A DNA stretch of 64,000 bases from Mobula hypostoma (Eukaryota): positions 29,142,001 to 29,206,000 of the forward strand of contig NC_086108.1 in the NCBI RefSeq assembly GCF_963921235.1, written 5' to 3'. The notes under the pieces are model-generated. The model searched no databases. It was not told the origin of the DNA and was given only the letters and a program-made list of their open reading frames with translations. Within the stretch, counting starts at the first letter, position 1; each line of letters begins with the position of its first letter. Positions 1-64,000 of the stretch are shown here, piece after piece. The position numbers and the translations under genes are program-made.

Positions 1-189
1 TTTCTTGTGTCTTGTTTATTCTATTTCCTAGTGTCAGTGACTCTATTCAAGCAAAAGTGGTCACCATCTGTATACGAGGTAACCCTTATCTAACGTTGAA
101 GATGTAATGCAAAGGGCCTTCTCTCAGGCACTTCAGGAGCACTAGAAGGAGGTGATGGGCAGGCAAGGAGAAAAGGAGAGAGAGAGAAA

Positions 190-780
190 CGGGGATGGGG
201 AATGGTGAAGGAGAGGGTGGGGGGGGGCAGTACTGGAAATTCGAGAAATCGATGTTCATGCCATCAGGTTGGAGGCTACCCAGATGGAATATAAGGTATT
301 GTTCCTTCAACCTGAGTGTGGTCTCATCAGGATAGTAGAGGAGGCCATAGATAGACATGAGACACACTCAGGTAATGCCCCCCTCTCCTTCATCAGTCCC
401 CATCCATTTTCCCTCTTTCATCTTATCTCCTTGCCTGCCCATTGCTTCTCTCTGGTGCTTCTCACCCCCTCTCCTTTTCTTTCTTCGATGGCCTTCTGTC
501 CTCTCCTGTTGGATTCCCCCTCCTCCAGCCCTGTATCTCTTTCACCAATCAACTTCCAAGCTCTTTACTTCACCCATCTCCCCCCTGGATTCTCCTGTAA
601 CCCTGTGTTTCTCCCTCCCCTCCCCCCACCTTTTAATTCTGCTACTCATCTTTTTTTTCTCCAGTCCTTCTGAAGGGTCTCAGCCTGAAACATCGACTGT
701 ACTTTTTTCCACAGATGCTGCCGGCCTGCTGAGTTCCTCCAGCATTTTTGTGTGTGTTGCTTCATCCCTTCAAATCTGTT
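190..780. mobile_element. Penelope-like element (PLE) remnant: inverted GIY-YIG C-terminal fragment followed by 3' region with a degenerate hammerhead
   Basis: Minus ORF 86..367 reads DETTLRLKEQYLIFHLGSLQPDGMNIDFSNF, resembling the PLE GIY-YIG endonuclease C-terminus. 663-698 is a mutated copy of the hammerhead at 13794 and 50641. Confidence 0.75.
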
Positions 781-848
781 CCAACTTTCAACTTGATTAT
801 GGTTGATCTTCTGTCTCAAATCCATCTTCCCCAACCTATACAAATAAT

Positions 849-953
849 GGGGTCCCCACCTGGCACTCAGCTCTCACCTGTGGCTCCCCATAGCTGTGCG
901 ACAGCGGCCACACCCCGGGCAACGGCTTCGACAAGCCGGCTAAACCAGGTGAG
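849..953 (+). ncRNA. Candidate HDV-like self-cleaving ribozyme
   Basis: P1 GGGGT(849-853)/ACCCC(912-916); P2 CTCACCTG(873-880)/CAGGTGAG(946-953); P3 GGC(882-884)/GCC(907-909); L3 begins TCC; GG-GCAAC follows P1; P4 GGCTT/AAGCC; J4/2 GGCTAA. Folded manually only. Confidence 0.5.
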
Positions 954-1323
954 GGTAGCCGACGGGTCTCAAACCCTCAGTGAGATAGGGAGTTGTCTAT
1001 CCCAGCATGTGAAGACAGACTCCGGCGGATTGAGCGGATGAGACCAATGGAAGGTCCAACGGTCAAGAAGGTGGTCTCTGTAAGCGTCGTGGAATGTGTA
1101 GAGCAGAACAAGACACAGAAGACGTCCTGGTCATCCACTGCGCCTAGTCCCATCTCCAGCCGTCTCGACTCTGTCTTGCCACTGGACCCAGATGGGAATT
1201 GGGAAGAGAGAGTGAGGCTGACGCTGCGCAACTCTCCCTCACTTAAATCCAAGTCACGCGCTAGTCTCGACACCATCAATAATGGTGTCGAGGTCCTCAT
1301 CGACGTACGATGGACGAACAAGA
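849..1323 (+). mobile_element. Non-autonomous retroposon, 475 bp, possibly RTE-partnered
   Basis: 12-bp direct repeat TATACAAATAAT at 837-848 and 1324-1335. The interior is GC/CpG-rich relative to its flanks. 11-bp 3' stem at 1266-1276/1282-1292. The family assignment is inferred. Confidence 0.7.
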
Positions 1324-2271
1324 TATACAAATAATATGCAGCCCTTTGAGCAGAAATGCGTGTCATTTTCAAGCGTGAGCTTGCATGGGTGCCTGATGTT
1401 AAATGAGCTGCAGCAACAATATATGGATCTGATTTGACATGCAGCACATTGTAAAAGTTCATCTTGTGTCACTAAAGCTAGTGAAGAAACTGCTGAGTTT
1501 TGTAGGCTTAGGGGCTTCTTTTAGGTGCATTGCATTCTCATGCCGTAGGTTTCAGATGGATTTATTTTTTACTCCCCACTAGATAAGTACCATCCGAAGT
1601 GGTGACGTTCATTTAAATTCCAGCAAAGCATTTACTGACATGTAATTTCCAACCCACATTTGATGAGCTCCAAGTATCATTTCCAAGTAGAAATATTGAA
1701 ATCAGTGTGATTTTGGAAGACTTGATGAGCCCAGCGTGCCTCAGTTCTAGTGGGATGAATCCTGCTTTACTCTATTCCCACCCACACGGTGAACATCAGC
1801 ATCATTTTCTGATTGCAACCTTTTCAAATGTATAATGATAGTCTCATGTTGGGAGATGATTTCTCTTTCATCTGACTGGCAATGTTGCAGAATAGATTAC
1901 CTACTCATGGCAGAATTTACACTGTCTGCATCCTATTTCCACTGCTTAGATACTACAATGGGCAAATAATATTAGGTTTTGGGCCAGATGGCAAGAAAGA
2001 AAGGTCTCCATCCTATTAAAATGGTTTAACTAGTAGGGTTGGAAGAATCAATGAAGCCATGATTAAGGAAGTTAGCTGCATTTGTTTAATACCACAGTAG
2101 AGTTCTAATGACATCGAATGGCATTACAATGGATGGTCATTTTTTGTCTCTCTCAAACATTTCTACCAGATTGACCCATAGAAGGAAGCAAATGTTTATC
2201 AATCAAGTGGCAGTGAACTTCAGGCTTAGATTAGCAGCTATGTGAAGGCATAGCCGAAGACTGGGCATGAA

Positions 2272-3880
2272 AAACATAAGACATGAGCAGAAGTAGGCCA
2301 TTCGGCCCATCTTCTCTGCTCTATCATTCCATCATGGCTGCTTTATTACCCCCCTCAACCCCGTTCTCCTGCCTTATGCACATAGCCTATGAAACTCTTA
2401 CTATTAAAGAAACCACCAGTATCTAGGTAAATCTACCCAATGACTAGGCCTCCACAGCTCTCTGTGACAATGAATTACACAGATTCATCACCATCTGGCT
2501 AAAGAAATTCCTCTTTATTTTTGTTCTAAAGGAAAGTCCTTCTATCCTGAGGTTGTGCCCTCTGGTCCTAGACCCCCCCACTATCGGAAATATGCTCTTC
2601 ACATCCACTCTATCTAGGCCTTTCAATATAGTCATAGTCATAGTCATAGTCATACTTTATTGACCCCAGGGGGAAATTGGTTTTCATTACAGTTGCACCA
2701 TAAATAATAAATAGTAATAGAACCATAAATAGTTAAATAGTAATATGTAAATTATGCCAGGAAATTATGAAATAAGTCCAGGACCAGCCTATCAGCACAG
2801 GGTGTCTGACCCTCCAAGTAACGAGTTGTAAAGTTTGATGGCCACAGGCAGGAATGACTTCCTATGACGCTCTGTGCTGCATCTTGGAGGAATGAGTCTC
2901 TGGCTGAACGTGCTCCTGTGCCCACCCAGTACATTATGTAGTGGATGGGAGACATTGACCAAGATGGCATGCAACTTAGACAGCATCCTCTTTTCAGACA
3001 CCACTGTCAGAGAGTCCAGTTCCATCCCCACAACATCACTGGCCTTACGAATGAGTTTGTTGATTCTGTTGGTGTCTGCTACCCTCAGCCTGCTGCCCCA
3101 GCACACAACAGCAAACATGATTGCACTGGCCACCACAGACTCGTAGAACATCCACAGCATCGAAACAAATCAATATCCAATTTGTTTCAATGAGATCCCC
3201 TTTCATTCTTCTGAACACCAGAAGTTATAGGCCCAGAACCATCAAATGCTCCTCTTACATTTACCCTTTTCATTGCCAGGATCATTCTGATGAATTTTCA
3301 TTCTCCTTTCTTAGACAAGGGGCCCAAAACTGCTCAAAATACTCCAAGTGTGATCCACCATGGCCTTACAAAGCTACAGCATTACATTCTTGCTTTTATA
3401 TTCTAGTACTCTTGAAGTGAATGCGAACATTGCATTTGCCTTCCTTACCACTGACTCAACCTGCCAATTAACCTTTAGGGCATCCTGCATGAGGACTCCC
3501 AAGTCCCTTTGCACCTCTGATTTCTGAATTTTCTCTCCTTGGAAAATAATGTATATCTTCATTCCTTTTACCAAAGTGCATGGCCATACACTTCCCTACA
3601 CTATATTCTGCTACTTCTTTGACCATTCTCCTAATCTAAGTCCTTCTGTCTACTCCCTACTTCCCCAGCACTACCTGCCCCTCTATGTTCGTATTGTCCG
3701 CAAATTTGGCCATGAAGCCATCAATTCTGTCATCAAAATCACTGACATACAGTATATCATAAAAAGAAGCAGTCCCAACACCTACCCCTGCAGAATGACA
3801 TTAGTAACCGGCAGCAAACCAGGAAAGGCCCTCTTTATTCTCACTCCTTGTCACCTGCCAGTCAGCCAATCTTCTATCTT
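2272..3880 (-). mobile_element. Degenerate CR1 LINE 3' portion, interrupted by a Rex1-like fragment
   Basis: Minus ORFs read GLDRVDVKSIFPIVGGSRTRGHNLRI and VQRDLGVLMQDALKVNWQVESVVRKANAM (CR1 RT C-terminal region). Confidence 0.8.
2628..3165 (-). mobile_element. Rex1/Babar-like LINE 3' fragment with (GACTAT)n tail
   Basis: ORF 2792..3160 reads FYESVVASAIMFAVVCWG...RCSTERHRKSFLPVAIKLYN. (ATAGTC)n at about 2628-2653. TCAATAT occurs on both sides. Confidence 0.8.
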
Positions 3881-3955
3881 TCCGTATCTTTCTTATAATA
3901 CCATCCAGAAACATTCCGGATTCCACAATCAAATACATAGACAGCATCTAATATA

Positions 3956-5622
3956 CGAAGGGTGATTGGTAAGATCATGGCCTAAGGTAGAAAGAGTCAA
4001 TTTTAGAAAACCTAGCACATTTATTTTTCAATATAGTCCCCTCCTACATTACACACTTAGTCCAGTGGTCGTGGAGCATACGGATCTTGGACTTCCAGAA
4101 AGTGTCCACAGCAGGGGTGATTGATAAATTCGTGGCCTAAGGCAGAAGGAGATGACCTTCGTCTTGTCAGGGAGAGTGAGGAGTTGATAGAGAGGAGATA
4201 CAGGCAGGTGGTCACACCGGGGTCATGGGAGGCAGACATGTGGGTCAAGGTTAGGAGGGGGAATAGGAAGAGTCAGGTAATAGAGAGTACCCCTGTGGCT
4301 GTGGCTGTGCCCCTTGACAATAAGTGTTCTTGTTTCTCCAATAAAAAATCTCAAACCCAGGTTCAGTCCTGGGTCCAATGTTGTTTGTCATAATGATCTG
4401 GAAGATAGGGTGGTAAATTGGATTAGTAAGTATGCAGATGATACTAAAATAGGTGGTGTTGTGGATGTTGAGGTAGGTTTTCAAGATTTAGGCCAATTAG
4501 AAGAGTGGGCTGAAAGATGGCAGATGGAGTTTAATGCTGAAAAATGTGAGGTGCTACATTTTGGTAGGACTAATCAAAATAGGACATACATGGTAAATGG
4601 CAGGGCATTGAAGAATGCTGTAGAACAGAGGGATCTAGGAATAATGGTGCATAGTTCCTTGAAGGTGGAATCTCATGTGGACAGGGTGTTAAAGAAAACT
4701 TCTGGTATGCTGGCCTTTATTAATCAGAACATTGAGTATAGGAGTTGGGATGTAATGTTGAAATTGCATAGGGCATTGGTAATGCCAAATTTGGAGTATT
4801 GTGTACAGTTCTGGTCACCGAATTATAGGAAAGATGTCAATAAGATTGAGAGAGTACAGAGGAGGTTTACTAAAATGTTGCCTGGGTTTCATCTCCTAAG
4901 TTACAGAGAAAGGTTGAACAAGTTAGGTCTTTATTCTCTTAAGCATAGAAGGTTGAGGGGGGACTTGATAGAGATATTTAAAATTATGAGGGGGATTGAT
5001 AGAGTTGACGTGAATAAGCTTTTTCCATTGAGAGTGGGGAAGACTCAAACAAGAGGACATGAGTTGAGAGTTAAAGGACAAAAGTTTAGGGGTAACATGA
5101 GGGGGAACTTCTTTACTCAGAGAGTGGTAGCTGTGTGGAATGAGCTTCCAGCATAAGTGGTTAAGGCAGGTTCAATGTTGTTGTTTAAAGTTAAATTGGA
5201 TAGATATATGGACAGGAAAGGAATTTCGGGGTTATGGGCTGAGTGCAGGTCAGTGGGACTAGGTGAGAGTAATAGTTCGGCATGGACTAGAAGGGCCGAG
5301 ATGGCCTGTTTCCGTGCTGTAATTGTTATATGGTTATATGAGATGAGTTATTAACTTCAAACTTTCTGCATAATCACTCAAAGGGTTGGACAGCATGTGA
5401 ATGCAAGGAGAGCTGTATAACTCAGCTCCTTCTAACTTAGGCCGTGAACTTATCAATCACCCCTGCTGTGGACACTTTGTGGAGGTCCAAGATCCGTATG
5501 CTCCATGACCGCTGGACTAAGTGTGTAAATGTAGGAGGGGACTATGTTGTAAAATAAATGTGCTAGGTTTTCTAAAATTGACTCCTTCTACCTTAGGCCA
5601 CAAACTTATCAATCACCCCTTG
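3956..5622. mobile_element. Mariner-derived foldback MITE with ~200-bp inverted arms, interrupted by CR1
   Basis: 3956-4155 is the reverse complement of ~5421-5622. TA flanks at 3954-3955 and 5623-5624. The right arm encodes RMLHDRWTKCVNVGGDYVVK*, a mariner-transposase-like C-terminus. Confidence 0.85.
4156..5339 (+). mobile_element. CR1 LINE insertion: ORF1 fragment fused to RT 3' end
   Basis: ORF 4314..5156 contains the RT motif KYADDTKIG and LEYCVQFWSP. 4156-4335 reads DLRLVRESEELIERRYRQVVTP (ORF1-like). TSD GAGATGA at 4149-4155 and 5340-5346. Confidence 0.9.
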
Positions 5623-6216
5623 TAGATTCAATACAAAACACAGCTTTTATTTTACAGTACATTCCCACTTCATGGTCACAGTTCCCCCTATTCCAATTTT
5701 GATACTCATTGTGAAGAGACTTAACACACACTTGGCAATTAGCTTGAAGTGTGAAACTCAAGATTGCATATTGGGTGATAAAGCTTGGAATAGAAATAGC
5801 AAAAAATCCAGGGCAAATTATTTTTGCTGTTATTTGAGATCTAAGTGTGCCATTAAGAGTTGGAATATGTCTCATGCTGATCTAAAGTCAACCCTGCGCT
5901 GCTTTGCAACAGTGAAAAACCATCCAGAGGTCTCTGTGACCGACCAAGGCCCAGTTCCTCAGCTCTCCCTCCTCTCCCTGGGCCCCGCATCCCACATTCC
6001 CCACCCAAACATCGAGGCCCTGGCTCCACATTCCACCTCACGGATCCAGAGCTTTCTCCAGACTCCTTAAACTGTTGTGTGCTATACTAAAATGAATTGT
6101 TTCTGCTTACTATGCTTTCTTTACACTTAGAGTTGATTAAATATTTATTACTTTCACACAATTTGGGCAGATGCGGCTTGTCGGCTAGGTTGTTCAGCTC
6201 ATCTAGGAGGAGGAAA

Positions 6217-7040
6217 AGTTCAAAGGTTCAAAGTACATTTGTCGTCAAGGTATGTGTACAGAATACAACTCTGAGTTTCATCTTCCCGAAGGCCCCCACT
6301 AAACGAAGAAACATCATGGAACCCGTTCAAGAAAACACCAAGCACCTAACGTGTGAGAAAAGAGCCAAGTTATGCAAACGGCAAAAAGAGAGCGAACAAC
6401 ATATCAACATATCAATCATCAAACCAGGAGTCCAGTAGTATTTAGTTTAGTCCAGTACAGCGCAGCATGCAAGACCACTGCAGGCTGCAGGGCTTTTCTT
6501 TGCTGAAGCATCGATCAAACCGCTCAAAAACAGTAAAACATTGAGTAACCAGAATCCAGGAACAGATGCAACATGAACCTCAAAGTCCCCCAAAATGAGT
6601 CCATTGACTCGTCGATCAATCCTTGCAATGTGGATTCCAAGACTCCTGAATTTTCCCCGACAGCAAGGGGGAGAGAAGGACTGGTCAAATGCTGGCAGAT
6701 GGTGACAAACATCCGCCTGCCCTCTGCTCTCATCCTCATCAACTTCAACCGTGCTCGATGCCGCAGAGAGAAGCAATGGAGACAATCATGCACCTGTGCC
6801 AGGCTCCAGGCTGCACACACCGCTCCAAACCTCATCAAACTCCCTCCGAGACAGCAAAGCAACGGATCACTCAATCAGCCCAAAAGCACACCATCAAAAT
6901 AAAAACCATGGGTTCCCATCGCACACAGCTTAGTAGTAGAATCATATTTGAAAGAAAAAGGAAGTAAAAGGAATAAAAGTAGTTTTGTGAACTGTCTGCA
7001 GGACGTCACCATTGGCGTTGTTGTGCACTGGTGCCATAAA
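6217..7040 (-). mobile_element. Non-autonomous LINE-tailed repeat
   Basis: Begins AAGTTCAAAGGTTCAAAGTACATTT, the reverse of the (TTTGAAC)-type tail seen at about 45070, 53166 and 54030. A related fragment lies at 23660-23900. Confidence 0.5.
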
Positions 7041-9199
7041 AACTCTGATCTCAAACCTCCACTGCTGTGTGGCTGTACCCACTCAAGGGGAAGGCTAAGG
7101 GAGTGAACCCTGAGGAAAAATCTGGAGCTGGAGTCCCTAAGGCAGTATCAAATTGATTTCAACACTGATTGGCGACTCCTGTGTCACTGCCACTGCCAAA
7201 CTGTATTGGTCCCCGTCGTTCCTTTGGATTCATCAGCTACGTGGAGAGGGGGAGCTAGCTGCATAGGCAGCAAGCTTTCTTTCCATAGTGTTCTGCCCCG
7301 GCTTGCGTATCATGTGGATAGCTAGGATGCAATATCCATGTCCAACCTCGAGCAACGGAGGGCCTGGTTACGTTAGACCAAGGGATCATTCATATTCACC
7401 CGAGAGCGTGGAGACTGGGGTGTCAGCTTAAAGCCCCACTTAAAATTCTTTATTTAGCATTGTTTCACATCACCTCTGACTTATTAGATTCAACAATCCA
7501 ACTGAAAATAAATTTAACTATTATCTATGTCAGTGAAAACAACAGAGTTAAGAGCACCTCTTCCAGTTTGACTATGGGCTTCATTTATCATCTGCTGAAA
7601 GGTATTCTGAAACAACATAATAAAAAAGGTAGTTACTTTACCAGATCATGCTACCCTGTAATTTCTTTTCACTGGGAGGCAGTGCTATGATGTAATTTTT
7701 CAGCTAGCTGATGTCATCCATTCCACCTAAAAGCAGTTGGCACTGCTCAGCAGGAATAAAGGGACATCAATCACACCCAAGCAATCCAGTTGACAGAGGA
7801 AAACATTACCAATGCAGTGAGCTAATCCTATTTGTTATCAAGGAATTAGAAAATTACTCTTGAAAGTGGAACATACCAGAGTAGATTAGGAAAGATTTTT
7901 CAGAATAGGAACCATAAAACAATTTCACAAAATGAAATTATATTTCACCAACAAACTGCTACCCCGGAGATTTATCTAGTGTTTAGCTCGGATGCAGACA
8001 TAAAGGTCTCCATGTTTCTATGATTGCACTACATTGATTGATTTATGATGAAGCAGCATTAGTGTATATCCTGATTAACATGATATCACCAGTTATTTAA
8101 TAACAAGCTGTATACATAAGGGACCAAGTGTGAAGAATGAACCTATTGAGAAGCTAATGCTGAGAACATCCTTTTCTTAAAGACAATTCTCGGGATGGTG
8201 AGGAAGAAGAGGAGTGACTTTCAGCATGTGGCCCCCAACCAAGGAAGGCTGTGCTCAATCATGTAAGGGAAAATTGCAAGTGCACTATACATTATCTTTT
8301 GATATGTTTATTGCAATGGTTTGGAAAATCCTGGGGAATAAATTACACAAGTTCCCAGTGTGTCCTCCCAAATAGGACACTGATCCTACTCCGAGTAGTT
8401 CTGTGGAAAATTAATCGCTCAATGATTTTAGAAGGAAGGTGGATGACTTTGTAATGGGTCACCCACGGTGTTCAAGTTTGCTTTACCCTCTTATGAAATG
8501 AGGACATCATCAGGAAAACCATAATTTAATCCCCATTCCTAAATTACCTTGGTAGGATGATACTGAACAACTAGATGGCATTTCAGATGACGGTTAAATT
8601 CTGCCATGTCGCTTGAAGTCTGGAGATGTATTGACCTTACTTTCTTAAATTAAAAAACATTTTGAGACCTCATCCACTTCTTGACCTCACTGAAGGATTA
8701 GACTTTTGAAGTGGCATCTCCTGTATGGAAATCAAAGTTCCTTAGTTGCTTTGGGCTAGATTGCTAAATTGCATTGATTGCTATTGGAAGAAATCGACAA
8801 GGATACTTCCTGTGTGGGTTAGCCATCACTGGAAAGAAAGAGAAGATGTAATTTGAGGATATATTTTGCCCAGGTAGAACAGCATGCTGGGATAGAGAAA
8901 TTACACTTCATTCCATATTCAACAAAGCTGCAGCAACTCTAGGAACATCTCATTATGGGGCTGAAAAACTTAACTTCTTCATCATTATTCCCACTCATCA
9001 TGATAAATGAGAATACCAGGAGAAAATCAGTCTAAAGGGCTGCACATTTCCTATACGCAAATTTACATACTCCTTTCAACTATTAAACCAGTTCAATTAA
9101 AGATCAGTGTTTTCAGCTCACAGTAAGTAAAAATTCTATATTTTTGTTCCAATGGTCAGAGTGTTTCCAGGAGAAGTGTTTGACAGCTTCACTCACCTG

Positions 9200-9362
9200 A
9201 GCGGTAGGGTGGTGATACATTACCACCAACAGAGGTGTAAGATTCTTCTCCTCTCCACTGTCCTGCAGGTCACCCGTGGGTAAGGTGTAGCTCCTGCTTA
9301 GCCCCATGATCAGGGTCAGGTGAAGCCATGGGAGCAGGTGGTGGATGGTCGTGTGAGCATCC
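9200..9362 (+). mobile_element. 5' part of RTE-like short element (same family as 11812 and 50757)
   Basis: Shares CTGCAGGTCACCC..GGG.AAGGTGTAGC.CCTGCTTAGCC..GATCAGGGT..GTGAAGCCATGGGAGCAGGTGGTGGATGG with the other two copies. Confidence 0.7.
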
Positions 9363-9364
9363 AC

Positions 9365-10390
9365 AGACGCCGAAGAAAGTAGAGGTGCTGTAGTGCTTTC
9401 TTTGCAATTACATTTATATGATGGGTCCAGAGCAGGTCCTCTGAAATAGTGGCGCCCAAGAATTTAAAGTAACTGACCCTCTCCTCCTCTGCTCCTCTGA
9501 TGAGGACTGGCTCATGGACCTCTGGTTTCCCTCCCCTGAAGTCTACAATCAGTTCCTTGGTCTTATGACATTGAGTGAGAGGTTCTTGTTATGACACAAC
9601 TCAGCCAAATTTTCATTCTCCCTCCTGTATGCTGATTCATCACCACCTTTAATACAGCTCACAACAGTGGTGTCATCAGCAAACTTGAATATGGTGTTGA
9701 GCTGTACTTCGTCACACAGCCATAGGTGTAAAACGAGTAGAGCAGGAGGATAAGCACACAGCCCTGTGGGGGAGATGCTTTTGTCAATCTGAACTGACTG
9801 GGGTCTGCAAGTGAGGAAATCCAGGATCCAATTGCACAAGGGGTATTGAGGCCGAGATCTTGGAGTTTACTGATTAGTTTCGAGGGATAAAGGTATTAAA
9901 TGATGAGCTGTAATTGATAAATAACATCTTTGTTGTCCGGATGTTCCAGGGTTGTGTGAAGGGCCAATGAGATGGCATCTTCTGTGGATCTGTTGCTTTG
10001 GTAGGCAAATTGGAGCAGATCCAAGTTGCCACTCAGACAGAAGCTGTTATGTTTCAACACCAGTGTCTCAAAACACTTCAGTAAGTGCCACTGGGTGATA
10101 GTCATTGAGGCAAGTTACCATGCTCTCCTTGAGCACCAGTATGAGTGAAGCCTGCTTGAAGCGGATGGGTACCACACACTGCCACAGTGAGAGGTTGAAG
10201 ATATTCGTGAACACATGGGCCTGTTGGTCAGCACAGGTCTTCAGTACTCAGCCATATACTCTGCCCAGACCGGACACTTTCCCTGGATTCACTCTTTTGA
10301 AGGCAGCCCGCAAATCATCTTCAGATACTGAGACCAAGAATCATTGGGAGACCTAGGGGTGCATGATGGTTCCTCCCTGTTCTGGTGGTC
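9365..10390 (-). mobile_element. Rex1/Babar-like LINE RT fragment
   Basis: Minus ORFs read [39 protein letters not shown] and KFADDTTVV. Confidence 0.85.
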
Positions 10391-10807
10391 AATACACTTC
10401 ATTGTTACTGATGGCATGGACTTCGCACTTCCAAACAGGGATTTAATTTGGCAATAGTGAATTTCTTATCAAAATAGCTGAGACTACTCCCAACATAAGT
10501 GATATATTTTGCTCACAAGATGTAATCTTACCAATGAAAATGAACTACTGTGCCCAATCTCTTGAAAGAAGCCACTGTGGATGCAACTGGAACAAAATGT
10601 AATTGCATTGCCTCCAACACTAGGGTGCTTGGATAACAATGTGTACCATCCACAAAGTACATTACAGTTACTTATTTTACTGACAAACAACTGTAATTTG
10701 GAAGTATATTACCATTTCATCATTGCTGGATTTAAATCTTTGAATTCCTTCCCAACTGCATTGTGGAAGTATCTCCTCTTAGAGCGATTAGAGTGGTTCA
10801 AGACAGA

Positions 10808-11090
10808 TTGGTAGTGTAGTGGTTAGCACAACATTTTAGAATACAGATGACCCTGGTTCAATTTCCCTCTGCTGCCTGTAAGGAGTTTGTACGTTCTCTC
10901 TGTGACTGTGTGGGTTTCCTCTGGGTGATCCGGTTTCTGTCCACAGTCTAAAGACATACTGATTGGTAGGTTAACTGGTCATTGTAAGATTGTCCGGTGA
11001 TTAGGCTTGGATTAAATAGGAGATTGATGGGTAGCGTAGCTTGAAGTACTGAAAGGGCCTGCTCCATGCTGTATCTCAATAAGTAAATAA
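10808..11090 (+). mobile_element. tRNA-derived V-SINE (HE1-like)
   Basis: A-box-like TAGTGTAGTGG and B-box-like GGTTCAATTTCC, followed by the V-domain GAGTTTGTACGTTCTC..GTGGGTTTCCTCTGGGTG..CCGGTTTC..CCACAGTC.AAAGAC. Confidence 0.75.
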
Positions 11091-11659
11091 GCTTCACCAC
11101 CACCATCAAAAGGTCGATTAGGAATGGGCAATAAATTTTTGCTTTGCCACTGAGGTGTAACTTTTTCTGATCATTGACTTTCATTCCCTTGGATCTGGAA
11201 ACTTGCAAGATGTTCTCAATGAAAAATATTGCATAGATTGTTAATAAAAAAAGATTGCAAAGTCAGTTGGAAGAAAATGTGAGGAGTTATACAACGTTAT
11301 ATTTAACATCATCCCACATAGTAAGAACAGAACAAGATGCAAATACACAGTGAGTCAGTGAAAAAAAAATGAAAATCACATCATGATTTGTGTCAAACTG
11401 TTTCTGGTTCCCACTGGACATGGCCCTTCCATCCTCCTTTAGGTCCTGATAGTTAGTTTGGATTTGATGTCGAGTTTTTGGTGTTAGATATTTTGCTCTG
11501 TAGTTCAGTATTCTGGATGTGCTTTTAAGCAATTCAACAGGACAGACCAAATTCAAGGACACCACACAAGTCTCGGAACCTGGACATGGGAGACTGTTTA
11601 TCTGGAACTTAAGACAGATTGAAGAAGCTGAACCTGTCCTTCTAAATGTCTATATGACA

Positions 11660-12572
11660 GAGAGGGAGATGACTTCAGTCCATTGAGCCTATATTGGCTC
11701 ACAGAGCAATCTTATTCTCTCACAAGTTTTACCTGTAGCTCCTCATTCCTTTCAAACTCTACCACTCACCTATATGCACTGGTGGTAATTTACAGGGGAG
11801 AATTAACCCCACCGGGGTGGCGGAGTGGAGATACGTCTCTACCAAAGGAGGTGTAAGGCACTCCTTCTCTCCACTAGCTTGCAGGTCACCCTTGGGCAAG
11901 GTGTGGCACCTGCTTAGCCTCTGATCAGGGTGATGTGAAACTGTGGGGTCAGGTGGCGGATGGTCATATAAGAAGCTGCTGCATAGCACAAGTCCTGGTT
12001 ATGCAACCACTGATGACAGGCAAACAGCCTCTGGAGAGTATTGATAGTGGCTAGGATCTCCCATCCTGTAAAGACACTGCCCAGAAGAAGGCAAGGGTAA
12101 ACGATCTTGGTAGAAAAATTTGCCAAGAACAATGATGGTCAAATACCATGATTGCCCACGTCACACGATGCAGCACATAATGATGACGATGACATAACCT
12201 ACCACAAGACCATAAGACGTGGGAGCAGAATTAGGCCATCTGAGTCTGCTCTGCCATTCGATCATGGCTAGTCCTTTTTGTTTAAAATCTCCTTCTCAAC
12301 CCCAGTTCCCGGTCTTCTCCTCGTAAACTTTGATGTCATGTCCAATGAAGAACCTATCAATCTCTGACTTAAGTACACCAATGACCTGGCCTCCACAGCT
12401 GCATGTGGCATCAAGTTCCACAAATTCACCACCCAGCCAACCTGCATGTCTTTGGGAAATGGGAGGTAATCCGAATAGGTGCACAGAGAGCATGCGCATG
12501 GACAGCACCAACACTCGGGATTAAGCCTAGCTCACCGGTGCTGTAAGGTAGCAGCTACAACTGTGCTGCCCA
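11660..12572 (-). mobile_element. Old V-SINE split by an RTE-like element (11812-12192) and a CR1 3' end (12203-12430)
   Basis: GGTAATTTACAG..AATTAACC (~11785-11810) continues as ACCAGCCAACCTGCATGTCTTTGGG... after 12430. The CR1 3' end reads LKSEIDRFFIGHDIKVYEEK. Confidence 0.55.
11812..12192 (+). mobile_element. RTE/BovB-related non-autonomous element, most complete copy
   Basis: Three copies in the window. GAAGAAGGCAA(T)GG(C)AAAC 3' motif resembles Bov-A/BovB ends. Short (TGA)n-like tail. Confidence 0.6.
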
Positions 12573-13375
12573 TTCTTCGGCAATGGTTCATTCATTTACG
12601 AGTGGGACAGGAACTGAGCTTTAAGCCAAAGCAAAAAGCAGTCCTAAGTGAAATGTGAAGGTTAGCAGGCATTAGCCTGTCCTCTATGATAGAGTGATGA
12701 AGCTAATACAACAGAGGGAATGTTTTTGTTTCAGGGTGAGTCCCACTGAGTGACAGATATACGGCACCATGTGGGAGGATGTGCCAACCTTACTCTTGAC
12801 ATTCACCAGTATTTGAGATGCTCAATTGACGGAACACGATGAAGAATGACTAAACCATTTGCTGTGGGGGCACTGATATATCACCATTGAGAAAGCAGCG
12901 ATTATTCATTTCCTGAGGCTTATGAGCTTCACAAAAATTATATCTCACATCACTAAACCCCCATTAGTATGAGTAATAGTTGTTTTGTTTTTCGATTAAC
13001 TAGAAGTGGAATAAAAGCCCTATGTAGCAATTGCTGATTGATTAAGGCAAAGCAAAATTCGGTGCACTGCGTTAGGTTGTTATGTAAATAGAAATATAAA
13101 GAGATGCTTGGTTGGCACTTTTAGCCAACATGGCTATTTAAAATCTATTGTGAAACAAAATGTACAATGTTAGTTTGATAGCTATGGTTGATATATTAAT
13201 TTATTGGTGTTATTTTGCAGTAAGTGTGAACTATTAACTAAAAAATCCTTTCAACATGATCAACATTATGGGCTGAACTGAAAAAGGGAACTTTACCATT
13301 AAGCCATGCAGTTTTCATCTATAAAATATCAAATGTACATATATCTAGTACTTTCTCCATCCCTAATACATCATG

Positions 13376-13928
13376 AGATGGGGTACGAGGGGGGTGGGGC
13401 ATTAACGGAAGTTAGAGAAGTCGATGTTCATGCCATCAGGTTGGAGGCTACCCAGACGGAATATAAGGTGTTGTTCCTCCAACCTGAGTGTGGCTTCATC
13501 TCCCCCTCCTCCCCCTCGTACCCCATCTGTTACTTATTTTTATACACACATTCTTTCTCTCACTCTCCTTTTTCTCCCTCTGTCCCTCTGAATATACCCC
13601 TTGCCCATCCTCTGGGTCCCCCCCCCCTGTCTTTCTTCCTGGACCTCCTGTCCCATGATCCTCTCGTATCCCCTTTTGCCTATCACCTGTCCAGCTCTTG
13701 GCTCCATCCCTCCTCCTCCTGTCTTCTCCTATCATTTTGGATCTCCCCCTCCCCCTCCAACTTTCAAATCCCTTACTCACTCTTCCTTCAGTTAGTCCTG
13801 ACGAAGGGTCTCGGCCTGAAACGTCGACTGTACTTCTTCCTCGAGATGCTGCCTGGCCTGCTGCATTCACCAGCAACTTTTATGTGTGTTGCTTCAATTT
13901 CCAGCATCTGCAGAATTCCTGTTGTTTA
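13376..13928. mobile_element. PLE insertion: inverted endonuclease-end segment (13376-13500) plus direct 3' region with hammerhead and tail
   Basis: Near-identical to 50340-50737 and 45860-46020. Confidence 0.85.
13794..13829 (+). ncRNA. Minimal type I hammerhead ribozyme motif
   Basis: AGTC-CTGACGA-AGG(GTCTCGG)CCT-GAAA-CG-TC-GACT: stem I AGTC/GACT, intact core, palindromic ACGT in place of stem III. Predicted cut after C13825. Confidence 0.85.
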
Positions 13929-13931
13929 TAT

Positions 13932-14265
13932 GAAGATGTTTCTGGTCGAAAGGTCTGGCTGGCCCAACGTGGGGTTCAATATTTTATGTGCTACACATCA
14001 AAGGACAATTCCATATTTATAATGTATCTATAATGCTTTCTTTGAAATTACACACAAACTTCACACCTCCTGATTCGCACCCACATCACAGACATCCAAA
14101 TGAATTTTAATCTGCATTGTCTGGTCAGGGATTCACAGCTTTGAGGAACCCATCATTCAGAGCTGCACTCCAAATTAAATCAACAATACATATTCTGATG
14201 TGAAGACTGGTAGCCAAAGTCGTTTGCTAAATGTAAATGTGCTAAACCCAAAACCCACTCTAACA
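13932..14265 (-). mobile_element. Truncated solo-LTR-like repeat
   Basis: Homologous to 40415-40813 (GCTGGCCCAACGTGGGG, GAAGACTGGTAGCCAAAG, ends CACTCTAACA). Confidence 0.6.
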
Positions 14266-14962
14266 GCTTCTTAAACGTTAAGGATAGAGATTCCAATCAA
14301 CCATCCTTCACTGATAGTGAACAACATTAACGTGGAGCAGTGGGTGATGACACAGAGCACTAGAGGTCATTCCACATCGTTCTTAAAGGAATACACACAC
14401 TCAATGCGGTGCATGGATTTCTCTTGTAAAAAAATAACAAACCCTTATCAACAAAAGCATTATATCAATTAACTATTTAAAAGCAATCTTTTTTTTAATT
14501 AACTAAATTTTGCAAACACATATAAACAGTCAATCATTAATCTATCTATATGTATCTACTCATAAACTAAACAATTATGCGTATGTATTATTGATATAAG
14601 CACAATAAATGTTTTCTTCACATGTAACAAACCTTGCATCATGTGTTACTTTGACTATATATAACTATGAATACAGTTTATCACATACATTGCCAAACAT
14701 CAGTTGTAAACCCCAAACTTAACTCCAACCAGTGCACCCACTAATTACAAGAGCGAATACAATAAAAGATAATAGTAAAATATTTCCAAATATCACAAAC
14801 CTGGTGACAACATCTTCTAAGCTCGACTAATATTTCTCAGTTTGTCCTTACCATGACTGTTTCACAATCTAACTCCCACCATTTTAGAACATAGAACAGT
14901 AAAGTAAAGGAACAAGCCCTTCGGCCCCCAATGTTTCTTCATGACTGGACATTTCTTTATTC

Positions 14963-15266
14963 TGATGACTCTTTGAAAACTAGGAGGCAAACATTATGCA
15001 TGGGAATTTCAGACACAACATGTTTTGTAATTTTAAAACATTAAAACTAATTGAAAGCAAAACAAAGAGCTGGGAAAAAAAAACATGTGTGCTTTGTTTT
15101 TACTTTAAATGAGGCATGACTGTTTGACATGGAAGCATGATGACATATGTAATCACTTATTTTTACATGTAACCTGTAATGAATTATTTAAAAGAACAAG
15201 AATGATTAATAAGACAATACATTTATAATATTACTCAAATATGACTGAAATATTAAATGCACAACA
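14963..15266. mobile_element. Probable solo LTR
   Basis: TG...CA ends (TGATG...CAACA). Flanks TATTC/TAATC form a 5-bp TSD with one mismatch. Confidence 0.45.
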
Positions 15267-15319
15267 TAATCCTCACTTCAGGATACTCAGTTTCTCCTGA
15301 GTCTATTTCAAGCCATGTA

Positions 15320-17131
15320 CAATGCCTATAGAAAGTATTCACCACCCCCCCCCAACCCGCAAGTTTACATGTTTGGTTGTTTTACAGTATTGAATCATAG
15401 TCGATTTAATTTGGCTTTTTGACATTGATCAACAGAAAAAGACTCTTTCGTGTCAAAGTGAAAACAGATCTCTACAAACAAAATAATTGATTACATAAGG
15501 ATTCTCCCTTTTAATCTGACACACCAAATCATCACTGGTGCAGTCAACTGGTTTAAGAAGTCACATAATTAGTTAAATGGACATCACGGTGTGCAGTCAA
15601 GGTGTTTCGATTGATTGTAGTAAAAATATACCTGCATCTGGAAGGTTCAACTGCTGGTAGGTCAGTATCCTGGCAAAAACTACATCATGAAGATGAATGA
15701 ACACTCCAAGCAACACTGCAAAAATGTTCTAGAAAAGCACAACTCAGGAGATTGATACGCGAAAATTTCCAAGTCACTAAATATAAAGTCAATCATCAAG
15801 AAATGGAAAGCATATGGCACAGCTGTTAATCTGCATAAAGCAGGCCAGCCTCAAAAACTGAGTGACCGTTCAAGAAGGGGACTAGAGAGGGAGGCCATTA
15901 AGAGACCTATGACAATTTGGGAGGAGTTACCAGCTTCAGTGGATGAGATGGGAGAGACTGTGCATACAACAACTGTTGCCTGGGTGCTTTACCAGTCGCA
16001 GCTTTATGGGAGAGTGGAAAGCCTCTGTTGAAAAAAACTCACGTGAAATCTTGGCTAGAGTTAGCCAGAAGGCATGTGGGAGACTGAAGTCAGCTGGAAG
16101 AAGGTTCAAGATTTCATGAAAACAAACTTCAGCTTTTTGACCATCAGACTAAGTGCTATGTTTGGAGTAAGCCAAACACCACATATCATCAAAAACACTC
16201 CATCCCCATCGTGAGGCATGGTGGTGGCTGCATCATGCTGTGGGGATGCTTCACTGCAGCAGGCCCTGGAAGGCTTTTGAAGGTAGAGGGTGAAATGAAT
16301 GCAGCAAAATACAGAGAAATTCTGGAGGAAAACCTGATGGAGAACTGCGACTTGGGAGAAGATTTGTTTTCCAACAAGACAATGACCTCAAGCCTAAAGC
16401 CAAAGCGCCACAAAACTTGTTTGAAAACAACAACACACATCAAAGTTGCTGGTGAACACAGCAGGTCAGGCAGCATCTCTAAGAAGAGGTACAGTCGACG
16501 TTTCGGGCCGAGACCCTTGGTCTAGTCCTGACAAAGGGTCTCGGCCTGAAACGTCGACTGTACCTCTTCCTAGAGATGCTGCCTGGCCTGCTGCGTTCAC
16601 CAGCAACTTTGATGTGTGTTGCTTGAATTTCTAGCATCTGCAGAATTCCTGTTGTTTGCGTTTTTTTAAAAATAACAAAATGTTTTGGAGTGGCCAAGTC
16701 AGAGTCCAGACCTTAAACTAATTTAGAATTTGTGGCTGGACTTGAAAAGGGCTGTTCACTCACAATCCCCATGCAATCTGGCAGAGCGTTAGCTGTTTTG
16801 TAAAGAATAATGGGAAAAAATTACAGTGTCTAGGTGTACAAAGCTGATAGAGACCTATCCACACAGGCTCAAGGCTGTAATTGCTGCTAAAGGTGTATCT
16901 AATAAATACTGACTTGAAGGGGGTGAGTAATTATGCAATCAATTATTTTGTTTTCAATAACTGTAATAAGTTTAGACCTATTTGTAGAAATTTGTTTTCA
17001 CTTTGACACAAAAGAATCTTTTCTGTTGATCAGTGTCAAAAGAGCCAAATTAAATCTACTGTGATTCAATGCTGTAAAACAATAAAACATGAAAACCTCC
17101 GAGGTGGGGTGAATACTTTTTATAGGCACTG
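15320..17131 (+). mobile_element. Tc1-like DNA transposon with long inverted repeats and decayed transposase
   Basis: CAATGCCTATAGAAAGTATTCACC...GGTGAATACTTTTTATAGGCACTG with TA flanks. Peptide RHGGGCIMLWGCFTAAGPGRLLKVEGEMNAAKYREILEENL. Multiple stops and frameshifts. Confidence 0.92.
16430..16660. mobile_element. Minimal PLE insertion (inverted hammerhead-region pair) inside Tc1
   Basis: 16431-16518 is the reverse complement of ~16534-16621, followed by the ~38-nt PLE tail CTTGAATTTCTAGCATCTGCAGAATTCCTGTTGTTT. Confidence 0.85.
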
Positions 17132-18960
17132 TAGCAGTACTGTGGACAGTAGAAGTCTGACAGTCACCTTTCCTTTCTCCAACAACTGCACATCCTAGTC
17201 CAGTACTTTGTGGTGGCTCTCACAGGAGCTTCCTCCTTGGACACCTTAGTCCCCGTATCTTACTCTGAAGTGAGAGTGGTGTTTATTTTGCTTATTGCTT
17301 CTTGTGCAGTAAACAATTTTGCTCAAGGGCATTTGAACAGCTCATACTGCAGGCCACTGAGTTCCAAGAAACATTTCTGACCGATCTTTTAGCATTATGT
17401 AAGAATACATTAAGTTATCTTTATTGATATTCCTAAAACACACCCCAGTTTTAATTCTGGGACCAACAGCTTCCTATGTACATCCTCCACTCTGATCTAG
17501 CTCTTCTTCTATGCTATTTGAATTACCAGTAATCTTTTCTGCCTATAATCAACAACTGACTTGCCTGTCATCACCAGCAACCCAAGTGTCTGTCTCTCCC
17601 CTAAGTAGCAGTGTCTCTCCTCATTGATGCTTAAAATTGGTTTACTTTGCCTCACAGGATATTCTCAGTTGTGTACCTCATAACCAATGAGCATGAACAG
17701 TATCAATGTTCATTCTGATAATTATGTCATCATTTGATAAAGGGTTGATCAATGTATGGTAGATAACTGTAGATTTGCCGTAAATTCCTTTTAAGATATG
17801 CAACTGCAGCTTGCATCTCCCCATTTCCAATGGGTGAATGGTCTTCCAGCAGAATTGTCTTACTCTTCCGTCCAAGGTGAATGGAGATAATTATTGTCTC
17901 CAGCTCCAAATCTTGCCATCCTGAATAGGCATCCTAAGCTTGTCTGGCTTCTAAAACAGTCAAAACAAGACCACCACCTTGTAATTCTTCAATTTTCTAT
18001 CTCTGGTATTCAAAAGACGTACTTTTCCCTCCAAACCCATTTGAGCATTCATACAGTATCACAGCAGTGATGGAGGTGACCAAACCTCCATCACCAGCTG
18101 TGTGGACTTGCAACTCAGGTCCTTTTTGAGGTGAAATAGTTTCACATTTTTCAATGCTCTTTCCATACTCATGGTTGTTCTACATATTACCTCAGACAAC
18201 ACATCCAGAGAGTTCAAGAATTTTGAGTGGATTCTCTCATTGAGAAGCTCACGAACCAACAATCCTGCAGTGTTCTACCTACAAAAAGCCTGAAAAATTC
18301 ACGGTTTTATCAGAATTTTTAACAGGCAAAATTTTTGACTAAATTCTCATGGTGGCAAATACTGATTTTATGTCATACTCAAAAATTTCTGAAAGCACTG
18401 GAGTAAAATATGTCTTCGAAATATCACAATAGCATGTTTTGCGGTTTGTGGCACTGATAAATACAGGGGCATTTTATATATCTTCAGCACATTATAAATA
18501 ATACTATTGCTTTGCTTTTCTCAGTATGTTTGAATCGTTCTGCCTGTGTCCACTCAGAATCTTGAAATCTCACTTGCTTTCAGGAATGATCTCCATACCT
18601 TTTATGTAAAGAGCAAATAGCTGCAATTCTCATTATAGGCAAGAAATTTCTTTACCTAAGTTTGACTTCAAGGTGTCATGGGGTTGAGGCAAACTCGAGT
18701 TTTCCACAGCCATTCCCTCCCAATTATATATCAATATGTCATCACTGGGTTCTGTCCTGCTAGTTTGCAAGCGCAAGCTCAGAAATGGAGCTGATGGAGT
18801 CTGAGACATTGCCTGTGACATGATTCTTGACTGGTCTGTGAGTTCTTCCAATTTATTCACGAGGAAGACTTCACCGAGTCAGTTGTGTGGAGTGAGCTTC
18901 TTCATTTCTGACCTGACGCAGTATAATGCTAATTGCTCCGTTTGTTTTTATTCTCCTTAG

Positions 18961-18999
18961 AACATTTTGTGGTAGTTTTGATACAAAGATTCAAAGAAT
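18961..18999 (+). CDS. Candidate coding exon (TFCGSFDTKIQR) of an unidentified gene
   Basis: Strong acceptor TTTGTTTTTATTCTCCTTAG and donor GTATGT. Phase 2-2, compatible with 19091. Confidence 0.3.
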
Positions 19000-19090
19000 G
19001 TATGTGTAACAGCTTTGTAGTGCTGGTCTTATTTCATGTGACTGGTCACTGCACTCAATGAGAAAATAAAATTGCATATTACTACATTAG

Positions 19091-19157
19091 GCGCTATTCG
19101 GCCACCAGGAGCTCTAGGCATCAGGAGGCAGTGAATAGAAAACACGCACTTCTGGAG
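19091..19157 (+). CDS. Candidate coding exon (RYSATRSSRHQEAVNRKHALLE)
   Basis: Perfect donor GAG|GTAAGT; only one open frame; ends in phase 0. Confidence 0.35.
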
Positions 19158-19445
19158 GTAAGTTTGTTTATAAAAATAGCAATATATACAAAATATTAAC
19201 TTGAGGAAGAACAATTCAAAATTCCAACATTCTGTTTAGATTCCAAATCTCTGACATCAAACAGAAACCAAATTCCTTTTTAGTTAGAATCAGTGAGATT
19301 CATTGGAATAACTTTTATTACTCCAATTTCTCTATCTAATTAGATCTAGTGTTACTCCCTATTTAAAGGTTTACAGACGAAAATTGTCTTTCTATTTATC
19401 CCTAGTTAGTTAGAAAACTAATTGAATTTCTATTTTTAAATATTG

Positions 19446-22400
19446 TATTGAATTGAATTGAATTGACTTCATTTCTTACATTCTTCACATACACGAGTAA
19501 AAATCTTTACGTTACATTTCTGTCCGAATGTGCATTGTGTAAATTATCGAAATTTGTAATCAATACAGAACAGTCAATATAGCTTAGAAATACAATTGTG
19601 TCAGTCTGATGACTGGTGGAAGAAGCTGCCCCAGAGCCTGTTGGTCCTGGCTTTAATGCTGCAGTACCATTTCCTGGATGGTAGCATCTAGAACAGTTTG
19701 TGGTTGGAATGACTTGGGTCCTAAGTGATCCTTTGAGTCTTTTTTACGCACCTGTTGCTGTAAATGTTCTGAACAGTGAGAGGTTCACATCCACAGATGT
19801 GCTGGGCTGCCCGCACCACTCTGTGTAGAGTCCTGCGATTGAGGGGAGTACAGTTCCCATACCAGGCACTGATACAGCCTGGCAGGATGCTCTCAGTTGT
19901 GCCCCTGTAGAAAGTCCTTAGGACCTGGGGACTCGTGCCAAACTTCTTCAACCGCCTGCGGTGAAAGAGACACTGTTGTGTTTTTTTCACCACACAGCCG
20001 GTATGCATAGACCAAGTGAGATCTTTGGTGACGTGCATATCAAGGAATTCAAAATTGTTCACCCTCTCTACCCCAGATCCATTGATGTCAATAGGGGTGA
20101 GCCTGTCTCCATTCCTCCTGTAGTCCACAACCAGCTCCTTTGTTTTTGCGACATTGAGGGAGAGGTTGTTTTCTTGACACCACTATGTCAGGTTGATGAC
20201 TTCTTCTCTGTAGGCTGCCTCATTATTATTTGAGATAAGGCCAATCAATGAGGTGTCATCTGCAAATTTAATTAGCAGATTGTTGCTGTGAATGGTGACA
20301 CAGTCATGTGTATACAGAGAATAAAGGAAGGGGCTTAGGACTCAACACTGGGGGGCTCCTGTGTTGAGGATCAGAGGGGCAGAGGTGAGGGAGCTCACTC
20401 TTACCATATGCCGGTGATCTGACAGGAAGTCCAGTATACAGCTACACAAGGCAGGGTGAAGTCCGAGGTCTCAGCTTCTTGTCAAGCCTGGAGGGAATTA
20501 TGGTGTTGAATATTGAACTGTAGTCCAAGAACAGCATTCTCACAAAGGCATCCCTCTTCTTCAGATGTGTAAGGATGGTGTGTAGAGTTGTGGCTATTGT
20601 GTCATCTGTCAATTGGTTGTGTCAGTAGGTGAATTGTAGGAGGTCCAGTGTGTGGGTGGTAGCACGCTGCAGATGTAGTCCTTGACCAGCCTCTCAAAGC
20701 ATTTGCTTATTATTAAGGTGAGTGCAACAGGACGCCTGTCATTCAGACATGTTATCTTGGTCTTTTTAGGTACTGTCATGGACTTGGTCTGTGAAGTCTA
20801 CATTCCGGTTCACGGTCTGGTCCATTGATTCCTTATTCTGGGTTTTCATGTTTTCCCTTGTTCCATTAGGTGCCTTAATTGAGGCGCCTGATTCTCATTT
20901 TGGGCTGGACTGTTCCCTTACCCTCGCCTGCATCCCTGTCAAGTTCAACAGCTGGAGTGAGACCGGAGCCTTGCCACGCCAAGATAAGGAACTATCTGTG
21001 ATTGAGTTTAGATCTGTCTCTTTGTGTCCCTGTGTTTAGTGTCCATGTCAAAGAAGAGTCCCGGCCCTAGGTCCTGTTCCCAAGGAGGGGTCCTGACTCT
21101 GTGTAGAGCCCTGGCCATAAGTTCTGTCCCCAAGGAGGGGTCCCGGCTCTGTGCTCTGTGTTCTGTGTTCCTGTGCTCAAGTCCCCATCCAAATCCTTGG
21201 CAGTTTACCTTGGCAGTCATCCTGGCCCTGTGTCCTAGAAAGGGTCCTGGCCCTGCATCCGAGAAAGGGTCCCGGCCCTGTGCTCCAAGGAGGAGTCCCG
21301 GCTCTGTACCCAAAAGCCTAACCAAGCCGAGTCCAAGAGCTAAGCCAAACCTAGCCCAAGAGCCGTGTCCTGCCCTGGAGTACCTTGTCTAGTCCACGTT
21401 CCAAGGCGCTGATCATCCAGTCCACATCCAAGGCTCTGTGTTCCTGTGTTCCAAGACCAAGTCCAGTTGCTGTGTTCCAGCCCTGTCCAAATCTGAGCTT
21501 CATGTTCTCATCTAGTTCCAGTGCCTCACCCAGCCCAGGAGTTCCTCGCCCAGCCCGGTGCTGGAGATTCCTCATCCTGTGCTGGGGTACCTTGTTCTGT
21601 CCTATCAGCCACGTCCTGTCCTTGCCAAGATCCTAGTCCCGAGTCGTAGCCTAGACCTGGGTTCCAGTTCCGAGTCCCAACCAAGACCCAGGTTCCAGGT
21701 CCTTGTCCAGGCTCTGGTTCCGGAGTTCTGTATTTCTTGTCCAGGCTCCTTGTTCCTAGTTCCCCATCTGGGTCCCGTGTCTCTCGTCCGAGTCCGAGCC
21801 CAGGCCCAGTGTCCTTGTATCGTCCAGGGCCTGTGTTCATGTCCAGCATCATTCTTCCTTACTCACCTTGCTATCTCGATAAACCTAGTCCTGTTCCTCG
21901 TACTTCAGTGTCTGTGTCTTGCATTTGAGTCCACTTCCAGCGCCCTCCATATGACAGGTACAGGGACAATGTTTTGAAGCAGGTGGGCACTCTACACTGG
22001 GAGAGGGAGGGATTAAAAATGTCTGCAAACACACCAGCCGGTTGTGCCGTGCACACTCTGAGTACCCGCCCTAGGATGCCGTCCTGTCCCACAGCCTTGC
22101 GACTGTCCGCTCGTTGGAAGCACTTGAGTACTTCAGCCTCAAAAATGACCAAGGTGCAGATCACATTGGCGGCTTTCCCCGGGGGCTTAGTGTCAGCAAC
22201 ATCGAACTGAGCATAAAAAAGATCTTGCTCATCTGGGAGAGAGGCAGCGATGTTGGCAGCACCACTGCATTTAGCTTTGAAGTCTGCGATGATGTGCAGA
22301 CCTTGCCATAAACTGGGTGTGTGGTTGGTGAAGAGTTGTGTCTGGATCTTGTCCCTGTATTCTCTGCCTTGATGACTTTGTGTAGATCGTAGCTGCATTT

Positions 22401-22908
22401 CTTGTGTTTCTGGTGGTTACCGGTGATGAAGCTCTGTCTCATGCGGTGAGTGCAGCTCGTGGAACTGTTGAACCAGAGTTTCTAGTTTGGATTGACCCTG
22501 ACCGACTTTTGAGGGACAACGTCCTCGATTCACTTCCAGGTGAAGCTCGTGACCCCTCCTGTGAACTCAGAGACATGCTCATCACAAAAGATATTCCAGT
22601 TGATGTCATTGAAGCAGTCCTGTAACATGAAGACCGATTGGTTGAACCAAAAGTGGTAAGTTTTAACTATGGCTGCTTCTTGTTTCAGCTTCTGCCTGTA
22701 CGCAGGTAGTAAAAGAACGTGGGAGTGATCAGACTTCTCAAGCGATGGTCGAAGGAGCGCTTTGTAAGTGTTGCGGAAGGGTGAGTAGCAGTGGTCGAGT
22801 ACGCTGTCTCTCCGTGTGATCATCCGGATGTGTTGACAAAACTTCGGAGAGACTTTAGTCAACGATGCTCTATTAAAGTTTCCAGCGACGATGAAAGCAG
22901 CCTCCATG
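19446..22908 (-). mobile_element. Rex1/Babar-like LINE (APE+RT fragments) with (TTCAA)n tail, interrupted by a solo LTR
   Basis: Reads AAFIVAGNFN...LDHCYSP...KSDHSHVLLLPAYRQKLK (endonuclease), KAVGQDGILGRVLRVC and VERVNNFEFL...FYRGTTESIL...WYGNC. (ATTGA)n at 19446-19466. Confidence 0.9.
20774..21956 (+). mobile_element. Solo LTR (Gypsy-like, 1183 bp) with internal degenerate tandem repeats
   Basis: TGTCAT...ATGACA termini and exact 5-bp TSD GGTAC at 20769-20773 and 21957-21961. Confidence 0.85.
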
Positions 22909-23912
22909 AAAGTATTATGAGTATTATGGTTAACTTCAATTTCAGTTCAGATCAGTATGTCCACAAATTCAAATTCAATCCCAATTATACATATACATAC
23001 AGATTAACTCCTTTTATGACATATCTCCAACATCTTAACTAAGTAAATCTCATTCAGTAACTTATCAAAAATGATCAGTTCTTGCAGAAAATTTAATTCA
23101 GATCCTTTGAATGAAAAATAAACTGATGCATTCAACTGTATTAAATCCTCTATGTCATGAAACATCTCCTTCCTGCACTGGTTCTTCATGTTGGGTGGCT
23201 CGCCATCTTGTTTCTTGGTTTGTTGGATGAAATAGTTGCTCATTCATGGAAAGTCGATTCACAAAACTTGTACCAAAAAGTGACCAAATCCCTTGCTGTG
23301 ATTTAACAAAACTAATTCCTATTTACACAGTAGAGATCTTGGACACTTGTCTCTGCCGCTATAGCCACTGCTTGTTATAGCCGTAGCTTCAATAGATCAT
23401 TTATCGATATTGTTTCTCCGCCAGGGGTTTCACCCTGAGGTTTCAAGTAAGCAGGACAGAGATACTCTCTATTAATTCCACTTTTAACAGTTTATATATT
23501 TAGTTTCTAATAGTTTGCTCTGTTTCTCTAACTTGCCCACGCCTGCATCACCCTCATTTTCGCATAGCTTTCCCCCCACCCCAGTTCTCTTTTTCAAAAA
23601 ATTTGGTAAACCTCATTTTCATCCCTCCACAGGTGGAGCTTTCTAACATTACATCTCTGGGTTTAATCAACATATGCAGTATACAACCCTGAGATTGTCT
23701 TCCCAAATTCATCCACGGCTCAAGGAGAACCATGAAACCTATTGTTCAAAGAAAAACATCAAATCCCCAATACACAAAGAACAAATCACATAAATAGTTC
23801 AACAAAATAAGCGAAAAAAAAGAACATAAAACATCAAACCACAAATCATCGAAATAGTCCTGAAACATTGGGTTTCGTTTAGTTCGAGAGCAACACGAGC
23901 ACCTTCCTCCAT

Positions 23913-24202
23913 GAGAAGAGAGAGAGAGAGAGAGAGACCGATGGGGGGGGTGTGCGGAGAGAGAGAGAGAGAGACCGATGGGGGGGGTGTGCGTGGAGAG
24001 AGAGAGAGAGAGAGAGAGAGACCGATGGGGGGGGGTGTGCGCGGAGAGAGAGAGAGAGAGAGAGAGACCGATGGGGGGGGATGTGCGCGGAGAGAGAGAC
24101 AGAGAGAGAGAGACCGATGGGGGGGTGTGCGCGGAGAGAGAGAGAGAGACCGATGGGGGGGGGGGTGTGCGCGGAGAGAGAGAGAGAAATGAGAGAGAGA
24201 GA
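23913..24202. repeat. Composite minisatellite: six units of (GA)n-CCGAT-G7-11-TGTGCGCG
   Basis: Directly visible. The overlapping ORFs are artefacts. Confidence 0.95.
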
Positions 24203-24628
24203 AACACAGACAGGGGGAGAAAAAAAAACAGGCATCATCCTCTATGAGAGGTGGGGGAGGAGGGAGAGAGACACTGAAACTGACTAGTCACAGGTGATTG
24301 GTTTTCCTGTTTCAAAGAACCGTTATACTAATTTCATTGTGCTAAATTGGAACCTAGATCTAGTGAAAAAATCCAGTTTCAGTTCCCACTGGTGAGGCAG
24401 TTGTGTTTTCTAACAACCAGCTAACAGTTTTATGATCTGTTATTGACATCAGCTTTTCACTCTAGTTAATTAAATTCTACTTCTCAGGAATCCATGCTGG
24501 CATTTGAACTCATGCTCATTTATTAACCTAGGCTTCTGAATTTCTCATCTACTCATATAATCACTGTACAAATTAGGAACCTGCAAAGGTCATTTTGATG
24601 TGCTATGCTCTCTGCCCATTGATACCAG

Positions 24629-24682
24629 ACCTGGGATGATAAAGAATGCTGCCTAAGACCTGGGATGCTGAGAAAAAAACAG
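24629..24682 (+). CDS. Candidate coding exon (TWDDKECCLRPGMLRKKQ)
   Basis: CAG acceptor and strong donor CAG|GTAAGA; 54 nt, phase 0-0. Confidence 0.3.
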
Positions 24683-24984
24683 GTAAGAGTTGAATTTAAT
24701 GAAAAAATCTGTGGGCAAAATACAAACTGAAAGACCTCGTGGTCTGTTTGGTTTATCATCACATGCAGTTCACCATGCATTTGGACTTTCTCGAGAACCT
24801 TATCATTCAGTTAACATCCCCCAGAGCCTAAACTGGCCCTTCATTCTTCTAAAAGACCTAGGGTTACCTCTTAAAGGGTGCAAATGACTTAAATGCAGAG
24901 TAAAATTACTCAGCCAAGTAAGTCTGTTTAAAAAGTAAAGCAAATCAGAAATTTAAGCTGTTGGAAATATGAAATACAGTAAAT

Positions 24985-25695
24985 GCCCCCACCTTTATAT
25001 TCAGGCATCGTCCCCCCTCTTTCTCAGTCCCGAAGAAGGGTCTTGCCCAAATCTTTGACTGTTTTCTCTTTGCCATAGGTGCTGCCTGACCTGCTGAGTT
25101 CCTCCAGCATTTTATAGACAATAGGTGCAGGAGTAGGCCATTTGGCCCTTCGAGCCAGCACCGCCATTCACTGTGATCATGGCTGATCACCCACAATTGG
25201 TATCCAGTTCCTGCCTTATCCCCATAACCTTTGATTCCGCTATCTTTAAGAGCTCTATCCATCTTTTTCTTGAAAGCATCCAGAGACTTGACCTCCACAG
25301 CCTTCTGGGGCAGAGCATTCCATATATCCACCACTCTCGGGTGAAAAAGTTTTTCCTCAACTCCGTTCTAAATGGCCTACCCCTTATTCTTAAACTGTGG
25401 CCTTTGGTTCTGGACTCACCCATCAGCAGGAACATGCTTCCTGCCTCCAGCGTGTCCAATCCCTTAATAATCTTATATGTTTCAATAAGATCCCCTCTCA
25501 GCCTTCTAAATTCCAGTGTATACAAGCCCAGTAGCTCCAATCTTTCGACATATGACAGTCCCACCATCCCGGGAATTAACCTTGTGCACCTACGTTGCAC
25601 TCCCTCAATAGCAAGAATGTCCTTCCTCAAATTTGGAGACCAAAACTGCACACAGTACTCCAGGTGTGGTCTCAACAGGGCCCTGTGTGTTGCTT
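24985..25695. mobile_element. Old PLE 3' end interrupted by a minus-strand CR1 3' fragment (25114-25685)
   Basis: CCTGCTGAGTTCCTCCAGCATTTT resumes as TGTGTTGCT after the CR1. The CR1 ORF reads RPHLEYCVQFWSPNLRKD...RRLRGDLIETYKI. Confidence 0.85.
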
Positions 25696-25780
25696 TGGAT
25701 ACTACCATTTTCAGTAATGAAATCCCTCTTCTACATTATCCCAGCCATCTAACTGAGCGTGTCATCTACTGCCTTGCAAG

Positions 25781-25882
25781 GTTCCATGGAATAATTCGGT
25801 AGCTCTCTCAGATCTCCAACTTCGGTTAAACGATGAAGTGCTGCAAGCAGAAGTTTTGGGAGATAAACTGGAATATTTTTGA
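25781..25882 (+). CDS. Candidate terminal coding exon (VPWNNSVALSDLQLRLNDEVLQAEVLGDKLEYF*)
   Basis: CTAAC branch-point motif at 25749, AG at 25779-25780, open in phase 0 to TGA, AATAAA at 26030-26035. Confidence 0.35.
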   Translation, partial: VPWNNSVALSDLQLRLNDEVLQAEVLGDKLEYF

Positions 25883-26579
25883 AAATATAGCTGAAAACAC
25901 ATTCTGTATCTGGCAGAAAAAAACTTACACTGAGCTTTATCTCCAACAATGATGCATGAGCTTGATTTGCTATCGACTATATTCACCTTATAGCCAGCAC
26001 TTGACTTTGAAATGTACACTGGTTTGGTTAATAAAAACTGAAATGGTGATTTTTATCACTGTAAATCCATTATGAATATTAAGCTTTAGAAGGTTTTCAT
26101 CTTCCACATTTCCATACATTTACCACCTTTTACTGAATTATTCAAAGTTATATGCTGGGAGAAGGGCTGAAGGACTGACATTTCCACAGCTTTGATCACG
26201 AAGATCTCCTGAAGCACTTTATTACCATGAAATACTGCAGGCAAGTCATTGCTTGGCAAGCTGCTGTAAGAAACAATGATAAACACTGGCCAAGGCACAA
26301 GGGAGAATATGCCTGCTCTTCTTGGAAATGGTGCAAAAGATGTGAGGCCCAGTGATAACATTTAACCTGATTTCAGCTGCTAGTTAAGCGGATACATTAA
26401 CTTGTGCAGTATGAAAATAAAGACACAGAAGGAGCCATGCTGTTGTTCCATTTTGATAGATGAGGCCATAAGATACAGGATCAAAATTAGGCCGTTTGGC
26501 CCATCGAGTCTGCTCCACCATTTCATCAAAAGAGTGCATTCTCTTTAGGCAGCTAAGGACACAGTCCTGCAAGAAGTGG

Positions 26580-27030
26580 ACAGCACAGTGATGCAGCTAG
26601 TAGAGCCACTGCCTCACAGTACCAGAGACCCGGTTTTAATCTTGACGTTGGCTGCTGTCCGTGTGGGCTTTGCATGTTCTCCCTGTAACTATGTGTGTTT
26701 TCTCATGGTGCTCTTGTTTCCTCCCATCTCCTAAAGATGTGCTGATTGGTGGACTAATTGGCCACTGTAAATTGCTCTGATTATGTCGCCAAGTAGTAAT
26801 AACAGTGGAGAGATGTCAAGAATAAAGGGAGAATTTAAATAAGGGGAGTAACATAGAATTAGTGTAAATGCAGGGGTTCCCAACCATTTTTATGCCATGG
26901 ACCAATACCGTTAAGCAAGGGGTTCATGGACCCTAGGTTGGGAAACCTTGTGTAAATGAGTGTTTGACGGTCGGTACTGACCGGATGAGCTGAAAGGCTT
27001 CTTTCTGTGCCATATCTTTTCATGACTATA
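26580..27030 (+). mobile_element. V-SINE (HE1-like) containing a hAT MITE
   Basis: tRNA-like head GCAGCACAGTGATGCAGCTAGTAGAGCC..GCCTCACAG, V-domain and CR1-like tail. Confidence 0.75.
26871..26950. mobile_element. 80-bp hAT (Charlie/Buster-type) MITE
   Basis: Terminal inverted repeats CAGGGGTTCCCAACC/GGTTGGGAAACCTTG. Exact 8-bp TSD TGTAAATG at 26863-26870 and 26951-26958. Confidence 0.9.
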
Positions 27031-27329
27031 ACTCCAAGTGGTCATCAGGATGCTTAGCAGCGGCATGTTTGCAGATTGACACTAAAAACAGAAGACGATA
27101 ACAACAAATACCCTCAAAGATTCTATTAGTTTAGGGGCAGTCTAGTACAAAAAAAGACTTGGATCACATGATACATTTCATGCCTTCACTCCATTTTTTA
27201 TATTGTGAACACTCTTGAAATGAGGCAGTCAATTTGTGCACAGTCATTGAAGACACTGTAGGCAAGCCAACCTTTCTTAGTGGTGCTAGGGTGACCACTT
27301 AACTCTTGAAATACTTACTTACTTTATAT

Positions 27330-28618
27330 GATTAGTAATCATCAGCATGGCTTTGTCAAAGGCAGGCCGTGCCTTACTAGCCTGAGTGAATTTTTTAAGG
27401 ATGTGACGAAACACGATGATGAAGATAGAGCCGTAGATGTAGTGTATATGGATTTCAGCAAGGCATTTGATAAGGTACCCTATGCAAGGCTTATTGAGAA
27501 AGTAAGGAGGCATGGGATCCAAGGGGACATTGCTTTGTCGATCCGGAACTGGCTTGCCCACAGAAGGAGATGAGTGGTTGTAGCCGGGTCATACTCTGCA
27601 TGGAGGTCGGTGACCAGTGGTGTGCCTTAGGGATCTGTTCAGGGACCCTTACTCTTCATAATTTTTATAAATGACCTGGATGAGGAAGTGGAGGGATGGG
27701 TTAGTAAATTTGCTGATGACACAAAGGTTGAGGGTGTTGTGGATAGTGTGGAGGGCTGTCAGAGGTTACAGTGAGACATTGATAGGATGAAAAACTGGGC
27801 TGAGAAGTGGCAGATGGAGTTCAACCCAAATAAGTATCAGGTGGTTCATTTTGGTAGGTCAAATATGATGGCAGAATATAGTATTAATGGTAAGACTCTT
27901 GGAAGTGTGGAGGATCAGAGGGATCTTGGGGTTCAAGTCCATAGGACACACAAAGCTGCTATGCAGGTTGACTCTGTGGTTAAGAAGGCATACAGTGCAT
28001 TGGCCTTCATCAACCGTGGGATTGAGTTTAAGAGCCAAGAGGTGGTGTTGCAGCTATATAGGACCCTGATCAGACTCCACTTGGAGTACTGTGCTCAGTT
28101 CTGGTCGCCTCACTACAGGAAGGATGTCGAAACCATAGAAAGAGTGCAGAGGAGATTTACAAGGATGTTGCCTGGATTGGGGAGCATGCCTTATGAGAAT
28201 AGGTTGAGTGAACTCGCCTTTTTCTCCTTGGAGCGACGGAAGATGAGAGGTGACCTGATAGAGGTGTACAAGATAATGAGGGGCAATGATTGTGTGGATA
28301 GTCAGAGGATTTTTCCCAGGGCTGAAATGACTAGCACAAGAGGGTATAGCTTTAAGGTGCTTGGAAGTAGGTAAAAAGAGGAGATGTCAGGCGTAAGTTT
28401 TTTACACAGAGAGTGATGAGTGTGTGGAATAGGCTGCCGGCAACGGTGGTGGAGATGGAAACGATAGTGTCATTTAAGAGACTCCCGGATAGGTACATGG
28501 AGCTTAGAAAAATAGAGGGCTATGGGTAAGCCTAAGTACTTCTAAGGTGAGGATATGTTCAGCACAGTTTTGTGGGCCAAAGGGCCTGTATTGTGCTGTA
28601 GATTTTCTATGTTTCTAC
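27330..28618 (+). mobile_element. 5'-truncated CR1 LINE (RT pseudogene)
   Basis: Reads QHGFVKGRPCLT, VYMDFSKAFDKV, KFADDTK and LEYCAQFWSPHYRKD. Tail TTCTATGTTTCTA. Confidence 0.92.
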
Positions 28619-31600
28619 TGAAATAGGATTTTTGCAGGCAAATCCCTGAAATAGCTGCCCATCAAAAAGACTGACACTTGCCGTGACATCTGACTGTGCA
28701 CGTAAAAGTACATCTATTTTGAAAGAAGGGGCATCCTTGCTGGTATTGTGAGCTGTGCAGTTATGACTGACCACCTGTATCTCTGCAGTACATGGATCAG
28801 CACTGCTATGAATCAAGGAAAGATGAAATCAGCTAAAGATTCAACTGAGTGACAAGCTGTTGTATCTGAGCTGCTGGAAAAGAAATACACATCAGCTCCT
28901 TAGAGTGCAGCTCTCATGACCTCCTGAAAACAGCTGGATGGTGTCACCCTTTCAGAGTGACTGGAAACAGTGTGTGTTGTAAAAGCTGCAATTACTTCGA
29001 CTGTGACCAGCAAGTAATTAGCTATTGGTGAGGATGACTCAAGGAACCCATTCAGCTCATAACAGATGTCGGAGCATGGGTTTCTGGTAAGCAAGAAAAA
29101 AACAGACTCTTTACCAGGCATAAACTGTGCATAAATCTTCTACAAGAGTTATTCTCCCTTCTGTGACTTGCTGTGTTTTCTGTCCCATAAAAACAAAGAA
29201 TGGGATGTTTTCATATCTTCGTGACAACTCATAGCTTTGCAATAATTCTAACTTTGGTAAGATTGAACAGGATATACAGTGTGTTATATACAAATCTTCA
29301 ACCACTTTATTGATGACCAGATCAGTTTCTTGTTAGTCGCCTAAACAATACTGTCAACCAATGTTTGACTGGAAAACACAGAACTGTGATAGTCACTTAT
29401 TACAGTGACCATAAATAGTTAAAAAGATCAGAGAAATTTATCCTTCCAGTAAATACTGCAACAAGATTCCTGAAAGTGGTGATAACCAATTGCCAATGAC
29501 ATCACAAGGTGATCTATTGACGCACCGAAAACTCAAATACCTAAAAGTTAACATTGGACAATTGGTGGGTCAGTTTCAGCTTTTCAACAGATACTATTGG
29601 AATCATAATCCCACCTATCCCTCATTCCTTCTTGCCCATGCATTCCATTCCATCTTCAGATTTCCTTCTTCCCTTCTCTCCCCACAGTTCTCTATGCCCA
29701 GAGTTTGCTCTCCTCACCCACAAATGAGATCATAATTTCTGTTGCAACACACAAGAGCAGATCAATCAGTACGATCCTAACCCTTACACCAGCTGGTCAC
29801 TCCAATGTGGCCCTTCTCAGAGTCGTCAGATTCCCCATCTTCTCCCAGCCAAACAGTAAGGTTGAGTGAAGCGCAAGCGACTGGCTGCATTCACAGAATG
29901 TCTTTGACTGCCATCAGGTCCCCTCTCCCAGACTCTCCCATTCCTCATGTCCGTAAAGTAACAATACAAGCCTGTTAATGAATAAAGTACACTGTTAAAT
30001 AAAGCTTAAAAATAATTTAGTCCACTAAAGTGCAATAAAAATATGATTTAAATAGCTCAAATTGATAATTTTAAGTAATCACTTGCATTTCTGCCATCAG
30101 ACTATTTCTTGCATCCACTTAAAGGGAATCTGCTTAAGAAGTGAGAAGCTTGCTGGAGATCTCCTGTCCCTGTTGGTCCCAGTGACAGGTGGTAGCTGAA
30201 ACAGGATGACAGACTGCACCAACCCCAGCGCTGAGAACCAGGAGTTGTGCAGAGATAGCCTGCTGTTGGCACTGCTATCAGGACAGAAGGCATAACCCTA
30301 TGCTGGTGGGAAAACACATACACACAACTGCTGAGAATATATCCTTTGTGGGTCCAATGGCAAATGATGATCCTGTAATCAGTTCAATGAGATTTGACCT
30401 CAGCTGTAGTGGTGTTATTATAGATGACACCAGGATACAATGGTTAGTGCTGCTGCCACACAGCTCTAGAACTTTCCTCCTACATGTGCTCACTGTGTGT
30501 GTAGGGTTTAATATGTTCTTCTGGAGTCTGGATGCTCAGATTTTCTCCCAAGTGTCAAAGACCTGCTGGTTGTTAGGTTTGTTAGTCACAGTAACTTGTA
30601 ACTTCTATGGGTATGTGGGTGTCAGGAGTGTTACAGGTATCAGCCCTGAACAATAATGATCAGTTTGCAGAGAGAAAATCTGTATTAACTGACAAATATC
30701 TCCCTTGGTTCTATTAACAACTAGCACTTGAATTTACAGAACTAAGTACCCTTGCGCACACCCACTCTGTTTCTCTGACCCTCCTTGAGGAGCAAAAGAA
30801 TAGAAAAGGTAATACCCGGGAAAAGGAGTCTATGCCAGCCAAGTATTCCTCTTGGTCCCGATGTAATCTCCACATTTCTGACACGGGAGTCACCTACTTA
30901 TGCGATAGTTGGTCTCCAGGGTTGTCGATGCTTGTACTCGCAAAACCTTCAATTCTTATCCATTTCCTTATCAGATCAATCTGTAATGATTCCATTTTGC
31001 TGACTCAGCCTTACCTAACTGATCTATGTCAACTCTGCATTGGATTTGGCCCAAGGCTACAAAGCAGTATTACTTGATGGTTCTTAGCCCAGACTTGTGC
31101 TTCAGGTTAGTCAGATGAGAAAGGTGTCTCCTTTCTACTTTCCAACTTAGACCATTTCAAACCAATTTAGTCAGGTCATCCAAACACTTCAGGCTTCTAT
31201 AACTCTGCCATTTTTACATAACCAAATAAGCAGCATCTTATTTGGAAAAGGCCTCAATTTCAGGAGATCATCAGCTGTAGTCTCATTGTGTTCACATTCA
31301 ATTGCTCTGATTGAGCCATTCATGAGCAAGAACCAGTTTACATAAAAGTGGTTGCAAGAACAATCTCACAAAATGGCAGACTCTATTCCTTCGACCATAC
31401 AGTAAGAACGAAGGCAACACACACAAAATGCTGGAGGAACTCAGCAGGTCAATTGGCATCTATGGAAATAAATAAACAATTGATGTTTTGCTCTGAGACC
31501 CTTCTTCAGGACTGCCATTTACTCTGTGCACTTCCACTGTTCTTGTCTCATTCCTATTTGCTGGTTTTCAGATTTTAGTTTTTTTTTCTGGACAATGAGA

Positions 31601-32589
31601 GAACTGGTGGGAAGGCAGTTGATGAGGATGTGAGAGCAAGACTGCACTCGGATTTATTACTGATAGGTATTTGATGGTCATCACAGACTGAGTGAGATGA
31701 AGGGCCTGATTCCTAGCTTCATGACTCTATAATCTATACGAGTCGCTGCAACAGGAGTGAAAGTAAACTGCTATAGGACTGTGTGACCAGCAAGTGTATT
31801 CCCTCGAACAGTTCAGCACCTATGCAGATTTGCATTGCAGTGTTAGCTCCGGAATAGCCCTTGAACCCAGAAACTGCAAAATTAACAATGGAACTACAAG
31901 CTAAGGCTGGCTCATTGGATCAATAAAAGAAGCAAAAGAAAACAGAAGCAGGGCTAGACCACTCAGCGCTTTAAGCTTATCCTGCCATTCAATATGACCA
32001 GGGCTGGTCTACACCATACCTTGAGTCATTGTCTTGGCCAGTTCCCCATTACCCTCTACATTTTGATCTTTCAATAATTGATCTACACCTTCGATAAATA
32101 CCTCCAGCGATCTAACCTCTTCAACTCAATCTAGAGATCTACCACCCATTGTGGTAGTAACGCTACTACCATAAGTAATTACAAAGTACATTACTAACTA
32201 CAGGATATAGCAGAGTAAAGTCAAACCAGAATATTTGCCCATACACCTGTGAATAATTTTTTAATCATTGCTACCTCACTGTTCATATCATAGCTTGCTG
32301 TGACAATATAGACAACGTTGTCCCTGTCTTGACAACATTGGCCCTGCCTTGGCCTTTGAGTTCACTTTGTGACGGCACTGATTGGCAACGGTGAAATCCT
32401 ATTGCCAGGACTACTTATGGGGGAGTCGGCGGGGGGGGGGGGGGTCTGAAAATGAGGCCACTTTATGGGGAGACAGAAAAGAAAGCAAAGTGAAGAAGCA
32501 CTGCACTGGGTAACCAGGCATTGGAAGTGGGAAGGTAGGGTGTTGGAGTATTGGTGCTTAGGCTGGAGGTATATATATATACACACACA

Positions 32590-34116
32590 CAGTAGCATGC
32601 AAAGGTTTGGGTACCCCTGGTCAAAATTTCTGTTGCTGTAAATAGTTAAGTGAGTAGAAGATGAACTGATCTCCAAAAGTCATAAGGTTAAAGATGAAGC
32701 ATTCTTTTCAATGTTTTAAGCAAGATTCGTGTATTATTTTTGTTTTGTAAAATTTTAGAGTGGAAAAAAAGGAAAAGAGCAGCATGCAAAAGTTTGGGCA
32801 TCCCAAGAGATTTGAGCTCACAGATAACTTTTACCAAGGTCTCAGACCTTATTAGCTTGTTAGGGCTATGGCTTGTTCACAGTCATCGTTAGGAAAGGCC
32901 AAGTGATGCAAATTTCAAAGCTTTATAAATACTCTGACTCTTCAAACCTTGTCCCAACAATCAGCAGCCATTGGCTCCTCTAAGCAGCTGCCTAGCACTC
33001 TGAAAATTAAAATGAATGATGCCCACAAAGCAGGAGAAGGCTATAAGAGCGTTTTCAAGCTATAAAGTAAAAGGTTTTCAGGTAGCCGTTTCCTCAGTTC
33101 ATAATGTAATTAAGAAATGGCAGTTAACAGGAACGGTGGAGGTCAAGTTGAGGTCTGGAAGACCAAGAAAACTTTCCGAGACAACTACTCGTAGAATGAC
33201 TGCAAAAGACCTTCAGGAAGATTTAGCAGACTCTGGAGTGGTGGTGCACTGTCCTCACCACAAAATTCAGCGTCAGAAGTTTGCAAAGGACTATCTAAAC
33301 AAGCCTGATGCATTTTGGAAATAAGTCCTGTGGTCTGATGAAGTTAAAATAAAACTTTCTGGCCGCAATGAGCAAAGATATGTTTGGAGAAAAAAAGGTG
33401 CAGAATTTCATGAAAAGAACCCCTCTCCAACTGTTAAGCGTGGGGGTGGATCGATCATGCTTTGGGCTTGTGTTTCAGCCAGTGGCATGGGGAACATTTC
33501 ACTGGCAGAGGGAAGAATGAATTCAATTAAATGCCAGCAAATTTTGGAAGCAAACATCACACCGTCTGTAAAAAAGCTGAAGATGAAAAGAGGATGGCTT
33601 CTACAACAGGATAATGATCCAAAACACACCTCAAAATCCACGATGGACTACCTCAAGAGGTGCAAGCTGAAGGTTTTGCCATGGCCCTCACAGTCCCCCG
33701 ACCTAAATGTCCTTGAAAATCTGTGGATAGACCTCAAAAGAGCAGTGCATGCAAGACGGCCCAAGAATCTCACAGAACTAGAAGCCTTTTGCAAAAAAGA
33801 ATGGGTGAAAATCCCCCAAACCAGAATTGAAAGACTCTTAGCTGACTACAGAAAGTGTTTACAAGCTGTGATACTTGCCAAGGGGGTGTTACTAAGTACT
33901 GACCATGCAGGGTGTCCAAACCTTTGCTTCTGGCCCTTTTCCTTTTTTGTTACTTTGAAACTGTAAAAGATGGAAAGAAAAATGTAATCTTGCTTGAAAT
34001 ATTAAAGAAATGTGTCATCTTTATGCCTTTTGGAAATCGGGTAATCTTTTACTTGCTTAGCTATTCACAGTAACAGAAATTTTGACCAGGGATGCTCAAA
34101 ATTTTACATGCCACTG
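32590..34116 (+). mobile_element. Tc1-like transposon (DD34E, IR/DR-type ends) in a (TA)n/(CA)n microsatellite
   Basis: Ends CAGTAGCATGCAAAGGTTTGGG.../...ATTTTACATGCCACTG-TA, with an inner repeat at about 32780. Peptides SGRPRKLS, WSDE, LQQDNDPKH and SPDLNVLENLW, with internal deletions and stops. Confidence 0.93.
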
Positions 34117-35039
34117 TATATATATATATATATAAATGTATGAATATATAAATATATGGAAATTATTTTTATATATAGACATGTAAGTGTGTGTGTGTGT
34201 GTGTGTGTGTATGCATGCAAATCATATATACCTGGTTGAAGAATACAGTTTTTGGTCTGCAGGAAGTCAAGGGTCGTGGGAGAAAGCGAGACAATAGAGC
34301 TGAGGCCAAGATCAGATCAGCAAAGATCTTACTGAATAGCAGATCTAGCAGGAGAGGTTGAATGGCCCATTTCTGTTCCTGTTTCTTAAGACCTAATATT
34401 TGCTTTCCCAATGGAACTCAAGTGGTAGAAGCTCTCTCAAAAGGAAACAACTTCATAACCTGATCCAATGGTTTTAGAACGCAGAATAAAGATACTTTGT
34501 AAGAATCCTTGGATTCAACCCTTTGTATTACCTCTTAATTTCACTTTCATGACTCCTATTGAAAAATTCATTACAAATGTAGAAACTGTTGCTCCAAAGT
34601 GATTTCATTGACATTGTCACAAGTTTTGCTCGTAAAGGCATGCAACTTCTATAAAATAAGTCTGTTTCAGTCATTCATTCCATTTAGAGCAGAATTTTCA
34701 TAACTTCTTCAAGAAGGAAGACATTCCCTGCCCTTGTTATAAATGCTGCATCTCAAGGCGTATAGAAGTATAAATTTTGGTGGAATCAGATGGTAGCCGC
34801 AAAATATTGTGGTTCTCTAAAGGGGGAAAATTGGTGGGAATATCCATACCTGAGAGGGAACAATAGCTTCCTTAGCACTGTCAGACCAGATGGCATATGC
34901 ACTGTTCTCTTTACTATATGGAATGTACAACAGAATAACAGGACAGTTGGCATATAGATTCATGCCAGTGTTTAAACTCCTCATGAACTTCCTCCTGTTC
35001 CACTTATTCCCATCCTGTCTTTCTATTCTCACCTAGAGA

Positions 35040-35480
35040 GCTGTGCATGCAGTACAGCACATCACGTAAACCGGCCTCCCCAATGGGTTCTGCCTATCCT
35101 TCTTTCTGCTTCAGTAAAGCACCCAGTGTAATCAAAGACCCCACCAAACACAGGTCCTCTTTTCTCTGCCTCCACACACCCCCCCCATCGAATAGAAGAC
35201 ACAAAAACCTGAACGCATGTACCCACCAGGCTTAAGGACAGCTGTTATAAAATTACTGAATGGTTTGCTAGTATGATAAGCGATTCTCTTGATTGCACAA
35301 TCAACTTCATTAATGTTATCTGCACTGCACATTCTCTGTTGCTGCTACAATTTATTCTGTATTCTGCTATTGTTTTACGTTGTACTACCTCAATGCACTG
35401 TTGAAATGAAATGATCTGTACAAAGGGTAAGCTTTTCACTGTAAGTTGGTACATGTGATGTTAATAAACCAATTCCAGTT
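35040..35480 (+). mobile_element. Rex1/Babar-like 3' end, degenerate
   Basis: ATAATCAAAGACCCCA.. / AGGCTTAAGGACAGC-type 3' segment and an AATAAACCAATT end. Confidence 0.5.
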
Positions 35481-36834
35481 CATTCTTCCTTCAATGTAGC
35501 TACGAAATTCACCTCAGTTAGTCCATTTGCTATTGACACAATAGCCAAACAAAATTCACTGGTCTGTCCTTGACTGCCATGGAACAATTAGCCATTTCAG
35601 GGTCAACTGCCTTGGGAGGTTTGGAAATCAGAAAGCTGCAGATGCTAGAAAGCTGAAGCCAAGGAAGAAAATGCCAGAAACATTCAGCAAATCAGGCTGC
35701 ATCTGTAGAAAGAGAAACAGCATTATTTTTTCAAGTTGATGACTCTTTCCAACATATTCGGTTTTTAATTAGTGGATCTGAAGCCACATAAAAGCTAGAA
35801 GGAGTAGGAAAGGCCAACGTCCTTCAGCGAAGGGCATCAGCGAACCAGATTGATTCTTGCAATGTACTTATCATTGCTCATGATTTTTTAAAAGATCTTA
35901 TTATTTTTCAGATTTTATTTCATTTTTTGAAGCAGTTATTTTAGACTCAGTGGTATTAATTGAATTTAGTTTCTACAATAGCTGAGATGGGATTTGAACT
36001 CAATACCCTGGATTACCAGACCATTAATTTAATCACTATGCCACTTCTGCACCTGTATTTCTTGCCACTTATATGGTATATGTGGGAATAAAAGAAATTA
36101 AAAACAGAAAGTGCAGAAACACTTAGATCAGCTAGCAAGAGTGGGAACAGAATTAGAGTTAATTCTTCAGGTACATGAAAGGTTGTTTCAGATTTCCAGT
36201 ATCTTTAATTTTAGGCTTTCTGGACACATTAAGGATCCTGGTGCATTGCCAACTCATGATGAGTAGGCACATATGGAACAGCAGAGAGAAGTTAAACAGG
36301 TAGCAGTTATTGTAATGAAAACTTCAGAAGGCAGAGAATAAAACCCAGAATTATTGATCATCAGATAATGGAACTTGGCAAGCTTTGCATGGAGAATCAA
36401 TGAAAAGCAGCTCAGACATTGTAGCATTATACACCTCTCATTCTCCTTGTTTGTAGGCAAGTGTATTTAATCCACAAAAAGTTTGGCATCCCTCCTACTT
36501 CAGGTGTGAGCTCCCCTCCCCCCCACAGACCATATCACCTTATTGCTGACTTTATTTGCGATGGAAGTCACTCATGACTGGTGATAGCGATGTGAACTAT
36601 TGGAGTTGGCCAGGCTGCCATCTGTAGTTGAATGCAGTCCTGGAGGTTTCATCACAGAGCCTGCAGCTTCCAGCCACCTTCAATATTTTTAAGAGACATT
36701 GTGTCCCATTCCCAATATAAAAAAACTGACGCAACTATTCAAAACAAAATATTAATGCGATTTTCCTTTTTTGTGTTGCAGGCAACAATGTTCAAGGGAT
36801 TAATGGAAATTGCAATGCTCCCAATCTGATGCAA

Positions 36835-37130
36835 CGCATTCGTTTTCACAATGTGGTCTCCACTACAATGGAGAAGACAAACTCAGGATGGGTGATTGCA
36901 CTGGAGATCACCTATGCCTCGTACCAAGGATAAACCTGAGCTTCCTGTTGCATGCCACTTGAACTCAACAGCTCGTTCCCTTTCCTTCCTTTTTGCCTGC
37001 AGCCTCCTCTACTTCCACAGTGAAGCCAAACTTAAACCAGGAAAACAACTCCTTATCTGCTGTCTAGGTATTTTGCAACACTCTGAAATGAACACTGAAT
37101 TTGCCAGTTTCCAGTAAACTGCTCTCTCAT
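36835..37130 (+). mobile_element. Old PLE GIY-YIG fragment
   Basis: ORF 36896..37117 reads PELPVACHLNS..SLLYFHSEAKLK..LLICCLGILQHSEMNTEFASFQ, which parallels the younger PLE peptide. Confidence 0.65.
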
Positions 37131-39059
37131 CATGTTTGTGCCCCATTCTCACACAGGTTCTTTAATATTCAGTACTCATGTTCATTATCAAACTATCTGT
37201 TTTAGCATATCCCTAAATAGCTTTAATCTTCAACCTCAGTCTAATGCTCACCCTAACTCACCATCCCACCACTGAATGTGTAGGTGATAATGGACCAGTG
37301 TTTTTGACTGCTGAGTGTCATCCATGCAGAACTTACACAGGATTAGCAACAAGGACTGTATTTTAATCCAACAGAAACTTATAGCGCTTAATATTTACAA
37401 AATTTGCCACCTTTCCCTTGAAGAAACTTGCTAGAAATCCATCTCCACCAGTGAATTAAGCACCAGACCACCTTGTGAAATATGTGGATGCTAACAGCAC
37501 AGTATCATCCAACTATTCTTGAGTAAGTCACAATAAATATTAGTGTCATCAGCATGTTCTCATCTGCCTCGTTGAACACAGAAGGATATCGTCATTGCCT
37601 TGTGCTGTACAAACATCGGATTCATCTTCATTGCGTAAGTCATGATAAGCTTGTATCAACCAGACTTCTGATGTATTGATCAAGGGAACTCTTTGTTTCA
37701 CTAAGGCCCAGCCCATTATCTCTTAAAATTATGGGTAAGACATAAAAGTTTTTTCCCATAATGTGTTGCAGTAATGTGCAAACCTTCACTCCCCCCCCCC
37801 AAAAAAAGCTGCTAAAGTTTCAACTGAAAATTTCAAGACTAAATTGGGTAGATTTTAGCTGAAGTTAGGTGTTGCAGAATGCAACACTAATGCAGACAAA
37901 ATAAATCATTAAACTGTGATGTAATGAGACAAAACAAATGACATGTGATCAAATGTTTTCAGGATTCAAGATTCAAGATTGTTTATTGCCATTCTTCCAT
38001 GCAGGAGTATAAAGAATTAAATGGCTCTTACTCTGGATCTGATTCAGCTTAAAAAGTACAATAAATATAAAAGCAATCCTATAAACACAATCTACAAGTA
38101 ACTGTTGATTGTGACCAAGTACACATAAGATTAGCTAACATACATAGACTGATAGTATGTAGGGGAATGTAAGGAATGAAAGGTTCTGAGGGGCTGTGGA
38201 GAAGATTGGCCGATGTGGATGTAGTGGTGGTGGGATGGGTTAATGGGTAGAGGTGTTGTTGATCAGTTTGACGGCTTTGTCAGTGAGGTTGACTTCAAGT
38301 CAGCCAGGCCATAATATTTGGGAAGGGATGCTGTGATAGCTGAAGCCTCATTTACCAAGGGTGGAGTGAACAAAATGAGAAATACAACAGGCCAGAGATG
38401 TAAGGATGAGATGTCTCAGTGTGTTGCTCTGCTGGAAGGAGTTACAGGGAAAGAGAGAGGTGATCGATTATTCGGATTGCACCTGAGAATTTTAATTTGA
38501 GTAAATCAGTAGTTGTGGGGATGATGGGTGAACTGGATTTGGTGTCAGTTAAGAGCAGAGTTGAGGAGGTAGACGGCAGCATCCAGGAAAGCAAAGTTGG
38601 GAGGTTTGTTGCTAGATCTGCCAGTTTTATTACCTGTGAGTTAAGGATCATACAATCTAATAAATGCATGCTGGCAGTGTAGTATCATCCATCTATCCCT
38701 GAGTAGGTCACAATAAATTATGTGATATTTTGTAATGTAAATGAGCACGCTCTGGGCTTTGGATTATGATCGTTATTTTTCTTGAAAATATTTACACATC
38801 AAAGGTCGCAGATGAGCTTTTCAGCATAATAAATTAAAGTGTGGAAAGTGCTAACACTGATAATGAGAATGCTCATCCAGAAAATCTGAGACCAACTAAA
38901 ACAAAAGAGCAAAGCGAAGCTGTGAGGCAATGACACAAATAAATTAACAGCAGACCTTGTTTCAAGGGAACAAGGATAGGGAATACTGCAGGGAAAAGGC
39001 AGCCCTTTTGGTACCATTCTGTTGGTACTATACCTCCTCCATGCTTTTCTAATATGGAT

Positions 39060-39390
39060 ATAGAGTCTGAAAGAGATACATCATGGAAACAGCCGCTCGG
39101 CCCAGTCCATACCAACTATCAAACAACAATATTGGCACTACTTTCAATTTCTCCCCACTTATCTATTGATACATAAACCTCCCCCACACTTTTTCCCAAC
39201 AATTCCAACATTTAGCAAAGTGGTACACTTTCCATCAGTGAATTAACCTACATTTAGCCCTCTGTGCCATTAACCTGTGTGCATCCGGCTGTGTGAGAAA
39301 ACTGGAGTAGCCATGAGGACAGTGCACACGCCACACAGAAAGCACTTGCTCTCGGGATTGAATCTGAGTACCTGGAGCTGTGGCTGTCCA
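39060..39390 (-). mobile_element. Degenerate V-SINE
   Basis: CATGGAAACAG..CTCGGCCCA CR1-type tail and GGGATTGAA..TGGAGCTGTG head, reversed. Confidence 0.5.
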
Positions 39391-40414
39391 GCAGCATTGC
39401 AAGGATTCTTGTCTTAATACACAGCCTAGATCAAACTTTCACTCTACTCCTAATAATTTTTTCTTCAGTATGCATTTGCTTTCACAGGAAAATTACAGCC
39501 CATCTCAATAGACTTTTGTGTAAAGTAATAAAACAAAATTCATCCTGTATTTCTGCTCTCCTCTCATAATCGTACCTTTTGCTTCAAATTTATCATTTTT
39601 TCATCTAAAAGGTATGTTGGGTTCAGCATTAACAGACTTCAAGTGGTATTATTCAGATGTTCCAAAAATACCTTCTGAATTCCATCCTTACTTGAGAAAA
39701 TAGAGCTTCAAGGACTATCTTTTAAATGATATTTACACTCTACCAAAAATTTCTATTGTGATTCTATACAATGCCAATATCATGTTTGGAAACCAAAAAA
39801 TAATATCTGCAGATGCAGGAGATCAAAAATAAGCAGAAAATGCTGGGAAACACTGATCAAGTGAGGAAGCACCTGGAAAGAAGGTAACTGAGTTGACGTT
39901 TCAGTGTGGAGACCCTTTGTCAGTATGTAACAATGGATTGCAGATCCCAAACTCAGCACCGGATTATAAAGTGGGAAGCAATATTGTGCTATAAGTTATT
40001 TTTCTAGATACGCCATTGCTTTTGTGGGCAATGCCAAGATGTCAGCCTGATTAGAAACAGGCTGCCTTTTGTCCTGCTTTGGTTTCAGATATCCACTTCA
40101 CTTTTTGCTTAGAGAGGACAATATCATATATTGCATCCTTTAATGTATGCCCTCTCGAGTTGCCTCTTCTTGTCAATCCGCTGTACAGAAATGGTTTATA
40201 CATTTACTTTTAAAAAGATAATCTGTGTGGTTATCAAAAATTGACCATGCTTTTCCTGCATCATGTTGTCATTTTTGCTTCTTCTGCTCTTTGTGCAGTC
40301 TCGTAATTCCAGGCAAATTGAATTTCTGAGTGAAATAAAAGTAGGATAGGTACAAGCAAACCAGAGTGATGGGGCTGAGTATGGGGCAATTGGTATACAA
40401 GTAGATGCAGTGTA

Positions 40415-40813
40415 TGTTGTTGTGTGAATGGAATCACCGGCGAGAGTTATTGGTAGATACAAAGCCGCTTCTTTATTTGCCAAAACAAGGTACAGCAGGC
40501 ATTAATACCGAGATACTTTCAGTGGGAAGGTCTGCTGGCCCAACGTGGGGCTCGATATTTATTTGCTAAACCCAAAGGACAATCCATATTTACAAAGTGT
40601 AGACAATGCTTTCTTTTGAAGCTACATACAAATGTCACACCTTCTGATTCACATCCATCCCACAGGCACCAGCAGCGTCTGGACTGGAATTCACAGCTTT
40701 TAGGAATGCGTTGTTCCAAATTAAATCCACAATATATTTTCAAGGAACAGAAGACTGGTAGCCAAAGCCATTTGCAATATGTAAATGACTTAAACCCAAA
40801 AATCACTCTAACA
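40415..40813 (-). mobile_element. Solo-LTR-like repeat
   Basis: TGTT...AACA ends and a minus-strand AATAAA near 40473. Second copy at 13932-14265. TSD is unclear. Confidence 0.6.
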
Positions 40814-41189
40814 GAGTTTACCGAGACTAACAAGGAGGACAGGCAGATGATAGGGCAAAATTGCAGTCAGTGGGATGAGTTGCAGAGTAACATGGGAGAC
40901 AAAATCAAAAAGTGTGATGAATGTAGGACTGAAGGTGTTATATTTGAATGCATGCAGTATATGGAATATGGTAGATGATCTTGTAGTGCAGTTAGATATT
41001 GATAGACAATGTTATGAGCATTACTGAGTTGTGGCTGAAAGAAGAATATAGTTGGAAGCTTAACATCTGAGGACACATATTGCATTGACAGGAGAGGCAA
41101 GTAGACAGAGGAGTTGGCATGGCTATGTTTGTAAAAATGAAATCAAATCCTTAGACAGAGGTGACATAGGATTGGAAGATGTAGAACCC

Positions 41190-42620
41190 TTGTGGCACAC
41201 CACTAGTCACAGGCCTCCACTCAGAGAAACAATTCTCTACCATCACTCTCTGGCTTCTTCCATTGAGCCAATGTCTAATCCAATTTACCACCTCTCCATG
41301 TATACCTAGCGACTGAATTTTCCTAACTAACCTCCCATGCGGGATCTTGTCAAAGGCCTTACTGAAGTCCATGTAGACAATATCCACTGCCTTCCCTTCA
41401 TCCACTTTCCTGGTAACCTCCTCGAAAAACTCCAATAGATTGGTCAAACATGACTTACCATGCACAAAGCCATGTTGACTCTCCCTAATAAGTCACTGTC
41501 TATCCAAATGCTTGTAGATTCCATCTCTTAGTACTCCCTCCAATAAGTTACCTACTACCGACATTAAACTTACTGGCCTATAATTTCCTGGATTACTTTT
41601 CGATCCTTTTTTAAACAACGGAACAACATGAGCCACTCTCCAATCCTCCGGCACCTCACCTGTAGACAGCGACATTTTAAATATTTCAGCCAGGGCCCCT
41701 GCAATTTCAACACTAGTCTCCTTCAAGGTCCGAGGGAACACCCTGTCAGGTCCTGGGGATTTATCCACTTTAATTTTCCTCAAGACAGCAAGGACCTCCT
41801 CCTTTTTGATCTGTACAGTTTCCATGATCTCACTACTTGTTTCCCTTAATTCCATAGACTTCATGCCAGTTTCCTTAGTAAATACAGACGCAAAAAACCT
41901 ATTTAAAATCTCCCCCATTTCCTTTGGTTCCGCACATAGCCGACCACTCTGATCTTCAAGAGGACCAATTTTATCCCTTACAATCCTTTTGCTCTTAATA
42001 TACCTGTAAAAGCTCTTTGGATTATCCTTCACTTTGACTGCCAAGGCAACCTCATGTCTTCTTTTAGCCCTCCTGATTTCTTTCTTAAGTATTTTCTTGC
42101 ACTTCTTATACTCCTCAAGCACCTTATTTACTCCCTGCTTCCTATACACGTCATACAACTCCCTCTTCTTCTTTATCAGAGTTGCAATATCCCTTGAGAA
42201 CCAAGGTTCCTTATTCCTATTCACCTTGCCTTTAATCCTGACAGGAACATACAAATTCTGCACTCTCAAAATTTCTGCTTTGAAGGCTTCCCACCTACCG
42301 ATCACATCCATGCCAGAGAACAACCTGTCCCAATCCACGCTTTTTAGATCCTTTCTCATTTCTTCAAATTTGGCCTTCTTCCAGTTAAGAACCTCAACCC
42401 TAGGACCAGATCTATCCTTGTCCATGATCAAGTTGAAACTAATGGTGTTATAATCACTGGAACCAAATTGCTCCCCTACACAGACTTCTGTCACTTGTCC
42501 TAACTCGTTTCCTAACAGGAGATCCAATATTGCATCCCCTCTAGTTGGTCCCTCTATATATTGATTTAGAAAACTTTCCTGAACACATTTTACAAACTCT
42601 AAACCATCTAGACCATCTAA
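41190..42620 (-). mobile_element. Internal ORF2 fragment of the young CR1 family
   Basis: ORFs 41493..42656 and 41151..41465; nearly identical to 57199-58610. Confidence 0.93.
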
Positions 42621-44529
42621 GTAGATTGGGAAGATCAGGCTGGTGCTGGATCCCAAGGTAGGGGATTTGTAGAATGCGTATGAGATTGCTTCTTAGGAAA
42701 GCCTGTGGTTAAGGCCACTAGGGGAAAGGCTATTCTGGATTGGGTGTTGTATAATGAACTAGATTTGATAAGCGAGCCTGAGGTATAAAGGAACCCTTAG
42801 GAGACAGTGATCAATATGTGATAGAATTCAGTCAGCAATTCGACAGTGAGAAGCTTAAGTCAGCAGTAACAATAGTATCATGGAGTAAAGGGAACTATAG
42901 AGGTCTGAGAGAGGAACTAGCCAAAGAAGATTCTAAAGGTGGGTTGACACAACCATGGCTGACAAGTTGAGTCAAAGACAACATAAAAGCAAAAGCAAGG
43001 GCATAAAATAGAACAAAAATTAGTGGGAAGTTAAAGGATTGGGAAGCTTTTAAAAATCAACAGATGACAACTAAAAACTATAAGGATGGAAAATGTGAAA
43101 TATGAAGGTAAGCTAGCCAATAATATCAAAGGGTGTACAAAACATATTTTCAGATATATAAAGAGTAAAAGAGAGGCGAGTGGATATTAGTCTGCTTGAA
43201 AATGACACTGGGGAGATCTTAATGGGTGTCAAGGAAATGGTGCACAAACTAAATTTTGCATCAGTCTTCATTGTGGATGACAGTAGAAGTATGCAAAGTT
43301 CAAGAGTGTCGGGGGCAGAAGTGCTGTTGCTATTACTAGGGAGAAGGTGCTTGGGAAGCTTTGAGTTCTGAAGGTAGTTGTCACATGGACCAAGTGGACT
43401 ACTCCTCAAGATTCTTCGCAGAGAAATTTCCTTAGCCAGAGGGTGGTAAACTTGTGGAATTTGTTACCACATGCAGGTGTGGAGGCCAGGTCATTGGGTA
43501 TAATTTGGCAGAGATTGATAGGTTCTTGATTAGACATGGCATCAAAGGTTACAGAGAGAAAACTAGGGAATGGGGTTGAGGAGGGGATGAAAGGGTCAGT
43601 CATGATTAGATGGTGGAGCAAACTTGATGGGCCAAATGGCCTAATTCTGCTCCGATGTCTTATGGTCTTATTATGAAAGATGTAGCTGAAGTGATTGTGA
43701 AGGCATTAGTAATGATCTTTCAAGAATCACTAGATTTTGGAATTGTTCCAGAGGACTGGAAAATTGCAAACGACTCTTTACTCTTTAAGAAGAGAGGAAG
43801 GGAGAAAAAAGGAAATTATAGGCCTGTTAGCTTGACCTTAGTAATTAGTAAAGTGTTGGAGTCAATTGTTAAATATGACGTCTCAAGGTACTTGGAGGTA
43901 CATGTTGAAAGGACTAGATAGGGTGGATGTGGAGAGAATGTTTCCTATGGTGGGGTTATCCAGAACTAGAGGGCACAGCCTCAAAATTGAGAGGTGACCT
44001 TTTAGAACAGAGGTAAGGAGGAATCTTTTTAGCTAGAGTAGTGAGTCTGTGGAATGCTCTGCCACAGATTGCGGTGGAGGCCAAGTCTATGGGTATATTT
44101 AAGGCGGCAGTTGATAGTTTCCCGATCAGTCAGGGGACCAAGACATACAGTGAGAGGGCAGGTGTTTAGAGTTGACTGAGATCTGGGATCAGCCATGATG
44201 GAATATGAGAGTGGGCACGATGGGCTGAATGGCCTCATCTGCTCCTATGTCTTTGGTCTTCTGGTAAAATAGGTCAAAGTCAGCATGGTTTCCTTTAAGG
44301 AAAATATTTCTTGACAAATCTGTTGGAATTCTTTGTGGAGATAACAGGCAGGATAGACAAAGAAGAGTCAGTGAATGTTGTTCACTTAGATTTTCAGAAG
44401 GCCTTTGACAAGGTGCTGCACGTGAGGCTGCTTAGCAGGATAAGAGCCCATGGAATTACAGGAAGGATACCAGCATGTACAAAGGATTGGCTGACTGGCA
44501 GGAGGCAAAGAGTAGAAATAAAAGGAGCC

Positions 44530-45083
44530 TTTTCTGGTTGGATTGAAGGTCGGTGTCATGCCTGAGATCTGTGTGTCATCGGTGGAGTCAGAATATCTAC
44601 GGCTGTGTGCCCAGAAACTCGAGATCTTTGGGCACAGAGCTTGAAAAATGTGACTCAATGGACTTTTAATATCGTAAACCAGCGAGTTGCTTGTTATGTC
44701 TCCCCTCTCACTGTTAAACGGGGACACCTCTTTCTCCCTTATTCAGGAGAGAGAGAACCTGTAGTATGTCGAATACCAGGTGAATCGTGAAGTCTTTGGG
44801 GTAACTGCAAGTCTGTGTCTTTACTGTTGCTTTGCTCACATTTGAGTGCTTGGTGGTGGGTGCTGATACTTTTTTTGCCAGTGGGGGAGGGGGGATTGTT
44901 GTTTGCTGAGCTTACGAGAGGGAGGGAGGGGAGCTGGAAGGGACTTTGGGGTTCCAACATTTAACTGACGCTCATTCTTTGAGGCACTCCTCTGTTTTTG
45001 TGGATAGTTGCAAAGAAAAAGCATTTCAGAATGTAAATTGTATACATTTCTCTGACATTAAATATACCTTTGAAACCTTTGAA
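44530..45083 (+). mobile_element. Non-autonomous LINE-tailed repeat
   Basis: Ends CATTAAATATACCTTTGAAACCTTTGAA, a tail type shared with other repeats here. Confidence 0.5.
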
Positions 45084-45857
45084 CAGAACATTGCAGATGT
45101 GCCCATGTTTTGGAATAATGAAACACTAATATAACTACACAACTGTGGATTTGATTCATTTAATAACGCATCTAATAAACCAAGACATTGAAATCTTAGA
45201 GGAGATGATCCATTGCTAGGCCATAAGATCATGGATTATGTAATTTACGTTAAATAAGTATTAGGAGCTTTATTAAAAATGCTCATTTGTTGGCCTCTTC
45301 AGACCAAAGGAGTAAAAAGGAGGTTTTGGGGTAAAGACAGGCAACTTCTTGCCATGGGTTGGCCCAATATATTAACATTGCCCAGAGACATGTTAAACAA
45401 CATCAGCTTGAACTGACATTGATTGACATTGAAGCAACACACACAAAAAATGCTGGTGAATGCAGCAGGCCAGGCAGCATCTATAGGCCCCACCTCCTCT
45501 TTGTACCCCATCCCTTATGTATGTATCTATCTATCTATCTTCAAGTGGATAAGGAATAGTGTTATTTGAGTCCATTGAGGCAGAATGGAAACGGAGATCT
45601 GTTAGAAGATCACCACAAGCTGATCACAGCAAGGATTGGAGTTTTGTAAACAGTTATGAGGAAAAAGTTGAAATGTTTGAAAAATGATCTAAGCAATATC
45701 TAGAGAATTCAAAGCCCCAGAGCTACAAAGTTCACTCATCTGGAGGTAGCTTCTGTTTTATGGAATGTATTGTCAGATGGAACACACAAATAAAGATTAA
45801 TGGGAGAAGATGGTGCTCGTGCTTCTCCAATTTGCTTATGAAATGTAAACGCTCTTC

Positions 45858-46020
45858 CCCCTTACTCACTCTTCCTTCAGTTAGTCCTGACGAAGGGTCT
45901 TGGCCTGAAACGTCGACTGCACCTCTTCCTACAGATGCTGCCTGGCCTGCTGCGTTCACCAGAAACTTTGATGTGTGTTGCTTGAATTTCCAGCATCTGC
46001 AGAATTCCTGTTGTTTACGC
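45858..46020 (+). mobile_element. Short PLE 3' end with hammerhead and tail
   Basis: Matches 13770-13928. Flanks CGCTCTTCCCC/CGCTTTTCCCC resemble a TSD. Confidence 0.85.
45883..45918 (+). ncRNA. Minimal type I hammerhead ribozyme motif
   Basis: AGTC-CTGACGA-AGGGTCTTGGCCT-GAAA-CGTC-GACT. Confidence 0.85.
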
Positions 46021-46296
46021 TTTTCCCCCTGTTAGCTCTATGTTCCCCTTAGGAGAGGCAGACAATAGATTACAAACTGAGGACAAATAGGAGGAAAGTT
46101 GCTGCAACTCTTTCCAAACTATTCCCCCCCACACCTCACAAACCACCCCCATCCACTCTTGTATCCTCTCTCACGCATGCACAGATAAGCCAAATTGTTC
46201 TAGCAAATTACACGACAGTGTTTGATCCAGATGATATTGACCTCAGGCAGAAACACATTTCACTCACACTGAGAGATTTAACAAATCAGTGCAACT

Positions 46297-46742
46297 CAGA
46301 ATCAGAATCAGGTTTATTATCACCGGCATGTGATGTGAAATTTGTTAACTTAGCAGCAGCAGTTCAATGCAATACATAATCTAGCAGAGAGAGAAAAAAA
46401 ATAATAAATAAACAAGTAAATCAGTTACGTATGTTGAATAGATTTAAAAAATGTGCAAAAACTGTATATTAAAAAAAAAGTGAGGTAGTGTCCAAAGATT
46501 CAATTTTATTTAGGAATCGGATGGCAGAGGGGAAGAAGCTGTTCCTGAATCGCTGAGTGTGTGCCTTCAAGCTTCTGTACCTCCTATTTGATGGTAACGG
46601 TGAGAAAAGGGCTTGCCCTGGGTATTGGAGGTTCTTAATAATGGATGCTGCCTTTCTGAGGCACCGCTCTCTAAAGATGTCCTGAGTACTTTGTAGGCTA
46701 GTGCCCAAGATGGAGCTGACTAGATTTACAACCTTCTGCATC
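46297..46742 (-). mobile_element. Rex1/Babar-like 3' fragment with (GATTCT)n tail
   Basis: Reads QKVVNLVSSILG...LFSPLPSNRRYRSLKAHTQRFRNSFFPSAIRFLN. CAGAATCAGAATCAG at the left end. Confidence 0.85.
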
Positions 46743-48431
46743 AAATAATACCCTAAGACACAGGTCCACTAACCCCTGAGTGAGGAACTTCCAGATATTT
46801 AATCTGTTTCATTTAAACTAACTTGTTAAGCATGACCTTGTGATTTCCCCCAACCAATCTAACTGAGCTCATGTCATTACTCTTTAGTATACCGAACACT
46901 CAAAACAGGTATCAGGTTTGTACATCTGCTTGGAGTTTATTGCTAATGATTCTCACTGACAGATCAATAACTGATCGCAATTTGATCAATCCAAAATGAT
47001 TGAGTCATATTCTGCTGTTAAATTATCAGGAAGTTGCTAACTTTTCACTGTACGTTTATCACAGCTGTGCTGTGGCATTATTCAGAGTCCGATATTAATA
47101 GAGCACTTTCCAATCAATTCCATACAATTATTTGAGGTTGCCTAGTAATTATGTCCCTAAACAGCATCATGCTTTAATTACTGACCTTCCATTAGCTAAT
47201 CTTTTGACTGTCAAAACTAATTAGTTAGCTCCCAAACAGGTCAGACTATTAGAGCAGGGTAGCATTGGAGTGAGAGAAACAGAGTCAGAGACAGAGACAG
47301 AGAGAATGAAAGAGAGAAAGAGACCAAAAGATGGTTGTGGAGGGGAAGGAAAGGGGAAAGTGACAAAGGGGAGGGAGTGGAGCTCTAGAGAGGCTACTGG
47401 TGGGCCGAGAATACAAGAATATCACATATTCAGCTTATCGCACTGTTCAGTACAAACAAGAACCACCAAGAAAATAAATTGTTGAGAAAATGTAAAGAAG
47501 TATATGTTGCCTCCTTCTGTGTGATTGATGCTCCTTTCTCAACGGATTGATGAAATAATATTTGCAATCATCACCAGCTTCTTAGTTCCAAGCGCCTTGC
47601 CACTCTTTTATTGCACACTGGCAATTTCACAAGGCTGGGAGGGGGCAGTGGAGCAGATTAAATGTTGCATGAAGGGTTATTTTGCATTATTTTTGTGTAC
47701 AATTAGTTACGCCTACTCTTATCTACTAAAGCAAATGAAGGGAAACATTCCCATCCTGCTCTGATCATGTGTCAAGAGCTGACTGAACTGCTGTAAGGGA
47801 CTTAAGTGCATCATCTCATGGCAGACACTGACTAATAGAGACAAATAGAGTTGTAAAGCAAACAGAACATCAACCCTATTGTTTAGCTGTGAAGCACACT
47901 GCCTTTCATTTTAAAGAGGTCAGGCAAGGGAACAGGAAACATTTAAAGTAATTATGGACCTGCCTCAACAAAACCCTGAGTGGATTTTGTTTAAAGAGAA
48001 AGGGACAATATGGTTTTTTAATTTGTAATAGAAAGGCAGAAAACTCCTTTCATTGGTTGCACATGTTGGGTGGTAGATTTGATCTGTGCCGACTTCCCTG
48101 TTGATTCGTTTATGTCTGCTTCAATTTATATGTCTGCAGGAGGTCATGAGGTGAAGGTGAGGACCTAAGCTAAAATCAGGATCCATCAGAATAATTAGAG
48201 ATGTGTGGTGTTGGCAAAAGGGCGCTCAGCTGCATGGTTCAGATACATTATAAGGGAGATAATAACCTTCCCCATATGGGTTATTATGAACAGAGCAAAT
48301 GAGAGAGAGCAGAGGGAAGAAGGCTTCATCCCAACATTCCAAAGCCACCGTGAAATTGCCAAGCTTGGTGGGTCAACTAGTCCTTTCCAGCCCATCGATT
48401 TTTAATATTGCTATGCTCAAACACTTTAAGG

Positions 48432-49624
48432 CAGGGGTCCCCAACCTTCTTAGCACTGTGGACTGGTTTAATATTAACAATATCCTTGCAGACTGGCCGA
48501 CGGGGGGGGGGGCAGCGGGGGGTAGTGTTGTCAACAGACAAGAGTAGCAGTCAAATACTTTGTGTTTACCGATAGAAAGACTACAATGAAGCCTTGCGCG
48601 GGCACCAGTGCGCATGCGTGTACGTGCCGATTTTTTTCTACAAATCGTTTTTGGCGATTCTGTTCGGGGGGAGGTGGGGTGTTAATCATGACCGGAATAT
48701 AGGTGATAAGTGGCTAATACACTCAATTTCGTTTCTAAAAGGGTTTATCTAAAGAATTTAATATTAAACACAGCACATATTTTCCTCGCATGAATATAGT
48801 GATAAGTCAATTATCAGGGGAGGACAGGGGAGCCTGAAGTAAGTGTTTAACGAACTTCCAGTAGAAGTGGTAGAGGCAGGTTCGATATTATAATTTAAAG
48901 AAAAATTGGATAGGTATATTGATAGGAAAGGAGTGGAGGGTTGTGGGCTGAGTGCAGGTCAGTGGGACTAGGTGAGAGTAGCGTTCGGCACGGACCAGAA
49001 GGGCCGAGATGGCCTGTTTCCATGCTGTAATTGTTATATCGTTATATAAGTCACTTATAAGTCAATAGCATCATAATATTTTAAGTAACGTTTGGATATT
49101 AAACACACAGCACATATTTTCCCCATATGAACATATAAAATCATTGCAACACACCAATATCGCTGAATCAGTGGGAGCCCTGGGCTTGTTTCCCTGCAAC
49201 AAGATGGTCCCATCGAAGGGTGATGGGAGACAGCGATACTCAAAGGGGGTTCCTTATGTCCAGTCTATTCAGTAATTTAGTTTTCGTTGCCTTCACTGTA
49301 GAGATATGTTGGAAATGGAAGCAACGTTTTCAGTGCTTTCGTGGCTATCTCAGGATTTTCAGCCTTGACTTTGATCCAGAATGCCGGCAGAGATGTTATG
49401 TCAAACATACTTTTCAGCCCGCCATCATTTGCAAGCTCGAAGAGCAGATCTTTTTCCCGCGCTGACATGGATGACGCGCCGGTAATGACCTCGCGTGCGT
49501 TCAAGCTCAACAGTGGGCATGACAGGGAATGAGGAAAGGTGCAGCTGACTCATGTCGACAAATCATGTCATTTCCTCGCGGCCTGGTAACACATGCTTTG
49601 CGGCCCGGTGGTTGGGGACCGCTG
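48432..49624 (-). mobile_element. Internally deleted hAT Charlie/Buster element, containing a CR1 3' end (~48850-49048)
   Basis: Terminal inverted repeats CAGGGGTCCCCAACC/GGTTGGGGACCGCTG. Exact 8-bp TSD CTTTAAGG at 48424-48431 and 49625-49632. Peptide LPAFWIKVKAENPEIATKALKTLLPFPT...NRLDI...AGKQAQGSH matches the Buster-type C-terminal dimerisation region. Confidence 0.93.
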
Positions 49625-49718
49625 CTTTAAGGGGAACTCATTCTCCCACTTCACTACAACACACATCAAAGTTGCTGGTGAATGCAGCAGGCCAAGCAGC
49701 ATCTATAGGAAGAGGCGC

Positions 49719-49754
49719 AGTCGACGTTTCAGGCCAAGACCCTTCGTCAGGACT
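49719..49754 (-). ncRNA. Minimal type I hammerhead ribozyme motif
   Basis: Reverse complement reads AGTC-CTGACGA-AGGGTCTTGGCCT-GAAA-CGTC-GACT. Confidence 0.85.
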
Positions 49755-50640
49755 AACTGAAGGAAGAGTGAGTAAGGGATTTGAAAGCTGGAGGGGGAGG
49801 GGGAGATGCAAAATGATAGGAGAAGACAGGAGGGGGAGGGATAGAGCCGAGAGCTGGACAGGTGATAGGCAAAAGGGGATACGAGAGGATCATGGGACAG
49901 GAGGCCCAGGGAGAAGGAAAAGGGGGAGGGGGGGAACCCAGAAGATGGGCAAGGGGTATAGTCAGAGGGACAGAGGGAGAAAAAGGAGAGTGAGAGAAAG
50001 AATGTGTGTATATAAATAACGGATGGGGTACGAGGAGGAGGTGGGGCATTAGCAGAAGTTAAAGAAGCCAATGTTCATGCCATCAGGTTGGAGGCTACCC
50101 AGACGGAATGTAAGGTGTTGTTCCTCCAACCTGAGTGTGGCTTCATCTTTACAGTAGAGGAGGCCGTGGATAGACATGTCAGAATGGGAATGGGATGTGG
50201 AATTAAATCTGACATGTCTATCCATGGCCTCCTCTACTGTAAAGATGAAGCCACACTCAGGTTGGAGGAACAACACCTTATATTCCGTCTGGGTAGCCTC
50301 CAACCTAATGGCATGAACATCGACTTCTCCAACTTCTGCTAATGCCCCACCTCCCCCTCGTACCCCATCTGTTACTTATTTTTATATACACATTCTTTCT
50401 CTCACTCTCCTTTTTCTCCCTCTGTCCCTCTGAATATACCTCTTGCCCATCCTCTGGGTCCCCCCCCCACTTGTCTTTCTTCTCGGACCTCCTGTCCCAT
50501 GATCCTCTCGTATCCCTTTTGCCTATCACCTGTCCAGCTCTTGGCTCCATCCCCCCATCCCCCTCCTGTCTTCTCCTATCATTTTGGATCTCCCCCTCCC
50601 ACTCCAACTTTCAAATCCCTTACTCACTCTTCTTTCAGTT

Positions 50641-50676
50641 AGTCCTGACGAAGGGTCTCGGCCTGAAACGTCGACT
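50641..50676 (+). ncRNA. Minimal type I hammerhead ribozyme motif
   Basis: AGTC-CTGACGA-AGGGTCTCGGCCT-GAAA-CGTC-GACT. Predicted cut after C50672. Confidence 0.85.
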
Positions 50677-50756
50677 GCACCTCTTCCTAGAGATGCTGCC
50701 TGGCCTGCTGCGTTCACCAGCAACTTTTATGTGTGTTCCATACATTGATAATATGT

Positions 50757-51115
50757 GGCTTTGGGTGGCAGGGTGGAGATATGTCTCCACCAAAGGAAGT
50801 ATAAGGCACTCCTTCCCTCTGCTAGCCATTGGGCAAGGTGTAGCACCTGTTTAGCCCCTCAGTCAGGGTCATATGAAGCCATGGGAGCAGGTGGTGGATG
50901 GTCATATAAACAGCTGATGCACATCACAAGTCCTGGGGTTCTGCGACTACTGACACCAGGCAGACAATCTCTGGAGAGCATTGATAATGGCTGGGGTCAC
51001 CCAACTTGTAAAGACACTGCCCAGAAGAAGGCAATGGCAAACCAGCTCTGCTGAAAAATTTGCTAAGAACATTCATGGTCATGATTATCTATGTAATACA
51101 ACACGGCACATAATG
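50757..51115 (+). mobile_element. RTE-like non-autonomous element, third copy
   Basis: Colinear with 11812-12192. Confidence 0.7.
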
Positions 51116-51349
51116 AACAAACAAATATGTGGCTTGTTAGTTTCAAAAGCTCTGCCTCAAGATTGATTGCTGTGGAAGATCCTTTCATTAATCTGAAATG
51201 CAATTGATTGTCCTCGCCCTGATATTTTGGCATTGATCTCTCTCATGGGCGAAATTATTTAAAAATCTACAAACGTTGGAAATCTGAAAGAATAACAGGA
51301 AATGCTGGAATATCTCAGCAGGTCAGGCAGCACCTGTAGAGAAATAATT

Positions 51350-53178
51350 GGGGCATTCAATACTATCATTCACTCAAAACTAATCAATAAGCTTTAAGAC
51401 CTGGGCCTCAATATCTCCTTGTGCAATTGGATCCTCAATTTCCTCACTTGCAGACCCCAATCAGTTTGGATTGGCAACAAAATCTCTTCCACAATCTCCA
51501 TCAGCACAGGTGCACCACAGGGCTGTGTGCTTAGCCCCTGCTCTACTCACTTTACACTTATGACTACGTGACTAAGCACAGATCCAATATTAATTTTGAT
51601 GATGACACCACTGTCATCATTTGAATCAAAGATGGTGACGAATCAGCGTATTGGAGACAGATTGAAAATCTGGCCCAGTGGTGCCACAACAACAGTTTCT
51701 TACTCAATCTCAATAACAGCAAGACCAAGGAGCTGATTATTGACTTCAGGAAGAGGAAACCAGAGGTCCACGAGCCAGTAATCATTGGGGGATCAGAGGT
51801 GGAGAGGGTCAGCAACTTTAAATTCCTCAGTGTTATCATTTCAGAGGACCAGACCTGGGCCTAGCACATAAGGTTAATAAAAAAAGAAAGCACAACAGTG
51901 TCTTCACTTCCTTAGAAATTTGTGAAGATTCAGCATGGCATCTAAAACTTTAACAAACTTCTATAGCTGTGTGGTGGAGAGTATCTTGATGGGCTGCATC
52001 ACAGCCTGTTATGGAAATGCTGATGTCCTTGAAAGGTAAAAATCCTGCAAAAAGAGGTGTATATGGCCTAGTCCATCATGGATAAGCGCTCCCCACCATT
52101 GAGCACACCAGAGCATTGTTACAGGAAAGCAACATTCATCATCAGGAACCCCAGCCACCCAGGTCATGTTCTCTTCTCACTACTGTCATCAGGAAGAAAG
52201 TACTGGAGCCTCAGGACTTACACCACCAGAGTCAAGAACGGTTATACTCCTCAACCACCAGGCTCTTGAACCAGACGCGATAACTTCACTTAAGTTCATT
52301 TGCCTCCTCACTAACTGTTCTTACAACCTATGTGCTCACTTTCAAGGACTCTTCATCTCATGCTCTCAAGATTTATTTATTTATGTATGTATGTATGCAT
52401 TCATTCATTCATTCATTTATTTATTTATTATTTCTCCTTTTTCTTCTGTGTTTATACAGTTTGTTATCTTTTGCACCCTGGTTGTCCATTCTTCTGGGTG
52501 TGGTCTTTCATTGATCTGTTATGGTTATTAGATTTACTGAGTATGCCCACAAGAAAATGAATCTCAGGGTTATATATGGTGACGGATATGTACTTTGATA
52601 ATAAATTTATGTAACACCCTGGGAAAGGGTTCACTGCTAATATAATGGTTTCTCTGTAGCTGCAGTGTTTGGGTTACATCTGGAGATAATGGGGGCTATG
52701 GAATGTGCGCTGGCCAATGATGGGAGGTGTTTTTCTTTCTTATGTTCCCAAGAGAAGGGATTTCACGGTCTTTTATCGGTGAAGATGGAGAGAGAAGGCG
52801 CGAATGGAGAGAGTTGGTAGACTGCAGGACGCAGTGGACTTGGAGAGAGGGGCCGGGAGTCAATGACGCTCGCAGGAGATTGATGGGGAATGAATGGATG
52901 GAAAATCGTGAGCTCCAACGTGCACATTAGACTGTTTTCTTAAAATGGGCCCTTTTTATTTTTGTTTTCTTTACAAACCCTGAGGTCAAATTAAGAATTA
53001 TAAAGCTCAATCGTTTAATTGCGTATGGAGTACTGTTTGATACATTTGTAACCAGGCAACACATCATGCTGTGTCCACACAGACAAGATCTCTCAAGTTT
53101 GGCTGGGCCGGAAGCTATCTTCCCCTAGACAAACGTATGCTGGCCAAATCTGAGGGTTACATTTACTTTGAACTTTGA
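51350..53178 (+). mobile_element. Rex1/Babar-like LINE RT/3' fragment with its tail split by a solo LTR
   Basis: AGGTGCACCACAGGGCTGTGTGCTTAGCCC ([10 protein letters not shown]), KTKELIIDFRK and EVERVSNFKFL. AATAAATTTA|CTTTGAACTTTGA is restored when the LTR is removed. Confidence 0.85.
52610..53161 (+). mobile_element. Solo LTR, 552 bp
   Basis: TGTAACACCCT...AGGGTTACA termini and 4-bp TSD TTTA at 52606-52609 and 53162-53165. Confidence 0.85.
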
Positions 53179-54254
53179 GAGTTAACATCAGTTCAAAGAC
53201 TTTGTCAGAACATGGAAAGGGGAATAAAAAGGAATTAATTATCTTTTTCAGTTTTCTTATTTCTGATGAAGAGTCTTGGATCTGAAACACTAACTCTGTT
53301 TCTCCTTCCATAGATGCTGCTTGACATGCTGAGTGTTTCTAGCACTTTCTAGATTTGGTATTAGTGTATGTCCCTTCCACAGAATTGGCACCAAGTGCCT
53401 TGTTTTCAACTAGTATTCTGAATCTGTCCCTGCATCTTGTCCACAGCATGAATTTACAATGCCCTCTTTGTTCTGCACTGTTAGTAGAAATAATTTTCCA
53501 ATCCATGTCACAAACAGGTTTCTTTCCTCAGTGCATTTCAATTTTAGCCATATAGGTAGCCACTATTATTACTTGTAATGGTTAACAAACCTAGGCTATA
53601 TTTTCCCTGCTATGGCCATTTTCTTCCACTTCACTTTATTTTCTTCCTGATGTTAGTCACACAAAATATTAAAGCCTGGCTTGACACAGATCCAAAACTT
53701 TGCATGTCATTGAGCACTCTTACAGTGCTAGCTGCGCCTCGTGTACTTTCGAACTTTGAACTTTGAGATACTTCTTTCTGTTCTGGCTAGTACACCATGT
53801 TCAGCTAAAATATGTAGCGTGAACTCTTTCCCCATCCTGTCCATTCCTCAATGGATTACCTTCCTGGAAACCCAACATCTTGGGAGGCTTTATTTGTTCA
53901 GTCTGTGTGACCTCAATTCAATTACATGACTCCTTTTTGTTTTTCATGGATTCTTTTAGGTTTCTTTGTTTTAAGGAGGCGAATCTCAAGGTAGTATAAA
54001 GTATACATACTTTGATAATAAATGTACTTTCAACTTTGAACCTTGCCTTTCAGTGTGTTATCACAGTTGGATTGCATCACGTTCAGTGTTTGATATTCAA
54101 CTTCAGTAACAATGTCTAAATCAGTCATGGTTCATGTCACCATATTTTAGTAACTCCCCTATTTGCTTCTTAAGGTACAAGCAATAATTGGTCATTTAAG
54201 CTATTTGAAGCGTGATAGCTGAAGCAGTTTATGAAGCCAAGAAGCACAGTGAAG

Positions 54255-54540
54255 CAGATAATTAAGCTGTTGCTTCACCCCTCCAACTCTGCATTCAATA
54301 GTGACCTCTGACGCTGTCTAGGAGTTTGCACCTCCTCAGGTGCTCCGTTTCACCCCACATCCTAAAGGTGCGTAATTTAGTGGGGTAATAGGCCAGTGTA
54401 AATTGCCCCACGGAGTGTAGCTGAGAGATAGAATTTGGGAGGAATGCAAGGAGAATGAAATGGGATGGGTGTAAATGGGTTCTTGTGGGCCAGCATGGTC
54501 TCAATAGGCCTAAAGGCCAGAATCAATGCTGTGTGATTAG
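54255..54540 (+). mobile_element. Degenerate V-SINE
   Basis: GGAGTTTGCA..GGTGCTCCG.TTTC.CCCCACATCCTAAAG..GTAAATTGCCCC. Confidence 0.6.
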
Positions 54541-55319
54541 TCTTGAGTCTTGGTGCAAACACAATTAAAAAAAAAAATTCTTTCCAAAATATTCTGTTTC
54601 AAAGTACTGTTTTAAACCCCATCTACAGATGGTCCCTTAAAGGGATCAAGGAACATCAAAAGAAAAGTTATAGTCCATGGTCTTACAGACACGTAAGATG
54701 TATTATAAAGCCCACTGCACAGGAATACCTAAAGAAACATGCACACTTCTAGGAGCTGAGGGTTGAGATTTTGTTCCATTTCCAATAAAGCAATTATTGT
54801 TTGAAATACACTGGTAGACAAATTGCAATTGCGGTGAGTTGCATGGAACTGTACTTATCACAGCAAGATACAGAGAAATACATCATACTGTATTTATAAT
54901 CATGAATTTAACTGAGAATAAGTTAAGTTGAACACATCAGATGCTTTGTTTAACATCACATTGTTTCTCTTAAAAACAGTGCAACCATTCTACAGATCAG
55001 CAAGGTGGCATTAGCAGCCATTTAAAATTACCTGTCATTATTTTCATATGCCTGCTAGACTATAATGCCGTAATGGTAGGCAAGGATGAGGCCACTGAGG
55101 AGTAAAATTTATGACTAACCATAATGACAATTATTGGGCCAAGTCTCACTGGTCCAGTACTGCTACCCACAATTAAAATCCAAAACTACTCTGTGCCTAG
55201 TTTGACCTAACTCCAGATGAGGAGGGCCTGTTTTCTGACAAGAAATGTCCCTGACTCCAGGGAATAGCCTGATCAGCAGCAGCGACTCAAATGGCTCAGT
55301 AAAGAAGCTTCAATCCTGA

Positions 55320-55845
55320 AACTCTGAACAGTACATCACTGTAAGGCCATTCGGACCACAATGATGTGCCGACGCACCTACTCCAAGATCAATCTAACCC
55401 ATTCCTCACATTTAGCCCCGCATTTTTCTTTCATCTATTTGCCTATCTAAGTATCTCCTAAATGTCCCTAATGTATCTGCCTCTACCACCACACCCGGCA
55501 GTGTGTTCCATGCATTTACCACTCTTGGTATCAAATATCTCCCCCTACACTTTCCTCCAAATACATGAAAGGTATGTCCTCTCATATTAGATATTGCCAC
55601 CTTGGGAAAGAAGTGCTGGCTGTCCACTCTACTCATGCTTCTCGTTATCTTAAACACCTCTAATCAAGTCTCGTCTCATCTCCCTTGACTCCAAAGAGAA
55701 AATCCCTAGCTCGCTCAACCTTTCCTCATAAGACGTTATGGCTAATCCAGACAGCACCCTGGTGAATTTCCTTTGCACCCTCTCTGAAGTTTCCACATCC
55801 TTTCTATAATGAGGTGACCAGAACTGAACACAATACTCCAACTTA
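55320..55845 (-). mobile_element. CR1 3' fragment
   Basis: Reads LEYCVQFWSPHYRKDVETSERVQRKFTR. Confidence 0.85.
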
Positions 55846-56279
55846 GCTGAAAACGTTGACCTGCACTGCAGCATCTTTTTGTTTAACTATAATGAATATG
55901 TAAGAGTCTCTGATATCAAAAATATTTTAAAACTATTAAAAAGAAATACATCTTGAAATGTAATTTAAAAAGCAGCATAAAATTGGATAAAAGCACTTAA
56001 CTTGATGGATGATAGTTGGAGGCAGACAAAAGAGAGAGAGACAGATGGACTGAGGTGGGGGAGGAGGAGAGAGGCTGTCTCTTTTTCTGCATCATTCACC
56101 TGCTACTGTCTGTCATCTCCACCTCTTCCCTCCCCACCATCCTGCTTCAAACTACCTGTCATCTTTCACCCTCTGTCTCACACACCTACTCTCCTGGTTA
56201 TAGAACCATAGAACCATAAAAACTACAGCACAGAAGCAGGCCTTTTGGCCCTTCTTGGCTGTGCCGAACCATTTTCTGC

Positions 56280-59192
56280 CTAGTCCCACTGACCTGCACA
56301 CGGACCATATCCCTCCATACACCTCCCATCCATGTATCTGTCCAATTTATTCTTAAATGTTAAAAAAGAACCCGCATTTACCACCTCGTCTGGCAGCTCA
56401 TTCCATACTCCCACCACTCTCTGTGTGCAGAAGCCCCCCCTAATGTTCCCTTTAAACTTTTCCCCCCTCACCCTTAACCCATGTCCTCTGGTTTTTTCCT
56501 CCTCTTGCCTCAGTGGAAAAGCCTGCTTGCATTCACTCTATCTATACCCATCATAATTTTATATACCTCTATCAAATCTCCCCTCATTCTTCTACGCTCC
56601 AGGGAATAAAGTCCTAACCTATTCAACCTTTCTCTGTAACTGAGTTTCTCAAGTCCTGGCAACATCCTTGTAAACCTTCTCTGCACTCTTTCAATCTTAT
56701 TTATATCCTTCCTGTAATTTGGTGACCAAAACTGAACTCAATACTCCAGATTCGGCCTCACCAATGCCTTATACAACCTAATCATAACATTCCAGCTCTT
56801 ATACTCAATACTTCGATTAATAAAGGCCAATGTACCAAAAGCTCTCTTTACGACCCTACCTACCTGTGACGACACTTTTAGGGAATTTTGTATCTGTATT
56901 CCCAGATCCCTCTGTTCCACTGCACTCCTCAGTGCCTTACCATTAACTCTGTATGTTCTACGTTGGTTTGTCCTTCCAACGTGCAATACCTCACACTTGT
57001 CAGTATTAAACTCCATCTGCCATTTTTCAGCCCATTTTTCCAGCTGGTCCAAGTCCCTCTGCAGGCTCTGAAAACCTTCCTCACTGTCTACTACACTTCC
57101 AATCTTTGCATGATCAGCAAACTTGCTGATCCAATTTACCACATTATCATCCAGATCATTGATATAGATGACAAATAACAATGGACCCAGCACTGATCCC
57201 TGTGGCACACCACTAGTCACAGGCCTCCACTCAGAGAAGCAATTCCCTACCACTACTCTCTGGCTTCTTCCATCAAGCCAATGTCTAATCCAATTTACCA
57301 CCTCTCCATGTATACCTAGCGACTGAATTTTCCTAACTAACCTCCCATGCGGGACCTTGTCAAAGGCCTTACTGAAGTCCATGTAGACAATATCCACTGC
57401 CTTCCCTTCACCCACTTTCCTGGTAACCTCCTCGAAGAACTCCAACAGATTGGTCAAACATGACCTACCACGCACAAAGCCATGTTGACTTTCCCTAATA
57501 AGCCCCTGTCTATCCAAATGCTTGTAGATTCTGTCTCTTAGTACTCCCTCCAATAACTTACCTACTACTGACGTTAAACTCACCAGCCTATAATTTCCCG
57601 GATTACTTTTCGATCCTTTTTTAAACAACGGAACAACATGAGCCACTCTCCAATCCTCCGGCACTTCACCCGTAGACAGCGACATTTTAAATATTTCTGC
57701 CAGGGCCCCCGCAATTTCAACACTAGTCTCCTTCAAGGTCCGAGGGAACACTCTGTCAGGTCCCGGGGATTTAACCACTTTAATTTTCCTCAAGACAGCA
57801 AGCACCTCCTCCTTTTTAATCTGTACAGTTTCCATGGTCTCACTACTTGATTCCCTCAATTCCATAGATTTCATGCCAGCTTCCTTAGTAAATACAGACG
57901 CAAAAAACCTATTTAAGATCACCCCCATTTCCTTTGGTTCCGCACAAAGCCGACCACTCTGATCTTCAAGAGGACCAATTTTATCCCTTACAATCCTTTT
58001 GCTCTTAATATACTTGTAAAAGCTCTTTGGATTATCCTTCACTTTGACTGCCAAGGCAACCTCATGTCTTCTTTTAGCCCTCCTGATTTCTTTCTTAAGC
58101 ATTTTCTTGCACTTCTTATACTCCTCAAGCACCTGATTTACCCCCTGTTTCCTTTACATTTCATACAACTCCCTCTTCTTCTTTATCAGGGTTGCAATAT
58201 CCCTTGAGAACCAAGGTTCCTTATTCCTATTCAATTTGCCTTTAATCCTGACAGGAACATACAAACTCTGCACTCTCAAAATTTCCCCTTCCCACCTACC
58301 AATCACATCTTTGCCAGAGAACAACCTGTCCCAATCCACGCTTTTTAGATCCTTTCTCATTTCTTCAAATTTGGCCTTCTTCCAGTTCAGAACCTCAACC
58401 CTAGGACCAGATCTATCCTTGTCCATGATCAAATTGAAACTAATGGTGTTATGATCACTGGGACCAAAGTGCTCCCCTACACAGACTTCTGTCACTTACA
58501 CTAATTACCTAACAGGAGATCCAATATTGCATCCCCTCTAGTTGGTCCCTCTATATATTGATTTAGAAAACTTTCCTGAACACATTTACAAACTCTAAAC
58601 CATCTAGACCCCTAACAGTATGGGAGTCCCAATCAATGTATGGAAAATTAAAATCCCCTACCACCACAACTTTATGTTTCCTGCAGTTGCCTGCTATCTC
58701 TCTGCAGATTTGTTCTTCCAAATCTCGTTGACTATTGGGTGGTCTGTAATACAATCCCACTAATGTGGCCATACCTTTCCTGTTTCTCAGCTCCACCCAT
58801 AAGGACTCAGTAGACAAGCCCTCTAATCTGTCCTGCCTGAGCACTACTGTAATATTTTCCCTAACAAGCAATGCTACTCCCCCACCTTTCATTCCTCTGC
58901 CTCGATCACATCTGAAACATCGGAACCCTGGAATATTAAGCTGCCAGTCCTGCCCCTCCTGTGGCCAAGTTTCACTAATTGCTACAACATCATAATTCCA
59001 TGTGTCAATCCACGCCCTCAATTCATCCGCCTTCCCCGCAATATTCCTAGCATTGAAATATATACACCTCAGAAGATTTTTACCACCACTCACAACCTTT
59101 CTATCAGCGGATTTGCTTAAACTTTCAACATCATTTATTTTCACCCCAGCCACACTGTCAGCTCTGGCACTCCGGTTCCCATCCCCCTGCAA
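56280..59192 (-). pseudogene. CR1 ORF2 (APE endonuclease + reverse transcriptase), frameshifted
   Basis: Motifs YFNAR, DVVAISETW, YYRPP, VVGDFN, SDHN, QHGFVRGRSCLTNL, DFSKAFD, GVPQGSVLGP and KFADH, split over several ORFs. Confidence 0.93.
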
Positions 59193-59194
59193 AT

Positions 59195-60078
59195 CTAGTT
59201 TAAAGCCTCCCCAATATCACTAACAAACCTCCCTGAAAGGATATTGGTCCCCCTGTGGTTCAAGTGTAAGCTGTCTCTCTTGTACAGGTCCCACCTGCCC
59301 CAGAAGAGGTCCCAATGATCCTGAAATCTGAAACCCTGCCCCCTACACCAGTTCCTCAGCCACTTGTTCCTCCTCCAGAGCATCCTATTCCTACCCTCAC
59401 TGGCACCTAGCACAGGTAGCAATCCTGAGATTACCACCCTGGAGGTCCTGCTTTTCAACTTCTTACCAAGCTCTCTATACTCACTATCCAGGACCTCTTC
59501 ACTCTTCCTTGCTATGTCATTGGGACCGATGTGCACCACGACATCTGGCTGGTCACCCTCCCACTTCAGAATGTCATGTAATCGATCAGAGACATCCTTG
59601 ACCCTGGCACCTGGGAGGCAACAAACCATCCTGGATTCTCTGTTACGACCACAGAACCTTCTATCTGCACCTCTAACTATCGAGTCCCCTATCACTACCG
59701 CTCTCCTCTTTCTCCCCCCTCCCTTCTGCACTGCAGAGCCAGACTCAGTGCCAGAGATCTGGCTACTGCATCTTGTCCCAGGTAAGTCACCAGTCACCCC
59801 CCCAACAGTATCCAATGTGGTATACTTGTTGTTGAGGTGAATGGCCACAGGGGAACCCTGCTCTGCCTGCCCTTTCCTCTTCCCTCACTTGACAGTAACC
59901 CAATTTCCTGTCCTCTGCTCCTGTGGCGTAACTACCTCCCTGTAGCTACTATCTATAATCTCCTCATTCTCCCGAATGATCCGCAGGTCATCCAGCTCCT
60001 GCTCCAGTTCCCTAACGCGGTTTGTCAGGAGCTGCAGCTGGATGCACTTCTTGCAGGAGTCGTTGTCAGGGACACCGG
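59195..60078 (-). pseudogene. CR1 ORF1: Cys-rich/coiled-coil region plus SGNH esterase domain
   Basis: CKKCIQLQLLTNRVRELEQELDDL, then VIGDSIVR, CLPGA, VVHIGPND and DSLHLN (SGNH blocks). Confidence 0.88.
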
Positions 60079-63000
60079 ACAACACATCTCTCGTTTTGAC
60101 TCTCAGTCCTGATGCAGGGCTTCAATCTGACAATTCCCTTTCTCCACTGAGTTCCTCCTGCAGATTATTGTGGCTCCAGATTGCAGCTTTTGCAATCCCC
60201 TGTGTACCATTGAGCGGGTTGGTATAACCAGTGTGGTTGGGGCTTCATGTTGTGTACCATCACTGGCACAGACCAGATGAGCTGAATTCTAAACACTGCT
60301 CTGCATATCAGATCTGGTTAAATTCATCCACCTGTAAAATCATCTGTTTTCCCTCTGCAGGGTGTTGCTAGCATTTTCCTTTGTGTCAGTTTTCCATACT
60401 GGTTCTGAGAAGCAGACTGAACACCAGGGAACATCCCGGATCAATGCACGAAGGATCAGCCCAATTCTGGGTGCCTGGGACCTAAATGAGCACCAAAGAC
60501 AAGTGATGGCTTGGATTTCAGAGACCAGTCCAGACTTGGATAGGTTTTTGCAGGCACTACTTGCAATTTCAATGAGCTATTTTAAACACCCATTACATGG
60601 ACTGTAAGATTCTTTGAAATACCATTCCTGCCCTGGTTTACCTTCCAAAACATATATTTTAAAAAAGCATGCATATTGATGCAAACCTGAGGGATTCCCA
60701 TTGCCAAGTATCACAGTATTTGAGATGAACAGAGATAAATCACATCCAGTTTCCTGACATATGGAAATAGGAAATGTTTACCCTTCTGAATTCATTGTTT
60801 AGAATTTGGATAACCTTTTGAAATCAATCACTATAACATACTGTATGTATTCTGATTCACCAAGATCAATCATTGCCTTTTTGTGGTTAATTGTCAGATT
60901 ACAAAAATGGTAACTCACAGATGCTGTGCTACATTTCCTCCATCTTTTTTTAACATATTTAATATAATTTCATCGAATCTTCATAGTTACAGAAAGCAGC
61001 TTAGCCCATTGAGCCTGGGTTGGTTTGGGGAACCACTGATGTGTAACAATCCTCCCCACAACAAACACCACCCACAAGCCCCTTCCTCAGCAGACCCAAC
61101 CCTCAGCAACCTGCACCAAAAACAGTTTCAACCTGTAAATATCTATTATTGTTGAAATAACTGCTGGCAATCCTAACCTCATCACCCCAGTTCCCAATGT
61201 GTTTTACAATGTTGAAATTCATATCCTGGTCTTACCCATTCTACTGAGACAGAATAAAACATCAGCGAGCATAGAAAGTGTCGCCTTTAACTATTTTCAT
61301 GCAGCTCTATTGTATCAGGTAAGTCATGGTTTTATTAAATGGTGTAGAATTTCAAGGAGTCAAGTGACTATACCTGGCCCTAATTCCTATGTTTCTGCGT
61401 AGGTCTGTTCAACATCTCCTGAACAAGAAATCTCCTGAACAAGAATGTAGCTAAAGACACATTGGGCCAATAAAGATTGTGGCTGTGCTGCAGGTCCAAA
61501 TTGGAAGGGAACAAGATTATCAGAGGTTTGGAAGATCTTAAAGGTTCAAAGGGGGATTTAAAAGCCCTGTATCTATTTTCTGTCTGTATTGTATTTTGTG
61601 GCGAGTTTATTATGGTAATCCATGGTGTGAGTTGGGTGTGGTAGAAGCAAGTGAGTGTCCTCACTTTGTCTGAGTTGTTTAGTTTAGTCTAGTTGAGAAT
61701 TAGAGGAAACCAGGAATGATATTTTTTGTTGACCACTTAAATGCGTATAGAACTCTAATTCTGATATTGTTTAAATTTTCTAACTTCACTAATTGGAACA
61801 CAAATTTAGTTCAACTACTAATTACACCTAGAATCGTTGAGTTATAATGCTAATTAGAACACTTAGTTACGCTGACTTGAATGCGAAGATCACTATTTGC
61901 TAATTTAGTTTCATTAGTTTTTCCCAGTACAAGATCGTTCGTCTTTGCTGGTTTCATAATAAAGGATCGAGCATTACTTTGTCTATTTGGAAATTTGTTA
62001 TTTAGAAGTATGTCATACAGTGTCGATTACCCTCGCTTAGTCTCTCAGTGGTTTGGTTTGTTTCCAAATAACTGGTACAGGAGGCAAGGGACTGAGTGAT
62101 GGGCAGGTACTCCATCACATGACAAACCTCCACAGAACATTGATCAACACAGTTTATAATCAAATGTTCAATGGTTGACTATGTCTGTTCGAGTCTTCTG
62201 TGATGAAATGCTGACATAAATAAACAAATTTGGTCTAACATTGGACGGATTCTACTTTAAATCCAGTTTCAACATCATAAGAGCATAAAAACCAGCAGCA
62301 AGTACATTAGCAGACTCCTTTCAGAATCAATATAAAATCAGAGGGAAGACTCTTCATAAAGGGTTTCAGCTGATAAAGGACCAGCCAACTAATTAGTACA
62401 GCAGAGTTTGAAAATATTTTGCTAGTCAAGGTCAGTTGTTATCAGCTGTACACAGGGAAGAGTGGACCTTGTCCTTCTGAATCCAACAGGGAGTGTAGAA
62501 TTACACCACCTTCACGGTGCAGAGAAGACACTTGGACAATCTTTATCACTTGGATGCTTTATGTGACTCGCCCCTCACTTCTCCATACCACCCTGTCACC
62601 ACACACTTGTATTCCTTTCTTGTTTAGGTTCTCATTTCCCTTCCTGCTATATGCATCAAATTCTTTTCACCCTACTTACTCTATTGGTGGTACTTTCCAC
62701 ATTCTCTCCTTTTAATGTTTGAAGACATTTCTTTGCAATACTCTGTGCATTTGGCAGCATTTATTATACACTTGTTGTCCCGATTTCAATCCCCCAAGTA
62801 CTGGACAGCTTTTCTTGGTCTACCCTGTCAAATTGTGTCAGGTCATCCCTTAATCACTTTGTCTTAAGGGAAGAATTTCCCAGCTTGCTGAATAATTTCA
62901 AATGTGTAACCACAGAAGAATGGTTTGTACATGAGAGACTGGCTTAAGACCATCATCAACAAAAGCATGTTCTGTCAATCAGTGAGGTCTTGGCCAATGT

Positions 63001-63137
63001 ATATCCCAAGTTCACAAGTTCACTTGATTAATAATTATGAATTATTAATTGACCAAGCATTCCACTACTTCCCTTTATGTGAGGAAGTGCCTCCTAGCTT
63101 CTCCTGATTTTAAGGAAGGGCACTGCTCTAGATTACA

Positions 63138-63475
63138 CAGAATCAGAATCAGGTTTATTATCACTGATGAATGTTGTGAAATTTGTTGTTTTGTGGCAGC
63201 AGTACAGTGCAATACAGAAAAAAAAACATGTTACAATAAAGAATATATTAAAAAACACAAGTAGTGCAAAAAGATTGCAAATTACATTCATGGGTTTATG
63301 GACCGTTCAGTTATCTGATTGCAGAGGAGACGGAGCCAATCCTAAATCATTGAGTGTGTGTCTTCAGGCTCCAAAATCTCCTCACTGATGATAGTAATAA
63401 GAAAAGATGAGTTGTCTTTAACGATGGCTCTGACTTTTAAAGATATCCTCGATGGTGGGGAGGCTTGTGCCAATG
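63138..63475 (-). mobile_element. Rex1/Babar-like 3' fragment with (GATTCT)n tail
   Basis: Same start as 46297 (CAGAATCAGAATCAGGTTTATTATCAC). Confidence 0.7.
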
Positions 63476-63752
63476 TGAGAAGCATAACTCACATGTATGA
63501 GAAGCATAACTCACATGTATCAGTATCGCAGTGGAACAAAGGGAATTACAGAGGCATGAGAGAGGAGCTTGCCCAGGTGGATTGGAGGAGGATACTGGCA
63601 GGGATGGCGGCAGAGCAGAGATGGCTGAAGTTTCTGGGAAGAGTTACCAAGGTGCAGGATAGATATATTCCACAGAGGAAGAAGTTCTCAAATGGCAGGG
63701 GTAGGCAACTGTGGCTGACAAAAGAAGTTAAAGACTGCATAAAAGCCAAGGA
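63476..63752 (+). mobile_element. CR1 ORF2 internal fragment
   Basis: Reads QWNKGNYRGMREELAQVDW..WLTKEVKDCIKAKE. 22-bp tandem duplication at its left junction. Confidence 0.8.
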
Positions 63753-64000
63753 GGGTTCCGGTGATGTCATCATCCAGAATGGCCGCTTAAATCAATAGCT
63801 CCTCTGGAAAAACGCATATTTTGCCACGTTAATCCAGATAATAAGATCTTTCAAAAATATCTGAGTTGATAAGGGGGGCAAGAATGACAAAAAAGAATGG
63901 AGATAAAAAAAAGCATCACTGTGAAGCCTATGGAAGAGAGAGGTACAACCAGCGGCTCTCCTACACGTGCGCGTAGTGGCGAGGCTGACAATGGGCCTCG
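63753..64000 (+). mobile_element. Probable 5' end of an L1-like element, running off the window
   Basis: Abrupt start GGTTCCGGTG..AGAATGGCCGC, CpG-rich, then a basic ORF-like start. No diagnostic domain is visible. Confidence 0.4.

Follow-up and report, generated by a model that had tools for sequence, protein, structure and literature searches.

The window, a 64,000-nucleotide stretch of the Mobula hypostoma genome, contains a short retroposon, 849-1323, which is the sole copy of its family (family A) inside the window. A preliminary description, made from the letters alone, placed a candidate HDV-like ribozyme with an extra L3 hairpin at the very start of this element. The strings and pairings on which it was based (the TSD, P2, P3, CC886-887/GG917-918, P4, C940 and the L3 hairpin) are all where it put them, and G849 is indeed the first base after a 12-bp TSD. 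The assignment to the RTE type was also right, as both the 5' UTR and the 3' tip match autonomous RTEs. The parts of the element are listed in Table 1.

Table 1. Parts of the retroposon copy at 849-1323 and its flanks, in window coordinates.
Feature	Position	Strand	Remarks
Whole element	849..1323	+	family A copy (bipartite non-autonomous RTE retroposon, family length ~560 bp), without family nt 6-86
Left TSD, 12 bp	837..848	+	TATACAAATAAT; TSD search
Right TSD	1324..1335	+	second copy of TATACAAATAAT
Remnant of P1 5' strand	849..853	+	family nt 1-5 (GGGGT); predicted cleavage site 5' of 849
Deletion joint	within 851-853	+	GGT microhomology; alignment to full-length copies
Orphaned 3' arm of the family J1/2 (P1.2) hairpin	854..872	+	can compete for the P2 3' strand
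P2 extension	870-872 with 954-956	+	fold
P2 5' strand	873..880	+	partner 946-953
P3 5' strand	882..884	+	partner 907-909
Enlarged L3	885..906	+	U20/C21/C22 equivalents 885-887; G25 equivalent 890 mutated to A
Hairpin inserted in L3, 5 bp	893..905	+	loop 6 nt shorter than in the family
P1 3' strand	910..916	+	perfect complement of family nt 1-7
P1.1 GG and J1.1/4	917..922	+	GG917-918 opposite CC886-887
P4 hairpin, 6 bp	923..938	+	923-928/933-938; most covarying stem
J4/2 with candidate catalytic C940	939..945	+	HDV descriptor as quoted in PMC6326823
P2 3' strand	946..953	+	partner 873-880
Rest of RTE 5' UTR	957..1275	+	end approximate; 77% alike to the L127 5' UTR, 75% to the autonomous RTEs of this genome
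RTE 3' terminus and worn (CAA)n tail	1292..1323	+	identity of the terminus to the final ~40 nt in autonomous RTEs ~85-87%

Family A has at least 2600 copies and thus numbers in the thousands genome-wide. With 849-1323 as the query, a search of the element's own genome (3.5 Gb, 200 contigs) yielded 3801 candidates at first look; the top 39 apart from the query are 95-96% alike to it. An internal 18-mer of the family has 2600 exact genomic matches and the first 18 nt have 1098. Other copies begin with GGGGTGT and reach ~83 nt further upstream than the query does. Eighty distinct copies were gathered in three ways, by best score, by position order and by best 3' end (one of the rows, L033, was picked in error and begins at nt 9). 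The preliminary description had proposed that 5' ends should cluster at the equivalent of G849, and they do: the alignment starts at nt 1, the first P1 base, in 43 of the 80 copies and at nt 1-4 in 54; in the set picked by 3' end alone, 15 of 29 copies reach nt 1-4. The upstream flanks are unrelated, apart from a T at -1 in 30 of 41 5'-complete copies, which might reflect an untemplated A, added to the cDNA and used in priming. This T is mostly the last base of the TSD and is sometimes one extra base (e.g., L005, L016, L054).

Copies of family A are flanked by TSDs and are made of an RTE 5' UTR joined to the last ~40 nt of an RTE and a (CAA)n tail, with no ORF2. Because the 5' UTR and the 3' tip are common to autonomous RTEs, the family is, by its sequence, a bipartite non-autonomous RTE. 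The clade we take to be RTE from the single APE-RT frame of the autonomous elements, their C-terminal CPTC motif and the general features of RTE proteins. An autonomous parent that continues past family nt ~500 was not found by pattern search of the genome, where the nearest autonomous RTE is 75% alike. An open frame of ~113 codons (window 984-1334), present in most family A copies, was rejected as a gene: it has no Pfam match and 16 unnamed weak matches, and is not conserved as a protein in comparison with L127. At 1266-1292, where the 5' UTR part meets the 3' tip, the two 11-bp arms of a perfect inverted repeat enclose a 5-nt loop. Two adjoining family A copies stand in tandem at L062 (G000:C1:21776735 and 21777311), and the copy at L023 has an inverted 5' part.

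The family majority folds in silico into a nested double pseudoknot, with P1, P1.1, P2, P3 and P4 in HDV order, as do the sister lineages described below. P1 (nt 1-7/149-155) has seven of seven Watson-Crick pairs, and J1/2 is 98 nt long and forms one long hairpin (z -2.4). P2 has 8 bp and is extendable to 11, P3 has 3 bp, P1.1 is CC/GG, P4 has 6 bp and J4/2 is GCUAAAC. L3 consists of UCCCCGUA followed by a 19-nt hairpin and a G; the hairpin enters two bases after the conserved G. The whole core (P1, P2, P3, P1.1, P4 and the U/G/C key residues) is kept in 15 of the 54 5'-complete copies. The L3 U..G reverse wobble (U20 and G25 equivalents) retains its U in all 54 and its G in 52, and the C75 equivalent in J4/2, followed by NAA/RRA as is usual in HDV-like ribozymes, is C in 49; this C is also kept in the majorities of families B, C and D and in L127, L130 and L142. 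The HDV topology, the P1 3' strand, the position of the catalytic C and the L3 hairpin of the preliminary description are thus right for the family, as judged from intact copies and relatives. Within family A the core has decayed by 1.4% and J1/2 by 1.5%; these changes represent decay after insertion, and are therefore uninformative on structure. Between lineages, identity is 82-90% in the core vs. 74-86% in J1/2, so that the core is not clearly more conserved.

Sister families were first hinted at by contigs of other organisms, which cannot show where transcripts start. A motif search of the own genome gave 679 matches, of which the 30 loci read belong to two families, B (of middle age) and C (old). 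A pattern scan of metagenomes gave 30 matches; four are true relatives in host DNA (L127, L130, L151, L142), and the other 26 were dropped as chance matches. L127 has the same 5' structure as family A, L3 hairpin included, and a 5' UTR 77% alike to family nt 3-517. It also carries an open APE-RT frame of 972 aa up to the end of the locus, with the Pfam domains RVT_1 and Exo_endo_phos.

Covariation was assessed in an alignment of 12 natural copies from six lineages (three A, four B, two C, L127, L130 and L142); the pairing of L130 and L151 at P3'/P1' was taken from this alignment and not from the anchor parser. Of 455 cells, 94.3% are paired, and 6 of 38 pairs show double changes (one in P1, one in P2, three in P4 and one in the J1/2 stem). 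The change in P1 (pair 2, G-C to U-A) is due to L127 alone and that in P2 (C-G to A-U) to L142 alone. Pairing and double changes are matched by 0-1 of 500 shuffles, a test that related sequences can pass over shuffles and that here draws on few independent lineages; slid controls drop to 32-49% paired. The covariation sought by the preliminary description is accordingly present in P1, P2 and P4, and absent from P3, P1.1 and four L3-hairpin pairs, which are invariant in the 12 copies. At the fifth hairpin pair both U-A and U-G occur, and the hairpin loop differs in letters and length. The constancy of P3, P1.1 and the L3 hairpin is partly built in, since the motif searches that gathered the relatives selected on the 5' strands of P3 and of the hairpin, and one also on the 3' strands.

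A purpose-written descriptor, composed after the fold had been seen, was passed from nt 1-2 by 17-18 of 42 family A copies, 5 of 7 family B copies and 2 of 2000 shuffles. Anchor-based parsing left out 1 of the 42 family A copies and covered 17 of the 30 B/C loci. These results bear on the possibility that the pairings arose by chance in a repeat rich in G/C. In its favour, the fold of the window stretch by itself is no better than that of shuffles (z -0.94), and Rfam ribozyme models (E<=10) match neither the window, nor three full-length copies, nor two copies of the hairpin-less family D. Since the models miss the canonical D form as well, they lack sensitivity for long-J1/2 forms. The double changes in three stems, the canonical sister form, the placement of 5' ends at the first nucleotide of P1 and the rarity of passing shuffles all argue against chance, which is very improbable and already largely refuted. 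Support for a ribozyme comes from the family, and not from the window copy alone. A second short retroposon family is present in the window (~9199-9270, ~11815-12170 and ~50763-51100), with TSD-like flanks and a TGA/AAC-repeat tail; it has a G-rich start that finds its complement just before GGGCAAG, and the descriptor found no HDV fold in it.

The window copy departs from the family form. Alignment to full-length copies shows that family nt 1-5 are fused to nt 87 onward, leaving an 81-nt gap whose ends share GGT. The downstream 18-mer is preceded by GG(GG) in only 2 of its 2600 exact genomic matches, the window copy and L032; the latter has a 59-nt gap that starts from another GGT and has the same right end. 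Internal deletions of at least 8 nt occur 12 times among the 80 family A copies. From these alignments, nt 6-86 were most likely lost by deletion from one GGT repeat to another, and G849 is probably the true first base of the family. Plain 5' truncation with two added G was the first reading; it gave way to a deletion after the alignment. It remains a less probable though plausible origin, as short untemplated additions are present at other family A junctions.

The 81-nt loss removed the last two P1 bases, which explains why P1 has five of seven pairs in the window copy (849-853/912-916). The preliminary description gave P1 in this form, which is correct for this copy and does not hold for intact ones. 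The predicted P1 duplex energy is -8.1 kcal/mol vs. -11.8 kcal/mol in the family. The 5' arm of the J1/2 hairpin was lost as well, position 890 is A where 52 of 54 5'-complete copies have G, and the L3 hairpin loop has been shortened. Owing to the 81-nt loss, A890 and the deletion in the hairpin loop, the window copy is probably inactive as a ribozyme; an incomplete P1, a missing J1/2 hairpin and the loss of the conserved L3 G make it a poor candidate for activity. The ribozyme candidate thus stands for the family form and not for the form seen here. It could be argued that the window copy is an active minimal ribozyme, for which five P1 pairs and a short J1/2 suffice. Its remaining P1 does pair, P2 is still predicted at 0.79 in its fold, and R2 ribozymes are described as tolerating a P1 of as little as 4 bp, or one with 1-2 mismatches at its top (PMC3774820). 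Such activity is quite unlikely, however, given that the same L3 G-to-A change abolished cleavage by the Nasonia R2 ribozyme (PMC3774820) and that a short unstructured J1/2, here 17 nt, is the slow configuration in the account of PMC4908430. In addition, the leftover J1/2 is predicted to mispair with the P2 3' strand, and the form is unique and therefore never spread.

L3 is 26-28 nt long, with the hairpin, in families A, B and C and in L127, L130 and L142, and has the HDV-type length of 7-8 nt only in family D. This hairpin-less sister is an autonomous variant represented by seven copies from the own genome, one of which (L233) is 4.2 kb long with a 1024-residue frame piece. Its L3 is UCCUCGU, the canonical 7 nt, and its J4/2 is CGAA; P3 and the P1 3' strand are as in the hairpin families, and P4 is different. 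Family D was left out of the covariation alignment, where MAFFT misaligned it, and was parsed by anchors instead; its continuous 10-bp P2 has a further double change (C-G to U-A). These features match the HDV descriptor quoted in PMC6326823, which anchors the reading of the hairpin form. Five of the seven D copies (L227, L228, L230, L231 and L232) are without the first three P1 bases and have in common an upstream C-rich tandem-repeat flank of varying length, on four contigs. The other two have the whole P1 5' strand and unrelated flanks. A common flank would be expected if loss of cutting lets the flank travel along. Nine hairpin-less matches of families A-C were found genome-wide and set aside; eight are scattered deletions in old copies and one is unrelated.

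The hairpin form might be a structural relic. In that case its fold would descend from an HDV-like ribozyme such as that of family D, cleavage would have become slow or ceased because of the L3 hairpin, and the main role of the structure would now be to fix the 5' end as an internal promoter, translation or RT-binding element. L3 belongs to the active site (PMC4908430), P3, P1.1 and the hairpin are without double changes, many autonomous copies do without the ribozyme, and the 5' structures of R2 and L1Tc are credited with such extra roles in the relevant passages of PMC6765202. We consider a relic unlikely. The equivalents of U20, C21, C22, G25, GG, C75 and AA are kept in all hairpin-bearing lineages while L3 positions 23-24 and J1.1/4 vary, and an apparently intact autonomous RTE (L127) carries the hairpin together with a compensated P1.

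Taken together, we read 849-1323, with good confidence, as a non-autonomous RTE copy that has lost an internal segment and is likely inactive, from a family whose intact copies begin with a predicted HDV-like self-cleaving ribozyme with an extra hairpin in L3. By the example of known HDV-like ribozymes, the element would be read through from a host transcript, and its RNA would fold into a double pseudoknot in which the ~98-nt J1/2 hairpin holds P1 beside the extended P2. The hairpin and the long P2 may help cutting, by analogy with the ribozyme treated in PMC4908430. The RNA would then cut itself 5' of G1 by means of Mg2+ and the C940 equivalent; once trimmed, it would be reverse-transcribed, in a target-primed manner, by the protein of an autonomous RTE that recognizes the common 3' tip. 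The L3 hairpin lies 3' of the conserved U..G pair and would be tolerated, projecting away from the active site. By comparison with HDV structures, the side of L3 where the hairpin enters would face solvent.

HDV-like ribozymes are known at RTE 5' ends (Ruminski et al., 2011, as cited in PMC5786205, PMC3774820 and PMC6765202). A close counterpart is drz-Agam-2-1 and its RTE relatives (PMC4908430), which likewise belong to the RTE clade and start at element nt 1, and have a long structured J1/2 (P1.2) and a P2 extended to about 11-12 bp; in drz-Agam-2-1 these two features speed up cleavage. Unlike the known RTE ribozymes, family A has the L3 hairpin, resides in a vertebrate-type genome, is mostly non-autonomous, lacks an Rfam match and is known from sequence. 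R2 ribozymes share the topology, the conserved L3 U..G, the catalytic C, a long J1/2 and a variable P4, but are specific to a site in rDNA; they vary in J1/2, P4, P1, P2 and L3 spacing, and an L3 hairpin is not among the variations in the available text of PMC3774820. NARTc, with the Pr77 ribozyme of L1Tc, is also non-autonomous, with LINE 5' and 3' ends and the 5' ribozyme region kept, but is of another clade, Ingi (PMC3185411). RTESINE and WALLSI3, too, are bipartite non-autonomous LINEs that keep the 5' region, here with a proposed ribozyme (PMC5786205). The HDV ribozymes (genomic and antigenomic) and CPEB3 share GGGCAA after P1 and an L3 beginning with UCC, and their J4/2 is like that of family A (GCUAA) or of family D (GCGAA); their L3 is given as 7-8 nt in the sections of bioRxiv 10.1101/2022.09.22.508989 that bear on it, vs. 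the 26-28 nt of the hairpin families.

The passages of PMC4908430, PMC3774820 and the bioRxiv paper that treat HDV-like variation assign it to J1/2, P4 and J1.1/4, with an L3 of 7-8 nt. Full-text literature searches found no published L3 hairpin; the figures or supplements of Ruminski 2011, Webb 2009, and Webb and Luptak 2011 may show the lineage. The kind of element is thus known, an HDV-like ribozyme at an RTE 5' end, and the hairpin inserted in L3 is apparently unreported, with a prior description possible. A broader proposal can be made: that an active HDV-like ribozyme with a stem-loop in its catalytic L3, adding a fourth insertion site to J1/2, J1.1/4 and P4, exists in a widespread RTE lineage, invisible to published descriptors and Rfam; that one vertebrate-type genome has hundreds of cleavage-competent copies; and that ribozyme loss in autonomous sisters drives the capture of new 5' ends. 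Taken jointly, these statements are tentative and fall somewhat short of probable. If true, the HDV fold would be widened by a natural hairpin inside the active-site loop, for which the hairpin-less sister in the same genome is a ready control, and the hairpin site could be a new place to graft aptamers or tags. Because descriptors with an L3 of 7-8 nt would miss the lineage, self-cleaving RNAs in vertebrate genomes may be undercounted; the possible scale can be seen from the 15 of 54 sampled 5'-complete copies with a whole core and the 1098 copies with the exact first 18 nt. Bipartite RTEs are known, and 5' ribozymes in them have been proposed, but not tested, in PMC5786205; with family A one could test whether such ribozymes account, as proposed, for the frequency of bipartite non-autonomous families derived from RTE elements.

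A search with the L127 protein revealed an abundant autonomous family in the own genome, which is 75% alike to family A over family nt 232-510 and 85-87% over the last ~40 nt and tail. One of its members, L192, has a 1129-residue frame ending in the CPTC motif. In 26 of the 30 autonomous copies read, the 5' half of the ribozyme has been replaced; the ribozyme is thus not needed for RTE mobility in this genome. These 26 (among L196-L225; see also L162-L191) retain only the P4 3' strand, J4/2 and P2'; the junction lies inside the P4 loop, and the sequence joined there is GC-rich or a tandem repeat. In a further large group of autonomous copies the junction is downstream of the P4 loop. One of the added 5' pieces resembles captured coding sequence (L196, L207). 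In two host contigs (L130, 3240-4311, and L151) the 5' UTR of a relative appears, from its sequence, to be fused directly to a ubiquitin-protease-like frame, which looks like the capture of a host cDNA by the element.
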